The notes under the pieces were generated by a model that saw only the letters and a program-made list of their open reading frames with translations, was not told the DNA's origin and ran no database searches. Positions 1 to 64,000 of a stretch of DNA of 64,000 nt are shown here, in pieces. This DNA is from Alphaproteobacteria bacterium. GTDB taxonomy: Bacteria; Pseudomonadota; Alphaproteobacteria; CACIAM-22H2. The position numbers and the translations under genes are program-made. Position 1 is the first letter of the stretch, and each line of letters begins with the position of its first letter. The DNA lies in contig WGNX01000005.1 of the NCBI GenBank assembly GCA_016124335.1, positions 475,524 to 539,523 of the forward strand, in the 5' to 3' direction.

Positions 1-1005
1 TCAGCGGTGCCGGTGCGAGTGGCTGTGGCCGTGCGCATGATCGTGGGAATGGTCATGGGAGTGGTCATGGCCATGGCTGTGATCGTGCGAATGGCCATGA
101 TCGTGGTGGTGATGGTGGCCGTGATCAGCATCGGTGCCCGCGCCGCGCACATGCAGGTGATGGCCGGCCTGCACGGCGCCAACGTCAGCCTCGTAGCCGA
201 TAATCTGCGTTCGATATTTGCAGAGCGTGCAGTTCATCGCGGTTTCGCCGCGCCCGATCTCGTCGAGCCGTTCAAGGAACGTCGCGATCACGTTGGGGTG
301 GTCGTTGAGATAGTCGGCGTACAGGAACTCGACTTCGCGGTTGAGGGCCGCGATCTCGCTCGTCTGCTCGTAGATCCGCTTCACGAGGATGCCGTTGAAC
401 AGGAAATACGGGAACACGACGATCCGGCGGAAGCCCATGCGCACGGCGCGCGAAAGGCATTCGTTCGTGCGCGGATGGGCAACGCCGGAATAGGCGACGG
501 CCGTCCACCCGAAACCCATGCCTTCCCAGAGCATGCGCGCGATCTTGGCGACATTGGAATTCGCATCCGGATCGTTCGTGCCGCGACCCACGACCACAAG
601 CAGCGTCTCCTCGCGCGTGGCCGGGCGCGTGGCTTTCGCTTCGGCCGCCTCGATGCGGAAGCGCGCGGCTTCAAGCAGCTTCAGGTCCACCGCCAGGTCG
701 CGCGCGAAGACAAGCTTCACGTCCGGGTTTTCGGCCGCCCAGCTGTTGATTTCCCACGGCAGGTCATTCTTCACATGCCCGGCGGCAAACAGCATGGCGG
801 GAAGCGCGTGGATCGTGCGCGCACCCTGCGCCTTCAGCGCGTCGAGCCCCTCGCGGATGATCGGTCTTGCGAATTCGAGAAAGCCGGAACCGACGGCGCG
901 CCCCGGCAGGCGGGCGCGCAGGCCCGCCACCATCGCGTCGAATTCGCGGATTGCGTCGGTGTCACGGCTGCCGTGGCCGCACACCATCACCGCGGGTTGT
1001 TCCAT
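1..1005 (-). CDS. cbiX: Sirohydrochlorin cobaltochelatase, long-form CbiX with His-rich C-terminal tail
   Basis: 334-aa ORF with stop at 1-3 and ATG at 1003-1005. N-terminus is MVCGHGSRD. C-terminal M-x-C-x-x-C (AMNCTLC) is followed by about 25 His in the last ~53 residues (hand count). Lies in a cobalamin gene cluster. Confidence 0.8.
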   Translation of the reverse strand: MEQPAVMVCGHGSRDTDAIREFDAMVAGLRARLPGRAVGSGFLEFARPIIREGLDALKAQGARTIHALPAMLFAAGHVKNDLPWEINSWAAENPDVKLVFARDLAVDLKLLEAARFRIEAAEAKATRPATREETLLVVVGRGTNDPDANSNVAKIARMLWEGMGFGWTAVAYSGVAHPRTNECLSRAVRMGFRRIVVFPYFLFNGILVKRIYEQTSEIAALNREVEFLYADYLNDHPNVIATFLERLDEIGRGETAMNCTLCKYRTQIIGYEADVGAVQAGHHLHVRGAGTDADHGHHHHHDHGHSHDHSHGHDHSHDHSHDHAHGHSHSHRHR

Positions 1006-1058
1006 CGTCTCGTCCTCCTCGGTTGACCGAATATAGGCCGCGGGTCACTCTCCCGGGC

Positions 1059-2057
1059 ATGTGGATTCTGCCGTCGCCATCCTACGAACCGATGCTGGTC
1101 CTGCTGGCCGCCCTTGCGCTCGACGCCGTACTGGGCGAGGTGCGCTGGCTTTCCGGCCGCATCGGGCATCCGGTGCAGTGGATCGGCCGGCTGATTTCGG
1201 CGCTCGAATTGCGGTTGAACCGGCCGCAACGCTCGCCGCGCGCGCGCCGCGTGCGCGGGGCGATCGTCGTGGCGATCGTCGTGCTGCTGGCCGCTGCCGT
1301 CGCGATTGCCGTGACGGCATTCGCGCGTACGCGCGTCTGGGGCTGGGCGCTGGAGGCTTTCGTCGTTTCGCTGCTGATCGCGCAGCGTTCGCTCTACGAC
1401 CACGTCGCCGATGTCGCGCGCGCACTCGACCGCGAGGGGCTTGCCGGCGGGCGCATTGCGGTCGCGCGCATCGTCGGTCGCGATCCGGAGAGCCTCGACC
1501 TGCACGGCGTGGCCCGCGCGGCGATCGAATCGCTTGCCGAGAATTTCTCCGACGCGGTGGTGGCGCCGGTCTTCTGGTATGCGCTGTTCGGCCTGCCGGG
1601 GCTTGCCTTTTTCAAGGCAGCGAGCACGCTTGATTCGATGATCGGCCATCGAAACGAGCGCTATCTCGATTTCGGGCGCTATGCCGCACGGCTCGACACG
1701 GCGATGAATTTCCTTCCCGCACGTCTTTCCGCGCTGCTCGTGGCGCTCGCCGCGCTCGTCTCGCCGGGTGCGCGGCCATGGGGTGCCGCGCGCACGGCCA
1801 TTGCCGACGCGCGCAAGCATCGTTCGGTCAATGCGGGCTGGCCCGAAGGCGCGTTCGCCGGCGCGCTCGATCTTGCGATCGCGGGCCCGCGCCGCTACGG
1901 CAGTCTTGTCGTCGACGATCCGTGGATCGGCAGCGGCCGGGCGCGCGCGACCATCGCCGACATGCGCCGTGCGCTGTGGCTTTTTGCGGTCGCCTGCCTC
2001 GTGCAGGCCGGCCTCGTGGCGGCTCTTGCGGTCGCCCGAATGACGCTGCTCGTCTAG
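1059..2057 (+). CDS. cbiB: Adenosylcobinamide-phosphate synthase (CbiB/CobD)
   Basis: Track ORF 867..2057 trimmed to the ATG at 1059 (MWILPSP...). Multi-TM protein with LDAVLGEVRWLSGRIGHPVQWIGRLI, typical of CbiB. Cob-cluster context. Confidence 0.85.
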   Translation: MWILPSPSYEPMLVLLAALALDAVLGEVRWLSGRIGHPVQWIGRLISALELRLNRPQRSPRARRVRGAIVVAIVVLLAAAVAIAVTAFARTRVWGWALEAFVVSLLIAQRSLYDHVADVARALDREGLAGGRIAVARIVGRDPESLDLHGVARAAIESLAENFSDAVVAPVFWYALFGLPGLAFFKAASTLDSMIGHRNERYLDFGRYAARLDTAMNFLPARLSALLVALAALVSPGARPWGAARTAIADARKHRSVNAGWPEGAFAGALDLAIAGPRRYGSLVVDDPWIGSGRARATIADMRRALWLFAVACLVQAGLVAALAVARMTLLV

Positions 2058-2059
2058 GT

Positions 2060-3514
2060 TCATCGCGCGATTCCCAGCAGCCGGTCGAGATCGAGGTGTG
2101 CCGCCACGTGTGCGGCAAGCAAATCGAGCGTCGATTCCACCTGCGCCTCGAACGCCGTTTCGCCGTTGCGACCGGCGCGCAGCGAGGCAAGCCAGCGCGC
2201 GCGCATTCCGTCCGACGCGAACAGTCCGTGGACGTAACTGCCGGCAATGCGCCCGTCGCGCGATACGGCGCCTTCCGGCGTTCCGTCGAGCGACAGGAAC
2301 GGTGCGGCGGTTCCGGTCGTGCACCCGAGATGGATTTCATAGCCGCGGATGCGGCAGCCGCCGAGCGCGTCGACGGCGTCGACCTCGCGCAGCGTCTTGC
2401 CGGCCTCGAGCACCGTGTCGACCGGCAGCAGGCCAAGTCCTTCGACCTTGCCTTTGCGTCCTTCGATGCCGTCCGGGTCGTCGATCGTGCGGCCGAGCAT
2501 CTGGTAGCCGCCGCACAGGCCCACGACCGCGCCGCCGCGGCGCACATGTGCGACGATATCGATGTCCCAGCCCTGCGCACGCAGGAAGGCGAGGTCGGCG
2601 ATGGTCGCCTTCGATCCCGGCAAAAGCACGGCATCACAGTCGCCCGGCAACGCCTCGCCCGGTTCCAGCAAAGCCAGTTCGACGTCCGGTTCGGCGGCCA
2701 GCGGGTCGAGATCGTCGAAATTCGCGATCGCCGGCAGGTGCGGCACGCGGATGCGGATGGCGCCTTGGTGCGGCGTATAGCGCGTCGAAAGCGACGCGCC
2801 GTCCTCGGCCGGCAGCAGCCGCGCTTGGGCAAACCACGGCACGACGCCAAGGCACGGGATGCCGGCATGCGTCTCGATCGCCTTCCTGCCGTCGGCGAAC
2901 ATCGACATGTCGCCGCGGAACTTGTTGATGATGGCGCCTGCCACGCGCGCGCGCTCCTCGGGCGGCAGCACGGCCATGGTTCCCGCGAAGGCAGCGATGA
3001 CGCCGCCGCGGTCGATGTCGCCCACCAACAGGACCGGCGCATCGGCGGCCAAGGCGAAGCCCATGTTCGCAATGTCGCCCGCACGCAGGTTGATTTCCGC
3101 CGGCGAGCCTGCGCCTTCGACCAGCACCAGATCGACGTCTGCGCGGAGGCGCGCATAGCTTTCCAGCACACGCGCCATCAGTTGCGGTTTCAGCGCGTGA
3201 TATTCGGCCGCCTTTGCCGTCGCGAAAACCCTGCCCTGCACGACGACCTGCGCGCCCGTGTCGCTTTGCGGCTTCAGGAGAACCGGGTTCATGTCGGCGA
3301 CAGCCGGAACGCGCGCGGCGCGCGCCTGCAGGGCCTGCGCGCGGCCGATCTCGCCGCCGTCGACGGTGACGGCGGCGTTGTTCGACATGTTCTGCGGCTT
3401 GAAGGGCCGCACGCGCAGGCCGCGATCTGCGAATGCGCGCGCGAGCCCCGCGACGAGGAGCGACTTGCCCACGTCCGATCCGGTTCCCTGCAGCATGAGC
3501 GCGCGTGCGGCCAT
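2060..3514 (-). CDS. cobQ: Cobyric acid synthase CobQ
   Basis: ORF 2060..3559 trimmed to [18 protein letters not shown] (P-loop-like CobQ N-terminus). C-terminal glutamine amidotransferase motif [10 protein letters not shown]. Start lies 7 nt after the cobO stop. Confidence 0.9.
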
Positions 3515-3521
3515 GACGATT

Positions 3522-4121
3522 TCAGAACTCCACGCCCGGCTGCGCCTTGATGCCGGCACGGAAAGGATGCTTGACGAGCGTCATCTCGGTTACCAGATCG
3601 GCCGCCTCGATCATCGCTTCGGGCGCGTTGCGGCCGGTGACGACGCAATGCTGCAGCGGCGGGCGCGCGGCGATCGCCTCCAGCACGGGCTCGAGCGGGA
3701 TGAAGCCGTAGCGCAGCGCGATGTTGAGTTCGTCGAGCACGACCATCCGGTACTGCGCGTCGGCGAGCATGCGCCTGGATTCCGCCCACGCGCGCTCGGC
3801 CGCGGCGATGTCGCGGGCCTTGTCCTGCGTTTCCCACGTGAAACCTTCACCCAGCGTGCGGATTTCGCAAAGCTCGGGGAATTTCTTGAGGAGCCGCGCC
3901 TCGCCGGTGTCCCACCCACCCTTTACGTATTGCACGACGCCGACCTTCATGCCGTGGCCAAGGCAGCGCATCACCATGCCGAAGGCCGAGGACGATTTGC
4001 CCTTGCCCTTGCCGGTGTGGACGATCAGGAGGCCTTTTTCGCCGACCTTGCCTTCCATCATGCGGTCGCGCGCTTCCTTGATGCGGCGCATCTTCTCGGC
4101 ATGTTCGGTCTCGCTTGTCAT
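3522..4121 (-). CDS. cobO: Cob(I)yrinic acid a,c-diamide adenosyltransferase CobO
   Basis: Last 199 aa of ORF 3522..4709, starting at MTSETEH. Motifs [18 protein letters not shown] and VVLDELN. ATGA overlap with the cobN stop. Confidence 0.9.
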
Positions 4122-7100
4122 GTTCGCTCCAGGATGCGGTCGAGAAGGGCGGGGGCGTCGTTCGAGCCGGGCCGCCAAAGGCCGCGGTCGCGCGCCTCGG
4201 CAAAGCGCTGCGCCATTTCGCGCAACGCGGGCGCGTTCACCTCGGCGATGAAGGCGCGCACGTCGCCGTCGCGCAGATAGGCGTCGAACAGCGCGTCGAA
4301 CTGGCGGCTTTCCACGCATGGTGTGGTCGCGGCGAAGGCAAACAGGTAGTCGACGGTCGCCGCCATCTCGAAAGCGCCCTTGTAGCCGTGCCGGCGGCAG
4401 CCATCGATCCATTTCGGGTTCGCCGCGCGCGCACGCACGACGCGCGCGATCTCTTCTTTCAGCGTGCGCACGCGCGGGCTTTCGGGTCGCGAATGATCGT
4501 TGTGGTAGATTGCCGGCGTCTTCCCCGAAAGCGCCGTCACGGCGGCGGCAATGCCGCCTTCGAACTGGTAATAGTCGTCGCTGTCGAGGATGTCGTGCTC
4601 GCGGTTGTCCTGGTTGTGCAGCACGGCTTCCACGCGCGCCAGCCGCTTCTCGAACAGGCCGTGCGCGGCTTCGCCTTCCGCGCCCGCGCGATAGGCAAAA
4701 CCGCCCCACGCCACGTAGGCGCGCGCAAGGTCGCCCGCATCGCGCCAGCCGCCTTCATCGATCAGCGCCTGCAGGCCTGCGCCGTAGGCACCCGGCTTCG
4801 AGCCGAACACGCGCGTTGCGGCATCGCGCCCGCCGCCTTCGGCGCGCACGCGCGCGGCCAGCGGGTTCATCTCGGCCGGTTCGTCGAGCCCGGCTACCTT
4901 GCGTGCGGCCGCGTCGAACAGGTCGATGAGGCCCGCGAATGCGTCGCGGAAAAAGCCCGACACGCGCAATGTGACGTCCACGCGCGGCCGGTCGAGCAGG
5001 TCGATCGACATCACCTCGAAGCCGGTCACACGCAGCGACGTCGGCTCCCAAGTCGGCCGCACGCCCATCAACGCCAGCGCCTGCGCGATGTCGTCGCCGC
5101 CAGTGCGCATGTTCGCGGTGCCCCAGGCGGAGAGGGCCACGGCGCGCGGCCAGTCGCCGTGTTCCTGCAGATGGCGTTCGAGCAGCAGCCCGGCGGATTT
5201 CCAGCCAAGCGCCCAGGCCGAAGGCGTGGGCACCGCGCGCAGATCGACCGAATAGAAGTTCCGCCCCGTGGGCAGCACGTCGGGCCGGCCGCGCGAGGGG
5301 GCGCCGGAGGGGCCCGGCGCCACGCGCCGTCCGTCGAGCCCGGCCAGAAGGCCCGCCAGTTCGGCGGCGCCGCTCGCATCGAAAGCCGGTGCAAGCGCAC
5401 GCGCGATCCAGCCCGCGACGGCGGCACTGGCGGGGCCGGGCGCGGCTTCGCCATCGACAATGCGTGCCGCCTGCAACTCGATCCGGTCGAGCGCATCGCC
5501 GTGAACGGACATGTCGCAGTCGAGCGGGTCGAAGCCAAGGCCCAGATCGCGCGCCAGTGCACGGGTCAGCGATTCGTTCTCCGCCTGCCCGCCGGGGCGC
5601 GGCACGCGCGCGATTGCAGCAAGCGTATCACGGCGCTGGCCGGCATCCGGCGACGTGCCGAACACGTGCAGTCCGTCGCGGATCTGGTGTTCCTTCAGTT
5701 CGCACAGCAGGCCGTCGAGTTTTGCAAGCGCGCGGTCGGCGGGCTCGCCGGGCGCGATGGCGCATTCCTCGGCAAGGCCGGTGCGGCGCGCGATGTCGAG
5801 GATTTCGGCCGCCAGCGGCGCGGTGCGGCGCGGATCGAGCCGGCGTGCCTCGTCGTATTCGTCGATCAGACGTTCAAGTGCCGCCTGCGGGCCGTAGGCG
5901 CCCGCGCGGGTCAGCGGCGGCGTCAGGTGATCGACGATGACGGCTGAAGTGCGCCGCTTGGCCTGCGTGCCTTCGCCCGGATCGTTGACGATGAACGGAT
6001 AGATATTTGGCAACGCACCCAATGCGGCTTCGGGAAAGCAGTCGGCCGACAGCGCCAGCCCCTTGCCCGGCAGCCATTCCAGATTGCCATGCTTGCCGAC
6101 ATGGACGACCGCGTCGAACCCCGCGAGCCAGGCGTGGAACGCGAGATACCCGTGCGGCGGGACCAGCGCGGGATCGTGATAGCTGGAGGACGGATCGATC
6201 TCGTACCCGCGCGCGGGCTGGATCGCGACGGCGATATTGCCGAACAGGTGCGCGGGCAGCACGAACGCGTCGCCGTCCGAACGGCGGTCGGCTTCCGCCG
6301 TACCCCAGCGCGCGTCGATTTCCGCACGCACCTTTTCCGAACGGCCCGACAGGAAGGCGCGATAGTCGGCGAGCGGATAGCGCACGCCGCCTGCGGCCCT
6401 CTTGCGCAGGTTTGTCGGGCCTGCCAGCAGGCGCGCCATAAGGGCGGCCGAACTTTCCGGTGCGCCGTCGACCGTGTAGCCCGCAGCGGAAAGAGCCGAA
6501 AGGATCGCGATGGCCGAAGCCGGCGTGTCGAGGCCCACGCCGTTGGCAAGCCGCCCGTCCTTGCCCGGATAGTTCGCAAGCACCAGCGCCACGCGCCGGT
6601 CGGCCGGCTTCTTGCGGCGCAGCTTGACCCAGTTCGCCGCAAGTTCGGCGACGAAGCCGATGCGCGAACGGTCGGCTTCGAAGCCGACGAGATCGACCTC
6701 GCATTCGGTGTCGCGCCCCAGCGGCCCCTTGAAGCCGATCGCGCGCGACAGGATGCGGCCGTCGAGCTCCGGCAAAGCCACGTTCATGGCGATATCGCGC
6801 GGTGCAAGGCCGCGCGTGCCCTCGGCCCAGCCGGATCGCGATTCGGCCGAAAGCACGGCCTGCAGCACGGGTGCATCCAAGGCCGCGAGCGGATCGCCGG
6901 CACCGACCGAAAAGCCCGTGAGGTTGATCGCGATGTCGGGCGGTGCGGCCGCGAATTCGGCCGCGAGGAACGCGACGACCGCCGCGTCCTTCAGGCTTGC
7001 GACGTAGAAGGCATGCGTGTCGAGGCCTTTTGCGGCGAGCGCCTCGACTAGCGCTTCGACCGGCGCGATATCGCCCGCCTGATAATGCGCGCGATAGAAG

Positions 7101-7669
7101 ACGATGGCGGCGACCGGCGCGCCCGGCCGCGCGTGCGCGTGGGCGAGCCGGCCCGCACGCGCGACGGGGCGGGGCGGGCCGGCCGTTGCCGGGCCGCCGA
7201 CAAGCTCGTCGAGATAGGCAAGTGCCGAAGCATAGTTCTCCGGGCCGCCATGGGTGAAATAGGCGTGCAGGCGCGCATGCGCCTCGGGCGTCACCGTCGA
7301 AAGCTGGAGCAGCTCGGCATCCGGTTTCTCGTCACCCGGTAGCAGGGCAAGTTTCGCACCCGTGCGCCGCGCGGTTTCGACGAGCCGGTCGACGCCGTAG
7401 GGCCAATAGCTGCGCCCGCCCAGAAGGCGCACGACGATCGCGCGCGCGGGTTCGAGCGTGCGTTCGATATGCAAATCGACCGAGTAGGGATGGCGAAACG
7501 AAGCAAGATTGGCGAGCCGCAGGCCTCTGCGCGGGCCCTTCGCGCGCGCGAGCCCCGTGATCTCGCTGTCAGCCATCGACAGCACGGCGAAATCGGCCGC
7601 CGATTGGGCGAGATCGATCGCCCTGTCGTCGTCGAGGACAAGCCCTGGCGTGGCGGCCAGAAGATGCAT
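4118..7669 (-). CDS. cobN: Cobaltochelatase large subunit CobN
   Basis: 1183-aa ORF with CobN/Mg-chelatase-H-like length and sequence. Translationally coupled to cobW upstream (1-nt overlap) and cobO downstream (4-nt overlap). Confidence 0.9.
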   Translation of the reverse strand: MHLLAATPGLVLDDDRAIDLAQSAADFAVLSMADSEITGLARAKGPRRGLRLANLASFRHPYSVDLHIERTLEPARAIVVRLLGGRSYWPYGVDRLVETARRTGAKLALLPGDEKPDAELLQLSTVTPEAHARLHAYFTHGGPENYASALAYLDELVGGPATAGPPRPVARAGRLAHAHARPGAPVAAIVFYRAHYQAGDIAPVEALVEALAAKGLDTHAFYVASLKDAAVVAFLAAEFAAAPPDIAINLTGFSVGAGDPLAALDAPVLQAVLSAESRSGWAEGTRGLAPRDIAMNVALPELDGRILSRAIGFKGPLGRDTECEVDLVGFEADRSRIGFVAELAANWVKLRRKKPADRRVALVLANYPGKDGRLANGVGLDTPASAIAILSALSAAGYTVDGAPESSAALMARLLAGPTNLRKRAAGGVRYPLADYRAFLSGRSEKVRAEIDARWGTAEADRRSDGDAFVLPAHLFGNIAVAIQPARGYEIDPSSSYHDPALVPPHGYLAFHAWLAGFDAVVHVGKHGNLEWLPGKGLALSADCFPEAALGALPNIYPFIVNDPGEGTQAKRRTSAVIVDHLTPPLTRAGAYGPQAALERLIDEYDEARRLDPRRTAPLAAEILDIARRTGLAEECAIAPGEPADRALAKLDGLLCELKEHQIRDGLHVFGTSPDAGQRRDTLAAIARVPRPGGQAENESLTRALARDLGLGFDPLDCDMSVHGDALDRIELQAARIVDGEAAPGPASAAVAGWIARALAPAFDASGAAELAGLLAGLDGRRVAPGPSGAPSRGRPDVLPTGRNFYSVDLRAVPTPSAWALGWKSAGLLLERHLQEHGDWPRAVALSAWGTANMRTGGDDIAQALALMGVRPTWEPTSLRVTGFEVMSIDLLDRPRVDVTLRVSGFFRDAFAGLIDLFDAAARKVAGLDEPAEMNPLAARVRAEGGGRDAATRVFGSKPGAYGAGLQALIDEGGWRDAGDLARAYVAWGGFAYRAGAEGEAAHGLFEKRLARVEAVLHNQDNREHDILDSDDYYQFEGGIAAAVTALSGKTPAIYHNDHSRPESPRVRTLKEEIARVVRARAANPKWIDGCRRHGYKGAFEMAATVDYLFAFAATTPCVESRQFDALFDAYLRDGDVRAFIAEVNAPALREMAQRFAEARDRGLWRPGSNDAPALLDRILERT

Positions 7670-8691
7670 CAGGCCAGCGCCGCCCGGATCGCGGCGGCAT
7701 CGAGGCCCTTGCGCCCGATGACGACGATGCGGCTCGTGCGCGGTTCGTCCTTTGCCCAGGCGCGGTCGAAATAGCGCTCGATGCGCGGGCCCACGGCCTG
7801 CACGGCAAGCCGCATCGGCTTGCCCGGCACGTCGAGAAAACCCTTCGCGCGCAGCACGTCGTGCCGTTCGATCGCCGCGCGCAGGCGCGCCTCGAACGTG
7901 TCGGGATCGGCGATCGTTCCGGGCTCGACGACGAAGCTGTCGAAATCGTCGTGATCGTGTTCGCCTTCGGCATCGGCATGGCTCGGCCGCGTGGCGAGAT
8001 CGTCCTCGGCGGCGGCATCGATCCCCAGCAGCACGTCGAGCGGCACGTCGCCGTGCGAAGCGGCTACGAGCTTGGCGCCGCCTCGCAGCTTTGCGGAAAT
8101 CTCCCCTTCGACGCGCCGGCGCGTGGCGTTGTCCAGCGCATCGGCCTTGGTCAGCAGGACGAGATCGGCGCAGGCAAGCTGGTCGGTGAAGACTTCCTCG
8201 AGCGGATTGTCATGGTCGAGTGCGGGATCGGCGGCGCGCTGGGCCGCGAGCGCATCCTCGTCGTCGGCAAAGCGCCCGGAGGCGAGTGCCGGGCCGTCGA
8301 CCAGCGTCACGACGCCATCCACCGTCGCGCGCGCCTTCACGCCCGGCCAGTTGAATGCCTGGACGAGCGGCTTGGGAAGGGCGAGGCCGGACGTTTCGAT
8401 GACAATGTGGTCGAGCGCCGGCTCGCGGGCAAGCAGCGCTTCGAGCGTGGGCAGGAAATCGTCGGCGACGGTGCAGCAGATGCAGCCGTTGGCAAGTTCG
8501 ACCACGTCGCCGGGCGCGCAGGCGTCCTCGCCGCAGCCAAGCATGATTTCGCGGTCCATGCCCAGCGCGCCGAATTCGTTGATGACGAACGCGATACGCC
8601 GGCCGTTCGCCCGCTCGGCGATGCGGCGTAGCAGCGTCGTCTTGCCCGCACCCAGAAAGCCGGTCACGACGGTGGCGGGAACCTTCTTCAT
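7669..8691 (-). CDS. cobW: Cobalamin biosynthesis GTPase/metallochaperone CobW
   Basis: ORF 7669..8946 trimmed to MKKVPATVVTGFLGAGKTTLL (P-loop). GCICCT metal motif and a His/Asp-rich stretch HADAEGEHDHDD. ATGA overlap with the cobP stop. Confidence 0.85.
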   Translation of the reverse strand: MKKVPATVVTGFLGAGKTTLLRRIAERANGRRIAFVINEFGALGMDREIMLGCGEDACAPGDVVELANGCICCTVADDFLPTLEALLAREPALDHIVIETSGLALPKPLVQAFNWPGVKARATVDGVVTLVDGPALASGRFADDEDALAAQRAADPALDHDNPLEEVFTDQLACADLVLLTKADALDNATRRRVEGEISAKLRGGAKLVAASHGDVPLDVLLGIDAAAEDDLATRPSHADAEGEHDHDDFDSFVVEPGTIADPDTFEARLRAAIERHDVLRAKGFLDVPGKPMRLAVQAVGPRIERYFDRAWAKDEPRTSRIVVIGRKGLDAAAIRAALA

Positions 8692-9254
8692 TTCTTCGGT
8701 CCTTTCAGGAAGATCGGCAGGCCGGCAGCAACGAACGCCACACGGGCGGCGACGGCGCCCACGGCCTGATGGAGACGGCCTGCATGATCGCGGAAGGCAC
8801 GCGCGAGCGCGTTGTCGGGCACGATGCCGAGGCCGACCTCGTTGGAGACGAGCACGACCGGGCCCTTCGCGCGCTTCAGCGCCTTGCAGAGCAAATCGGT
8901 TTGCGCCGCGACGTCGCGCCCGGCGGCCAGCAGGTTGGACAGCCACAGCGTCAGGCAGTCGACCAATATCGGCGCGCCGGGGCGTGCATGCGCATCGATC
9001 GCGGCAGGAAGCTCAAGCGGGATTTCGAGCGTTGTCCATGCGGTACCGCGTCTTGCGCGATGCATGGCGATGCGCGTGCGCATCTCGCGATCGCCGGCTT
9101 CGGCCGTCGCCATATAGAGTGCCTTTGATTTGCCGCGCGCGAGGCGCAGCGCTTCGGCTTCCGCGAACGCGCTCTTGCCGGAGCGGGCGCCGCCCAGCAC
9201 CAGCACCACCGTGTGTCGTTTGCCCGCGCTATGCGCGGACGTTCGGCCGGCCAT
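8688..9254 (-). CDS. cobP: Adenosylcobinamide kinase / adenosylcobinamide-phosphate guanylyltransferase (CobP/CobU)
   Basis: ORF 8688..9410 trimmed to MAGRTSAHS. P-loop VLVLGGARSGKSAFAE. First gene after the B12 riboswitch, with a GGGAGGAA RBS upstream. Confidence 0.85.
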   Translation of the reverse strand: MAGRTSAHSAGKRHTVVLVLGGARSGKSAFAEAEALRLARGKSKALYMATAEAGDREMRTRIAMHRARRGTAWTTLEIPLELPAAIDAHARPGAPILVDCLTLWLSNLLAAGRDVAAQTDLLCKALKRAKGPVVLVSNEVGLGIVPDNALARAFRDHAGRLHQAVGAVAARVAFVAAGLPIFLKGPKK

Positions 9255-9299
9255 TTCGCACCTGTTCCTCCCACCGAGGACGGTCATGGGTTGCGCGCG

Positions 9300-9540
9300 T
9301 TGCAAGACACCGAAGTGCGCATCGCACGGCGATCCGGGAGGTCTCCTGGCTCGGGGTCGACGGCCTGCCGCCCGGCCTTCCCGGCGTGCATTCGCACGGA
9401 CCAGTGGCACGGGATGGGCGGCGGGCCTTGCCCTTACAGTTGCGGGGGCAGCGCCGGTTTGGCGTCGGACGAACCGAATTGTCGGTTTGCCCGGCGATTC
9501 ACCGGACTTCCCTGTCCGGACGCGGTGACGTTAGTATCAC
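9300..9540 (-). promoter_or_regulatory. Cobalamin (B12) riboswitch leader of the cobP-cobW-cobN-cobO-cobQ operon
   Basis: The reverse complement contains the canonical elements in order: GGTGATAC...CAGGGAAGTCCGGTGAATCGCCGGGC, GCTGCCCCCGCAACTGTAAGGGC, GCCACTGG, CCGGGAAGGCC, and the B12 box AGCCAGGAGACCTCCC (plus-strand 9333-9350). Confidence 0.85.
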
Positions 9541-9579
9541 GCCAATTTGGTGGAAACCAGCGGCCAGAAGGCGGACGCC

Positions 9580-10407
9580 ATGAATGGGCGAATCCTCGGG
9601 GTTCTTGCGGCTACGGCGTTGATTTGTTGCAGTGCCGCAGCACTTGCGCAGTCGCCGGCCCCGCCGCAGGCGACAATTCTTCAGCGTGCGCAGGAAGTCA
9701 TCCCCGACAAGGTGAAATTCGCCCAGCAGATCGGCGTGACCAATCGCGTCACGCGCGACGGGCGACTGTTCGTTTCGACCTGGGCGCCGGTTGCGGCACC
9801 CCGCGGCTGGATTGTCGTGCTTCCAGATGCGCGCGGCTGGGCGCAGGAAGAGATCGCCGCCTGGCATCCCACGCTGGTCCGCCGGCAGACCGGCATCATC
9901 GCCACGCAATGGTGGTACGGCACCGGCGACGGTGCTGCGAACTATGCGACGGCGGAGGTGGTCTACCGCGAACTGGCGCAGGCACTGCGCACGATGGGCA
10001 TGAAGCCGGGATCGGTGCTGCTCTACGGCATCGGCCGCGGGGCGGAGCTGGCTTTCGCGATCCAGGCCTATGACCGCCATGCCGGGGGCCGGTTCTTCGC
10101 GGCCACGGCCGTCAATTCCGGCGCGATGGCCGAGGACGTGGCCGCCAACCGCAAGGTTGCGCAAGGGCAGTTTGGCCTCGGGCCGTTCGACGATACGCAC
10201 TGGATGTTTTTCTGTGGCGGCAAGGACAGCGAACCCGAACGGGCCGGTTGTCCCACGATGCGTGGCGCGTTCAACGCGGTGAAGCGCTTCGGCGGCAAGA
10301 ATGACCTGTTCATCGAAGATCCGGCCGGAAATCGCGCGAGCTTTCTGAAAAGCGCGAAGCATGTCGATGCGGTGCTCGACAAATATCTGTCGCTCCCACG
10401 ACCGTAG
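9580..10407 (+). CDS. Hypothetical secreted protein (possible alpha/beta-hydrolase-like fold, nucleophile Ser not evident)
   Basis: ORF 9547..10407 trimmed to MNGRILGVLAATALICCSAAALAQ (signal peptide). The G-I-G-R-G segment sits where a GxSxG elbow would be expected. Function not assignable. Confidence 0.6.
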   Translation: MNGRILGVLAATALICCSAAALAQSPAPPQATILQRAQEVIPDKVKFAQQIGVTNRVTRDGRLFVSTWAPVAAPRGWIVVLPDARGWAQEEIAAWHPTLVRRQTGIIATQWWYGTGDGAANYATAEVVYRELAQALRTMGMKPGSVLLYGIGRGAELAFAIQAYDRHAGGRFFAATAVNSGAMAEDVAANRKVAQGQFGLGPFDDTHWMFFCGGKDSEPERAGCPTMRGAFNAVKRFGGKNDLFIEDPAGNRASFLKSAKHVDAVLDKYLSLPRP

Positions 10408-10499
10408 TACGTCCATAAACGGAAATTTCAGGACTTCGTTGTAGCTTCGATCAAACGCGCGCGGACGTTGTATCCGCGTGCCAGACGGGCGAAGCCGGG

Positions 10500-10826
10500 A
10501 TGTCCTACGCCGCTGCATATCGTCAGGCCGCATGTTTCGTGATTGCCAGTGCGATCGCGCTGGCAGCCCTGCGATTCTGGCCGGCCGACGGGGTGGCGCG
10601 GATCGCGGCCGTCTTCCCGCCGGGCTGGACGGCCGAACGCAGCTTTGCCGCGAGTGCGACGGCAGGTGCGGCGGTGCTTTCGCCGGGCGGCTGGCGCAAT
10701 GTCGTGGTGGTTTCCGCCGATGCGAACGCGCGCGACGCGCTTCTGCGGGCCGGCGCGCTTTTCTTTCTCGATGCCGAAGCGCTCGCCGCATGTGCGGGCG
10801 ATGCGCCGGCGCCCCTTCCTCTCTGA
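10500..10826 (+). CDS. Hypothetical small protein with N-terminal hydrophobic segment
   Basis: 108-aa ORF with high third-position G+C by eye. It ends 22 nt before the chemoreceptor start. No recognisable family. Confidence 0.35.
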
Positions 10827-10848
10827 TCCCCCCAACGGAGCCCGCGAT

Positions 10849-12306
10849 ATGGAAACCTCGCTCAACCGGCTGCGCCGCAATGCCGCGAAATTCGTCATCG
10901 GCCTTCTGTGGCTGCACCCCGCCGGCATTCTCGCCTTCGCGCTGCTGACCGGCGGCGCGCTCTGGCCGGTCGGCCTTGCCGTCGCCGCCGCCCTCGTGCC
11001 CACCGTCGCGTGGCGCCGTTCGGCGCTGTCGCCCTCCGCGCGGCTGCTTGCATCGGTCGGCTATGTCGCGATGGTTTCGCTGCTGCTCTACCAGTCGTCG
11101 GGCATGCGCATGCAGATCGACGTGCACATGTACTATTTCGCGGCGCTCGCCATCCTTGCCGCCTTCTGCGACTGGCGCACGATCCTTGCCGCGGCTGCGG
11201 CTACGGCGGTGCATCATCTCGTGCTGAATTCCGTCTATCCGGCGGCTGTCTTCCCCGCCGGCGCGGATTTCCTGCGTGTCGTCCTGCATGCGGTGATCGT
11301 GGTCGGCGAAACGGCGGCCCTTGTCTGGCTGACACTGACGATGGAGCGTGCCTCGGCGGTGCAGGATGCCAACCTCGCCAAGGCCGAAGCGGCAGCGGCG
11401 GAAGCCGAACGCCTGCGCGGCACGCAGGCCGACGACCGCGCGCAGGTCGATGCGCGCCGCAGCGCCGAGTTGCAGTCGGTCGCGGGCACGCTCGAAGCGG
11501 GTGTGGGCGGGATCGCGAAGTCGCTTTCCGAAGCCTCCGATGCCATGCAGGCGGCGGCCGACCGGATGGCGCGCAACGCCGATGACACGCGCGAACGCGC
11601 GAGCGCGGTTTCCGATGCCTCGCGCGAAGCATCCGAAAACGTGCAGGCCGTCGCCTCGGCCACGCAGGAACTCTCGGCGTCCATCGGCGAGATCGCGCGC
11701 CAGGTTTCCGGCACGACGGCCGCTGCCGATCAGGCCGCGGAGTCGAGCCGTGCGGCGAGCGACCTTATCCAGCGCCTCGACGTATCCGCCCAGCGCATTG
11801 GCGAGGTCGTCAGCCTCATCAACGGGATTGCCTCGCAGACGAACCTTCTGGCCCTCAACGCCACGATCGAAGCGGCGCGGGCGGGCGAGGCCGGCAAGGG
11901 CTTCGCGGTGGTCGCAAGCGAGGTGAAGACGCTTGCCAACCAGACCGGCAAGGCAACCGATGACATCGCGGCCCAGGTCGGCGAGATCCAGGCCGAAACC
12001 GGGCGTGTGGTCGAGGCGATCGCGCGCATCTCCGAAGTCGCCGCAACGATCCGCGGGCAGGTTTCCTCGATCGCGGCTGCCATGGAGCAGCAGGGGGCCG
12101 CGACGGCCGAAATCGCGCGCAACGTCGAGGCGGTCGCGGCGACGACTCGGCGTGTCAGCGAGAATATCGACGGTGTCGGCAAGACGGCGAGTGAAACCGG
12201 CACGGCTTCGGGTGCGGTGCGCGAATCGGCACGCGGCATCGCCGGTCAGTCGCAGGCGTTGGCGGGGCAGATCCAGTCGTTCCTGTCGAAGCTCCGCGCC
12301 GGATAA
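10849..12306 (+). CDS. Methyl-accepting chemotaxis protein with polytopic (about 6 TM) N-terminal module
   Basis: ORF 10543..12306 trimmed to METSLNRL (AACGGAG RBS upstream). Highly conserved MCP hairpin [36 protein letters not shown]. Confidence 0.85.
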
Positions 12307-12312
12307 ACGGCG

Positions 12313-12951
12313 CTAGCAGGGCGCGCGGTTGACGAAGCCGACCCGCCACGAATGCCCGACACCGGCCCCTTCGAGCCGGTCAACGCGCGTGACCGAAAGC
12401 GTGTCGACCGTCATCGCCAGCGCCTTTTCAGGCTCGATCGCCAGCGCGTGGGCGACCGCCGCGCGGATCGTGCCGCCGTGACAGACGACGGGCACGTCCT
12501 TGCCGCGATTTGCCGTGGCGAGCGCGTCGAGCGCCTTTGAGACGCGCGCGCAGACTTCCTTGAAACTTTCGCCGCCGTCGGGCTTCACCTCGGCCATCGT
12601 CAGCCAATGGCGGTGCGATTTTTCGGGCGCGCCGAAACCGTAGGCGCCGAGTTCGACATAGGTGCGACCCTGCCAGTCGCCGAAGCACTGCTCGATCATG
12701 CCCTCGGCAACCGTGAAGGCCGGCCGGGTGCCGCCCTTGGCTGCCCAGATCGCATCGGCCGTGCGGCGCGTGCGCGACAGCGGCGTCACGTGCCAGGCGC
12801 CGCTGTCGGGCACGATTCGCGCAAGGCCCGCGAAGGCGGCCGCGTTCGTGGTGTCGCATTCGACATCCTTGGTGCCGTAGCAGCGCCCCTGCTGGCCCAC
12901 GACGGGGGCATGACGCACGAGCCAGAAGCGGGTTTCGATAAGGCCTTCCAT
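12313..12951 (-). CDS. cobC: Histidine phosphatase family protein, probable alpha-ribazole phosphatase CobC
   Basis: 212 aa with RFWLVRHAPV (RH motif) and VCHGGTIRA (second catalytic His). Immediately downstream of cobS. Confidence 0.7.
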   Translation of the reverse strand: MEGLIETRFWLVRHAPVVGQQGRCYGTKDVECDTTNAAAFAGLARIVPDSGAWHVTPLSRTRRTADAIWAAKGGTRPAFTVAEGMIEQCFGDWQGRTYVELGAYGFGAPEKSHRHWLTMAEVKPDGGESFKEVCARVSKALDALATANRGKDVPVVCHGGTIRAAVAHALAIEPEKALAMTVDTLSVTRVDRLEGAGVGHSWRVGFVNRAPC

Positions 12952-12966
12952 GTCTCTCTTTCCGGT

Positions 12967-13755
12967 CTAGAGCGATTGCGCGACAAGTGCGGCAAGCAGG
13001 ATCGCGATTTCGGCAGTCTGCTGGACTGCGCCCAGCACGTCGCCGGTCTGCCCACCGAGGCGGTTTTGCGCGCGGCGGATGCAGGCGTATGTGCCGGCGG
13101 CCGCGAATAGCGCGCCGAAGATCGCCGTCGTCGGACCGGCAAGCAGCAGGAACGCGGCGCCAATGGCAAGCGTGTCGAACATGCGCGCGCGATCCGGCCT
13201 GCCGGCGGCATGCGAAAGTCCGTCGGTGCGCGCAGGCGGCAGCACATGCATCGCGTAGACCATGCAGGCGCGCGAGGCACACGCGGCTGCCGCCAGCGCC
13301 AGCACAACGTCGAACGGATCGGCGAGGTAGGACAGCGCGCCCGCGCGCAGGCCGATCGCGACGACAAGCGCCAGCACGCCAAACGTGCCGATGCGGCTGT
13401 CGCGCATGATCTCGAGCCGTCGTTCGCGCGTGCGCCCGCCGCCGGCATCGGCGAAATCGGCAAGCCCGTCCTCGTGCAGCGCACCGCTCGTCCATGCCAT
13501 CGTCGCGACGGCCAGCAGGCCCGCAAGCGTGGGCGGGATGCCGATCGTCCAGGCGATCGCGTAGACGATCGCGCCGGCCAGCGCCACCGGCAGGCCGGCG
13601 AACGGGAAGGCGCGTGCGCCCGCGGCGAGCGGCAGCTCGCCGACATGGGCAGGCAGGCGCACCGGAATGCGCGTCAGGAACGCGAAGGCAAGCCGCAGCT
13701 CGTTGCCGAATCCGGGGCGTTCGGACACGAATTCAGGGTCGGTATCGGCGGACAT
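12967..13755 (-). CDS. cobS: Adenosylcobinamide-GDP ribazoletransferase (cobalamin synthase CobS/CobV)
   Basis: ORF 12967..13824 trimmed to MSADTDPEF. Polytopic membrane protein with AFAFLTRIPV, typical of CobS. Confidence 0.85.
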   Translation of the reverse strand: MSADTDPEFVSERPGFGNELRLAFAFLTRIPVRLPAHVGELPLAAGARAFPFAGLPVALAGAIVYAIAWTIGIPPTLAGLLAVATMAWTSGALHEDGLADFADAGGGRTRERRLEIMRDSRIGTFGVLALVVAIGLRAGALSYLADPFDVVLALAAAACASRACMVYAMHVLPPARTDGLSHAAGRPDRARMFDTLAIGAAFLLLAGPTTAIFGALFAAAGTYACIRRAQNRLGGQTGDVLGAVQQTAEIAILLAALVAQSL

Positions 13756-13850
13756 GCGGGAGGACGTAAATATTCGCGGGCTTGCGGAGAAGGGCGCGGG
13801 AAGATAGGACGCCACGGCAAGCAACGCCAGCCCGGAAAGCCAATCAAGCC

Positions 13851-14870
13851 ATGCCCGAACCCGTCGCCTCTTTTGCCGAGATCCTTGCCCTGCTGCCGGA
13901 ACTGCCGGGCCCGGACCTGGAAAGCGCCACCAAGGCGGCCGCGCGCGAGGCCCAGTTGACCAAACCCGCCGGTGCCTTGGGCCGGCTGGAGGAGATTTCG
14001 GGCTGGATGGCGACCTGGCAGGGTGCCCACCCGGCGCGCATCAACCGCCCCCGGGTGGCGGTGTTCGCGGCCAACCACGGCATCGCGGCGCGCGGCGTCT
14101 CGGCCTTCCCGGCGGCGGTGACCGCACAGATGGTGCAGAATTTCGTTTCGGGCGGCGCGGCGGTGAACCAGCTTTGCACCGCCTTCGACGCCGAGCTGCG
14201 CGTCTACGAAATGGCGCTGGAAAAGCCGACCGCCGATTTCGCCGCCGGCCCCGCGATGGACGAGGGCGAATGCGCGCGCGCGATCGCTTACGGGATGATG
14301 GCGGTCGAGCCGGGCATCGACCTTCTGTGCCTGGGCGAAATGGGGATCGCGAACACGACGTCAGCCTCGGCGATCTGCATCGGGCTGTTCGGCGGTACGG
14401 CGGAAGACTGGGTCGGTCCCGGTACGGGCGTGGCGGGCGAAGCGATGGCGCGCAAGAAGGCGGCGGTCGATCTCGCCGCGAGGCTGCACTTCGCCGAGAA
14501 GCGCAAGCCGCTGGACGTGCTGGCGCGCGCGGGCGGCTTCGAGCTTGCGGCGATCGCCGGTGCCATCCTTGCCGCGCGCCTTGCGCGCGTGCCCGTGCTG
14601 CTCGACGGGTTCGCCTGCACGGTTGCGGGTGCGGTCGTCCAAGCACTCGATCCGCGCGGGCTCGACCATTGCCAGGTCGCGCACATGTCGGCCGAGCCCG
14701 GCCATCGCCGCCTGCTTGAGCGGCTGGGTCGCAAGCCGCTGTTCGATTTCGGCATGCGGCTGGGCGAAGCGTCGGGGGCAGCCCTTGCCATCGCGGTGGT
14801 GCGCGGCGCACTTGCCTGCCACAACGGCATGGCGACCTTCGCCGACGCGGGCGTGGCCGGGAAAGACTAG
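13851..14870 (+). CDS. cobT: Nicotinate-nucleotide--dimethylbenzimidazole phosphoribosyltransferase CobT
   Basis: ORF 13782..14870 trimmed to MPEPVASF. Motifs LTKPAGALGRLEE and LGEMGIANTT. Confidence 0.9.
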   Translation: MPEPVASFAEILALLPELPGPDLESATKAAAREAQLTKPAGALGRLEEISGWMATWQGAHPARINRPRVAVFAANHGIAARGVSAFPAAVTAQMVQNFVSGGAAVNQLCTAFDAELRVYEMALEKPTADFAAGPAMDEGECARAIAYGMMAVEPGIDLLCLGEMGIANTTSASAICIGLFGGTAEDWVGPGTGVAGEAMARKKAAVDLAARLHFAEKRKPLDVLARAGGFELAAIAGAILAARLARVPVLLDGFACTVAGAVVQALDPRGLDHCQVAHMSAEPGHRRLLERLGRKPLFDFGMRLGEASGAALAIAVVRGALACHNGMATFADAGVAGKD

Positions 14871-15082
14871 CCCGCCGATCCTGCGGGGGTGGAGCCGCGC
14901 GATCGGCCCGCTCGCGTAGCCGGGCGGGCGGGATAGCCTTTCCGGATCATGAAATTCGCCCCGTTCATCGATCTTGGCCTGGCCGCGCGCGGCCAGCGCC
15001 CGCCGCGCATCGGCGAAGCCGTGCCGCTGCACGTGCCCAACCTTGCTTCCCTTCTGGCGCGGATCGGGCGACGATCCCGGGC

Positions 15083-15979
15083 ATGACCGCCGCTCCCTGG
15101 GACGATATCCGCGCCTTCCTTGCCGTTGCCGACGCGGGCAGTTTCGCGAAGGCCGCGCGCGCCACGAAACTGAGCGAAGCCACGCTGGGCCGCCACGTGA
15201 AGGCGCTCGAGGCGCATCTGGACGCACCCTTGTTCGACCGGCTGCCCAACGCGCTGCGTCTGACCGCACTCGGCCGCGAGGCGCTGGAAGGTGCCCGCGC
15301 GATGGAAGCCGGCGCCACGACACTCGACCGGCGTGCGAAGATCGCTCGCGAGCCCGCGCAACGGCCCGTCGTGGTCAGTTCGGTCAATTCGATCGCATGG
15401 TTTCTCGTTCGCAACATGGCCGCACTGAAGCGCGAGACCGGCGAGGTGCTGGTGACGCTGACGCCCACGCGCAACGCGGTCAACCTCGCGCGGCGCGAGG
15501 CGGATATAGCACTGCGCATGCTCGATCTGCCCGATGCGCCCGATCTTGCCGGGCGCAAGGTCGCGGTCGTCGCGAACGCGATCTATGCCTCGCATGCCTA
15601 TCTTGCCGAGCATCGGCGCAGGCCCGCCGACGGGATCGACGGCATCGATTTCATCATGCGCGAGACGGGATCGGAGCGCTCGCCGCAGGCACGCTTCTCC
15701 GCGGCGATCGCGCCGCGCGTGCGCACGGTGTTGCGCGTTTCCGAAACCGTGCTGCGCCATCAGGCGGCGGTCGACGGCATGGGTGCCACGCTTCTGCCCT
15801 GTCACCTTGGCGACGGCGACGCGCGCCTTGCGCGCATCGGCGATCCGGTTCCCGAACTGCTGGAGGACATGTACCTGATCGTCCATCGCGACATGCGCCG
15901 CGTGGCGCTCGTGCGCGGCGTGGCCGATGCGCTCGTGCGGCTGTTCAAGCGCAACGCCCGCGTGCTCGCCGGGCGCTAG
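15083..15979 (+). CDS. LysR family transcriptional regulator
   Basis: 298 aa. N-terminal wHTH FLAVADAGSFAKAARATKLSEATLGRHVKALE followed by a LysR substrate-binding region. Confidence 0.85.
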   Translation: MTAAPWDDIRAFLAVADAGSFAKAARATKLSEATLGRHVKALEAHLDAPLFDRLPNALRLTALGREALEGARAMEAGATTLDRRAKIAREPAQRPVVVSSVNSIAWFLVRNMAALKRETGEVLVTLTPTRNAVNLARREADIALRMLDLPDAPDLAGRKVAVVANAIYASHAYLAEHRRRPADGIDGIDFIMRETGSERSPQARFSAAIAPRVRTVLRVSETVLRHQAAVDGMGATLLPCHLGDGDARLARIGDPVPELLEDMYLIVHRDMRRVALVRGVADALVRLFKRNARVLAGR

Positions 15980-15980
15980 C

Positions 15981-16778
15981 CTATTCGCTCGACTGAAGCA
16001 GCTGCCCGCGCACGCGCGCGCGGGAAAAGGCGTAAAGGAACGCCGCGAAGCCGAGGCCGATATAGACCGCATCCAGCGCGGCGGCCGAAGCGAGGAGATC
16101 CCAGCGGAATTCGTCGCGATAGACGACCGAACGCATGCCTTCGAAGACGTGCGTGGACGGCAGCGCCCAGGCGAGCGGGCGCAGCCACACGGGCAGCGTG
16201 TCGACCGGATACCATACGCCCGACACGGGCTGCAGCACGAAGACGAGCGCCCAGGCGTAAGATTCGGCCGCCAGTCCGAAGCGGAACAGCAGCGAGGCGA
16301 TAATGAGCCCGGCGGCCCAGCCGAATCCGATCAACAGCACCCAGAAGGCGACCAGCGGCAGGCCCATCTCGAAGACCGAATAGTGGAACATCGGGATCGC
16401 CAGCAGGGCGGCCGGCACGATCCCGATGAGCGAACGGACCACGCCCATGACCATCAGCGACACGCCGAACTCGAACGGGCGCAGCGGCGAGACGAACAGG
16501 TTGGCGAGGTTGCGCGACCACATTTCCTCGAGCAGCGAGAAGGTGAAACCGAACTGCGAGCGCACCAGCACGTCCCATAGCAGGACCGAGCCGATCAGCA
16601 CGCCGGCCGCGTTGGCAAACCAGCTCGAATGCTGGTTGAGGTAGACCGTCATGAAGCCCCAGAGCAGCATCTGGAGCATCGGCCAGTACATCAGATCGAA
16701 CACGCGCGTCCACGACCCGCGGAAAAGGTAGAGATGGCGCTTCAGCATCGCGCCGATGCGGCCGAGCGACCCGCTCAT
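15981..16778 (-). CDS. ABC-2 type transporter permease
   Basis: ORF 15981..16928 trimmed to MSGSLGRIGAMLKRHLYLF. Six hydrophobic segments. ATGA overlap with the upstream ATPase stop. Confidence 0.8.
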   Translation of the reverse strand: MSGSLGRIGAMLKRHLYLFRGSWTRVFDLMYWPMLQMLLWGFMTVYLNQHSSWFANAAGVLIGSVLLWDVLVRSQFGFTFSLLEEMWSRNLANLFVSPLRPFEFGVSLMVMGVVRSLIGIVPAALLAIPMFHYSVFEMGLPLVAFWVLLIGFGWAAGLIIASLLFRFGLAAESYAWALVFVLQPVSGVWYPVDTLPVWLRPLAWALPSTHVFEGMRSVVYRDEFRWDLLASAAALDAVYIGLGFAAFLYAFSRARVRGQLLQSSE

Positions 16779-17533
16779 TGCGCGGCCTCGCTTTCGCCGT
16801 TGCCCGTGCCGCGCGCGATGTCGAGGAAAACCTCTTCCATCGTGTCGCGCCCGTAGCGGCGGATGAGCGCGTCGGGCGCGCCGCGATCGACGATGCGCCC
16901 GGCTTTCATCATCAGCACGTCCGCGCACAGCCGTTCGACCTCGCCCATGTTGTGCGAGGCAAGCAGGATCGAGGCGTGCGACCTCTTCGCGTAGGCCTCG
17001 AGATGGCCGCGCACGCGGTCGGCGGTGTCGGGGTCGAGGCTGGCGGTCGGCTCGTCGAGCAGCAGCAGTTCTGGCCGGTTGACCAGCGCCTTGGCCAGTG
17101 CCGCGCGGGTTTTCTGGCCCGAGGAGAGCGAGCCGGTCTTGCGGTCGAGCAGTGCCGTCAGGTCAAGCTCGTGTGCCAGTTCGTCGATGCGCGCGGGCAG
17201 ATCGGCCACGCCGTAAAGCCCGCCGAAGACCGACAGGTTCTCGCGCACGGTCAACCGGCCCGGCAGGTCGACATAGGGCGAGGAAAAATTGAGGGCGGGC
17301 AGCGCCCGGAAGCGGTGGCGCAGCATGTCGTGGCCGAGGATGCGGATCACGCCCGACGTCGGCACGAGGATACCCAGCAGCATCGAGATCGTCGTCGTCT
17401 TGCCCGCACCGTTGCCACCCAGCAGGCCAACGATCTGGCCGCGCGGGACGGTGAACGAAATCGCATCGACGGCCGGCGCCCCTTCGGCCCGGAACCGCTT
17501 GGTCAGGCCGTCGACCTTTATCGCGTCTTCCAT
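16775..17533 (-). CDS. ABC transporter ATP-binding protein
   Basis: Last 252 aa of ORF 16775..19057, starting at MEDAIKVDGL. Walker A GGNGAGKTT, signature LSSGQKTR, Walker B LLLLDEPT. Confidence 0.9.
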   Translation of the reverse strand: MEDAIKVDGLTKRFRAEGAPAVDAISFTVPRGQIVGLLGGNGAGKTTTISMLLGILVPTSGVIRILGHDMLRHRFRALPALNFSSPYVDLPGRLTVRENLSVFGGLYGVADLPARIDELAHELDLTALLDRKTGSLSSGQKTRAALAKALVNRPELLLLDEPTASLDPDTADRVRGHLEAYAKRSHASILLASHNMGEVERLCADVLMMKAGRIVDRGAPDALIRRYGRDTMEEVFLDIARGTGNGESEAAQ

Positions 17534-17608
17534 CACGGGGTGATATATGGCGCGTTCCGGCCGCGCTTGCCAGTGCGGTCCGCCAGCAGGGGCAGCACGA
17601 CGCCAAAA

Positions 17609-18928
17609 ATGCCGCCGTTCATCCAGGCCTTTGCCGAGACCACCGCCCGCGCGCCGCTTGTGGGCCGCGTGCGCCTGCGCACGCTCGTTTCGGTGCGCTG
17701 GTTTGCGGTCGCCGGGCAGGCGAGCGCCATCCTTTTCGTCTATTTCGGCCTCGGCCACGATTTTGCGCTCGCCGCGACGCTGGGTGCCGTCGGCGTATCG
17801 GCCGTGCTGAACGGGGTCCTGATGCTGGACCGGCCACCGGCCGGCCGTCTCGACGACCGCGCGGCGGGCGCCGTGCTCGGCTACGACGTGTTGCAGCTGG
17901 CCACGCTGCTCTATTTCACCGGCGGGCTCACCAACCCGTTTGCCGTGCTGCTCGTCGCACCCGTCGCCGTCGCGGCAAGTTCGCTCACCCGCGGTTCGAC
18001 CGTCCTGCTCGCCACGCTCGCGGTCGTTGCCGCGGGCCTGCTTGCGCGCTGGCACGACCCGCTGCCGGGCAGTGCCATGACGGACGGGTTGCCGCCCGTT
18101 CTTGCCTTTGGCATCTGGCTGGCGCTGGCGCTGACCGTCGTGTTCGTGGCGGCCTATGTCGGCCGGCTTGCCGGCGAGGCGCGGCAGATGTCCGATGCGC
18201 TTTCGGCCGCACAGGCGGCGCTCGCGCGCGAAAACCGCATGGCGGCGGTGGGCGGCCTCGCTGCCGCGGCGGCACACGAACTGGGCACGCCGCTTGCCAC
18301 CATCGCGGTCGTCGCCAAGGAGCTTGCCAAGGACGCGCCCGAGGGCCCGGTGCGCGAGGATGCCGAACTGCTGCTCAAGGAAGCGATGCGCTGCCGCGAT
18401 ATCCTTGCCCGGCTTGCCGCGAAGCCCGAGGGCGGCGGGCCGGAAGGCAACCCGTTCCCGCAGCCGCCGCTTTCCGTACTGCTGCGCGAGATCGCGGCGC
18501 GCTATGCGCGCGGCGGGATCGTGCCGCAGGTCAGCGGCGACTTCGCCGACGGCTACGATCCGCCGACGGCCCGCGCGCCCGAGCTTGTGCAGGCTTTGGG
18601 CACGCTGATCGAGAACGCGTGTCAGTTCGCGCGCGAGAAGGTAGCCGTGCGGGTCTGGTCGGATGCCGGTTCGGTGGGCGTCGATGTCGCCGACGACGGG
18701 CCGGGCTTCGCGCCGGAAATCTTCGCCAGGCTGGGCGAACCCTATATCTCGACCCGCCGGGACGAGGGCGACCATATGGGGCTGGGCATCTTCATCGCGA
18801 CGACGTTGCTTTCCCGGTCCGGTGGTGCGGTATCCTGCGCCAACGCCGCCGGTGGCGGTGCTTGCGTGTCCGTGGTATGGCCGCGCGGAGCGTTTCCCGA
18901 CGCCGCAAGGAGCGGACGGACCACATGA
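17609..18928 (+). CDS. regB: Redox-responsive sensor histidine kinase RegB/PrrB/ActS
   Basis: ORF 16778..18928 trimmed to MPPFIQAF. Polytopic N-terminus with quinone-box GGLTNPF, H-box AAAAHELGTPLATI, and a Cys in ENACQFA. Confidence 0.85.
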   Translation: MPPFIQAFAETTARAPLVGRVRLRTLVSVRWFAVAGQASAILFVYFGLGHDFALAATLGAVGVSAVLNGVLMLDRPPAGRLDDRAAGAVLGYDVLQLATLLYFTGGLTNPFAVLLVAPVAVAASSLTRGSTVLLATLAVVAAGLLARWHDPLPGSAMTDGLPPVLAFGIWLALALTVVFVAAYVGRLAGEARQMSDALSAAQAALARENRMAAVGGLAAAAAHELGTPLATIAVVAKELAKDAPEGPVREDAELLLKEAMRCRDILARLAAKPEGGGPEGNPFPQPPLSVLLREIAARYARGGIVPQVSGDFADGYDPPTARAPELVQALGTLIENACQFAREKVAVRVWSDAGSVGVDVADDGPGFAPEIFARLGEPYISTRRDEGDHMGLGIFIATTLLSRSGGAVSCANAAGGGACVSVVWPRGAFPDAARSGRTT

Positions 18929-19476
18929 GCGATATCGACGCCGGAGCCAAGCACCTGCTGATCGTCGAGGACGACGAAGCCTTCCGCCTGCGGCTGGCGC
19001 GCGCGATGGAACGGCGCGGCTATGTCGTGACGATGGCCGAATCGATCGCGGCGGCAAGTACGGCGATCGAGACGCATGCGCCGGAATATGCGGTCGTCGA
19101 TCTCAAGCTCGGCGATGGCTCCGGGCTCGATCTCGTGCCGCGCATCCGCGAACTGGCACCCGACGCGCGCGTCGTGATCCTGACCGGCTATGGCAACATC
19201 GCCACGTCGGTCGCCGCGATCAAGGCGGGGGCGGTCGACTACCTGCCCAAGCCGTCGGATGCCGATGCGATCGATGCGGCCCTGCAGGCGGTCGACCGTG
19301 CGTTGCCGGCACCGCCCGAGCACCCGATGTCGGCCGACCGTGTTCGCTGGGAGCATATCCAGCGCGTGTTCGAACAGTGCGACCGCAATGTTTCGGAAAC
19401 CGCGCGCCGGCTCAACATGCATCGCCGCACGCTCCAGCGCATCCTCGCCAAGCACGCGCCGCGCGAGAACAGCTGA
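18925..19476 (+). CDS. regA: Response regulator RegA/PrrA/ActR
   Basis: ORF 18619..19476 trimmed to MSDIDAGAKHLLIVEDDEAF. The characteristic invariant HTH NVSETARRLNMHRRTLQRIL is present. ATGA overlap with the regB stop. Confidence 0.9.
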   Translation: MSDIDAGAKHLLIVEDDEAFRLRLARAMERRGYVVTMAESIAAASTAIETHAPEYAVVDLKLGDGSGLDLVPRIRELAPDARVVILTGYGNIATSVAAIKAGAVDYLPKPSDADAIDAALQAVDRALPAPPEHPMSADRVRWEHIQRVFEQCDRNVSETARRLNMHRRTLQRILAKHAPRENS

Positions 19477-19483
19477 GCGCTCC

Positions 19484-20983
19484 GTGACCTTCCGCATCCG
19501 CCTGCTTGTCGCCCTTGGCGGGGTGCTGTGGCTTGCGTTCGCAAGCCTCGCGCTGCGTGGTGCCGATACGCTGTTCGCGATGCCCATCGCCGAGGATGGC
19601 TGGTACGCGCTCACGGTCGCGCGCAACATGGCGCGCGGGCTCGGCATCACGATCGACGGCGCCACCTGGACGAACGGCTTCCAGCCGTTGTTCACGTTCC
19701 TCGAGGCGGGTGCGTTCTCGCTTGCCGGCGGTTCCGAGGAGGGCGGTTTGCGGCTGGTGTTCGCGCTGGCCGCTCTCGTGCACGGGATGGGCGCGCTGCT
19801 CGCGGCGGGGCTCGCGCGCGCGGCCCTCGAAGGCGAGGCGGGCACGCGAAATCTGGCGGGCGCGCTGGCGTTTGCCGGCTATCTTGCGGCTCCGAAGGCC
19901 TTCAACGATTTCTACAACGGGCTGGAAACCGTGCTGCAGGCGACGCTCTATCTCGCCGCATGGCGGTTCCATGCGACCGGCTGGCGCACGCGCATGGCAA
20001 GCCGCATCGGGATGGGCGCCATCCTCGGTGCGCTGGTTCTCGCGCGCATCGATGCGGCGGTGTTCGTCGCGGTTTTCTGCGCGGCCGAACTGTGGCGCGG
20101 ACGCACCCGGATCGGCGAAGCGGTCAGGGTCTGCGTGGCCGTCGGCGCCACGGCGGTGCTCGTTTCCTCGCCGTGGTGGCTCTACAACGCGATCGTCTTC
20201 GGCCATCCGATGCCGATTTCCGGATTTGCGCAGCAGGCCTTCGCGGTCACGGGCGAGCGGACGGAAGCCGCGGCCTGGGCCATCGTTGCCGAAGCGGTGC
20301 CGTGGATTTTCGCGGGCGCGTTCGAAAATTCGTGGACGGCGATTTTGCGCCTGGCGGCACTTGCCGCCTTCGCGGCGATGGTCGTCTTTCTCCGGCGTGC
20401 CGGCAAGCTGCCGCGACCCGACCGCGAGCAAGCGGCCTTTGCGGCGGTCCTGCTCGTCGCCTATGCGGCGCTTGTGAGCTATTACTGGGTCGAGTTCTTC
20501 GCGTACTGGTTTTACGTGCGCTATTTCGCGCCGCTATCGCTGCTGGCGTTCGTCTATGTGCCGGCGCTGGCGGCGCGCGTGGTTCCGCGAGCGGCCTTCG
20601 CGGCGGTGATGGCATGCGCGGCCCTCGCGGCCGTGCTGCTCGCCTTCGCGTGGCGCGGGGAAGGCATCTTCGGGCATTCGTCCAACGACATCCAGGTGGC
20701 GCTGGTCGAAAAATACGTGCCCGCCGATGCGACGGTCGCCGCGGGCCAGTCGGGCACGTTGGGCTTCAAGCGTGCGCATGTCGTCAATGTCGACGGCAAG
20801 GTGAATGCCGAGGCGCTGAAATGGCGCGGGCGCATGTGGGAATATCTCGACGCGCGCGGCATCGAATGGTTCGTCGACTCGACCTGGTACGTGGAGCTTT
20901 ATCTCGGTGAGGACCCCGCCGCGCACGGCTGGTCGAAAACCGCGCAGGACGACGACTGGGTCGTCTACCGGCGGGTTCGCTAG
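19484..20983 (+). CDS. Polytopic membrane protein, putative GT-C-fold (ArnT/PMT-like) glycosyltransferase
   Basis: ORF 19190..20983 trimmed to the GTG at 19484 (VTFRIRLLVALGG...). About 10 or more hydrophobic segments, then a soluble C-terminal ~90 aa. The functional call is by architecture only. Confidence 0.55.
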   Translation: MTFRIRLLVALGGVLWLAFASLALRGADTLFAMPIAEDGWYALTVARNMARGLGITIDGATWTNGFQPLFTFLEAGAFSLAGGSEEGGLRLVFALAALVHGMGALLAAGLARAALEGEAGTRNLAGALAFAGYLAAPKAFNDFYNGLETVLQATLYLAAWRFHATGWRTRMASRIGMGAILGALVLARIDAAVFVAVFCAAELWRGRTRIGEAVRVCVAVGATAVLVSSPWWLYNAIVFGHPMPISGFAQQAFAVTGERTEAAAWAIVAEAVPWIFAGAFENSWTAILRLAALAAFAAMVVFLRRAGKLPRPDREQAAFAAVLLVAYAALVSYYWVEFFAYWFYVRYFAPLSLLAFVYVPALAARVVPRAAFAAVMACAALAAVLLAFAWRGEGIFGHSSNDIQVALVEKYVPADATVAAGQSGTLGFKRAHVVNVDGKVNAEALKWRGRMWEYLDARGIEWFVDSTWYVELYLGEDPAAHGWSKTAQDDDWVVYRRVR

Positions 20984-22395
20984 TAGGCGTTTTCCTTGCC
21001 CAGGATCGCGATGGGCGTCAGCGCCAGGATCTTCAGGTCGAACAGCAGCGACCAGTTGTCGATGTAGAACAGGTCGAACTGGACGCGGCGGCGCATCTTC
21101 TCGGGCGTGTCGGTTTCCCCGCGCAGGCCGTTGACCTGCGCCCAGCCCGTCATGCCCGGCTTCACGCGGTGGCGGGCGAGATAGTCGTCGATGATCTTGG
21201 CATATTGCTCGTTGTGCGCGACCGCGTGCGGCCGCGGTCCCACGAGCGACATGTCGCCGAACAGCACGTTCAACAGCTGCGGGAATTCGTCGAGCGAGGA
21301 GCGGCGCAGGAAACCGCCCACGCGCGTCACGCGCGGATCGTTCCTGGTCGCCTGCGGGACGCTGGGCTCCTCCGCGCGCTGGTGGAACATCGTGCGGAAC
21401 TTGTAGACGACGATCTCGTTGTTCGCGAACCCGTAACGGCGCTGGCGGAACAGGGCGGGGCCGGGACTGTCGAGCTTGACGGCAAGAGCCGTCAGCAGCA
21501 GCAGCGGCGACAGCACGACCAGCAGGACTGCCGCGAGGATACGGTCTTCGAGCGCCTTCAGCACGAGGCTCCAGCCCGACAGCGGGCGCTCGAGCACGGA
21601 CAGCATCGGGATGCCGGCGATGGCGTGGAAGCCGCGCGCGGGCAGGTAGGTGCCGATATAGTCCGGGCACAGTTTCACGTCGACCGGCACCACTTTCAGC
21701 TTCTTGATGAGTTCCTGCAGGTCGGCCGATGCCTGCCAGGGAAGGGCGATGATGATCTCGTCGACAGGGTTGCGCTTGCAGTAGGCGATCAGGTCGTCGA
21801 CCGTGCCGGCGACCGGATGGCCTTCGATCGTTTCCGGAAGGCGCTCGCGCCGGTCGTCGAACACGCCGACGATCTGGTATTCCTGCGTGCGTACGTCGGC
21901 GAGATGACGAAGGAACGCGCGGCCCATCTCGCCTGCACCGATGATCGCGACCTTCCTTGCAAGCCGCCCCTGCAGGCGCCAGCGGTCGATCTGCACGAGC
22001 ATCGTCAGCCGCACGAGAATGAGGCCGCCGAAACCCAGTGCCAGCCAGCCAAGCGCGAAGGCGCGGCTGAAGGCGACGGATGTCTGCGTGAAGTAGGCGA
22101 GCGCGATGAGGCTTGCCATCACGCCGATCCACGCGGTCGCAAGCTTGCCGAACTGGCTTGCCAGCCGCGACAGGTTCTCGAACACGTAAAGCCGCGCGAT
22201 CTGGAAATAGTTCGCGGCCAGCCCCATCGCGGCGAGGATGGCGATCAGATAGAGATCGGGGATGATCCAGCTGTCGTGGCGCGCCCAGTAGGCGGCCCAG
22301 GCGGCGATGGCGATCACGCCGACATCGGCCACCCGCAGGGCCCCCAGCACCAAGGTCTGCAGATCGGCGGCGACGACGTTGTTTTTTCGTTTCAT
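20980..22395 (-). CDS. Undecaprenyl-phosphate sugar phosphotransferase (WbaP/ExoY-type priming glycosyltransferase)
   Basis: ORF 20980..22647 trimmed to MKRKNNVV (an alternative ATG lies at 22443). N-terminal TM segments, a Rossmann-like KVAIIGAGEMG, and a C-terminal bacterial sugar transferase domain with DEFPQLLNVLFGDMSLVGPRPH. Confidence 0.85.
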   Translation of the reverse strand: MKRKNNVVAADLQTLVLGALRVADVGVIAIAAWAAYWARHDSWIIPDLYLIAILAAMGLAANYFQIARLYVFENLSRLASQFGKLATAWIGVMASLIALAYFTQTSVAFSRAFALGWLALGFGGLILVRLTMLVQIDRWRLQGRLARKVAIIGAGEMGRAFLRHLADVRTQEYQIVGVFDDRRERLPETIEGHPVAGTVDDLIAYCKRNPVDEIIIALPWQASADLQELIKKLKVVPVDVKLCPDYIGTYLPARGFHAIAGIPMLSVLERPLSGWSLVLKALEDRILAAVLLVVLSPLLLLTALAVKLDSPGPALFRQRRYGFANNEIVVYKFRTMFHQRAEEPSVPQATRNDPRVTRVGGFLRRSSLDEFPQLLNVLFGDMSLVGPRPHAVAHNEQYAKIIDDYLARHRVKPGMTGWAQVNGLRGETDTPEKMRRRVQFDLFYIDNWSLLFDLKILALTPIAILGKENAY

Positions 22396-22515
22396 TTCAG
22401 TCTGTTGCCCGACAATTGCGGGCATCTGGATTTGCGCGAGCATAAGCCACCCCGGTGCCGGAAGCAAAGTCGATCTCGGGACAAAACGGGCGGGGGGGGT
22501 GTAGCATTTCATTCG

Positions 22516-23103
22516 ATGGATCTTGTCGACATCGACCTGAATCTTCTGGGATGGGCTTTGTTCGTGGCACTGGGGATTGCGCTCCTGGTGCGCATCCGCG
22601 CGACCATCGACCGCAACCGCGAAAGCGAGCAGCCCTTCGAGGAACATGTGGTGCGCGTCGTGCGCCGGCCGCGCACGGCCGGCATGTCGCCGGCCCCGCT
22701 CATCAACGTGCCCTTTGCCGCGGCCAACGCTGCCGGGCCCGACCCCGAGGATGCGGTGCGCCGGCTTGCCCGCACGCTGCTGGCGCTGGCCGACAAGCGC
22801 GACCCGGTGGGTGCCGCACAGGCACGGCGCGCGGCCGCGCGCATCACCACGCTGGCCGCCAGCCGCGGCATCGGCGGGGAGGATGTCGAGCGGGCGGCCC
22901 TTGCCGGCATGCTGCTGAAGCTGGGGCCGGGCGTGTTGCCCGTGGGCCTCCAGCCAAAGCCCGAGCGCGAGCTTTCGAGCGTTCTCATGGATACCGCGCG
23001 CCTCGACGGGCCGGTCCCGGCCATCGTGCGGGCCATCCGCGAAGGCGCCCCGGTCGAACCGAGGCTCGAGCCGCTGGTCAACCTCGTGCGCGAGGCGGCC
23101 TGA
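22516..23103 (+). CDS. Hypothetical membrane-anchored protein
   Basis: Terminal 195 aa of ORF 21169..23103, from MDLVDIDLNLLGWALFVALGIALLV (one TM). Ala/Arg-rich soluble part with no recognisable family. Confidence 0.4.
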   Translation: MDLVDIDLNLLGWALFVALGIALLVRIRATIDRNRESEQPFEEHVVRVVRRPRTAGMSPAPLINVPFAAANAAGPDPEDAVRRLARTLLALADKRDPVGAAQARRAAARITTLAASRGIGGEDVERAALAGMLLKLGPGVLPVGLQPKPERELSSVLMDTARLDGPVPAIVRAIREGAPVEPRLEPLVNLVREAA

Positions 23104-23195
23104 GCCGGGAATTGCCGGTCAATTGGGGCGTTGTGTCCGACGATCCGGCCTGATATTCGAGGCCGCCTTCGGGAGCACGGAAAGGTTCCGCAGAC

Positions 23196-24176
<981 letters not shown>

Positions 24177-24213
24177 GTAGCGGCAGCGCCCGCGAATAAA
24201 TTTCGCTAATGGT

Positions 24214-25446
24214 CTAGGCGATCTTCCGGTTGGGATCGCGCAGCAGGTTGTCGATGTGGAATCCCTGGAACAGGCGGATGCCGGCGGCCTGTCCCAGTTC
24301 CAGCGCTTCGGCCGTTTCGCAGTGGGCCATGATGATGCGGCCCGCTTCGGCGGCGGCCACCTTCTCGGCAACGCCCGGCTCGCGCCATTCGTTGGGGCGT
24401 TCGGGGCGGAACATCACCTTGATGAAGTCTGCCCCCATTTCGGGGCGCGCGAACATCGGCAGCACGTCGAGCGTGACGTGGTCGAGCAGCACGCGATAGC
24501 CGGCGTTGCGCAGGAACTCGCACGCCGTCAGGTATTCCGCGAAATCCCAGAACACGTCGAAACGCGGGATTTCCACGATGATCTGCGATTTCGGGATGAA
24601 GTTGGCGATGCGCGTGTCGAACTCGCGGAAGCTGGCGCTCATGATCGTCTGGATGTTCAGGTTCAGCGACACGTTGCCCGACTGGCGGGTCACGAAGCCG
24701 TCGAACATCGCGCGCAGCACGCGCTGGTCCATCGTGCGGGTGAGCTGCTGGAACAGCGGCTTCACCATGCGCAGGTCGTTGCGCGGCGCGACCATCTGGC
24801 GAAGGTCGCTCACGCCCACATAAACCTCGCGGAAGAATACCCGCATCTGTTCGCGCGGCGCGGCTGCACAGCACATCTGGCTTTTCAGGAAGCCGGTGAT
24901 GTCGGCCTTGCGCAGCAGGTCTTCGAGCTTGGCGAGGGAAGTGGCCGTCAGCGGCTGGCCCTGCGCCGTGGTCATCGCCGTCCCGGCCTTGTTCAGGAGG
25001 CGCGCGCGGCGTTCCTGGAACGAGCGGTAATCGTCGATGATCTTCATGACGATCGCTTCGAAGTCCTGGAACTGGTCCTTGAACGCGAACAGCTCGTAGG
25101 CGTCCTGCGCCTGGCCTTCCTCGAGGCCCGCGGCCGAAGCGTGCTGGCGCAAGATCGTCTTGAGGTCGGAGTCGAAATTCTCGAGGTGGTAGCGGTGGTC
25201 GCGGCGGAAAAGCAGCACGATGTTGTAGTTGTGCATCGCGAACACGCCGCTGTCGGACTGGCCGAGCAGCTTGCGCAGCGCGTCGATGATCTGCTGGAAA
25301 TTCTCGCGCCGACGGCTGAACCACGCGGGCGAGTTCATGGCCACGATGACCCCGTAGCGGAACTGCAGATCCTCGGATTTCTTGACCCGGGACAGTTCCG
25401 TCAGGAGGGCTTCTTCGTCGCTTGCTTCTGTGGCCTTGGGATCCAT
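24214..25446 (-). CDS. Degenerate EAL-like domain protein (catalytic motifs substituted), unknown N-terminal domain
   Basis: ORF 24214..25536 begins with TTG. The first ATG (MDPKATEA) at 25446 avoids overlap with the upstream gene. The C-terminal ~230 aa follow EAL-domain order (LNLN, IVEIPR, LLDHVTL, DFIKVM, AHCET, GIRLFQGF), but the DDFGxGYS and EGVE motifs are replaced. Confidence 0.65.
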   Translation of the reverse strand: MDPKATEASDEEALLTELSRVKKSEDLQFRYGVIVAMNSPAWFSRRRENFQQIIDALRKLLGQSDSGVFAMHNYNIVLLFRRDHRYHLENFDSDLKTILRQHASAAGLEEGQAQDAYELFAFKDQFQDFEAIVMKIIDDYRSFQERRARLLNKAGTAMTTAQGQPLTATSLAKLEDLLRKADITGFLKSQMCCAAAPREQMRVFFREVYVGVSDLRQMVAPRNDLRMVKPLFQQLTRTMDQRVLRAMFDGFVTRQSGNVSLNLNIQTIMSASFREFDTRIANFIPKSQIIVEIPRFDVFWDFAEYLTACEFLRNAGYRVLLDHVTLDVLPMFARPEMGADFIKVMFRPERPNEWREPGVAEKVAAAEAGRIIMAHCETAEALELGQAAGIRLFQGFHIDNLLRDPNRKIA

Positions 25447-25510
25447 TCCAGATTTCTGCTCGGTCTTTTCTGCGGTCGTCGAGTCGCGGCCGTTGGTCGA
25501 ATTGAAAACT

Positions 25511-26719
25511 CTATCCGGCGGGCCGCGGCTGTTCAACTCGCCGTGCCCAGGGCGGTTCGCGTCCGCCCGGTGCCGATGGCGGCTTGGCGCGCCAGCGCGT
25601 CATCACGTCGAGCGCTTCGGGCACGCCCAGACGGTCGAACAGCGCCACGGCCTGCGCGGGTGCGGATTGTTCGCCGGCCTGCGGATCGACCGGCATCAGC
25701 CGGCCCTCGCTGGCCGAGGTGCGGCGCAGAAGCTGGGCCAGCGCCTGATAGTGCACGCGCTCCATGCCCAATGCGCGCGCGGCAACGGCAAGCGCCCGCC
25801 CGTCGGCCTGATAGAGGATGCGTCGCGCGGTCTTCATCGGCAGTTCGGCGAAGCGCGCGAAAAGCGCTTCGAACAGCGACACGTGGCCCTGGCGCAGCGT
25901 GCGCACGAGGATGGCGGGATCGTTGAGCCGTTCGGCCTTGATCGTGTCGGCGAGCCTGTCGGCCGACGAGCCCCAGTCCATCGCCACACCGTGATCGGCG
26001 GCGGCACCTTGCGCGGCATCGTCGATCGCCCAGTCGACCGAGCCGTCCCAGCCCGGCGCCCAGTTCGCGGCCTGCGGATCGAAGGCGTAGCGCTCGCGGA
26101 TCTGGCGCTTGAGGTCGGCGGCAACCCAGCCGTAAAGGCGCGCCGCGATGTCGCCCGGCAGGTCTTCGCGCGAAACGAGCGGGCGCTGCAGGCGTTCGCG
26201 TTCGCGCGCGAGGTCGGAAAGATAGGCGAATGTCGCTTCCGCGATGCGCGCCGAACGGTTGGCGAGCAGTTCTTCCATCACGTCGCTGTCGCCGGCATCG
26301 ACGAGGGCGGCCGAAACGGCCTCGCTCACGTCGGTGCGGTTGGCGATGGCGAGACGGTGGGCATGGCCGCGCTGGCGGATGATCTCGACAAGGTCGCAAT
26401 CGGCCAGTGCCGCGCTCATCGTCAGCAGCGGGCGGGCGATGGAAATTTCGTCGTTCGCGAGCGCCAGGACCAGTTCGCGCGGCGCATCGGGTGTTTCGGC
26501 CAGCCGCTCGGCCAGCCGCCGGCGGATGTCGGCCTCGGTCTCGCGGATGAGGGCGCGCACGATGTCGGCGGCGATCTCGAACTCGCCCTTGTCGAGCACC
26601 GCGGGCTGGTCGGCGAGGATTTCGCCCAGCTCGTTGCCGATCTTGGCGCGCGCGGATCCGCGGCTTGCCTGCGCAAGCTCCAGCAGCGCTCCGATTTTCG
26701 TCTGTATCGATTGCGGCAT
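25511..26719 (-). CDS. DUF2336 domain-containing protein
   Basis: 402-aa all-helical repeat-like protein (IVRALIRETEADIRRRLAERLAETPDAPRELVLALANDEISIARPLL). It resembles the alphaproteobacterial DUF2336 family from memory. Confidence 0.7.
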   Translation of the reverse strand: MPQSIQTKIGALLELAQASRGSARAKIGNELGEILADQPAVLDKGEFEIAADIVRALIRETEADIRRRLAERLAETPDAPRELVLALANDEISIARPLLTMSAALADCDLVEIIRQRGHAHRLAIANRTDVSEAVSAALVDAGDSDVMEELLANRSARIAEATFAYLSDLARERERLQRPLVSREDLPGDIAARLYGWVAADLKRQIRERYAFDPQAANWAPGWDGSVDWAIDDAAQGAAADHGVAMDWGSSADRLADTIKAERLNDPAILVRTLRQGHVSLFEALFARFAELPMKTARRILYQADGRALAVAARALGMERVHYQALAQLLRRTSASEGRLMPVDPQAGEQSAPAQAVALFDRLGVPEALDVMTRWRAKPPSAPGGREPPWARRVEQPRPAG

Positions 26720-26828
26720 CGCGGTTCCACGTTATGCGACGGGGCGACTCCCCGGCAAGCGCTAGCGCCTTGTTCCCGGTTTGTCCATGGCAAAAGTACG
26801 TCGCGCTGGGCTAGTGTCGGCGCCAGCC

Positions 26829-27719
26829 ATGAACTATCGCCACGCCTTCCACGCCGGCAATTTCGCCGACGTCGCCAAACATGTCGCCCTGTGCCTTCTC
26901 GTGGCGCGCCTTGCCGAGAAGGAGAAGCCGTTCTTCGTGCTCGATACGCATGCCGGTCTTGGCGAGTACGACCTGCTCGCCGACCCGGCCTCGCGCACCG
27001 GCGAATGGACGCACGGCATCGCGCGGATATTCGCGCGCGCGGATGCGCCGCCGGAACTGGCCGGCTATCTCGCGGCGGTGCGTGCACTCAATCCCGACGG
27101 AACGCTGCGCTGGTATCCGGGCAGTCCCCGGCTGATTGCCGGCGCGCTGCGCCCCGGCGACCGGCTGGTCGCCAACGAACTTCACGGCGAAGACGCGCAC
27201 ACGCTGGCGCGCACGTTCGCACGCGAAACCGGAATCGAGGTGCGCGACGGCGACGGCTATGTCGCGATCAAGGCGGCGCTGCCGCCGCGCGAGCGGCGCG
27301 GCCTGGTGTTCGTCGACCCGCCGTTCGAGCGCAAGGACGAGTTCGCGGCCCTGGCGCGCGCGCTGCGCCAGGGCCTGCGCCGTTTTGCGACCGGCACGTT
27401 CGCGGCGTGGTACCCGATCAAGGATCGTGTATCGTGCGATGCTTTCGTGGCCGACATGGCCGACGGGCGCATCGCCCGCGTGAGCGTTGCGGAATTCCTG
27501 ATGCGGCCGGCCGACGATCCCAAGCGGCTCGCGGGCTGCGGGCTGTTGTTCGTCAACGCGCCGTTCGGTTTCGAGGCGCGCCTGGAACGCGCATGGAACT
27601 GGTGCGCCGACGCGCTTGGTGCAGCGGGCGGCATGCGCATCGAAAATCTGGTGGGCGAAAAAGCGACGGCGCGGACCGAGGTTCCGATCCGCGCCGCTGC
27701 CGATACCGATAAAGGCTGA
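26829..27719 (+). CDS. rlmJ: 23S rRNA (adenine2030-N6)-methyltransferase RlmJ
   Basis: ORF 26781..27719 trimmed to MNYRHAFHAGNFADVAKH (characteristic RlmJ N-terminus). DPPF motif in LVFVDPPFERKDE. Confidence 0.85.
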   Translation: MNYRHAFHAGNFADVAKHVALCLLVARLAEKEKPFFVLDTHAGLGEYDLLADPASRTGEWTHGIARIFARADAPPELAGYLAAVRALNPDGTLRWYPGSPRLIAGALRPGDRLVANELHGEDAHTLARTFARETGIEVRDGDGYVAIKAALPPRERRGLVFVDPPFERKDEFAALARALRQGLRRFATGTFAAWYPIKDRVSCDAFVADMADGRIARVSVAEFLMRPADDPKRLAGCGLLFVNAPFGFEARLERAWNWCADALGAAGGMRIENLVGEKATARTEVPIRAAADTDKG

Positions 27720-27722
27720 CGA

Positions 27723-28382
27723 TCAGCCGGGGGGCGCGCCCACCGGGCCGTTTAGTTCGACCGTGACGGCCTCCGGCCCCTTGCGGGCCGTGACGACCTT
27801 CATGCGCACCGGCTGGCCGGGCGCCAGGCTCTGCAGCCCGGCGTTGCGCAGCACGGTGATGTGCACGAACACGTCTTTGCCGCCGCCGTTGGGCTGCACG
27901 AACCCGTAGCCCTTCAGGCCCGAGAACCACTTCACGACGCCGTCCATATCCTCGGCGTTGGAAAGGTCGACGGGCGCCTGATAGCCGCCGCGGTCGCCGC
28001 CGCGATCGCCACGATCGCCGCCACCACCGCCACCCCAGCCGCCGCGATCGCCGCCGCCGCCACCCCAGCCGCCGCGATCGCCACCGCGATCGCCGCGGTC
28101 ACCGCGATCGCCATAAGGCGTGCGCTGGCGCGGTGCTGAAGGCTGTGCGGTCGAGTTGTCGACTTCGAGCACACGCAGGACCTGACGGCCCTTCGGGCTC
28201 GATCCGATTTCGACCGTGACGTTGGCGCCTTCGCCAACGGACTCATAGCCGGCCTGTTTGAGTGCCGAGAGGTGAAGGAACGCTTCGGGCGATCCATCAG
28301 AGGGTGTCACGAACCCAAATCCCTTGGCGCTGTTGAACCACTTCACCGTGGCCCGCATCGTGCTGCCGTCACCCGAAGGCAT
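27723..28382 (-). CDS. Tandem cold-shock-domain protein with RGG/GW-rich linker
   Basis: 219 aa (an alternative start MRATVKWF lies at 28358). Two CSDs with RNP motifs TVKWFNSAKGFGFV and VVKWFSGLKGYGFV. They are joined by YGDRGDRGDRGGDRGGWGGGGGDRGGWGGGGGGDRGDRGGDRGGY. Confidence 0.85.
   Translation of the reverse strand: MPSGDGSTMRATVKWFNSAKGFGFVTPSDGSPEAFLHLSALKQAGYESVGEGANVTVEIGSSPKGRQVLRVLEVDNSTAQPSAPRQRTPYGDRGDRGDRGGDRGGWGGGGGDRGGWGGGGGGDRGDRGGDRGGYQAPVDLSNAEDMDGVVKWFSGLKGYGFVQPNGGGKDVFVHITVLRNAGLQSLAPGQPVRMKVVTARKGPEAVTVELNGPVGAPPG
28028..28082. repeat. Perfect 25-nt direct repeat with 30-nt period inside the csp linker-coding region
   Basis: CGCCACCCCAGCCGCCGCGATCGCC occurs at 28028-28052 and again at 28058-28082. 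On the coding strand the 30-nt period corresponds to an in-frame 10-codon unit (GGWGGGGGDR) present twice. Confidence 0.8.
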
Positions 28383-28565
28383 GTTTACCGTCCTCGCCTT
28401 GTCGCGTCTTGCCGACGTCGTTGTCCCCTGCGGCAGGCGACCCGGATGCGGGGGGCTTCGGGTTTCTAGACGGCGGCTTCTTGTCGAACGGGTCGAAGAA
28501 GAGCGACGTATTGAAAGACCATGGCACCACGCGCGGAACCTGCCACGCCGAGTTAACTATAACAA

Positions 28566-28594
28566 AATCTCCTCCGACTCGCAAAGTGCGGAAT
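28566..28594 (-). promoter_or_regulatory. Candidate sigma70-type promoter of the tandem-CSD gene
   Basis: On the minus strand, TTGCGA, 17 nt, then TATAGT (plus-strand 28589-28594 and 28566-28571). This would give a 5' UTR of about 180-200 nt. Confidence 0.35.
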
Positions 28595-28633
28595 GGACGT
28601 TCGTCAAGGGGGTTGTTCCGGCTGTGGGCGAAT

Positions 28634-29575
28634 TTACCGCCGGCCGGCCTCGAAGACGTATTCGGCGGCCGCAAGATCTTCGAGCGCCGTTCCGACCGAC
28701 TTGAAAAGCGTGATCTGGTTGTGGAACGACCGGCCCGCCGCCCGGCCCTGGGTCAGCTCGGCCAGGTCCCCCGCGATCTGCTTTTCCAGCAGCGTCCCGT
28801 TGGCCATCGGCTGGACGATGTCGCCCGCCTCCTTGAGCGCACCGCCATACGTATCGACATAGACCCGCGCGCGCGCGATCGCCGCATCGTCGGCCTCGCG
28901 CATGTCGGGCGTGAAGCCGCCGACAAGGTCGACATGCTGGCCCGGCCGCAGCCATTCGCCGCGCACCAGCGGCTCCTTCGAAAGCGTGGCGCAGCTGATC
29001 GTGTCGGCCCACGCCACGGCTTCGGCAAGGCTTGTCGCCGCGCGCGCCTTGAGCCGCCGCCCGTTGAAATTATGCGCAAGCGCCTGTGCCTTCTTCGCGT
29101 CGCGGCCCCAGACGACCAGTTCGCGGATCGGCCGCACGCTGGCGTGCGCCAGGATCATGTGCGGGGCAAGCGCGCCGGTGCCCACCATCAGCAGCTTGTC
29201 GGCATCCGGGCGCGACAGGTATTTGGCGGTCAGCGCCGAGGCCGCCGCCGTGCGCTTGAGCGTCAGCATGTGGCCGTCGATGAAGGCGAGCGGCATGCCC
29301 GTGCGCGCGGAAAGCAGGATGTAGCTTGCCGTTACGGCCGGCAGGCCCTGCGCGCCGTTCGAGGGAAAGACTGTGACGATCTTGACGCCGCAATAGCGGC
29401 CGGCCTGCCAGGCCGGCATCAGCAGCAGCGATGCCGGATCGAGGCCGGGCACTTCCATCGTGTGGCGGTGGCGCAGCGGGACTTCGGCCCCCTTGCGGAA
29501 GGCCGCGCGTAAGGCCTCGACCAGCGGGGTCGGCTCGAGGATGTTCTCGACCTCGCTGCCGCTGATGACGCGCAT
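28634..29575 (-). CDS. Ornithine cyclodeaminase / mu-crystallin family protein
   Basis: ORF 28634..29707 trimmed to MRVISGSEVENIL. NAD-binding LLMVGTGALAPH. Family-typical length of 313 aa. Confidence 0.8.
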   Translation of the reverse strand: MRVISGSEVENILEPTPLVEALRAAFRKGAEVPLRHRHTMEVPGLDPASLLLMPAWQAGRYCGVKIVTVFPSNGAQGLPAVTASYILLSARTGMPLAFIDGHMLTLKRTAAASALTAKYLSRPDADKLLMVGTGALAPHMILAHASVRPIRELVVWGRDAKKAQALAHNFNGRRLKARAATSLAEAVAWADTISCATLSKEPLVRGEWLRPGQHVDLVGGFTPDMREADDAAIARARVYVDTYGGALKEAGDIVQPMANGTLLEKQIAGDLAELTQGRAAGRSFHNQITLFKSVGTALEDLAAAEYVFEAGRR

Positions 29576-29609
29576 GCCTCCGGCGGGCGGCGACCGCATC
29601 CGCGAGGCC

Positions 29610-29951
29610 CTAGACCGGCGGGCCCGGCGGCAGGACCGGGGCGGCCGGAATGACGGCGGGGGCTTGGCTGGCGGCAGTGCCGCGCGCCTGGGAAAGTTCG
29701 CGTTCAAGTGCGGCCGCGCGCCGCACGGCCTCGCGTGCCCGCCTGCGTGTGCGGCCCTGCGCCAGCCACGTCACGATCGCGCCCAGCGCGAAGCCGATAT
29801 AGAGGGCGCCCACCAGTGCCACGAAGACCGGCATCGCGAAGGACGGGCCGACGGGCCAGAAATCGACGGTGACGTCGCCCCGGTTGCCGAGCGCGAACAC
29901 GCCCGCAAGCGCGGCGAGGACGCCTGCCAATATCCAGTAGACGACCCGCAC
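29610..29951 (-). CDS. LapA-like (DUF1049) inner-membrane protein
   Basis: 113 aa with two TM segments and a basic coiled C-terminus. Conserved position directly downstream of ihfB. Confidence 0.65.
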   Translation of the reverse strand: MRVVYWILAGVLAALAGVFALGNRGDVTVDFWPVGPSFAMPVFVALVGALYIGFALGAIVTWLAQGRTRRRAREAVRRAAALERELSQARGTAASQAPAVIPAAPVLPPGPPV

Positions 29952-29959
29952 GCCCGGCC

Positions 29960-30256
29960 TCAGCCGGACGACTTGTTGCCGTCGTTGAGCTTTTCGCGAA
30001 GTTCCTTGCCCGTCTTGAAGAACGGGATGAATTTTTCGGTCACGTCGACCGCAGCACCGGTGCGCGGGTTGCGGCCGGTGCGTGCACCCCGGCGCTTCAC
30101 CGAAAACGCGCCGAAACCGCGCAGTTCGACGCGGTGGCCGCGGGCAAGGGCCGCGGTGATTTCGTCGAATACGGTTGTGACAATCCGTTCCACGTCGCGT
30201 TGGTAGAGATGCGGGTTGAGTTCGGCCAGTCGCAAGATCAATTCGGACTTGGTCAT
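29960..30256 (-). CDS. ihfB: Integration host factor beta subunit
   Basis: 98 aa. MTKSELI... with [22 protein letters not shown], the IHF/HU arm. Confidence 0.9.
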
Positions 30257-30285
30257 GGGCCAGACACCCCTAGCGCTTGATATCG

Positions 30286-31212
30286 TTAGCGGAAACGGAG
30301 ATCAGGGTGCCAGACGGCCACGAGCCCGTCAAGCCTAAGCCTTTCGGGCAGATAGCTTTTTCCTAGCGCCGCCCGGACGGCCGCGTGAACGAGCCCGCCG
30401 AACAGGTCTTCGTCCTGCCAGACCTTTATTTCCCGCATCGGAAGGCCCTCGCCGACTCCCTTTGCGGCAAGCCATTCGCGGGCCTCGTCCATGCCCCCCA
30501 GCTCGTCGATCAGGCCGTTTGCCTTGGCCTGCCGGCCGGTGAAAACCCGCCCGTCGGCCAGTGCGAGGGCCTGCGCGCGGTCCATGCCGCGCCGCTCGGC
30601 CACCATGCCCACGAACATGTCGAACATGTCGTCGACCAGCACCTTCGTCGCGGCCCGGCCGGCGGCCGTCAATGGCTCGAACGGGGAGGGGACGGCCTTG
30701 AGCGGGGCGGACTTGATCGCCTCGGCCCCGATGCCGAGTTTCTCGAGCAGGCCGGTCACGTCGGTCGTCTGCATGATCACGCCGATCGAGCCCGTGATCG
30801 TGCCCTCGCGCGCGACGATGTGGTCGGCCGCGATGGCCACCATGTAGCCGCCCGAGGCCGCGACCTCGCCCATCACGGCGACGACGGGCTTGGTCTCGGC
30901 CACCTTGCGCACCGCGCGGTAGAAGCTTTCGCCGCCCACGACCGTGCCGCCGGGACTGTCGATGCGCAGGACCAGCGCTTTCGCGGCGTCCGCGTCCATC
31001 GCGTCGCCCAGCGCTTCGATCAGGTCGGTGTCGTCGTAGATGACGCCCGACAGGCGAAGCTCGGCCACATAGGGCGTGAACTTGGTGGCAAGCCCGCTGC
31101 GGCCGACGAGAAGTGCCAAGGCACCGGCGATGACCAGCACGCAGGCGGCGCGCCAGAAGCCGCGCGAGCGTTTGAGGCGCCGGCGTTCGGCGAGGAGTTC
31201 GGGATCGTCCAT
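30286..31212 (-). CDS. sppA: Signal peptide peptidase SppA (36K type)
   Basis: 308 aa. N-terminal [11 protein letters not shown], and the catalytic-Ser region VAASGGYM. Confidence 0.85.
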
Positions 31213-31311
31213 GCGGGCGACAATCTAGGGCCGTGCGGGCATATGAACAAGCGTGGCTCCATTCGCCGACCCTCGTTCGTCAAGCCCGGGGATGACGGCT
31301 TTGCGTGGCGC

Positions 31312-31344
31312 AAAGAAAAAGGGGCGGGTCTTTCGACCCGCCCC
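31312..31344 (-). terminator. Rho-independent terminator after rpsA
   Basis: On the minus strand, GGGGCGGGTC-GAAA-GACCCGCCCC (10-bp stem) followed by TTTTTCTTT. It lies about 30 nt after the rpsA stop. Confidence 0.65.
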
Positions 31345-31375
31345 CCGTGCTTTCCGGCACGAAAAGGAGGAGGGA

Positions 31376-33103
31376 TTACTCCCCTTCCTTCTCCGCCTTG
31401 CGCTTGAGGGCCGCGCCGAGGATGTCGCCCAGCGAAGCGCCCGAGTCCGAAGACCCGAACTGCTGCATGGCTTCCTTGTCTTCCTCGATCTCGCGCGCCT
31501 TGATCGACAGCTGGATCTTGCGGCTCGTGCGATCGAGCTGCGTGATCTTGGCGTCGACCTTCTCGCCCACGGCGTAGCGCTCGGGGCGCTGCTCGGCGCG
31601 GTCGCGGCTCAGGTCCGACTTGCGGATGAAGCCCGTCACGCCTTCGGCCAGCGTCAGCTCGACGCCGTTGTCCTGCACGGCCGAGACCGTGCCGGTGACC
31701 ACGTCGCCCTTCTTGAAGCCCGAGACGGCCGATTCGAACGGATCGTTCGAGAGCTGCTTGATGCCCAGCGAGATGCGTTCCTTCTCGACGTCGACGTCGA
31801 GAACCTTGACCTTGACCTTGTCGCCCTTCTTGTAGGCCTTGATCGCCTCTTCGCCGGTCTTTTCCCAGTCGATGTCCGACAGGTGGACCATGCCGTCGAT
31901 GTCGCCGGGCAGGCCCACGAACAGGCCGAACTCGGTGATGTTCTTGACCTCGCCTTCCAGCTCGGTGCCGGCCTGGAACTTCGTCTTGAAGACGTCCCAG
32001 GGATTGTCCATGCACTGCTTGAGGCCCAGCGAGATGCGGCGCTTCGAGCTGTCGACGTCGAGCACCATCACTTCGACTTCCTGCGAGGTCGAGACGATCT
32101 TGCCCGGGTGGACGTTCTTCTTCGTCCAGCTCATTTCCGAGACGTGGACGAGGCCTTCGATGCCCGGCTCCAGTTCGACGAACGCGCCGTAGTCGGTGAT
32201 GTTCGTCACGCGGCCCTTGAAGCGCGCGTTGGCCGGGTACTTGGCGGCCACGCCTTCCCACGGATCGGCCTCGAGCTGCTTCATGCCCAGCGAGATGCGC
32301 TGGGTTTCGGCGTTGAAGCGGATGACCTGCACCTTGACGTGCTGGCCGATCGACAGCGCTTCCGACGGGTGGTTGATGCGCTTCCAGGCGATGTCGGTGA
32401 CGTGCAGCAGGCCGTCGACGCCGCCGAGGTCCACGAACGCGCCGTAATCGGTGATGTTCTTGACCACGCCTTCGAGCACCTGGCCTTCCTTGAGCGAGGC
32501 GACCAGTTCCGAACGCTGCTCGGCGCGCGTCTCTTCCAGCACCGCACGGCGCGAGACGACGATGTTGCCGCGCGAGCGGTCCATCTTCAGGATCTGGAAG
32601 GGCTGCGGGGTGCCCATCAGCGGGGTGATGTCGCGCACTGGACGGATGTCCACCTGGCTGCCGGGAAGGAAGGCAACCGCACCGCCAAGGTCGACCGTGA
32701 AGCCGCCCTTGACGCGACCGAAGATCACGCCGGTCACGCGCGCGTTGTCCTTGAAGTTCTTGTCGAGGGCACCCCACGCCTCTTCGCGGCGCGCCTTGTC
32801 GCGGCTGAGCGAGGCCTCGCCATGCTTGTCTTCCATGCGCTCGACGAACACGTCGACCGTGTCGCCGGCCTTGAGCTCGGCCGGCGTGCCGGCGGCCCCG
32901 AATTCCTTCAGCGCCACGCGGCCTTCGGCCTTGAGGCCGACATCGATCACCGCATAGTCGCCCTCGATGGCAACGATCGTGCCCTTGACGACGCGGCCGT
33001 CGAACGACCCGCTTGCGCCAAGCGACTCTTCGAGCAGAGCCGCAAAATTCTCGCCACTCGCCGGCGCGCTCTGCGCGCGGGCCAGACTGGAAGCCTTCGC
33101 CAT
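31376..33103 (-). CDS. rpsA: 30S ribosomal protein S1
   Basis: ORF 31376..33286 trimmed to MAKASSLARAQ. Six S1 repeats, for example VVKNITDYGAFVDLGG and VTNITDYGAFVELEPG. Confidence 0.95.
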   Translation of the reverse strand: MAKASSLARAQSAPASGENFAALLEESLGASGSFDGRVVKGTIVAIEGDYAVIDVGLKAEGRVALKEFGAAGTPAELKAGDTVDVFVERMEDKHGEASLSRDKARREEAWGALDKNFKDNARVTGVIFGRVKGGFTVDLGGAVAFLPGSQVDIRPVRDITPLMGTPQPFQILKMDRSRGNIVVSRRAVLEETRAEQRSELVASLKEGQVLEGVVKNITDYGAFVDLGGVDGLLHVTDIAWKRINHPSEALSIGQHVKVQVIRFNAETQRISLGMKQLEADPWEGVAAKYPANARFKGRVTNITDYGAFVELEPGIEGLVHVSEMSWTKKNVHPGKIVSTSQEVEVMVLDVDSSKRRISLGLKQCMDNPWDVFKTKFQAGTELEGEVKNITEFGLFVGLPGDIDGMVHLSDIDWEKTGEEAIKAYKKGDKVKVKVLDVDVEKERISLGIKQLSNDPFESAVSGFKKGDVVTGTVSAVQDNGVELTLAEGVTGFIRKSDLSRDRAEQRPERYAVGEKVDAKITQLDRTSRKIQLSIKAREIEEDKEAMQQFGSSDSGASLGDILGAALKRKAEKEGE

Positions 33104-33191
33104 TTCCGTAGTTCCTCTCGTATTCAACGCCGGGCGTCCGTAAGGCGGAATGCCTTCGGCCGACGCCGGGGCTGGAGTTCGCGCCCGGGGA

Positions 33192-33809
33192 CTATCCCCG
33201 CGCGCGCGTCTTCGCCGATATGAGGCCGAGAGCCATCCGGAACGCTTCGTCGGGATCGAGATCGGACGTGTCGAGCACGTCGGCATCCGGTGCCGGCTTC
33301 ATCGGGGCATCAGCACGTTGGCTGTCGCGCCGGTCGCGTTCCGCCAGATCGGCGAAAACGGCCGCATATATAGGTGTTTCGCCCCGGGCGAGCAACTCGT
33401 TAAATCGGCGCTTCGCGCGCGCCTCGGGGCTTGCCGTCACGAACAGTTTCACTGTTTCCGGCCACGGGCACACGACCGTGCCGATATCGCGCCCGTCGAG
33501 CACGGCTCCGCCCGGGCGCCGGGCGAAATTCTGCTGGAATTCCAACAGGGCGGCACGCACGGCCGGGATCGCGGCCACGCGCGAGGCCTGCGCGCCGACC
33601 GCCCCGCTGCGCAGGTCCGGCGCGTCCATATCCCCGATCCGGAAGGCGGCCGCGGCGGCTTCGGGCGTTTCGCCGGTGCGCAGCGCACGCGACGCCACGG
33701 CGCGGTAGAGCGCGCCCGTGTCCAGATGCGGCACGCCGAAATGCGCGGCGATCCGCTTGGCAAGCGTGCCCTTGCCGGCCGCGGCCGGGCCGTCGAGCGC
33801 GATGATCAC
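33192..33809 (-). CDS. cmk: Cytidylate kinase
   Basis: Last 205 aa of ORF 33192..35297 from the GTG ([20 protein letters not shown]-loop). GTGA overlap with the aroA stop. Confidence 0.85.
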
Positions 33810-35176
33810 GCGCCGACCTTGATCTCGCCGCCCAGCGTGCGCACGAGTTCGACGAAGCCCGGGAAGCTCGTCGCGATGGCGCCGATATCGTCGACCGTGA
33901 CGGGCCTGGCCGCGGCAAGGCCCATGACGAGGAAGCTCATCGCGATGCGGTGATCGAGATGCGTCTTTATCGCGGGCGTGCCTGCCTCCATGCCCGGCGG
34001 CGGGCCGCCGTTTCCTTCCACGATCAGGTCGTCGCCCTCGATCGTCGCCTTCACGCCGCACGCCGCAAGCCCGCGCGCGATGGCGGAGAGCCTGTCGCTT
34101 TCCTTGACGCGCAGTTCGTTCAGGCCCCGCATGACCGTGCGGCCCTTCGCGCACGACGCCGCGACGGCCAGGATCGGGTATTCGTCGATCATCGAGGGCG
34201 CGCGCGCGGCCGGCACCTCGACGCCGGAAAGCTGCGTGAAGCGCACGCCGATATCGCCCACCGGCTCGCCCGCCTGCGTGCTCGCGTTGCCGATATCGAG
34301 CGTGGCGCCCATCTCGCGCAGCGTCTGGTAAAGGCCCGTGCGGCGCGGGTTGAGGCCCACGTTGCGCACGCGCACGTCCGATCCCGGCACGACGAGGCCG
34401 GCGACCAGCGCGAAGGCGGCCGAGGACGGATCGCCGGGCACGCGCACTTCGCGGCCCGTCAGTTCCGGCTGGCCCTTGAGCGCGATGCGCGTGCCCTGAT
34501 CGGTCCGCGTCACGTCGATCTCGGCGCCGAAATGGCGCAGCATCAGCTCGGAATGGTCGCGCGTGCCTTCCTTCTCGTGGACGATCGTGGTGCCCGGCGC
34601 GTTGAGGCCGGCCAGCAGCACGGCACTTTTCACCTGCGCCGACGGGACGGGGACGACATATTCGACCGGGACCGGATCGCTTGCCCCGATGACGGTGAGC
34701 GGCAGCAGCACCTTGCCTTCCGCGCGCCCGCGCGCCACGAAGCGCGCGCCGAATTTTTCCAGCGGGGCCGTCACGCGGCCCATCGGGCGGCGGCGCAGCG
34801 AGGCATCGCCCGTGAAGACCGCGACGATGGGGTGGGCGGCGATCAGGCCCATCAGCAGGCGCGCACCCGTGCCGGCATTGCCGAGGTCGAGCACGTCGGC
34901 CGGCTCCACCAGCGCCCCCACGCCGCGCCCGCGCGCGCGCCAGATGCCGGTCTTCTCCTCGCGCACGATCTCGGCACCCATCTGGCGCATGGCGGCGGCG
35001 GTGCGCAGCACGTCCTCGCCCTCGAGCAGGCCGTGCACGACGGTCTCGCCCACGGCAAGCCCGCCCAGCATCAGCGAGCGGTGCGAGATCGACTTGTCGC
35101 CCGGCACGCCGATCGTGCCGGAAAGCGCATGGCCCGGCCGGCTTGTTGCGGGAACGGGCGGGGCGGCGCTCGACAT
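33806..35176 (-). CDS. aroA: 3-phosphoshikimate 1-carboxyvinyltransferase (EPSP synthase)
   Basis: ORF 33806..35734 trimmed to [10 protein letters not shown]. Motifs [19 protein letters not shown] and [11 protein letters not shown]. Confidence 0.9.
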
Positions 35177-35368
35177 GGGGCCTCGGAGGTAAAAATGGCG
35201 AGAGTTGACGAGGGCTTGTAGCAATGCGCGCGGCGAGCGGCAACCGTCGCCGGAAGGCCCGGCAGGCGCGGTTGACATGGCCCCCCGGACGTGGCATTTC
35301 CCCCGGCCGTTAAAAAGGGCGCCCGGCGTCTGCGGGTGCCCGTCGGCGGTGTCGTGAAGGAGCGATCG

Positions 35369-35689
35369 ATGGCGAAGGCCGAATGGGGTTTGAAGCGTAC
35401 CTGCCAGTCGTGCGGCGCACGCTTCTACGACATGTCGAAGAGTCCCATCAGCTGCCCCAAGTGCGGCGCTGAATACGACCCCGAAGTGCTGCTGAAGTCG
35501 CGTCGCGGCAAGCCGGCGCCCGTCGTCGTCAAGCCGGCCGTCGTCGAAGAGGTCGAAACGCCCGAGCCCGAAGCGGCCGAAGGCGAGGAGGCCGAGGAAG
35601 ATGCGGTGATCGAGGACACCTCGGAGCTGGGCGAGGACGAAGAGGACGTCGCCGAGGTCATCGAGAACGTCGAGGACGAGGAGCGCTGA
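35369..35689 (+). CDS. Zinc-ribbon protein with acidic tail (TIGR02300 / FYDLN_acid family)
   Basis: ORF 35291..35689 trimmed to [22 protein letters not shown]...CPKCG. Strongly acidic C-terminus. GAAGGAG RBS. Confidence 0.7.
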
Positions 35690-35710
35690 GGCGCCAGGGC
35701 CTGCCCGCTG

Positions 35711-35739
35711 TTGACCGGGCCGGGCTTTCGCCATAAATA
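35711..35739 (+). promoter_or_regulatory. Candidate sigma70-type promoter for tRNA-Ala
   Basis: TTGACC (35711-35716), 17 nt, then TAAATA (35734-35739), about 45 nt upstream of the mature tRNA 5' end. Confidence 0.45.
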
Positions 35740-35781
35740 ACGCGCCAGATATCGGGGACCCATCCCCGGTAACAAAGTTTC

Positions 35782-35857
35782 GGGGCCATAGCTCAGCTGG
35801 GAGAGCGCCGCAATGGCATTGCGGAGGTCAGCGGTTCGATCCCGCTTGGCTCCACCA
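35782..35857 (+). tRNA. tRNA-Ala (anticodon GGC)
   Basis: Hand-folded cloverleaf: acceptor GGGGCCA/TGGCTCC with the G3:U70 Ala identity pair, D-stem GCTC/GAGC, anticodon stem CCGCA/TGCGG with loop ATGGCAT, T-arm AGCGG-TTCGATC-CCGCT, and an encoded CCA. Confidence 0.9.
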
Positions 35858-35865
35858 GGATGAAA

Positions 35866-35905
35866 CAAGGGCTTCGCCGGAAACGGCGAAGCCCTTGTCA
35901 GTTTT
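35866..35905 (+). terminator. Rho-independent (probably bidirectional) terminator after tRNA-Ala
   Basis: 14-bp perfect stem CAAGGGCTTCGCCG-GAAA-CGGCGAAGCCCTTG followed by TCAGTTTT. It sits between the tRNA and the convergent endonuclease gene. Confidence 0.6.
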
Positions 35906-35916
35906 CGGAGCGCGTT

Positions 35917-37152
35917 TCAGCCAGGTACGGAAAGTAGCCGGACGTCGGCAATGAAGCTTTCGAGGCTCACAAGATGTGGCCTCACCGCAGCCGGAAACGA
36001 CACATGGAGATCTTGGGGGACCACGAGCTGTACGCCCGCCGCGTTCATCTCGCGGAACTGCCCTTCGGACACTCCTTCCTGGAGTGTCAGGAGGCACTTT
36101 CGAGGAATCCGGTTGGCCTCGTTGAGAATTTGCCGCCAGCGGTCGCGGCACGTCGTCTTGACGGCCAGCATCCGCAATCGGTCTGCCGGAAATGCGTTGT
36201 CTTCATACGCCGCCTGCGAAGGGAACAGGAAGTCAGGACGCTTCCCGTCTTCGATGACCGGTTTGTGCTGGAAGTCGGCACCCTGCTTCAGACCCTCTTC
36301 GGTGAAAATCTCGCGCGCATGGAGTTCGAGCGAATTTCCCGACCGCGATTTCCGGCTCTGAAGCAGTGACTGCGCAAGCGAGAGGAATGCCTCGATCGAT
36401 TCGAAAGGCCCCTTGATGCGGTCGCCGAAGTACGCTTTTTCGACGCTCCTGAATATCTCGAACTCGCAAGCCCTTCGCCGGAGGATGCGCCGGTCCGGGG
36501 CATCGCCGGTGCTGCTGCGCATCGCGACGGATTTCCGGATGATTTCCTCTCCAGAAGGGAAGCGTTCCAGCCATGCCGGCGGTATCTCCGCGCGTGACAG
36601 GCTGCAGTCGGCCCGCACGGGCGCGAAAAACAGATCGGTCCGGCGGCCGTCGGCGGCATTCCAGACCGTGCAACTTCCCGGTTCGACCGGCCCGATCCAT
36701 TCCTCGACCAGATCTTCCTCTTCCGTGCCATTCGCACAGACCCAGACATGGCAGGCGATTCCACCTGTCATGCCATCCGGTGCGAAAGCGAACACCGCGA
36801 GCGCCCCGGTACTCTCCGGGTCCAGAAGGGCGGACATGCGGCCGCCAAAGTTCGTCAGACGTGTTTCATCACGCGTGCCATCGCCGAAGCGTTTGCCATT
36901 GTAGTAAATGGCGCGGACAGTCCGGTGATCGGCATGTGAGTCGACATAGAGGTCAAAGCGGACATCAGGATTCTTCTTCTCGACAGTATCAAGAGAAGGG
37001 AACTGTTCGAAAAGGAACGCTTTGGGGATGTACGGTCCGGCCTGGTGCGAGCCATTTGCGAGCGTATCGTTGCCCGAAAGCCTTTTCACCAGCCAGACCG
37101 ATTCCGGCCGCGCATTTGCGTGGAGCCATTCGGAAAGACTGGAAACCGGCAT
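35917..37152 (-). CDS. Type IIE restriction endonuclease, EcoRII family (predicted CCWGG-type specificity)
   Basis: ORF 35917..37266 trimmed to [10 protein letters not shown]-terminal effector domain VKRLSGNDT...RAIYYNGKRFG...LLDPESTGALAVFAF...HVWVCANGTEEEDL. C-terminal catalytic domain RPDFLFPS...LRMLAVKTTCRDRWRQILNEA...LTLQEGVS. This closely parallels EcoRII as I remember it. Confidence 0.85.
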   Translation of the reverse strand: MPVSSLSEWLHANARPESVWLVKRLSGNDTLANGSHQAGPYIPKAFLFEQFPSLDTVEKKNPDVRFDLYVDSHADHRTVRAIYYNGKRFGDGTRDETRLTNFGGRMSALLDPESTGALAVFAFAPDGMTGGIACHVWVCANGTEEEDLVEEWIGPVEPGSCTVWNAADGRRTDLFFAPVRADCSLSRAEIPPAWLERFPSGEEIIRKSVAMRSSTGDAPDRRILRRRACEFEIFRSVEKAYFGDRIKGPFESIEAFLSLAQSLLQSRKSRSGNSLELHAREIFTEEGLKQGADFQHKPVIEDGKRPDFLFPSQAAYEDNAFPADRLRMLAVKTTCRDRWRQILNEANRIPRKCLLTLQEGVSEGQFREMNAAGVQLVVPQDLHVSFPAAVRPHLVSLESFIADVRLLSVPG

Positions 37153-37607
37153 CAGGTTCCGCCCCGGATCGAGCCGGCTTTCCGCGGTCCGGCGATCCAT
37201 CGTGCGGTACGGATGATCAAGGCGTCGATTCCGATGCGCCCGCGCCCGCGCATCGCGCATTCCCATATAGTCAGGACCCGCCAGCCGACCTGCTTGATCT
37301 CGGACATCGCCCGCGCGTCGCGCTCCCTGTTCCGGTCAATTTTCACGATCCAGAATGCCCGGTTGTTTGCCGGCTGTCGATACATCGGACAGTCGTGCCC
37401 GTGCCAAAAGCAGCCATTCACGAAGATGGCCACCTTGTGCTTGGGAAGCACGATGTCCGGTCGGCCCGGCAGGCCAGCCTTGTGCAGCCTGAATCGGAAA
37501 CCCATCGCGTGCAGCGCGCGCCTGACCGCGATCTCCGGCTTCGTGTTCTTGCCCTTGACAGCCGCCATCATGCGGCTGCGCGTTTCGCGGTCGACGATAT
37601 CAGCCAA
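37152..37607 (-). CDS. vsr: Very short patch repair endonuclease Vsr
   Basis: C-terminal part of ORF 37152..37895. A TTG start at 37607 gives [25 protein letters not shown] (compare E. coli Vsr MADVHDKATRSKNMRAI). Motifs [28 protein letters not shown] and [14 protein letters not shown]. An alternative ATG lies at 37667. Confidence 0.85.
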
Positions 37608-38835
37608 TGGCAGCCCGTAGGGCTTTTCTGCCTTCTGCAACGGCAGCCAGCAGCCACGGCTCGACATGCTTCGCCACCGCTTCCACGACCGGCACGACGA
37701 CGGAATTCCCGAACTGGCGGTATGCTTGGGTGTCCGAGACGGGAATGGCCATCGGCGCCCTGTCCTTGCCGTCGAAACCCATAAGCCGCGCGCACTCGCG
37801 CGGCGTGAGGCGGCGCGGCGCACGGTCGCCCTGTCTGACGAGGATCTCGGAACCGTCCTTGTAATAGCGCGCCGAAAGCGTCCGCGTGACGTCATCCGGC
37901 CCGACGATCCCGAAGCCGAACCCGTTGCCTTTGAGCCGATGCTTCTCGGCGTAATTCCTGAGGTAGGTCCAGAGATGATCAGTCAGGGTGTAGCGAGGAT
38001 GAGCAAGGCCAGCGCTGTCGGTGTACTGGGCATCTACCTCGCCGCCCGGGTGATGCAATATTGAGCCAAGCTTCGGACCCTTCGCGGGATCAGGTATCGG
38101 CAAGGTATCAAGGCTGAATCCGTTCGCTTCCCTGAAACCTACGATGAAGATCCGCTCGCGATGCTGCGGGACCCACGGTTTCGCGTCTATCACCCTTGCC
38201 TTAACCTGGTAACCGAGTTCCTTTTCCAAGACATCTCGGATGACGCGGAAGGTGTTGCCACGGTCATGGTTCACCAGATTCTTCACGTTCTCGAGCACGA
38301 ACGCGGCCGGACGGCAGTGCCCGATAATTCTCGCGACATCATAAAATAGAGTGCCCTGTGCTTCGCAGGCGAAGCCGTGCGGCCGGTTCAGCGCATTTTT
38401 TTTCGAGACGCCAGCGATGGAGAATGGCTGGCAGGGAAAACCGGCCAGGAGCAGGTCATGCGGGGGAATGTCGGCCGGATCGACCGCGCGGATGTCGCCC
38501 GCAATGGAGTGAGTGTCGTTCGGGAAGTTGGCGCGATATGTCGTCTGGCTGTATTTGTCCCACTCGCTGGTGAAGACACATGTTCCGCCGATGGCATCGA
38601 ACCCGCGCCGAAGACCGCCGATCCCCGCGAAAAGGTCAATGAAGTTGAAACGACCGCCATTCTCGGGCTTGGAGGAACGACGGTCGGCGAGCCCCTTCAG
38701 GAGATCGATTGCAGCCTTGCGCGGCGGCGCACCCGACTCCCAGCGGTACAAAGTCCGTTCAGCATAGCCGGTCAATTCGGCCGCTTCACTCAGCGTGACG
38801 CCGGCCTTCTGGCGAATCTCGGAAAAGTCAGTCAC
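37600..38835 (-). CDS. dcm: DNA (cytosine-5)-methyltransferase, Dcm/M.EcoRII-like, with N-terminal XRE-type HTH
   Basis: ORF 37600..38970. Preferred start is the GTG at 38835, with AGAGG 6 nt upstream. HTH segment [25 protein letters not shown]5-MTase motifs [10 protein letters not shown] (I), GFPCQPFS (IV), ENVKNL (VI), [13 protein letters not shown] and [10 protein letters not shown] (X). The overall order resembles E. coli Dcm. Confidence 0.9.
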
Positions 38836-38856
38836 TTGGCACCTCTGGGACGATTT

Positions 38857-38871
38857 CTGACACTCTGTCAG
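38857..38871. promoter_or_regulatory. Candidate operator: perfect inverted repeat CTGACA-CTC-TGTCAG upstream of the methyltransferase
   Basis: A 6+3+6 palindrome 22 nt upstream of the GTG start, in the AT-richer leader. A related half-site TGTCAC occurs at about 38965. Confidence 0.4.
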
Positions 38872-38996
38872 GATTCGTCGCGTAGAACAAGAAAAGAACA
38901 TCCTCTTGGGGTCGATCCAGAGGCGTACTAGATATTTGATTCCGCCCTTAATTTCCGAAAACACTGTCACTGGTCAAATTCTCGGCGGGAGAGCGC

Positions 38997-39971
38997 ATGC
39001 GCATCGCGATCGTGGGGGCAGGGGCCATCGGGGGGACGCTTGCGGCCCTTCTGGCGAAGGCGGGTGCGCACGACGTTTCGCTTTTGGCGCGCGGGGCGCA
39101 TCTCGCCGCGATCCGTGGGCATGGGCTGACGCTCGATCAGGATGGGGTGCGCCACACGCATCGCCTGAACGCGAGCGACGATCCGGCCGCGCTCGGCGTG
39201 CGGGACATGGTGGTGCTGACGGTCAAGGGCCACAGCCTGCCGGCCCTTGCCCCGCTGCTGGGGCCGCTGCTTGCTCCGCGCACGATCGTGGTGTGCGCGC
39301 AGAACGGCATCCCGTGGTGGTTCTTCGCCGGCCTCGAGGCGCCCGAGCGAGACCAGCCGTTGCCCGTCGTCGATCCGGGCGGGGCCGTATGGAAGGCGCT
39401 TTCGGGCGCGCGCACCGTGGGCTGCATGATCCAGATCCCCGCGAGCGTGCCCGAACCGGGCGTGGTCGCGCATGGCGGCAGGCAGCGTGCCCTCACCTTC
39501 GGCACGCCGCGCAAGGGGGCCGATCCCGAAGCGCTTGCCGCGTGCGCCGACGTGTTCGGTGCGGCCGACGTCAAAGCCGTCGTCGAGGAAGACATCCGCA
39601 CGGTCGTGTGGACGAAGCTCGTGCAGAACGCGTTCTTCGGGCCGGCAAGCGCGCTCACGCTGGCGCGCAACGGCGCGGTCGATACCGCCCCCGGCATGCG
39701 CGAGATCCGCACGCGCGTGGTCGACGAATTGATCGCGGTCGCCGCCGCGTGGGGCAGCGCGCTGGCGCCCGCGCGCGCAAAACTTCTCGCCCCCAACACC
39801 AACCCCGAACACAAGACCTCGATGTTGCAGGATTTCGAGGCCGGCCGGCCGCTCGAGATCGGCCCCATCCTCGCCGCACCGCTCGATCTGGGCGCACGAC
39901 GCAAGATCGACATGCCCACGCTCGCCACGCTCCACGCGCTGGTCGCCTTGCGGATGGCCCCGAAGGCCTGA
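38997..39971 (+). CDS. 2-dehydropantoate 2-reductase family protein (PanE/ApbA)
   Basis: 324 aa. N-terminal Rossmann motif MRIAIVGAGAIGG. Family-typical length and C-terminal helical domain. Confidence 0.8.
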   Translation: MRIAIVGAGAIGGTLAALLAKAGAHDVSLLARGAHLAAIRGHGLTLDQDGVRHTHRLNASDDPAALGVRDMVVLTVKGHSLPALAPLLGPLLAPRTIVVCAQNGIPWWFFAGLEAPERDQPLPVVDPGGAVWKALSGARTVGCMIQIPASVPEPGVVAHGGRQRALTFGTPRKGADPEALAACADVFGAADVKAVVEEDIRTVVWTKLVQNAFFGPASALTLARNGAVDTAPGMREIRTRVVDELIAVAAAWGSALAPARAKLLAPNTNPEHKTSMLQDFEAGRPLEIGPILAAPLDLGARRKIDMPTLATLHALVALRMAPKA

Positions 39972-39982
39972 GGAACGCCGCC

Positions 39983-41227
39983 TCAGCCCAGGCTTTCGCC
40001 GTGCAGCGATTCGTCGAGGCCCTGACGCTCCTCTTCGGTCGAGACGCGCAGCCCCACCAGCACATCGGTCACGCGCAGCAGAACGAGCGATCCCGCCGCC
40101 GACCAGGCGACCGCCACGAGGCTTGCGAAGGCCTGAACGCCCAGCAGGGCCACCCCGCCCGCATAGGTGCCGCCGGTCAGGCGCCCGTCGGCGAACAGGC
40201 CCGTGAACAGCATGCCCACGATGCCGCCCACGCCATGCACGCCGAAAGCGTCGAGGCTGTCGTCATAGCGCAGGCGGAACTTGAGCCAGGTCGAAGCCCA
40301 CATGCACACCACGCCCGCAACGAACCCCAGCACCAGGGCCGGACCCGGCGCGAGGAACCCGGCCGCCGGCGTGACCGCCACGAGGCCCGCAACCGCACCC
40401 GAAATCGCGCCCAGCACCGTCGGCTTGCCGCGCCACGTCCATTCGAGCAGTGCCCAGCTGAGCGTGGCACCGGCAGCCGCCATCTGCGTGGCGAGCACGG
40501 CCATGCCCGCCCGCCCGCCCGCCGCAAGCGCCCCGCCGGCGTTGAAGCCGAACCAGCCCACCCACAGCAGCGCGCCGCCGGCAACCGCGTAGGCGAGGTT
40601 GTGGGGCGCCATGTTGTCGCTGCCCCAGCCCATCCGCCGCCCGACGACAAGCGCGCAGACAAGCGCGCAGATGCCCGCGTTGATTTCCACGACCGTGCCG
40701 CCGGCAAAGTCGGCCACGCCCATCTGGTTGAGCCAGCCGAGCGGGCTCCACACCCAATGGACGATCGGCGCATAGACGACGAGCGACCACAGCGAGAAGA
40801 ACAGGAGCATCGCCGAGAACTTCATGCGGTCGACGACGGCCCCGGTCACCACGGCGGGCGTGATGATCGCGAAGGCAAGCTGGTAGAGGAAGAAGACCGA
40901 TTCCGGGATGGTGGTCGCGACGGCGGCGTCCGTGCCGGCGCCCAGCGTGAAGGGGGTGTCGAATGAGTCGGCAAGCCCGACGAGGAACGCGCGCGACAGG
41001 TCGCCGATCCACGCATTGCCGGTGCCGAACGCGAGCGAATAGCCGACCGCGAACCACAGCACGCTGATTGCCGCGCAAAGTGCCAGCGACTGCATCATCA
41101 CGGACAGGATGTTCTTCTTGCGGACCATGCCGCCGTAGAAGAGTTGCAGGCCGGGGATCGTCATCAGGATGACGAGGAAGGTGCAAAGCAGCATCCAGGC
41201 GGTGTCGCCTGTGTCGATCTTGGCCAT
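39983..41227 (-). CDS. amtB: Ammonium transporter (Amt family)
   Basis: ORF 39983..41407 trimmed to MAKIDTGDTAWMLL. Eleven TM segments. Amt signature VADFAGGTVVEINAG. No glnK is adjacent. Confidence 0.9.
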   Translation of the reverse strand: MAKIDTGDTAWMLLCTFLVILMTIPGLQLFYGGMVRKKNILSVMMQSLALCAAISVLWFAVGYSLAFGTGNAWIGDLSRAFLVGLADSFDTPFTLGAGTDAAVATTIPESVFFLYQLAFAIITPAVVTGAVVDRMKFSAMLLFFSLWSLVVYAPIVHWVWSPLGWLNQMGVADFAGGTVVEINAGICALVCALVVGRRMGWGSDNMAPHNLAYAVAGGALLWVGWFGFNAGGALAAGGRAGMAVLATQMAAAGATLSWALLEWTWRGKPTVLGAISGAVAGLVAVTPAAGFLAPGPALVLGFVAGVVCMWASTWLKFRLRYDDSLDAFGVHGVGGIVGMLFTGLFADGRLTGGTYAGGVALLGVQAFASLVAVAWSAAGSLVLLRVTDVLVGLRVSTEEERQGLDESLHGESLG

Positions 41228-41393
41228 GGACGTTTCCCCGAACCGTAGCGTTTCTTGTGCGAATCGCCGCGGACCCGCGGCGCGGCGGGGAAAGTAGCGG
41301 GCGTCCCTGCGCGTGCGCAACGACCGCATGTTTTTGGGCGGTAACGCGCGACGAAAGGCGCTACGTTTGCGGCCGACGAGCGGAGATGAAGTC

Positions 41394-42515
41394 GTGCGGA
41401 CCATCAATATCGGGCTGATCGGGGCGGGCTATATCGGGCATTCGATGGCGCTGGCCTATCGCGCGGTGGGCGCGCTGTTCCCCGACCTGCCGCCGGTGCG
41501 CCTTGCGATGCTGGCCGACGCGAACGAGGCGACGGCGGCGAAAGCCGCACAGCGCTACGGCTTTGCCGCGTCGACCGGCGACTGGCGCCGTCTCGTGACC
41601 GACAAGGGCGTGGACGTCGTGGCGATCGCCACGCCCAATCACCTGCATTGCGAGATGGCGGTGGCGGCCCTGGAAGCCGGCAAGCACGTGCATTGCGAGA
41701 AGCCGCTCGCCCTCGACATGGACGAGGCGCGCAAGATGGCCGATGCGGCGCGGCGCGCGGGCACGCGCACGATCGTTGGCTACAACTACCTGCATAATCC
41801 GATGATCCGGCTGGCGCGCGAGATCGTCGCGCGCGGCGAGATCGGGCGCCTCGTGCATTTCCGCGGCTTCCACGAGGAAGACTACATGAGCGATCCGGCC
41901 CTGCCCTTCTCGTGGCGATGCGAACGCGAATTCGCGGGTGCGGGCGCACTCGCCGATCTCGGCTCGCATATCGTGAGCTTCGCCGATGCGCTCGCCGGCC
42001 CCATCGCCGAACTGAGTGCGGATATCGCGACCGTCGTGCCCGAGCGGCCGGTGGCCGGCGGCGGGCGGCGCAAGGTCGAGAACGAGGATCAGGGCCAGTT
42101 CATCGCGCGCTTCGCGTCCGGCGCCACGGGCGCGATCTCGGCCAGCCGCGTGGCGACGGGCCGCAAGATGGGCCTTGCCTTCGAGCTTGTCGGCACCGAG
42201 GGCGCCATCGCGTTCGATCAGGAGCGGCTCAACGAGCTGCGCGTCTATCGCGCGAAGGAGGCCGCCGGTGCACGCGGCTTCGCGACCATCCTGGCCGGCC
42301 CCGAGCATCCCGGTTACGCCGCGTTCTGTCCGGCCCCCGGCCACCAGATCGGCTTCACCGACCTGAAGACGCTGGAGGTGGCGCATTTCCTTTCCGCCAT
42401 CTGCAACGGCCGCGCGGCGGAGCCGGATTTCGCCACGGCGCTGCGCTACGAGGCGGTGATCGATGCCGCGCTGCGTTCGGCCGAGAGCCGGCGCTGGGTC
42501 CGCGTCGGGGGATAA
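41394..42515 (+). CDS. Gfo/Idh/MocA family oxidoreductase
   Basis: ORF 41313..42515 trimmed to a GTG preceded by GGAG. N-terminal Rossmann motif INIGLIGAGYIG and the EKPLA motif (HCEKPLALD). Confidence 0.8.
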   Translation: MRTINIGLIGAGYIGHSMALAYRAVGALFPDLPPVRLAMLADANEATAAKAAQRYGFAASTGDWRRLVTDKGVDVVAIATPNHLHCEMAVAALEAGKHVHCEKPLALDMDEARKMADAARRAGTRTIVGYNYLHNPMIRLAREIVARGEIGRLVHFRGFHEEDYMSDPALPFSWRCEREFAGAGALADLGSHIVSFADALAGPIAELSADIATVVPERPVAGGGRRKVENEDQGQFIARFASGATGAISASRVATGRKMGLAFELVGTEGAIAFDQERLNELRVYRAKEAAGARGFATILAGPEHPGYAAFCPAPGHQIGFTDLKTLEVAHFLSAICNGRAAEPDFATALRYEAVIDAALRSAESRRWVRVGG

Positions 42516-42585
42516 ACATTACGGATTTTCAATGAATTATACGGCAATACATTGAATTTTAGGTTTTTTGCACTATCTTGGTTGC

Positions 42586-42903
42586 ATGGATCAGCATCCG
42601 CCCGTCGACACGTCCGAACGCAGGGTGATCATCAACCTGCTGGGTGCCGCCTTCGCGTTCTGCGCGGTGATGGGCGCGATTGGCTATGTCGTGACGCGCT
42701 ATCCCGAACTGCTCGACGGCACGGCGAAAATGGTCAATGGCGTTGCCGTCGCCATTCCCGACGTGCTGCACACCGAATCGATGACGCTGCGTTGCCGCAT
42801 CTCGAAGGAATACGTGATGGAGCCGGGCACAAACCAGGTGCGCACGACCGCGACCACCACGAACTGCGCTAACGAACCGACCGTCGCCAAGCCCGCCAAG
42901 TAA
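42586..42903 (+). CDS. Hypothetical small membrane protein
   Basis: ORF 42568..42903. The ATG at 42586 (MDQHPP) is preferred because 42568 lies inside the putative promoter. One TM (IINLLGAAFAFCAVMGAIGYVV) and high GC3 by eye. No recognisable family. Confidence 0.45.
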   Translation: MDQHPPVDTSERRVIINLLGAAFAFCAVMGAIGYVVTRYPELLDGTAKMVNGVAVAIPDVLHTESMTLRCRISKEYVMEPGTNQVRTTATTTNCANEPTVAKPAK

Positions 42904-42949
42904 CGAAAAGAGCGCCGCATCGTCGGCGCCGTCCGCGAGGAGATCCCCC

Positions 42950-43966
42950 ATGCTTCTGACGACCGTGGCCGGCAGCCTGCCGAAGCCCTCGTGGCTTGCG
43001 ACACCCCAGATGCTGTGGGCGCCTTGGCGCCAGACCGGTGCGGCCCTTGCCGAAGCGCAGGCCGACGCGACGATGCTCGCCGTGCGGCTCCAACGCATGG
43101 CGGGGATCGACATCCCCAGCGACGGCGAACAGGCGCGCCAGCATTTCGTCCACGGTTTCCTTGCCGGCGTCGACGGGATCGACTTCGAGAACAAGGTCAC
43201 GATGGGCATCCGCAACAACCGCTACGACGCGCAGGTGCCGCAGGTGATCGGCGCGCTCAGGCGCAAGGGGCCGGTGCATTCGATGGAAGCGCGCGCCGCG
43301 CGTGCCGCGACGAAGGGCAAGGTCAAGTTCACGCTGCCGGGGCCGATGACCATCGTCGACACGATCGCCGACCGGCACTATGGCGACCGCGTGAAGATGG
43401 CGATGGCCTTCGCCGACCTGCTGAACGAGGAGGCGCGCGAGCTGGAAGCCATCGGCATCGACACCGTGCAGTTCGACGAACCGGCCTTCAACGTCTTCAC
43501 CGACGAGGTGCTCGACTGGGGGATCCCCGCGCTGCTGCGCGCGGCCAAGGGCCTCGAATGCACGACGGCCGTGCATGTCTGCTACGGCTACGGCATCAAG
43601 GCGAACATCGACTGGAAGAAGTCGCTGGGCAGCGAATGGCGCCAGTACGAGCGCATTTTCCCCGAGCTTGCGAAAAGCGCCATCGGCCAGGTCAGCCTCG
43701 AATGCGCGAATTCGAAGGTGCCCATCGAGTTCCTGGGCCTGCTCAAGGGCAAGGACGTGCTGGTGGGCTGCATCGACGTGGCAAGCGAGAGCGCCGAGAC
43801 GCCCGAGGAAGTCGCCGCGACGATCCGCCGCGCGATGAAATACGTGCCGCCCGAACGGCTGTTCCCGTGCACGAACTGCGGCATGGCGCCGATGTCGCGC
43901 GAGCTGGCCTATGCGAAGCTTGCCGCGCTGAGCGCGGGGGCGGCACTGGTGCGCAAATCGCCCTGA
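42950..43966 (+). CDS. Cobalamin-independent methionine synthase (MetE C-terminal domain) family protein
   Basis: 338 aa. MLLTTVAGSLPKP start, Zn-ligand-type motifs HVCYG and PCTNCGMAP. Single-domain, short MetE-like architecture. Confidence 0.8.
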   Translation: MLLTTVAGSLPKPSWLATPQMLWAPWRQTGAALAEAQADATMLAVRLQRMAGIDIPSDGEQARQHFVHGFLAGVDGIDFENKVTMGIRNNRYDAQVPQVIGALRRKGPVHSMEARAARAATKGKVKFTLPGPMTIVDTIADRHYGDRVKMAMAFADLLNEEARELEAIGIDTVQFDEPAFNVFTDEVLDWGIPALLRAAKGLECTTAVHVCYGYGIKANIDWKKSLGSEWRQYERIFPELAKSAIGQVSLECANSKVPIEFLGLLKGKDVLVGCIDVASESAETPEEVAATIRRAMKYVPPERLFPCTNCGMAPMSRELAYAKLAALSAGAALVRKSP

Positions 43967-44049
43967 CGGCGGCTTCCTGAATAAATCTTGGCGGTGGTGC
44001 GAGAAAAACTTGTGAAGTGCGGCCACGGCCGGGTGATTATGGTGCCGCC

Positions 44050-44964
44050 ATGCGTCGCCGTCTGCCGCCCCTCAACTCGCTGCGCGTCTTCGAGGCCGTC
44101 GCCCGCCATCTGAGCGTGTCGAAGGCGGCCGACGAGCTGGCCGTGACGCCGGCGGCCGTCAGCCACCAGATCAAGACGATCGAGGATCATCTGGGCATCG
44201 CGCTGTTCCAGCGCGTGAAGGGCAACCTGCTGCTGTCGGACGCGGGCCAGGCGATCCTGCCCGGCATCCGCGGCGGCTTCGAGCAGTTCGTTTCGGCGAT
44301 CGAGGCGGTCGACAATCTGGGCGACGCGGGCCTGCTGACGATCAGCGTGGCGCCGTCCTTCGCGGCCAAATGGCTGCTGCCGCGGCTCGACCGGTTCCAG
44401 ACGCAGTATCCGGAAATCGACGTGCGCGTTGCCGCGTCGATGTACCTGACCGAGTTCCACGGCGATGGCGTCGATCTCGCGATCCGCTACGGCGCGGGCC
44501 GCTATCCCGACCTGCATGTCGAACGCCTGCTCGACGAGGCGGTGTTCCCGGTATGCAGCCCCGATCTGCTGAAGGGGGCCGCACCGCTCGACACACCCGA
44601 GGCGCTGAAGAACCACACGCTGCTGCACGACGACAGCCCCGACGACGATCCTTCGTGCCCGAGCTGGCCGATGTGGCTCAAGGCCGCAGGCGTGGCGGAT
44701 GTCGACGGCACGCGCGGGCCGAAATTCAACCAGTCGAGCCTCGTGATCGAGGCGGCGGTGATGGGACGCGGCGTGGCGCTGGGCAAGTCGCTGCTGGCCG
44801 CGGCCGATCTCGAGGCGGGCCGGCTGGTCAAGCCGTTCGGCAAGGCCGTGCCGGTCGATTTCGCCTATTACGTCGTGTGCCCCAAGCCGAAGCTGGCGCT
44901 GCGCAAAGTGGTGCTGTTCCGCGAATGGCTGCGCGCCGAAGCGGGCACGCCCAAGAAGCGCTGA
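44050..44964 (+). CDS. LysR family transcriptional regulator (GcvA-like)
   Basis: ORF 44017..44964 trimmed to MRRRLPPLNSLRVFEAVARHLSVSKAADELAVTPAAVSHQIKTIE. Confidence 0.85.
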   Translation: MRRRLPPLNSLRVFEAVARHLSVSKAADELAVTPAAVSHQIKTIEDHLGIALFQRVKGNLLLSDAGQAILPGIRGGFEQFVSAIEAVDNLGDAGLLTISVAPSFAAKWLLPRLDRFQTQYPEIDVRVAASMYLTEFHGDGVDLAIRYGAGRYPDLHVERLLDEAVFPVCSPDLLKGAAPLDTPEALKNHTLLHDDSPDDDPSCPSWPMWLKAAGVADVDGTRGPKFNQSSLVIEAAVMGRGVALGKSLLAAADLEAGRLVKPFGKAVPVDFAYYVVCPKPKLALRKVVLFREWLRAEAGTPKKR

Positions 44965-44973
44965 ACGGGCCTG

Positions 44974-45300
44974 CTAGAAGTCGACCTTGCCGCCGGCAAG
45001 GAAGATGGTCAGCAGCGCTTCGATTTCCTTGTCGGCCGGCTTGCGCAGATCCCACTTGCCCGCGACGAACCCTTCGCCCGCGCGCACGATCGTGCCGCGC
45101 CCGCGCACTTCGACCGAGCCGCGGTCCGAACGGATGCCGAGAACCACGTCGAACGGCGTCTCGAGCGGCGACCAGCCGGTCTCGGCCTTCGCGCGCCAGC
45201 CGTTGCGGCTCCAGTCGACGAGTTCGTAGCCTTCGCCGTCGACGAGCAGCGTGCCCTTCAGCACGCCGTAGCGGGTCTGTGTCCGTTTTTCTTCGCTCAT
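44974..45300 (-). CDS. Stand-alone PilZ domain protein (putative c-di-GMP receptor)
   Basis: 108 aa. RxxxR (RTQTR) followed 18 residues later by DxSxxG (DWSRNG). Confidence 0.65.
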   Translation of the reverse strand: MSEEKRTQTRYGVLKGTLLVDGEGYELVDWSRNGWRAKAETGWSPLETPFDVVLGIRSDRGSVEVRGRGTIVRAGEGFVAGKWDLRKPADKEIEALLTIFLAGGKVDF

Positions 45301-45363
45301 CGTCTCGTCCGTTCGCCGGGTCCGCCCCTGGGTTTCGGGCGAAAACTAGCCGATCCGCGCGCG

Positions 45364-46206
45364 CTAGGAAAGGTTCCGTGCGCGCGGGCCGGCGATCGCG
45401 TTGATGAGGATCGCGGCGGTTGCCGCGACATTGAGCGACTGCACGCGGCCCGAGCCCGGCAGCGTGACCACGCGCTCGCACGCGGCAAGCGTGGCGGCGG
45501 GCAGGCCGTCTTCCTCGTTGCCCAGCACGAGGCATACAGGTTTGGATGCCGCCGCAAGATCGCCGGGCGCGATGCTCCGGCCGGTTCCCAACGCCGTCGC
45601 GACGGTCAGGTAGAACGGCTGGAGCCGGCGCAGCACGTCGGGCATGCGATGGATGCGCAGCACGTCGAGCCACACAAGCCCGCCTTCGGACACGCGATAG
45701 GCCGCCTCGGAAGGCGCGGCCTGCGAGGGATGGTCGCTGATGGCGATGCGCGGCAGGCCGAAAAATGCGGCCGTGCGCGCGATGGCGCCCAGATTGTGCG
45801 GATTGCCGATCCCGTCGAGGATGACCAGCGGCTGCCAGCGGTCGGCCCAGTTGCGCGCCTGGCCCACGTCGAACTGCTGGGGCGCGCGTTCGGCGGTTTC
45901 GGCAAGGATGCCGCCGTTGAGTGTCGTGCCCGCGATCTTCGCAAGGGCCGCTTCCGGCACGATCTTGTGCGCGATGCCGCGCGCGTTTGCCTCGCGCAGC
46001 AGGGCGCTTGCGGCCTGTGCCGTATCGGGTGCCACGTAAAGGCGTTCGATGGCGCCGGGTGCGCGGGCGAAAAGCGCTTCGACTGCGGGCAGGCCGGCGA
46101 TGCGCAGCGTTTCGCGGCGATGGCGCGGGCGCTCGGCCTCGGCCGGGCGGGATTGCTTGCGGCGCCGGTCGGGCCGGGGCGGGCGGTGCGGGGGCGGACG
46201 GCTCAT
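45364..46206 (-). CDS. TrmH/SpoU family RNA 2'-O-methyltransferase (RlmB-like)
   Basis: ORF 45364..47025 trimmed to MSRPPPH. Basic N-terminal tail, substrate-binding-type segment GLPAVEALF, and SpoU motifs LGNEEDGLP and SLNVAATAAIL. Confidence 0.8.
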   Translation of the reverse strand: MSRPPPHRPPRPDRRRKQSRPAEAERPRHRRETLRIAGLPAVEALFARAPGAIERLYVAPDTAQAASALLREANARGIAHKIVPEAALAKIAGTTLNGGILAETAERAPQQFDVGQARNWADRWQPLVILDGIGNPHNLGAIARTAAFFGLPRIAISDHPSQAAPSEAAYRVSEGGLVWLDVLRIHRMPDVLRRLQPFYLTVATALGTGRSIAPGDLAAASKPVCLVLGNEEDGLPAATLAACERVVTLPGSGRVQSLNVAATAAILINAIAGPRARNLS

Positions 46207-46341
46207 GCGATTGCGAGGCTTACAGCGAATGCCCGGCCTGCGCCATCGGCGTTTATTTGCGTTGTGCGCGCGTTCGCCGTATTTTCCGCGTCCCCTCGGG
46301 GGCGGAAGGCCTGCCCCCGAATTCGACTGGAAACGACGACG

Positions 46342-48213
46342 ATGGACGCAAAACCGGGCCCCGATCTCGAGCGCATGCGGCATTCCTGCTCGCACGTGCT
46401 CGCGGCTGCCGTACTGAAGCTTTTCCCCGACGCGAAGCTGGGCGTGGGCCCGGCGACCGACACCGGCTTCTATTACGACATCCAGACGACGGTCCCGCTG
46501 ACGACCGAGGACCTGCCGAAGATCGAAGCGGAAATGCGCAAGATCCGCGAGCGCAAGCTGCCGCTCGTGCGCAGCGAAGTGCCGGTCAAGGATGCGGTCG
46601 CGTTCATGGAAAAGACAGGCCAGAGCTTCAAGGTCGAACTGCTCGAGCTTCTCGCCACGCGCGGCTCGACGGCGGCCAAGGGCCTCGACGATCCCAATCT
46701 GGTCGATGCGGGTGCGGGCGGCGTTTCCAGCGTGTCGTTCTACACGCTTGGCGACTTCACAGATCTTTGCCGCGGCCCCCATGTCGAGCACACGGGCCAG
46801 GTGGGTGCCTTCAAGCTCACCAAGCTTGCCGGCGCCTATTGGCGCGGCGATTCGCGCAATCCGCAGCTGACGCGCGTCTACGGCACCTGCTGGGCCAACG
46901 AGCAGGACCTGAAGGCGTATCTGCATCGCGTCGAGGAGGCCGAGAAGCGCGATCACCGCAAGCTCGGCGCCGCGATGGGCCTTTTCCATCTTCAGGAAGA
47001 AGCGCCCGGCACGGTGTTCTGGCATCCCAAGGGCTGGACTCTGTTCCGCACGATCGAACGCTACATGCGCACGCGCCTCGAGGCCGACGGCTATGTCGAG
47101 GTGAAGACGCCGCAGCTGGTCGACCGCGTGTTCTGGGAAAAATCAGGGCACTGGGCGAACTATCGCGACGCGATGTTCGTGGCCAAGCCAGGCAAGGAAG
47201 GCGAGGAGGAAGACCGTCTCTACGCCATCAAGCCGATGAACTGCCCGGGCGCGGTGCAGATCTTCCGGCAGGGGCAGCGCAGCTATCGCGAACTGCCGCT
47301 GCGGCTGGCGGAGTTCGGCGCCTGCCACCGCTATGAACCTTCTGGTGCCTTGCACGGCATCATGCGCGTGCGCGCCTTCACGCAGGACGACGCGCACATC
47401 TTCTGCACCGAGGACCAGGTGCCGGCGGAATCGCGCAAGTTCTGCGACCTGCTGCGCGTCATCTACAAGGATTTCGGCTTCGCCGACCTGCTGGTGAAGT
47501 TCTCCGACCGGCCCGAACTGCGCGCGGGTTCCGACGAGACATGGGACAAGGCCGAAGCCGCGCTGGAGGCGGGTTCGAAGGCCGCGGGTCTCGAGACGAT
47601 CCGCAATCCGGGCGAAGGCGCGTTCTACGGTCCCAAGCTCGAGTTCGTGCTGCGCGATGCCATCGGCCGCGACTGGCAGTGCGGCACGCTGCAGGTCGAT
47701 TTCGTGCTGCCCGAGCGGCTGGATGCAAGCTTCATCGGCGAGGACGGCGCCAAGCACCGCCCGGTGATGCTGCATCGCGCGATCCTGGGATCGTTCGAGC
47801 GCTTCATCGGCATCCTGATCGAGAACTATGCCGGCCGCCTGCCGACATGGCTGGCGCCGATCCAGGCGCGCACGGTGCCCATCGCCGACCGGCATGCCGA
47901 ATTCGCGCGCGAAGTCGCGCGCCGGCTGATGGCAAGCGAACTGCCGCAGACCGACGGCGGCATCCGCGTCGACGTGGACGATTCGACCGAGCGCATGCAG
48001 AAGAAGATCCGCAATGCCCAGCTCGAGCAGATCCCCTACATGCTGGTGATCGGCGACAAAGAGCAGGCCGAAGGCCGCGTGGCGGTGCGTCTGCGCTCGG
48101 GCAAGGATCTCGGCTCGATGGCGATCGAGGATGTGATCGCGCGCATCAAGGCCGAAGTCGGCACGCGCACCGACATCGTCGAGCCAGCGGCGGAAACGGC
48201 GAAAACGACCTGA
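46342..48213 (+). CDS. thrS: Threonine--tRNA ligase lacking the N-terminal TGS domain
   Basis: ORF 45649..48213 trimmed to MDAKPGPDLERMRHSCSHVLAAAV. Editing-domain motifs HSCSH and DLCRGPHV. Class II core RDHRKLG...FWHPKG. C-terminal anticodon-binding domain. The editing HxxxH sits at residue ~13 instead of ~70. Confidence 0.9.
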   Translation: MDAKPGPDLERMRHSCSHVLAAAVLKLFPDAKLGVGPATDTGFYYDIQTTVPLTTEDLPKIEAEMRKIRERKLPLVRSEVPVKDAVAFMEKTGQSFKVELLELLATRGSTAAKGLDDPNLVDAGAGGVSSVSFYTLGDFTDLCRGPHVEHTGQVGAFKLTKLAGAYWRGDSRNPQLTRVYGTCWANEQDLKAYLHRVEEAEKRDHRKLGAAMGLFHLQEEAPGTVFWHPKGWTLFRTIERYMRTRLEADGYVEVKTPQLVDRVFWEKSGHWANYRDAMFVAKPGKEGEEEDRLYAIKPMNCPGAVQIFRQGQRSYRELPLRLAEFGACHRYEPSGALHGIMRVRAFTQDDAHIFCTEDQVPAESRKFCDLLRVIYKDFGFADLLVKFSDRPELRAGSDETWDKAEAALEAGSKAAGLETIRNPGEGAFYGPKLEFVLRDAIGRDWQCGTLQVDFVLPERLDASFIGEDGAKHRPVMLHRAILGSFERFIGILIENYAGRLPTWLAPIQARTVPIADRHAEFAREVARRLMASELPQTDGGIRVDVDDSTERMQKKIRNAQLEQIPYMLVIGDKEQAEGRVAVRLRSGKDLGSMAIEDVIARIKAEVGTRTDIVEPAAETAKTT

Positions 48214-48404
48214 TGCGGATGATTTTGCGGCTTTGGGCGTGGCGGTGAAATCCATGCAGCCAAAACGGGAATTTTTGCGGCAGCTTTTCAAGTGACTTAG
48301 CCGTTTCAAACGATTTTCCCGATCATCGTTAAGAGGCCGCTAACGCCTGTGGCCATAACTTGCGGACTGGGGGCGGACCGCCCTCACATGGACCGGAGTG
48401 CGTC

Positions 48405-49439
48405 GTGGCCGAAGTGCTGCCCAACGAATCGGCGGGAAGCGAAAAGACCGACGCGAAAGACGCGAAGGCGCCGTCGCCGGGCGCCGAACTTGAGGCGCCG
48501 GTCCGCGAGGCCGCGCGTCCGCGCACGTTCGAATTCGCGCACAAGGTCTTCAAGGTCGACAAGGGAATCTTCCGCATCGACCCGACCGACGACAAGCCGG
48601 TCTATTGCGTGGATCTGGGCGACGTGCGCGCAAGCCTCACCTTCGCGACCCTCAAGCACTCGTTCGGCATCGACGAAAAGCATCCCGACTTCGCGATGCT
48701 CGACGAGATCAAGCGCGCGCTCGAAATCATTCCGCAGATCCGGCCGGGCGATTCGATCCCCAGCGAACTGCTCGACGGCACGGCTTCGTGGAAGGTGGAA
48801 GAGCGTCACCGCACGGTCGCGCGCGGGCGCATCTGGTTTGCGCTCGTCGCGTGGGTCGCGGGCACCAAGCCCAGCGCCAAGGTCGACATGCAGGAATTCG
48901 CCACGCTGGCCCAGTCGCCCGACGCGCGCGCGCGCGTGCAGTCGGCCTTCGGCCAGCTCGCCGAGAAGCTCGGCTATCCACCCGAAAGGCGCGCCGACGT
49001 GGTCGAGCAGGTCGAGCGCCTTATCGACGAGGTTTCCTATATCGAGGCGTTGCGCGAGCGCGTGGGCGCCGCGCGAAACGTGATCAATACGCTCAAGCGG
49101 TTCCGCCAGGCCTTCCGGCGCGAACGCACGCTGGCCGAGGAAGTCGACCGCACGATCCTTCTGGGCGAGAAGCCCGTGATCGGCCTCGAACAGCAGCTCG
49201 GCGCGGTCGATACGCGGCTGGGCGACACGTTGGCGGTGCTGCGCGAATTGCCGCAGCAGGTCGAATTCATCCGCCGAACGCGCGATGCGATCCACGCCCA
49301 GATGATGAAATGGGACAAGCTCGTCGCGGTCTGGGAAGGCGCCGGAAACGCGCCGGGCGAGGAAACGCACAAGCTGGTCCGCGAGACCTACCGTTTCGTG
49401 GCGCGCCATTTCCCGATTGCAAGCTCGTGGCAGCGATGA
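48405..49439 (+). CDS. Hypothetical protein, paralogue A of an uncharacterised pair
   Basis: ORF 48360..49439 (TTG). Preferred start is the GTG at 48405, with GGAG 6 nt upstream. High GC3 by eye. Collinear with the next gene over about 290 aa. I recognise no domain. Confidence 0.7.
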   Translation: MAEVLPNESAGSEKTDAKDAKAPSPGAELEAPVREAARPRTFEFAHKVFKVDKGIFRIDPTDDKPVYCVDLGDVRASLTFATLKHSFGIDEKHPDFAMLDEIKRALEIIPQIRPGDSIPSELLDGTASWKVEERHRTVARGRIWFALVAWVAGTKPSAKVDMQEFATLAQSPDARARVQSAFGQLAEKLGYPPERRADVVEQVERLIDEVSYIEALRERVGAARNVINTLKRFRQAFRRERTLAEEVDRTILLGEKPVIGLEQQLGAVDTRLGDTLAVLRELPQQVEFIRRTRDAIHAQMMKWDKLVAVWEGAGNAPGEETHKLVRETYRFVARHFPIASSWQR

Positions 49440-49518
49440 ATTCGACCGGTCCGGCTCCGCGTGGTCGCGGCTTGGCGCATGGCGGTGCGGCAGGCTAAGA
49501 TGAAAAAAAGTCACTGAG

Positions 49519-50541
49519 ATGCCTGTCGCGGAACTGCGGAGCGCCGACTTGACCGAAACGGAAGGCCATAACGCCGACGGCCGCGAACTGATGGCCAACG
49601 CGCCGCGCAAGGCCGCGCCTGCGCGCCGCTTCGACTTCGCGCACAAGGTGTTTCAGGTCGAAGGCGGCCTGTTCCAGCCCGATCCGCAGACCGAAGAACC
49701 GGTGTTTTCGGTCGACATGGGCGAATTGCGCGCGAACCTGACGTTCACTTCGGTGCGCACGGCCTTCGGCATCGCGCCCGACGATCCGGACTCGAAGCTT
49801 CTCGACGAAGTGGGACGCGCGCTCGCCTATGTGCGCCGGATCCGGCCGGGCGATGCGATCCCGAGCGAACTTCTCGACGGGACGGCATCGTGGCGGATCG
49901 ACGAGCATCATCGCGCGGCCGCCCGCGGGCGCATCTCCATCGGGCTCGTCGCGTGGATGTCGGGGCGCGGCAGCGTGCAGAACATGAGCACGCTCGAGCT
50001 TGCCAAGATCGCCGACGATCCGGAAACCAAGGCGCGCGTGCAGCAGGCCTTCGGCAAGCTTGCCGACGATCTGGGCCTGCCGGCGGACAAGCGCGGCGAC
50101 GTCGTCAAGCAGATCGACAAGCTGGTCGACGAGCTTGCCTATATCGAGGCGCTGCGCGAAAACGTGGCGCGCGCGCGCCGCGTGCTCGAAACGCTCAAGC
50201 GCCTGCGCGCGGTCTACAAGCGCGAGCGCGGCGTCCACGACGAGATCGAACGGACGGTGGCGCTGTCCGAGCCGCCCGTCCACAAGCTCGAAATGCAGCT
50301 CACCGAGGTCGACGCGCAGTCGGGCGAGACGGCAAACGCGCTGCGCACCCTGCCGCGCCAGATCGCCTTCATCCGCGAGGTGCGCGACCGCCTGCATTCG
50401 CAGATGATGAAGTGGGACGACATCCTGGAAGCCTGGCAGGGCGTGACGGCCGAGCCGTCGGCCCGCATCCAGAAGCTCGTTCGCGACACCTACCGGTTCG
50501 TGGCGCGCCACTTCCCGGCCGAATCCGAGTGGGTGCGCTAG
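49519..50541 (+). CDS. Hypothetical protein, paralogue B of an uncharacterised pair
   Basis: 340 aa. Shares FDFAHKVF, IRPGDAIPSELLDGTASW, YIEALRE, MMKWD and TYRFVARHFP blocks with paralogue A. Confidence 0.7.
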   Translation: MPVAELRSADLTETEGHNADGRELMANAPRKAAPARRFDFAHKVFQVEGGLFQPDPQTEEPVFSVDMGELRANLTFTSVRTAFGIAPDDPDSKLLDEVGRALAYVRRIRPGDAIPSELLDGTASWRIDEHHRAAARGRISIGLVAWMSGRGSVQNMSTLELAKIADDPETKARVQQAFGKLADDLGLPADKRGDVVKQIDKLVDELAYIEALRENVARARRVLETLKRLRAVYKRERGVHDEIERTVALSEPPVHKLEMQLTEVDAQSGETANALRTLPRQIAFIREVRDRLHSQMMKWDDILEAWQGVTAEPSARIQKLVRDTYRFVARHFPAESEWVR

Positions 50542-50545
50542 CCGC

Positions 50546-51877
50546 ATGGTCGGCGTGAAGCAGGTCGAACGAAAGAAGCTCTCGCGCGAGGAGCTCGTCA
50601 AGCGCGTGGCCGCGCACGAGCGCTTCCTGAAGAAGCTGACGGGCGGGCAGCGCCTGCAGGTCAATTTCTGCGTCATCCCGCGCAACGACTTCTTCGAGCG
50701 CAACCTGACCGAAGCCGAACTTGTCGGCGCCGACCTGACCGAATGCGATTTCAGCCGCGCCAACCTCGCGCGCGCGAACCTGTTCGGCGCCAACCTGACG
50801 CATGCCTGCTTCGCCGACGCGAACATGACCCGAGTGGACCTTCGCGGCGCGATGCTGAAGGGAGCCAATCTCGAAGGCGCCGACCTGACGCGCGCGGACA
50901 TCCGCGACGGTTTCCTCGTCACCGCCAACGAGAACGGCGAACTCGACTACGCGGTCGTCACGACGCAGAAATCGACGATCGACGGGGCGAAGTTCGGCGG
51001 CGCCAACCTGGGCGAGGCGCGGCTCGGCCGCGTGATGGGCCAGTCGACCGATCTCACCAACTGCAACCTGCGCGGCGCCAACCTTGCCGGCGCGGACCTT
51101 TCGAATTCGAACCTGTCGGGCGTGGTGTTCACGGGTGCCGACCTTTCCGACGCGAACCTGTCGGGTTGCCGGCTCAACGGGGCGGTGCTGGTGGGCGCCA
51201 TCATGGCGGGCGCCAATCTCGAAGGGGCCGATCTGTGCGCGTGCCATTTCGTCGTATCCGAGATGGAAAAGTGCGACCTGTCGCGCGCGGTGCTGCCGCG
51301 CACGCTTGCCGATATCGGCATGTCGTTCGGCGACATGGTCGTTTCGCACAACGACTGGCTGCGCACCGGCGGCACGCAAGGCCAGCAGATCGCGATCGAC
51401 GGCGTCGATCTGGGGCCCATCGAATGGCCGGGCGTCACGCTCTCGGCGGCCAAGCTCCAGCGCGTCACGCTGGTGAACGCAAAGTTCCCTTCGGGCAGGT
51501 TCGACATGTCGAACCTGGAAGGTTCGATGCTGGCGGGCGGCGACTATTCCAACGCCACGCTGCGCGGTGCCAACCTGCACAAGGCCGTGCTCGACGGCGC
51601 CAAGTTTGCCGATGCCGATTTCTCGCCGCTGCCGCTGGCCGGCGTGGCGAACACCAAGTGGCCGGCCCGGCTCCAGGGCGTTCGCGCGCACAAGACCGAT
51701 TTCCGCGGCGCCGACCTGCGCGGCGCCGACTTCACCGAATCCTCGCTGCGCGATGCCGATTTCCGCGGCGCGGACCTGACGGGCGCAAGGCTGGTCGACA
51801 GCGACCTGACCGGCGCAGACATGCGCGAGACGAAAACCGCCGAAGCGGATATGCGCGGCGTCATCGGGCTTAAATAG
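50546..51877 (+). CDS. Pentapeptide-repeat protein (443 aa, two tandem modules)
   Basis: ATG 4 nt after the stop of paralogue B. Long runs of A(D/N)LxX pentapeptides, for example GADLTECDFSRANLARANLFGANLTHACFADANM and FRGADLRGADFTESSLRDADFRGADLTGARL. Confidence 0.85.
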   Translation: MVGVKQVERKKLSREELVKRVAAHERFLKKLTGGQRLQVNFCVIPRNDFFERNLTEAELVGADLTECDFSRANLARANLFGANLTHACFADANMTRVDLRGAMLKGANLEGADLTRADIRDGFLVTANENGELDYAVVTTQKSTIDGAKFGGANLGEARLGRVMGQSTDLTNCNLRGANLAGADLSNSNLSGVVFTGADLSDANLSGCRLNGAVLVGAIMAGANLEGADLCACHFVVSEMEKCDLSRAVLPRTLADIGMSFGDMVVSHNDWLRTGGTQGQQIAIDGVDLGPIEWPGVTLSAAKLQRVTLVNAKFPSGRFDMSNLEGSMLAGGDYSNATLRGANLHKAVLDGAKFADADFSPLPLAGVANTKWPARLQGVRAHKTDFRGADLRGADFTESSLRDADFRGADLTGARLVDSDLTGADMRETKTAEADMRGVIGLK

Positions 51878-51899
51878 GCAGGATCGGGCCGAAGCCCGC

Positions 51900-52388
51900 C
51901 TACACGCGCCGGGGGGCGGGCCCCAGCCGGCGCTTCTCGACCGTGAAGGTGCGCGTGGCCGAGGTCGGCCGGCTGACGATCGGCTGGCTCAGGCCAAGCC
52001 TGTCGGCATCCGGACGCAGGTGCGCGGGCACGGGACCGCCATCCTTGGGCGCGGACGCGCGCGCGGGCCTGCGGCCCTTCGTGCCGGCCGGCTTCTTGGG
52101 CTTCTTGGGCTTCACGTCGGCGAAGCGCACTTCGATCTTGCGCTCGCCCACCGTGCTGCCGTCGAGTGCGGCGATCGCGGCCTTGCAATGCTGCTCGGTC
52201 GCCATCGTGACGAAGCCATAGCCGATGGGCTTGCCCGTCGCGGGGTCGGTTGGAACCTGCGCGCCGATCACGATGCCGTGCGCATCGAAGATATCGGCGA
52301 GCTTCTCGGCATCGAGCCCGAAGGGCACGTTGCCGACGAAAAGGCGCGTGTTGTAGGTCTTGGCCGGCGCAACGGCTGTTTTCGGCAT
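51900..52388 (-). CDS. RRM (RNP-1/RNP-2) RNA-binding protein with basic C-terminal extension
   Basis: ORF 51900..52463 trimmed to MPKTAVAP. RNP-2 RLFVGNVPF and RNP-1 KPIGYGFVTM. Lys/Arg/Pro-rich tail of about 70 aa. Confidence 0.8.
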   Translation of the reverse strand: MPKTAVAPAKTYNTRLFVGNVPFGLDAEKLADIFDAHGIVIGAQVPTDPATGKPIGYGFVTMATEQHCKAAIAALDGSTVGERKIEVRFADVKPKKPKKPAGTKGRRPARASAPKDGGPVPAHLRPDADRLGLSQPIVSRPTSATRTFTVEKRRLGPAPRRV

Positions 52389-52666
52389 CTTCCAGTCCCC
52401 GGACAACGTCGGACACCTGGTGCCCGACGCACGAATGGCAGTTTGAACCGAACGCCCGTTCACGGCCTAGGGGAAACGCTGGCCTCAGACCTGCTATTCC
52501 CGCATGGCGACGCGTGCGGCGACGTGCAGGCTCGGGCCGTGCAATTCCCCTTCCAACCCGCTCTATGCCGCCGATTTGCGGCAACACGATGACACGGACC
52601 AACACTTGAAATTATTCGGTGCGCCGGCTTAGCCTCTAGCCGCAACGGCAGTCCACGGCGGGCGAT

Positions 52667-53068
52667 TTGTTCAAGAAATTCCGGGCATTGGTAATCGACG
52701 ACGACAGTACGACGCGGCTGATGCTGCGCCAGATGCTCGAAACGCTGGAGTTTGCCTCCGTCGATACCGCGGCGGGCGCCGAAGGGGCCAAGCAGGCCTT
52801 CCAGACCACGCCCGACGGCTGGCCGGACGTTCTGCTGTGCGACATCAACATGAAGCCGACCAGCGGGCTGGAGTTCGTCGCGTGGATGAATTCGCAGCCG
52901 AAGATCGCGGCGCGCGCGGTTCCGGTGGTGATGGTGACGGCGCATTCCGATGCGCCCATCGTGCGTCGGGCGATGGAGCTGGGCGTGGCGGGTTACCTGA
53001 TCAAGCCCGTGCAGCCGCTGGCGCTGCGCACGCGCATGGAGCGTGCCCTGTTGCCGCGAATGCGCTGA
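52667..53068 (+). CDS. Single-domain CheY-like response regulator receiver
   Basis: 133 aa with a TTG start. Acidic pocket ALVIDDD, phospho-acceptor LLCDINMKP, and conserved Lys in GYLIKP. Confidence 0.8.
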   Translation: MFKKFRALVIDDDSTTRLMLRQMLETLEFASVDTAAGAEGAKQAFQTTPDGWPDVLLCDINMKPTSGLEFVAWMNSQPKIAARAVPVVMVTAHSDAPIVRRAMELGVAGYLIKPVQPLALRTRMERALLPRMR

Positions 53069-53069
53069 G

Positions 53070-54518
53070 CTACGCGAAGACCCGCACCAGCCACAGTGCC
53101 AGGCCCGGGAACGCCAGGACCAGCGCCAGCCGGATCACGTCGGCCGCCAGGAAAGGCAGCACGCGCGCATAGGTGCGGGTGATCGGCACGTCGCGTGCGA
53201 TCGACGAGATGACAAAGACGTTGAGCCCGATGGGCGGTGCCGTCAGGCCGATGCCGACCACGATCAGCACGAGGATGCCGAACCAGATCGCCACGTCGTC
53301 GGGCGACATGCCGAAATCCAGCGCCTGCACGATCGGGAAGAAGACCGGCAGCGTCAGCAGGATCATCGCCAGTTCGTCCATCACCGCGCCGAGGAAGATG
53401 TAGATCACCATCATCGCCACGACGATGAGGTAGGGCGAAACGCCAAGCCCGCCCACGGCCGAGGCGACGAAATCGGGCAGCTTGGCCAGCGCCAGGAACG
53501 CGCCGAACACCTCGGCCCCCAGAAGGATCATGAAGATCATGCCCGAGGTCTCGGCCGTCTGCCGGATCGCCTCGCCGATGTCGCGCCAGCCCAGCGTGCG
53601 CTGCGAGAGACCCACCGCCAGCATCGATATCGCGCCGACCGAAGCCCCTTCGGTCGGCGTGAAGATGCCGCCATAGATCCCGCCCACGACCACGACCGCC
53701 ACGGCGATCGCCGGCAGCACGCTCACGTCGACGATGGCGACGATGACGCCACCCGCCGCGATCGTGAGCGCGAAATCGATGTCGACCGTGTCGCGCGCGA
53801 ACAGCACGCCCGCCAGCGCCACGATCGCCGCCCCCGCCGCGCGCGGCCATTTCGCCGTGGAAGCCGGCGGCCCGCTCGTGCCTGCCGCCGCGGCCGAAGG
53901 CGCCAGCGCGGGTTCGCGCCGGACGACCAGTGCGATGGTGATGCAGTAGAAAAGCGCTGCCATCAGGCCGGGGATCAGCGCGGCCTGGAAGAGCTTGGCG
54001 ATGTTCTGCTCGGTCGTGATCGCGTAGACCACGAGGATGACCGAGGGCGGGATCAGGATGCCAAGCGTGCCGCCCACCGCGATCGTCGCGGCCGAGAAGG
54101 CGCGGTCGTAGCCGTAACGGTCAAGCTCTGGCAGGGCCGCGCGCCCGAAGGTCGCGGTCGTGGCGACCGACGAGCCGCAGATCGCGCCGAAGGCCGTGCA
54201 CGCGCCGATCACCGCCATCGCGAGCCCGCCGCGCAATTTCCCGAACGCGCGCTCGGACGCGCGGAAGAGCGAACGCGCGATGCCCGCGCGCTCGGCCAGT
54301 GCGCCCATCAGGATGAAGAGCGGGATGACCGACAGCGTGTAGTTGGCGAACTGGTAGAACGTGTTCGTCTTCATGTAGGCGAAGAACGCGTGCCAGCTGG
54401 TGATCATCGTGTAGCCGGCACCGCCCACCACGAGCATGGCAAGCCCGATGGGTGCGCGCAGCGCGATCAGCCCCAGCATCGCAAGGAAGCCGATGGAGGC
54501 GAGCGTGGCGCCGGTCAT
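53070..54518 (-). CDS. dctM: TRAP transporter large permease (DctM family)
   Basis: ORF 53070..54908 trimmed to MTGATLASIGFL. Polytopic. ATGA overlap with the dctQ stop. Confidence 0.85.
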   Translation of the reverse strand: MTGATLASIGFLAMLGLIALRAPIGLAMLVVGGAGYTMITSWHAFFAYMKTNTFYQFANYTLSVIPLFILMGALAERAGIARSLFRASERAFGKLRGGLAMAVIGACTAFGAICGSSVATTATFGRAALPELDRYGYDRAFSAATIAVGGTLGILIPPSVILVVYAITTEQNIAKLFQAALIPGLMAALFYCITIALVVRREPALAPSAAAAGTSGPPASTAKWPRAAGAAIVALAGVLFARDTVDIDFALTIAAGGVIVAIVDVSVLPAIAVAVVVVGGIYGGIFTPTEGASVGAISMLAVGLSQRTLGWRDIGEAIRQTAETSGMIFMILLGAEVFGAFLALAKLPDFVASAVGGLGVSPYLIVVAMMVIYIFLGAVMDELAMILLTLPVFFPIVQALDFGMSPDDVAIWFGILVLIVVGIGLTAPPIGLNVFVISSIARDVPITRTYARVLPFLAADVIRLALVLAFPGLALWLVRVFA

Positions 54519-55036
54519 TTGCCGCGCACCGCGATCAGGACGGCGGTCGCGACGCTCGTGGCCGCGACGAGCGCGCAGAGCACCGAACTTGTCGCGATGA
54601 AGGGCCACATCTGGAGCTGGAGTTCCTGCGTGGTCTCGTAGTTCTCGCGCGCGTCGATGGCGCCGAGGAACAGCCCGTAGGCGGCGAAGGCCATGAAGGC
54701 CGCGTAGACGATGTCCCAGAACGCGTCGATGAAACCGAGCGTGCGCGGCCCGAGGCCTTGCGTGAACGTGTCGACCATGATGTTCCCGCGGCGGACCTGC
54801 GTATAGGGCATGTACGCGAAGACGCCGATCGCCGTGGCGATGCGCACGAATTCGAAATCGCCGGTCACGGGCTTGTAGAAGATCCAGCGCCCCAGCACGC
54901 TCGTGCACACGAGCAAGGCGATCGCGAGCGCCAGAATGCCGCCCAGCAGGGCCGAAAGGCCCAGCAGGCGGTCGAGCAGCCGGTCGATCCCGCTGGCGGG
55001 CCCGGCGGCGGGCGGGGAGGGCGCGTCGCTGTTCAT
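54515..55036 (-). CDS. dctQ: TRAP transporter small permease (DctQ family)
   Basis: 173 aa with four TM segments, positioned between dctP and dctM. Confidence 0.75.
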   Translation of the reverse strand: MNSDAPSPPAAGPASGIDRLLDRLLGLSALLGGILALAIALLVCTSVLGRWIFYKPVTGDFEFVRIATAIGVFAYMPYTQVRRGNIMVDTFTQGLGPRTLGFIDAFWDIVYAAFMAFAAYGLFLGAIDARENYETTQELQLQMWPFIATSSVLCALVAATSVATAVLIAVRGK

Positions 55037-55091
55037 CGGCGGACTTTACCCGTGTTCTCCGGCGCGAGGAACGGCGACGCGCGCAGCCCGG

Positions 55092-56138
55092 TCAGGCGTT
55101 GGCGTGCTTGGCGAGGAGCGACTTCATCGACGCGATGAGCTTGGCGCCGTCGATGTTGCGGCCCTTCATCTGCTCCACCCAGTCGGTCGTGACGTGCGCG
55201 GTCGCCTTGACCCAGCGCGCCTTCTCTTCCTCGGTGATCGTCGTGATGACGTTGCCGCGCTCCTTGACCATGGTGGACACGGTCTTGGCCTCGGTGTCCC
55301 ACATGTTGCCGGCAAGCTTGGCGAAGGCCGGGCCGGAGGTGTCGTCGATCACCTTCTTCAGTTCGCCCGGCAGGCCCGCGTACTTCTGCAGGTTCATCGC
55401 CAGGAAGAAGCCGGCCGTGTAGAGCGTGGGCGAGCCCGGGATGGCCGTGTGGTACTTGCACAGTTCCTGGATGCGCACGGCCGGGACGACTTCCCACGGC
55501 ACGACCGCGCCGTCGATCACCTTCTGCGCGAGGCTTTCGGCGATCTGCGGCACCGGCATGCCGACCGACGTTGCGCCCAGCGCCTTCAGCGCTTCGCCGG
55601 TGAGGCGCGCGGGGTTGCGCAGCTTCATGCCGCGCAGGTCTTCCATCGTCTTGACCTGCTTGGTCGAATGGATGAGGCCCGCATCGTGCGCCCAGAAGCA
55701 GAGCAGCTTCACTTCCTTGGTTTCCTCGCCAAGATTGGCGCGCCCGAATTCCTCGCACGCCAGCGCGTTCACGATGCCGCGCGTGTTGGCGATGAAGGGC
55801 ACCTCGATCGTCTCGGTGATCGGGAAGCGGCCGGGCGTGTAGCCGGGCAGCGTCCACACGATATCGACCACGCCGTCGCGGGCCTGGTTGTAGAGCTGCG
55901 GGGGCGTGCCGCCGAGCTGCATGCTCGGGTAGATCTCGATCTTGATCGCGTTGTTGCTGGCCTTGGCGACGATGTCGGCCCAGGGGGCAAGCATCTTGGC
56001 GTGGCCGTTGGATTGCGGCGGCAGGAAGTGGTGCAGGCGCAGCGTGACGGCCTGTGCCGAGGCCGGGCGGACGATCGCCGGGGCCGCGAGGAACGTGCCG
56101 ACGGCGGCGGCAGTCGTGAGGAATTGACGGCGCTTCAT
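55092..56138 (-). CDS. dctP: TRAP transporter substrate-binding protein (DctP family)
   Basis: ORF 55092..56261 trimmed to MKRRQFLTTAAAVGTFLAAPAIVRPASA (Tat-like signal). DctP-type length and sequence. Confidence 0.85.
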   Translation of the reverse strand: MKRRQFLTTAAAVGTFLAAPAIVRPASAQAVTLRLHHFLPPQSNGHAKMLAPWADIVAKASNNAIKIEIYPSMQLGGTPPQLYNQARDGVVDIVWTLPGYTPGRFPITETIEVPFIANTRGIVNALACEEFGRANLGEETKEVKLLCFWAHDAGLIHSTKQVKTMEDLRGMKLRNPARLTGEALKALGATSVGMPVPQIAESLAQKVIDGAVVPWEVVPAVRIQELCKYHTAIPGSPTLYTAGFFLAMNLQKYAGLPGELKKVIDDTSGPAFAKLAGNMWDTEAKTVSTMVKERGNVITTITEEEKARWVKATAHVTTDWVEQMKGRNIDGAKLIASMKSLLAKHANA

Positions 56139-56312
56139 CTCTGAGTTCCTCCCTTTTTGGGATATCCGGCGGTCCCGGCGTGGGCCGGACCGCTTCTGTT
56201 CGTTCGATGGGCGCGAAGCTAGCATAGCGCAGGGGTAGTGCAAACGACCCGCACCCTGCATACACTTGCACTATTCAGGGTTTCGCTTGCACAAATCGAG
56301 GAATTCGCACGC

Positions 56313-57035
56313 ATGGACAGCCACGCACAGGCCCGCCGCGATCTTGCCGCCGCCTTGAGATGGGCCGCCCGCCTGGGGCTCAACGAGGGAACCTGCAACC
56401 ATTTCAGCCTGCAGGTCGACGAGGACCGCTTCCTCGTCAATCCGTGGGGGCCGCACTGGCGCGAGATGAAGGCAAGCGACCTGCTGCTGATCGATTCCAA
56501 GGGCACGATCCTCGAAGGCGACTGGCCGATCGAGGAGACCGCGCTGCACATCCACACGCGCATCCATATCCGCCATCCGCATGCCGCCGCCGTGTTCCAC
56601 ACCCACATGCCCTATGCGACCGCGCTTTGCAGCGTGGAAGGCGGGCGGATCGAGCCGTGCGTGCAGACGGCGCTGCGCTTCTACAACCGCGTGGCCTACG
56701 ACGAGGACTATAACGGCCTTGCCGACGGGCCCGAGGAGGGCGATCGCATGGCCGCCCGGATGGAGGGCAAACCGGTGCTGTTCCTGGCCAACCACGGCGT
56801 GATCGTCACCGGCCCCACGGTCGCCGAGGCGTTCGACGAGCTTTACTATCTCGAGCGCGCCGCGCAGGCGCAGGTGCTGGCGATGTCGACCGGCCGGCCG
56901 CTGAAGCTCGTGCCCGGCCAGATCGCCGAGCGGACCGCCCGCTCGATGGAACAGGGCCGCCCGCCTTACGCGGCGGTCCATTTCAGCGCGCTCGTGCGGA
57001 TGCTCGCGCGCGAGGAGCCGGAGTTCGCCGGCTAG
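56313..57035 (+). CDS. Class II aldolase/adducin domain protein
   Basis: ORF 56238..57035 trimmed to MDSHAQAR (GAGGAA upstream). Metal-binding His cluster IHTRIHIRHPHAAAVFHTHMPYATA. Confidence 0.8.
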   Translation: MDSHAQARRDLAAALRWAARLGLNEGTCNHFSLQVDEDRFLVNPWGPHWREMKASDLLLIDSKGTILEGDWPIEETALHIHTRIHIRHPHAAAVFHTHMPYATALCSVEGGRIEPCVQTALRFYNRVAYDEDYNGLADGPEEGDRMAARMEGKPVLFLANHGVIVTGPTVAEAFDELYYLERAAQAQVLAMSTGRPLKLVPGQIAERTARSMEQGRPPYAAVHFSALVRMLAREEPEFAG

Positions 57036-57502
57036 CGGCGGCCGGCGGGCGCCTTTGCGGCCAGCAGGTTCCCGCGCAGGCGCGCGACTTCGGCGGCGAG
57101 CTTCTTCAGGCTGTCGCGCGACATGCCGGAAGCCTCGAGGATGTTGCCCGGCACGCATTGCGCGCTCTCGCGCAGGCGCCGGCCCGACGCGGTGAGGCGC
57201 ACGCGCACCTGCCGCTCGTCGCCCGGATTGCGGGTGCGTTCGACATGGCCCTGCGCTTCCAGCCGCTTCAGCAGCGGCGTCAGCGTGTTCGATTCGAGGA
57301 ACAGCTTTTCCCCGAGCCCGCCGACGGTCTGGCCGTCCTCCGCCCACAGCGCGACGAGAACGAGATATTGCGGATAGGTGAGGCCAAGTTCGTCGAGCAG
57401 CGGCTTGTAGACCCGGCTGAAGGCGAGATTGGCCGAATAGACCGAAAAGCAGATGAACGGGCTGATGCCGTGGTCGAACGGGTCGGGGCTGGTGCGGGCC
57501 AT
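57032..57502 (-). CDS. ohrR: MarR family regulator OhrR (2-Cys type)
   Basis: 156 aa. Sensing Cys in SPFICFSVYSA, a second Cys in SAQCVPGN, and the MarR wHTH. Divergent from ohr. Confidence 0.85.
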   Translation of the reverse strand: MARTSPDPFDHGISPFICFSVYSANLAFSRVYKPLLDELGLTYPQYLVLVALWAEDGQTVGGLGEKLFLESNTLTPLLKRLEAQGHVERTRNPGDERQVRVRLTASGRRLRESAQCVPGNILEASGMSRDSLKKLAAEVARLRGNLLAAKAPAGRR

Positions 57503-57541
57503 GAACGGTCTCCGGCGGTCGGGTGCCGTTAATATATCGCG

Positions 57542-57613
57542 TACGATTAAATCGTAAACCCCTTGACTCGGGGGCGGGGGCGTGCGATTTATATCGCACG
57601 CGATTTAATCGCG
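57542..57613. promoter_or_regulatory. ohrR-ohr intergenic operator region with three AT-rich palindromes
   Basis: TACGATT-A-AATCGTA (57542-57556), GTGCGAT-TTAT-ATCGCAC (57582-57599) and CGCGATT-T-AATCGCG (57599-57613). Confidence 0.5.
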
Positions 57614-57638
57614 AACGATTTAAAGAAAGGAACCTCCC

Positions 57639-58073
57639 ATGTCCGTCTCCGCAGTCAATGTCGTCTACCGCACCTCCGCGCGCGCCACCGGCGGGCGCGA
57701 CGGCCATTCCGCCACGCTCGACGGGGCCGTCGACGTGAAGCTCGCCGTACCGAAGGAAATGGGCGGCAACGGGCAGGGCGTGAATCCCGAGCAGCTGTTC
57801 GCGACCGGCTATGCGGCCTGCTTCCTGGGCGCGATGAAGTTCGTCGCCTCGCAGGGTGGCACGGCGAAGGTGCCGGCCGAAGCGAGCGTGACCTCGACGG
57901 TGGGCATCGGCCCGCGCGCGGCCGGCGGCTTCGGGCTGGAGATCGCGCTGGCGGTTGAACTACCCGGCGTGCCCCGTGCGGAGGCCGAAGCGCTGGTCGC
58001 CAAGGCGCACGAGGTCTGCCCCTACTCGAACGCCACGCGCGACAATATCGACGTGAAGCTGTCGGTCGTCTGA
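57639..58073 (+). CDS. ohr: Organic hydroperoxide resistance protein Ohr (OsmC/Ohr family)
   Basis: 144 aa. Catalytic Cys motifs GYAACF and VCPYSNA. AAGGAA RBS. Confidence 0.9.
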
Positions 58074-58184
58074 CACGGCGGCGCCGGCCGGGCCTGCGGC
58101 GGGCCCGGCCGCGCGTTCCTCGAAACGCGTGGCAATGCCGCCAAAGGCGCTATGATCCGCCCCCTCAAGGGGACGGAGACGCGC

Positions 58185-59876
58185 ATGGACGGCAAACCGA
58201 AAGGCCTCGGCAAGGGGCTCACCAATTACGGCGACATGGATTTCGCGCACTTCCTTCGCCGCTCGTTCGCGCGCTCGACCGGCATGTCGAAGTCGCTGCT
58301 CGAAAAACCCGTCGTCGGCATCGTGATGACGCCGTCGGGCTTCAACAACTGCCACCGCTACATGCCCGCACTCGTCGAAGCGGTCTCGCGCGGCGTGCTC
58401 GCGGCCGGCGCCACGCCGATGCCGTTTCCCACGATCTCGCTGGGCGAGGTGTTCCTCAGCCCCACCTCGATGAAGTTCCGCAACCTCATGTCGATGGACA
58501 CCGAGGAGATGATCCTCGCCCAGCCGGTCGATGCGGTCGTGCTGATCGGCGGCTGCGACAAGACCGTGCCTGCCCAGCTGATGGGGGCCGCTTCGGCCGA
58601 CGTGCCGGCCATCCAGCTCGTCACCGGGCCGATGTCGACCGGCCGCCATCGCGGCCAGCGTCTGGGGGCCTGCACCGACTGCCGCAGCTTCTGGGCGAAA
58701 TACCGCGCCGGCACCGTGAATGCCGAGGAGATCGAGGAGGTCGAGGGTCGCCTTGCCGTCACTGCGGGAACCTGCGCGGTGATGGGCACGGCCTCGACGA
58801 TGGCCTGCATCGCCGAAACGCTGGGCATGAGCCTGCCGGGCACGGCGGCGATCCCGGCGGTGCTGGCCGAGCGGCTTGTGGCGGCGGAGGAAAGCGGGAA
58901 GGCGGCGGTCGCGCTCATCGACCGGCCGATCAAGCCCTCCCAGGTCATCACCGGGAAATCGGTCGAGAACGCGTTTCGCCTGCTGATGGCGGTGGGCGGG
59001 TCGACCAACGCGATCGTGCATCTGACGGCGATCGCCGGCCGGCGCGGCATCCGCATTCCGAACCGCCGCCTCAACGAGATTTCCGACGAGACGCCCGTGC
59101 TGGTCGACCTGAAGCCGGTGGGCGAGGGCTATATGGAGGATTTCCATGCTGCCGGCGGCGTGGGTGCGGTCTTGCGCGAACTCAAGCCGCTTCTGCATCT
59201 CGACACGATCGACATCGAAGGGCGCACGCTCGCCGAACGGCTTGCCGAGCCGCTCAAATGGGTCGACCGCAACTTCATCCGCGCGTTCGACAACCCGATC
59301 TCCAAAGTTGGCGGGCTGATCGCGCTCGAAGGCACGCTTGCGCCCGACGGCGCCATCTTCAAGCGCGCGGCCGCCACGCCGGCCCTGTTCGAGACGACCG
59401 GTCGCGCGGTCGTGTTCGAGAATCTCGAGGATCTCTCGCGCCGCGTGGACGATCCGGCCCTCGACGTGAAGGCAGACGACATTCTCGTCCTGAAGAATGC
59501 CGGGCCCATCGCGGCGGGCATGCCCGAGGCGGGTTACCTGCCCATCCCGAAGAAACTCGCGCAGGCGGGCGTGAAGGACATGGTGCGGATTTCCGATGCG
59601 CGCATGTCGGGCACGGCGTTCGGCACGATCGTGCTGCACGTGTCGCCCGAATCGGCCGTCGGCGGCCCGCTCGCCGCCGTGCGCGACGGCGACACGATCC
59701 GCCTGTCGGTCAAGGACAAGCGCATCGACCTGCTGGTCGACCCGGCCGAAATCCGAAATCGCCTTGCCGGCGTGAAGCGGCCGCCCGCACCCCGGCGCGG
59801 CTATGGCGCGCTCTATGACCGTTCGGTGCTGCAGGCGCCCGGCGGCTGCGACTTCGATTTCCTGACCGGCGATTGA
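58185..59876 (+). CDS. IlvD/Edd family dehydratase (sugar-acid dehydratase-like)
   Basis: ORF 58152..59876 trimmed to MDGKPKGLG (GGACGGAG upstream). Fe-S region GGCDKTVPAQLMGA. Length 563 aa. Confidence 0.85.
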   Translation: MDGKPKGLGKGLTNYGDMDFAHFLRRSFARSTGMSKSLLEKPVVGIVMTPSGFNNCHRYMPALVEAVSRGVLAAGATPMPFPTISLGEVFLSPTSMKFRNLMSMDTEEMILAQPVDAVVLIGGCDKTVPAQLMGAASADVPAIQLVTGPMSTGRHRGQRLGACTDCRSFWAKYRAGTVNAEEIEEVEGRLAVTAGTCAVMGTASTMACIAETLGMSLPGTAAIPAVLAERLVAAEESGKAAVALIDRPIKPSQVITGKSVENAFRLLMAVGGSTNAIVHLTAIAGRRGIRIPNRRLNEISDETPVLVDLKPVGEGYMEDFHAAGGVGAVLRELKPLLHLDTIDIEGRTLAERLAEPLKWVDRNFIRAFDNPISKVGGLIALEGTLAPDGAIFKRAAATPALFETTGRAVVFENLEDLSRRVDDPALDVKADDILVLKNAGPIAAGMPEAGYLPIPKKLAQAGVKDMVRISDARMSGTAFGTIVLHVSPESAVGGPLAAVRDGDTIRLSVKDKRIDLLVDPAEIRNRLAGVKRPPAPRRGYGALYDRSVLQAPGGCDFDFLTGD

Positions 59877-60040
59877 AATCGACGTCAGGGTTGCATTTCC
59901 GCCTCGCGCTGCTAGGATAAAGTTCTGGACGCGTGGCCGCAACGCGCCGTCGCCGGTTTTCACGCGACAGGTTACATCCGTTTAATTTCAATGGCTTAAA
60001 TTGGTTACGTCGCCTTTCCGTCGCCGGAAAATTCACGCCC

Positions 60041-60070
60041 TTGACAAAATGAATGAACGTTCATTTTATA
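60041..60070 (+). promoter_or_regulatory. Candidate tetR-efflux promoter with embedded palindromic operator
   Basis: TTGACA (60041-60046), then an 18-nt spacer containing the perfect palindrome AATGAACGTTCATT (60052-60065), which overlaps a TTTATA -10-like element (60065-60070). The tetR ATG is at 60077. Confidence 0.4.
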
Positions 60071-60076
60071 CCGGCC

Positions 60077-60694
60077 ATGCCGCGCCTCGCCCCCCAGTCC
60101 CGCGCCGACCGCCGAACGCAGATTCTCGATGCCGCGAAGACCTGCTTCGTGCGCTTCGGATTCCACAACGCGTCGATGCAGCAGATCTGCGCGGCCGCGG
60201 GCATGAGTGCGGGCAATCTCTACCGCTACTTCCCCTCGAAGGACGCGCTGATCGAAGGCATCTGCGAACGCGACCTCGGCGGCGCCGCGGAGGGATTTGC
60301 CGAAGCGCGCCGTGCCAGCGACGTGCTGGACGTGCTCGAAAAGATGCTCGTCGGCTATCTCTGGCGTCGGCCGCGCGAAGACCTTTGCATGTGGACGGAA
60401 ATCTCGGCCGAAGCGGCGCGCAACGAGGCCGTGAACCGCATCAATCGCCATATCTACGACTTCATCATCAAGAGCGTTGCCGACGTGCTGGCGCAGGGCA
60501 TCGCCAACGGGTCGGTGCGCAAGGGCATCGACACGCACCGGCAGGCGACGCTGCTGCAGGCATTTTTTGACGGCGTCATGCTGCGTCGGGCCGTCATGCC
60601 GGAATTCGATCCGCGCCCGGCCATCCGGACCATGATGGCGCAGGTGCGCGGCTCGCTCGGTCCCGTCGCCAAGAAGAAGAGCAAGCCGAAATGA
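60077..60694 (+). CDS. TetR family transcriptional regulator
   Basis: ORF 60053..60694 trimmed to MPRLAPQSRADRRTQILDAA. HTH ICAAAGMSAGNLYRYFPSKDAL. ATGA-type overlap with the MFP start. Confidence 0.85.
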   Translation: MPRLAPQSRADRRTQILDAAKTCFVRFGFHNASMQQICAAAGMSAGNLYRYFPSKDALIEGICERDLGGAAEGFAEARRASDVLDVLEKMLVGYLWRRPREDLCMWTEISAEAARNEAVNRINRHIYDFIIKSVADVLAQGIANGSVRKGIDTHRQATLLQAFFDGVMLRRAVMPEFDPRPAIRTMMAQVRGSLGPVAKKKSKPK

Positions 60695-61854
60695 TACGTC
60701 TGGCCGCACTTTCCGTTTTTCTCGTCCTGTCGGCGGCTATGCCGGCGCATGCGCAGGCCACGCAGGGCAATCCGCCGCCTGCGGTTTCAGTCGTCGTGTC
60801 CGCCGTGCGCGAGCTTGTCGACACGGTCGAGGTCACCGGCACGCTTGTCCCGCGCGAGGAAGTGCTGGTCGTTTCCGAGAACGAGGGCGTGCGTATCGTC
60901 GACGTGCTGGTCGAGGAAGGCGACGAGGTGCGCGAGGGCCAGATTCTCGCACGGCTGTCGCGCGACCTGCTGGATGCCCAGCTCGCGCAGAACGCCGCCA
61001 CGCTCGCCCGCGCCGATGCCTCGATTGCCCAGGCACGCGCCCAGATCGTGCAGGCCGAAGCCGCGGGCCTGGAAGCAAAGCAGGCGCTCGATCGCGCGCG
61101 GTCGCTGCGCAATTCCGGCAACGCCACCGAGGCGGTGCTCGAACAGCGCATTTCCGCCGCCCGCTCGGCCGAGGGAAGGCTCGCCGCCGCGCGCGACGGT
61201 CTTTCCTTTGCCGTCGCCGAGAAGGCGCAGATCGAAGCGCAGAAGCGCGAATTGATGGTGCGCGCCGAACGCAGCGAGGTGAAGGCGCCCCGTGCCGGCG
61301 TCATCTCGCGCCGCACCGCCCGCATCGGCCAGATGACGGTTGCGGGCGGCGAGCCGCTTTTCCGCATTGTCGCGGACGGCAAGATCGAGCTTGAGGCCGA
61401 GATTCTCGAAACGCGCGTGGCAAGCCTTGCCGAAGGGCAGGCGGCGCATGTCGTCGTGGGCAATGCCACGTACGAAGGCAGCGTGCGGCTGGTGCCGGCG
61501 GAAATCGACCGCACGACCCGGCTGGGCAAGCTGCGCGTGGCACTGCCGCGCGATCCGGCGCTGCGCATCGGCGCGTTCGCGCGTGCGACGATCGAAACCG
61601 CGCGCCGCACGGCCATCGCCGTTCCGGTGACCGCGATCGTCTACGCCGATGCAGGCCCGAGCGTGCAGGTCGTCGAAGGTTCGAAGATCGCGACGCGGCC
61701 GGTCGTCACCGGCCTCGTCGCGGACGGTTACGTCGAGATCCGCGAGGGCCTGCCCACCGATCAGCGCGTGGTCGCGCGCGCAGCCGCCTTCCTGCGCGCG
61801 GGCGACGAGGTGCGCGCGATCCTGGCACCCGCAACGCCGGCCGGGGCGCGCTGA
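60691..61854 (+). CDS. RND efflux membrane fusion protein (HlyD/AcrA family)
   Basis: 387 aa. Signal peptide MIRLAALSVFLVLSAAMPAHA. Coiled-coil hairpin flanked by lipoyl and beta-barrel segments (VKAPRAGVIS). Confidence 0.85.
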   Translation: MIRLAALSVFLVLSAAMPAHAQATQGNPPPAVSVVVSAVRELVDTVEVTGTLVPREEVLVVSENEGVRIVDVLVEEGDEVREGQILARLSRDLLDAQLAQNAATLARADASIAQARAQIVQAEAAGLEAKQALDRARSLRNSGNATEAVLEQRISAARSAEGRLAAARDGLSFAVAEKAQIEAQKRELMVRAERSEVKAPRAGVISRRTARIGQMTVAGGEPLFRIVADGKIELEAEILETRVASLAEGQAAHVVVGNATYEGSVRLVPAEIDRTTRLGKLRVALPRDPALRIGAFARATIETARRTAIAVPVTAIVYADAGPSVQVVEGSKIATRPVVTGLVADGYVEIREGLPTDQRVVARAAAFLRAGDEVRAILAPATPAGAR

Positions 61855-61855
61855 C

Positions 61856-64000
61856 ATGGCCTTTCCCGTTTCCGCATGGGCGATCCGTCGCCCACTGCCC
61901 TCGATCGTGCTGTTCGTCGTGCTGACGATCCTTGGCCTCTACGGCTTCGCGAAACTGCCGATCACGCGCTTTCCCAATATCGACGCGCCCTTCGTGAACG
62001 TGACGGTCACCCAGTCGGGGGCCGCGCCTTCCGAGCTTGAAACGCAGGTCACCAAGAAGATCGAGGATGCCATCGCCGGCGTGACCGGCATCAAGCACAT
62101 CACGTCGACCGTGACCGAGGGAAACTCGTCCACGACGGTCGAATTCCGCCTCGAGACGCAGGTCGACCGCGCGCTCAACGACGTGAAGGACGCCATCGCG
62201 CGCATCCGTCAGGACCTGCCGCGCACGATCGACGAGCCGGTCGTCCAGCGCATCGATATCGCGGGCCTTCCTATTGTCACGTACACCGCGCGCGCTCCGC
62301 AGATGTCGGTCGAGGAGTTGTCGTGGTTCGTGGACGATGTCGTCGCGCGCGACCTGCAGGGCGTGCGTGACGTGGCGAAGATCGAGCGCGTGGGCGGGGT
62401 GGAACGCGAGATCCGCGTGACCCTCGATCCCGACCGGCTGGCCGCCTTCGGCGTGACGGCGGCCGACGTGAACCGCCAGCTTCGCGCCACGCATGTCGAC
62501 CTGTCGGGCGGGCGTGGCGAGGTGGGGGCGGCCGAACAGTCGATCCGCACGCTTGCCGGCACCGATTCGCTCGCCGAGCTTTCCGAGACCGCGATCGCGC
62601 TGCCCGGCGGCCGCAAGGTCCGGCTCGCCAACCTCGGCACGGTCGTCGACGGCCATGCGGAAATGCGCAGCTTCGCGCGCATCGACGGCGAGCCGGTCGT
62701 CGCCTTCGCGATCAGCCGCTCGAAGGGAGCAAGCGATGCCGTGCTGGCAAAGGCGGTCGCCACGCGCGTCGCGGCACTCCAGCTCCGTCATCCCGAAGTG
62801 ACGCTGTCGCCGATCGACAGTTCGGTCACCTACACGCTGGGCAACTATCACTCGGCGATGGAAACGCTGATGGAGGGCGCGGGGCTGGCGGTCATTGTCG
62901 TGCTGGTGTTCCTGCGCAACTGGCGTGCGACCCTGATAACCGCGCTTGCCCTGCCGCTTGCGGTCATCCCGACCTTCTGGGCGATGGACCTGATGGGATT
63001 TTCGCTCAATCTCGTCTCGCTGCTGGCGATCACGCTGGTGACCGGAATCCTGGTCGACGACGCGATCGTCGAGATCGAGAACATCGCCCGCCACATGCAG
63101 ATGGGCAAATCGCCCTGGCGCGCGGCACTCGAGGCGGCCGACGAAATCGGCCTTGCGGTCGTCGCGATCACGCTGACGATCGTGGCGGTCTTCGCGCCGG
63201 TCAGCTTCATGGGCGGAATCGCGGGCCAGTATTTCAAGCAGTTCGGCCTTGTGGTCGCGGCGGCCGTGCTGTTTTCGCTGCTGGTGGCGCGGCTCATCAC
63301 GCCGATGCTGGCGGCCTATTTCATGCGGCCGATCGCCGTGCATGGCGGTGCCGAAGGCCCGGTCATGCGCGCCTATCTCCGGCTCGTGGGCTGGTCGTCG
63401 CGCCATCGCTTCCTGACCGTCCTCATCGGGCTTGGCCTGTTTGCGGGTTCCATCGTCTCGACCGCGCTGCTGCCGTCGGGCTTCCTGCCGGGCGAAGACG
63501 TCGCGCGCACGCTGATGGTGGTCGAACTGCCGCCGGGCGCGCGGCTCGCCGATACCGACGCGATGACCCGGCGTATCGTCGACCGGTTGCACCAGCGGCC
63601 GGAGGTGAAGTCCGTCTTTGTCGATGGCGGGCGCACGCCCAATGGCGGGCGCGAGGTCCGCCGTGCGACGCTGACGATCCAATTCGTCCACAAGACGCTG
63701 CGCGCCAAGACCCAGAAGCGGCTCGAGGCGGAAATCCTGCGCGAACTTGCCGACATTCCCGACATCCGCTTCTGGCGGCTCAACGAGAACGGCCAGCGCG
63801 GCCTGACGTTGCTCGTCACCGGCGAAGACACGCGTATCACCGGCGCCATCGCCAACCGGCTTGCCAGCGAGATGCGCACGATGCCCACTGTGCAGGGCGT
63901 CATCTCGACCGCGGCACTCGACCGGGCGGAGATCCGCATCCGGCCGCGCCCCGACCTTGCGGCCGAACTGGGTGTCTCGACCGACACGATCGCCGAAACG
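61856..64000 (+). CDS. RND efflux permease (AcrB/AcrD/AcrF family), 3'-truncated by the window end
   Basis: Not in the ORF track because it has no stop in the window. I translated it by hand from the ATG at 61856: MAFPVSAWAIRRPLPSIVLFVVLTILGLYGFAKLPITRFPNIDAPFVNVTVTQSG... The frame is still open at 64000 (..AELGVSTDTIAET). I did not hand-check every codon for stops. Confidence 0.85.
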   Translation, partial: MAFPVSAWAIRRPLPSIVLFVVLTILGLYGFAKLPITRFPNIDAPFVNVTVTQSGAAPSELETQVTKKIEDAIAGVTGIKHITSTVTEGNSSTTVEFRLETQVDRALNDVKDAIARIRQDLPRTIDEPVVQRIDIAGLPIVTYTARAPQMSVEELSWFVDDVVARDLQGVRDVAKIERVGGVEREIRVTLDPDRLAAFGVTAADVNRQLRATHVDLSGGRGEVGAAEQSIRTLAGTDSLAELSETAIALPGGRKVRLANLGTVVDGHAEMRSFARIDGEPVVAFAISRSKGASDAVLAKAVATRVAALQLRHPEVTLSPIDSSVTYTLGNYHSAMETLMEGAGLAVIVVLVFLRNWRATLITALALPLAVIPTFWAMDLMGFSLNLVSLLAITLVTGILVDDAIVEIENIARHMQMGKSPWRAALEAADEIGLAVVAITLTIVAVFAPVSFMGGIAGQYFKQFGLVVAAAVLFSLLVARLITPMLAAYFMRPIAVHGGAEGPVMRAYLRLVGWSSRHRFLTVLIGLGLFAGSIVSTALLPSGFLPGEDVARTLMVVELPPGARLADTDAMTRRIVDRLHQRPEVKSVFVDGGRTPNGGREVRRATLTIQFVHKTLRAKTQKRLEAEILRELADIPDIRFWRLNENGQRGLTLLVTGEDTRITGAIANRLASEMRTMPTVQGVISTAALDRAEIRIRPRPDLAAELGVSTDTIAET

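Follow-up and report, generated by a model that had tools for sequence, protein, structure and literature searches.

The locus analysed here raises the question of whether three adjacent genes form an undescribed module, and what their products may do. They lie in a 64,000-nt stretch of the alphaproteobacterial contig WGNX01000005.1 (hereafter, the window), and had been singled out in a sequence-only reading as a tandem pair of paralogues, A and B, closely followed by a gene for a pentapeptide-repeat protein (PRP), which might act together, for instance as a heteromeric A/B complex regulated or scaffolded by the PRP.

All three genes were present as co-directional ORFs (Table 1), and the comparison with their orthologues in the related locus L001 yielded low dN/dS values (A 0.21, B 0.20, PRP 0.13, and 0.11 for thrS), which indicates that the four are real genes under purifying selection. 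Regarding their starts, an in-frame TTG at 48360 would extend A to 359 aa, and the public gene call of a protein identical to B (P0001) starts 10 codons later, with 330 aa. The tight spacing described for B and the PRP was also found, with the B stop codon TAG (50539-50541) followed by CCGC and then by the PRP ATG, a spacer of 4 nt; the PRP is probably translated together with B. Searches detected no terminator-like site on the + strand of the A-B spacer, no sigma-70 consensus promoter upstream of A, and no such promoter or intrinsic terminator that would define the transcript of the cassette.

Table 1. Features of the locus and its surroundings, in window coordinates.
Feature	Coordinates	Strand	Remarks
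PilZ-like protein	44974-45300	-	108 aa; RxxxR and DxSxxG motifs visible; context
Deletion junction	48192-48265		74 nt without counterpart in L001
A upstream region	48266-48404	+	AT-richer part of spacer
Paralogue A	48405-49439	+	344 aa from ATG; P0038
A-B intergenic spacer	49440-49518	+	79 nt
Paralogue B	49519-50541	+	340 aa
PRP	50546-51877	+	443 aa, pentapeptide-repeat protein
RRM-domain protein	51900-52463	-	Convergent with PRP, 22-nt gap; Pfam
Receiver protein (single-domain response regulator)	52667-53068	+	Pfam; context

The spacer upstream of A had been described as AT-richer than its surroundings, and the cassette as directly following thrS. The former was borne out by a GC content of 0.545-0.58 over 48100-48399, versus about 0.66 around it; the latter holds in the window but not in its relatives, as all related genomes carry a minus-strand Acetyltransf_6 gene and an ORF of 62-64 aa between thrS and the first paralogue. 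According to blastn of window positions 47800-48700 against L001, L004 and L008, and to the gene tables of L080 and L081, ~1.1 kb corresponding to L001 7627-8727 is missing from the window at the junction; further, tblastn with the Acetyltransf_6 protein gave a match in L001 at 7815-8717(-) and none in the window. Past this junction, window positions 48266-48700 are 77% identical to L001 8728-9152, so the region upstream of A is conserved; within it lies TTAAGAGGCCGCTAA (48329-48343), a one-mismatch CtrA-like box. On the other side, the RRM gene is conserved as a flank in every related genome, and is given here as context only.

A and B are indeed paralogues, with 52% identity across 320 aa (E=2e-122), and are shown here to be tandem members of an undescribed protein family restricted to Rhodospirillales-like Alphaproteobacteria. 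This family comprises 633 clusters at 50% identity, with more than 543 loci in genomes and more than 466 in metagenomes; the proteins are soluble and ~320-360 aa long. Aligning 47 sequences, down to 35% identity, revealed 24 invariant and 22 nearly invariant positions; the 24 invariant residues are kept in all paralogues, and the conservation pattern also holds in distant subfamilies. Polar residues are frequent among the conserved positions, namely D81, E107, D110, S114, H121, E195, E200, R203, R276, R279, D280, H283, Y315 and R316. Furthermore, the family shares an invariant loop with the pattern PGDxIPxE-L/I-LDG-T/S-ASW (PGDSIPSELLDGTASW at 48744-48791 in A, PGDAIPSELLDGTASW at 49846-49893 in B), and its helical bundle carries conserved YIEALRER, IRExRDxLH and TYRFxAR motifs.

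Comparison with sequence libraries yielded no relative of this family. The best Pfam-A match of A and B was Rx_N (E=0.036), far under the cut-off, and none of the 47 aligned members reached any Pfam threshold; NCBIfam gave only coiled-coil SMC/Rad50 noise for both proteins, PADLOC no family match (weak coiled-coil similarity to LmuB, E=0.004, 13.5 bits), and the family profile only highly biased coiled-coil noise among PDB sequences (E>=0.014). The precomputed Pfam fields were empty in all of the at least 350 homologues listed, which the sources name solely as 'hypothetical protein', bar one evidently spurious ParE label. Motif scans of A and B found neither Walker A nor any other motif for binding nucleotides or metals; a hydrophobic head and a signal peptide were likewise not found, and the maximum Kyte-Doolittle mean over 19 residues (0.84 in A, 0.53 in B) left no TM-like stretch. 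Structure prediction and fold searches, suggested in the sequence-only reading as a check, gave a confident AlphaFold model (pLDDT 87, pTM 0.84), in which, for B as for the family at large, a small alpha/beta domain at the N terminus precedes a long bundle of helices, and Foldseek with this model returned no match at E<=0.001, the threshold set for a fold match in PDB and BFVD (best E 0.26 and 0.15, respectively). The earlier statements that A and B fall outside any recognised family, and that they lack TM segments, signal peptides and nucleotide-binding motifs, were thus sustained by the negative results from Pfam, NCBIfam, PADLOC, PDB and Foldseek, and by the hydropathy and motif scans.

Two candidate relatives were tried and rejected. 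The CheZ phosphatase (PF04344) is likewise a cytoplasmic helical-bundle protein, and CheZ-like genes are immediate neighbours of family genes in two lineages; the hhalign profile-profile comparison of the family with these neighbouring CheZ proteins gave a probability of 0.2%. The cytoplasmic four-helix bundle of methyl-accepting chemotaxis proteins (MCP; 2ch7/3ja6) was the best PDB sequence match of the family profile (E=0.014, ~130 helical residues), with 17.6 bits that include 11 bits of composition bias, no Foldseek support and no MCPsignal Pfam match, and is regarded as coiled-coil noise.

The third gene encodes a pentapeptide-repeat protein with tandem A(D/N)LXX repeats over most of its length, matching PF00805 in 9 stretches (E=9.9e-68), PF13599 (E=1.9e-33) and PF13576 (E=1.3e-29). 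Its AlphaFold model (pLDDT 90.8) displays one short strand every five residues and is arranged in two modules, each with a cap helix (residues 14-28 and 261-273) and a quadrilateral beta-helix, with a beta-hairpin insert at about residues 122-141. Foldseek matched this model with a probability of 1.00 (E 4e-12 to 1e-7) to HetL (3du1), Np275/276 (2j8k), QnrB1 (2xtw), MfpA (2bm5/6zt4) and AlbG (2xt2); model and matches agree on a predicted right-handed quadrilateral beta-helix, the fold that had been expected for this protein. These solved proteins share the repeats and the predicted beta-helix with the PRP, but have roughly 130-240 aa and lack the counterpart of its two-module architecture with a hairpin insert. 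Membership in described PRP types was rejected: the score was 89 bits for Qnr and 68 for MfpA, versus NCBIfam equivalog cut-offs of 240 and 360, in a protein whose length and net charge of -6 (pI 5.7, mildly acidic) do not fit a dimeric DNA-mimic rod of about 180-220 aa, and 166.9 bits for HetL versus a cut-off of 260 (NF047416). The Alr5209-family model NF052603 scored 169.6 bits versus a cut-off of 125; being summed over 5 repeat stretches with a 113-position model, in a protein four times that length, this score looks like repeat inflation rather than equivalence. The PRP belongs to a widespread, unstudied group of alphaproteobacterial PRPs of ~420-475 aa.

Gene neighbourhoods bear on the extent of the proposed module. 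The arrangement of two or three tandem family copies followed by a PRP is found only in one Tagaea clade. Locus maps and a neighbour-joining tree resolve the diverged copies into orthogroups X, A and B, and a single 'core' copy lies elsewhere on the same chromosomes (e.g., pairs L004/L031, L008/L035 and L011/L014). The cassette is shown to be a Tagaea-specific elaboration, with 2-3 diverged copies gained by a second locus; bounded by thrS and the RRM gene, this locus shows synteny and vertical inheritance in all relatives. All 12 related genomes whose contig covers the locus retain two or more distinct paralogues, which fits a non-redundant or heteromeric function, and in nine related genomes the PRP follows B at a distance of about 8-41 nt. 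Over the family as a whole the association is looser: ~90% of 163 family loci carry one copy and no PRP, in varied contexts, and an operon of family gene(s) and PRP was not conserved over the phylogenetic range of the family. PRP genes were found within 3.5 kb of a family gene in 16 of the 163 loci, all from three lineages (Tagaea, and Thalassobaculaceae and Niveispirillum, both with PRPs of ~420-475 aa), versus none in 1.03 Mb of farther flank; none was found near a family gene in 80 metagenome loci of distant subfamilies. The idea of an undescribed A/B-PRP module therefore stands as to the undescribed family, the tight coupling of B and PRP in nine genomes and the recurrence of PRP adjacency in three lineages, and does not as to its spread; as a general module it is not supported, in view of the sister clade, where a HisKA-HATPase-REC hybrid histidine kinase occupies the PRP slot (L081, L011-13), and of the closest outside PRP relatives, which are unlinked to the family.

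These observations give weight to the explanation that the synteny is accidental or a relic, with A and B functioning separately from an independent PRP, and the tandem copies being a recent lineage-specific duplication. Besides the prevalence of single-copy loci and the kinase of the sister clade, it is favoured by the nearest PRP relatives outside the Tagaea clade (45-46% identity), which do not adjoin a family member, by the unrelated gene contexts of other alphaproteobacterial PRPs of ~420 aa, and by the Thalassobaculaceae, in which the PRP is joined not to the family gene but to an MmcB-like one (4-nt overlap in L068, L077, L078 and L074; 13-nt gap in L093), and a convergent methyltransferase gene often separates PRP and family gene. 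Conversely, the adjacency recurs in separate lineages and is absent from the farther flanks, only a short gap separates B from the PRP in the window and over the clade, and A and B have long been apart, as orthogroups under purifying selection. On balance, we consider this explanation possible, though doubtful.

Further clues come from the remaining neighbours of the family. Genes for signalling proteins (GGDEF, EAL, CheZ, CheA, kinases) are about two-fold enriched beside it, their density being 0.70 per 10 kb up to 2.5 kb from a family gene and 0.37 per 10 kb at greater distance. For instance, a GGDEF gene lies directly upstream in 11 marine loci, and an EAL-like gene upstream in L045, L049 and L062; REC and REC-PAS-GGDEF-EAL genes lie immediately downstream in L131 and L155; L149 and L156 display CheZ, a 17-nt gap, the family gene, and then an OmpR-type regulator and a kinase; and divergent CheZ or CheA genes flank the family gene in five Thalassobaculaceae loci and in L042 and L048, respectively. 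Moreover, of 148 loci, 25 have a CtrA-like box with at most one mismatch upstream of the family gene, compared with 35 of 772 other upstream regions matched for AT content (odds ratio 4.3), and none of the family boxes is perfect; CtrA controls motility in many Alphaproteobacteria (PMC3692519). The nominal P values of both comparisons are too optimistic, because shared phylogeny makes the loci non-independent and neighbours supplied some of the search seeds.

Our best guess, a weakly supported one, is that the family proteins are signalling-associated adaptors. They would be non-secreted adaptors or regulators in a two-component, chemotaxis or c-di-GMP pathway, perhaps controlled by CtrA; their helical bundle would make protein-protein contacts, and their invariant loop would hold a site for a ligand or partner. 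Within Tagaea, the long-retained A and B may act non-redundantly, most simply as a hetero-oligomer, and the downstream gene would be an exchangeable output or docking partner, the PRP here and the hybrid histidine kinase in the sister clade. We assign a probability of roughly 40% to this joint reading. Against it count the enrichment of only about two-fold, the lack of a perfect CtrA box and of a partner gene conserved over the whole family in the loci searched; many loci have housekeeping neighbours only (e.g., uvrA/trmFO, pepN, pepA, 2-hydroxyacid dehydrogenase, SppA, FeoB), and in a large soil subfamily the coupled genes encode instead a secreted DUF8265 protein and a Sel1-repeat protein, not obviously what a cytoplasmic signalling role would predict. 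The bolder version, namely a new fold and a new signalling-adaptor class (e.g., CtrA-regulated and c-di-GMP/chemotaxis-linked) that binds through the PGDxIPxELLDGTASW loop and, as a hetero-oligomer in Tagaea, recruits the PRP as a two-lobed scaffold, is unlikely.

The best precedent for a PRP working with co-encoded partners is the mycobacterial mfp 'conservon', composed of the MfpA PRP, the MfpB GTPase and the MfpC/D/E regulators (PMC3575795, PMC9769811, PMC11343762), where the PRP likewise stands at the operon end and the upstream products are thought to regulate it. However, A and B lack GTPase (Walker A), Roadblock/LC7 and sensor-kinase features, the PRP is of another size class, and no mfp-type partner was found upstream of it by the Walker A scan of A and B or by Pfam. 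What is new here is the protein family and its predicted fold and not, so far, a kind of system.

An enzyme would be equally compatible with the many polar residues (D, E, S, H, R) at invariant positions, with the acidic/Ser/Trp loop and the His/Arg residues of the bundle as active site and paralogues diverged in substrate; the number of fixed positions, many of them polar and kept in distant subfamilies, speaks for it. Nevertheless, neither sequence nor fold matched a catalytic family, nucleotide-binding and metal motifs were not found, an architecture dominated by a helical bundle is what binding proteins typically have, and no conserved metabolic neighbourhood appeared in the loci searched, which makes an enzymatic role rather unlikely. 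By analogy with MfpA, Qnr and AlbG, the PRP could also be a DNA mimic acting on a topoisomerase or repair enzyme and regulated by the family proteins, a possibility to which its structural matches to QnrB1, MfpA and AlbG, the MmcB-like DNA-repair gene right after the PRP in Thalassobaculaceae, the uvrA gene upstream of the family gene in Sneathiella, and the requirement of MfpA for operon partners (PMC3575795, PMC7980463) would point; the PRP is, however, more than twice as long as Qnr and MfpA proteins, mildly acidic only and far under the Qnr, MfpA and HetL cut-offs, GTPase and Roadblock features are missing from A and B, and no MmcB-like gene stands beside the PRP in the window, so that we deem it very unlikely. 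Finally, mobile-element cargo, an anti-phage system or a toxin is effectively refuted: the tandem helical-bundle paralogues recall the two or three tandem ~330-aa, helix-rich proteins of the tripartite alpha-pore-forming toxins AhlABC and SmhABC, and Foldseek listed AhlC and SmhB as very weak matches, besides the LmuB similarity from PADLOC, but Foldseek probabilities are <=0.06 with TM-scores of about 0.1, hydrophobic head, secretion signal and PADLOC family match are lacking, the family is mostly single-copy, the GC content is like that of the surroundings, no repeats, integrase or tRNA were found beside the locus, and its inheritance is vertical.

With 633 clusters, more than 1000 loci, a confident model, sharp motifs and no relative in the libraries searched, the A/B family represents sizeable genomic dark matter. 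If the signalling link is true, it would add a new component to two-component, chemotaxis or c-di-GMP circuits, including those of plant-associated Azospirillum and Nitrospirillum, and a handle on the role of the large, widespread alphaproteobacterial PRPs; a hetero-oligomer with a PRP scaffold would furthermore give the ~420-475-aa group its first defined partner and role. If it is false, the family nonetheless offers a clean case for a new domain-of-unknown-function entry, and the locus illustrates how paralogues can expand within one lineage beside a downstream partner that is exchangeable.

Two further genes of the window are given as context. The receiver gene, ~2.1 kb downstream of B, is conserved in the PRP-bearing Tagaea clade. 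The 108-aa PilZ-like protein, for which Pfam PilZ matches are sub-threshold and limited to its homologues, has homologues whose genes come immediately after a family paralogue in L025, L036 and L052, and which count among the signalling neighbours of the family.

Paralogues A and B, encoded in tandem 3' of thrS, belong to an undescribed family of soluble proteins (the A/B family), new at the level of both protein family and predicted fold, which makes it a good candidate for a new DUF. In Pfam-A, A, B and 47 diverse homologues all scored below threshold, and neither NCBIfam nor PADLOC (A and B only) returned a significant match; the sub-threshold matches to Rx_N, T2SSK, SMC/Rad50 and LmuB in these libraries were rejected as coiled-coil noise. 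Precomputed Pfam fields were empty for more than 350 listed homologues, and the source names of homologues and cluster members read 'hypothetical protein', bar one evidently spurious 'ParE' label. The sole borderline PDB profile match, to the MCP cytoplasmic helical region (E=0.014), was discarded as composition-biased coiled coil, and homology to CheZ was rejected at an hhalign probability of 0.2%. The AlphaFold model built from the family alignment (pLDDT 87.3, pTM 0.84) predicts a small N-terminal alpha/beta domain (residues ~25-115), an invariant loop and a long-helix bundle (119-321); the Foldseek search of the B model gave nothing at E<=0.001 (best 0.26 in PDB and 0.15 in BFVD), and its rows for the AhlC/SmhB pore toxin, TorS and the VirB5/VirB6 stalk (8rt9) had TM-scores of only 0.1-0.26. 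Since library, profile and fold searches yielded no significant match, the sequence-only reading was correct in placing A and B in no known family.

Clustered at 50%, the family has 633 representatives, of which 316 reach E<=1e-30; its loci number more than 543 in species-representative genomes and more than 466 in metagenomes. Every member is a single-domain protein of ~320-360 aa, and the hosts are Rhodospirillales-like Alphaproteobacteria, with Tagaea, Azospirillum, Nitrospirillum, Niveispirillum, Skermanella, Arenibaculum, Telmatospirillum, Roseospira, Thalassobaculum, Nisaea, Stellaceae and Sneathiella among those named; tractable strains of Azospirillum and Nitrospirillum suit follow-up.

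Within the window, the three open reading frames lie where the sequence-only reading had put them, and its further observations were borne out: the spacer before A is AT-richer than its surroundings (GC 0.545-0.58 at 48100-48399 vs ~0.66); A and B are a duplicated pair (52% identity across 320 residues, E=2e-122) bearing neither a hydrophobic segment nor a Walker A motif; and the ATG of the pentapeptide-repeat protein (PRP) gene lies 4 nt past the stop of B (TAG-CCGC-ATG). The public gene call of a protein identical to B (P0001) begins ten codons later, and an exact look-up of P0001 found none on record. Because dN/dS against the orthologues of the closest related locus, L001, was 0.21 for A, 0.20 for B and 0.13 for the PRP (thrS, 0.11), we regard all three as genuine constrained genes. 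No sign of gene conversion between A and B was seen, the paralogue DNA being only ~74-78% identical in its best stretch. Scanning the locus at 48-52 kb revealed no sigma-70 consensus promoter, no plus-strand terminator and no Rfam RNA family, and the only Rfam matches in the whole window were a cobalamin riboswitch and a tRNA gene.

Features of the window discussed in the text
Feature	Position	Strand	Remarks
Cobalamin riboswitch	9339-9513	-	69.8 bits (Rfam); unrelated to the finding
tRNA gene	35782-35854	+	Rfam; unrelated to the finding
108-aa ORF	44974-45300	-	PilZ-type RxxxR and DxSxxG motifs
Deletion junction	48192-48265		74 nt left
Conserved upstream region of A	48266-48404		
CtrA-like box	48329-48343		TTAAGAGGCCGCTAA; one mismatch; conserved in L001
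Paralogue A	48405-49439	+	ATG start, 344 aa; database protein P0038; alternative in-frame TTG start possible upstream, at 48360
Paralogue B	49519-50541	+	340 aa
PRP	50546-51877	+	443 aa
RRM_1-domain protein, bacterial	51900-52463	-	187 aa; basic C-terminal tail
TRAP transporter operon, DctM/DctQ/DctP-type	53070-56261	-	3' of REC gene; conserved in L080

Locus maps were compared for 79 genome loci. Among these, the order thrS, Acetyltransf_6 (minus strand), two or three family genes, PRP, RRM (minus strand) and REC was confined to one Tagaea clade (L001-L009), in which the PRPs are 82-91% identical to that of the window and follow B after a gap of ~8-41 nt. In a sister Tagaea clade (L011-13, L081), this place is taken by two family copies, and behind them a HisKA-HATPase-REC hybrid kinase of 756 aa (9049-11319 in L081) replaces the PRP; the flanks of the kinase gene are unchanged, with the family pair upstream and the RRM gene downstream. 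In the neighbour-joining tree, all copies from the thrS locus fall into a single clade that divides into three orthogroups (X, A and B), X being sister to B; X is absent from the window, L001, L002 and L008, and A and B are always kept at this locus. Away from this locus, the same chromosomes carry a 'core' copy, in the order 2-hydroxyacid dehydrogenase, family gene and SppA, which clusters with the single-copy genes of other genera. The Tagaea thrS locus shows a lineage-specific paralogue expansion with a downstream partner that is tightly coupled yet exchangeable. An independent tandem pair of deeply diverged members occurs in an unrelated alphaproteobacterial MAG (L017, 8773-10939), flanked by a PtsP-like gene on one side and by ahcY and a PAS histidine kinase on the other. 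The papers naming Tagaea were taxonomic or community surveys.

We favour, at a probability of about 0.4, a reading in which the family proteins are adaptors or regulators in the cytoplasm, attached to circuits of the two-component, chemotaxis or c-di-GMP type; A and B would work non-redundantly, most simply as a hetero-oligomer, and the PRP, or the hybrid kinase in the sister clade, may act as docking or output partner. In separate lineages, signalling genes repeatedly adjoin the family gene: a GGDEF protein directly upstream (11 marine loci); REC and REC-PAS-GGDEF-EAL proteins immediately downstream and convergent (L131, L155); CheZ, a 17-nt gap, the family gene, an OmpR-type regulator and a kinase (L149, L156); divergent CheZ (Thalassobaculaceae) or CheA (L042, L048); an EAL-like protein upstream (L045, L049, L062); homologous PilZ-like proteins directly downstream (L036, L052, and L025 after 14 nt); a hybrid kinase or REC protein (Tagaea); and MCP or kinase genes in several singletons. 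Seed searches gave them a density of 0.70 per 10 kb at distances up to 2.5 kb from the family gene vs 0.37 per 10 kb farther away, values inflated by kinship of the loci and by the taking of some seeds from neighbours. Of 148 loci, 25 have a one-mismatch CtrA-type box (TTAA-N7-TTAA) 5' of the family gene, vs 35 of 772 other upstream regions with the same AT content (odds ratio 4.3, likewise inflated by kinship). No perfect CtrA box was among those found. We rate these results, roughly a two-fold enrichment, as suggestive. A conserved block (TTAAnTrCACGTAAAGAT-N8-YTAGGCTCG) found 5' of X in the relatives that keep it (among L004-L010) could be a regulator site or the promoter. A large subfamily has a different conserved partnership, one at odds with signalling in the cytoplasm alone: the ~356-360-aa proteins of soil and peat metagenome loci (L090, L091, L094, L095-L125) are consistently followed by a secreted PF26795 (DUF8265) protein, with overlapping stop and start codons in some, and are flanked by a secreted Sel1-repeat protein.

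The strongest competitor, although we consider it rather unlikely, is that the synteny is accidental or a relic. Outside the Tagaea thrS locus the family gene is single and each lineage has its own neighbours: Sneathiella has uvrA/trmFO, Skermanella pepN, Nitrospirillum an ABC ATPase and FeoB, Azospirillum an FAD oxidoreductase, and further lineages pepA and others. ORF clustering around 79 genome and 49 metagenome loci identified no universal conserved neighbour. No family gene lay near the PRP homologues in the four contexts examined, among them that of the closest homologues outside the clade (45-46% identity), and the PRP was absent from all 80 metagenome loci of distant subfamilies. PRPs of the same type nevertheless lie at most 3.5 kb from the family gene in two other lineages, namely two Niveispirillum-like loci and five Thalassobaculaceae loci (including Nisaea), the latter in the order CheZ (minus strand), family gene, optional methyltransferase (minus strand), PRP and MmcB-like. 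Since a PRP is near the family gene in 16 of 163 loci, and the 1.03 Mb of more distant flanks contain none, the linkage is real, if facultative. The sequence-only reading of the cassette as a candidate undescribed module is partly supported; the three-gene order holds at the level of one genus, and the finding does not so far amount to a surprising biological system.

That the family is an enzyme of unspecified activity seems unlikely. In its alignment, where pairwise identities go down to 35%, 24 positions are invariant and a further 22 nearly so; they cluster in the loop IRPGDSIPSELLDGTASW and in the helical motifs YIEALRER, IRExRDxLH and TYRFxAR, a pattern also present in the distant subfamilies.

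A DNA-mimic or DNA-repair-related role, which we regard as quite improbable, would draw on the PRP and its surroundings. The PRP matches PF00805 (E=1e-67), and its AlphaFold model (pLDDT 90.8) predicts two modules, each a cap helix (14-28; 261-273) followed by a regular five-residue beta-helix, with a hairpin insert at ~122-141; a His and Gly motif is conserved in each of the cap regions (H24...G33-G34; H268xxW271...G276). Foldseek aligned the model with HetL, Np275/276, QnrB1, MfpA and AlbG at probability 1.00, and MfpA provides a precedent for such a role (PMC3575795, PMC7980463). The PRP falls far under the Qnr, MfpA and HetL family cut-offs, exceeds that of the short Alr5209 model solely through summed repeats, and is one of a group of alphaproteobacterial PRPs, ~420-475 aa long, that is widespread and unstudied. 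A coupling of PRP and MmcB-like genes in other genomes also suggests a DNA-related role: in L068, L074, L077, L078 and L093, the Thalassobaculaceae loci with the CheZ-like gene divergent from the family gene, a large PRP is followed at once by an MmcB-like gene (PF06319), the two genes overlapping by 4 nt, except in L093 (13-nt gap). The pair is undescribed in the papers searched, none of which joined pentapeptide repeats and MmcB. As the GC content is normal, the flanks are conserved and PADLOC gave no match, a mobile element or defence island was rejected. A defence or toxin island is hardly credible.

The position of the pair directly after thrS, as first described, is true of the window but is an accident of this genome: all relatives have a minus-strand Acetyltransf_6 gene and a small ORF of 62-64 aa between thrS and the first paralogue. 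The window lacks about 1.1 kb that L001 has at 7627-8727, both genes (the former FemAB-like) are gone, and the rest of the window holds no copy of this acetyltransferase. In L025, L036 and L052, homologues of the 108-aa ORF (34-37% identical) lie directly 3' of a family paralogue; Pfam PilZ matches were sub-threshold and in homologues only (E=0.03, 0.1). At the other end, the RRM gene is kept at the same position in all Tagaea-type loci, also those with the kinase for the PRP; it is convergent with the PRP gene, and the 22-nt gap between them holds a short GC hairpin (CGGGC-CGAA-GCCCG).
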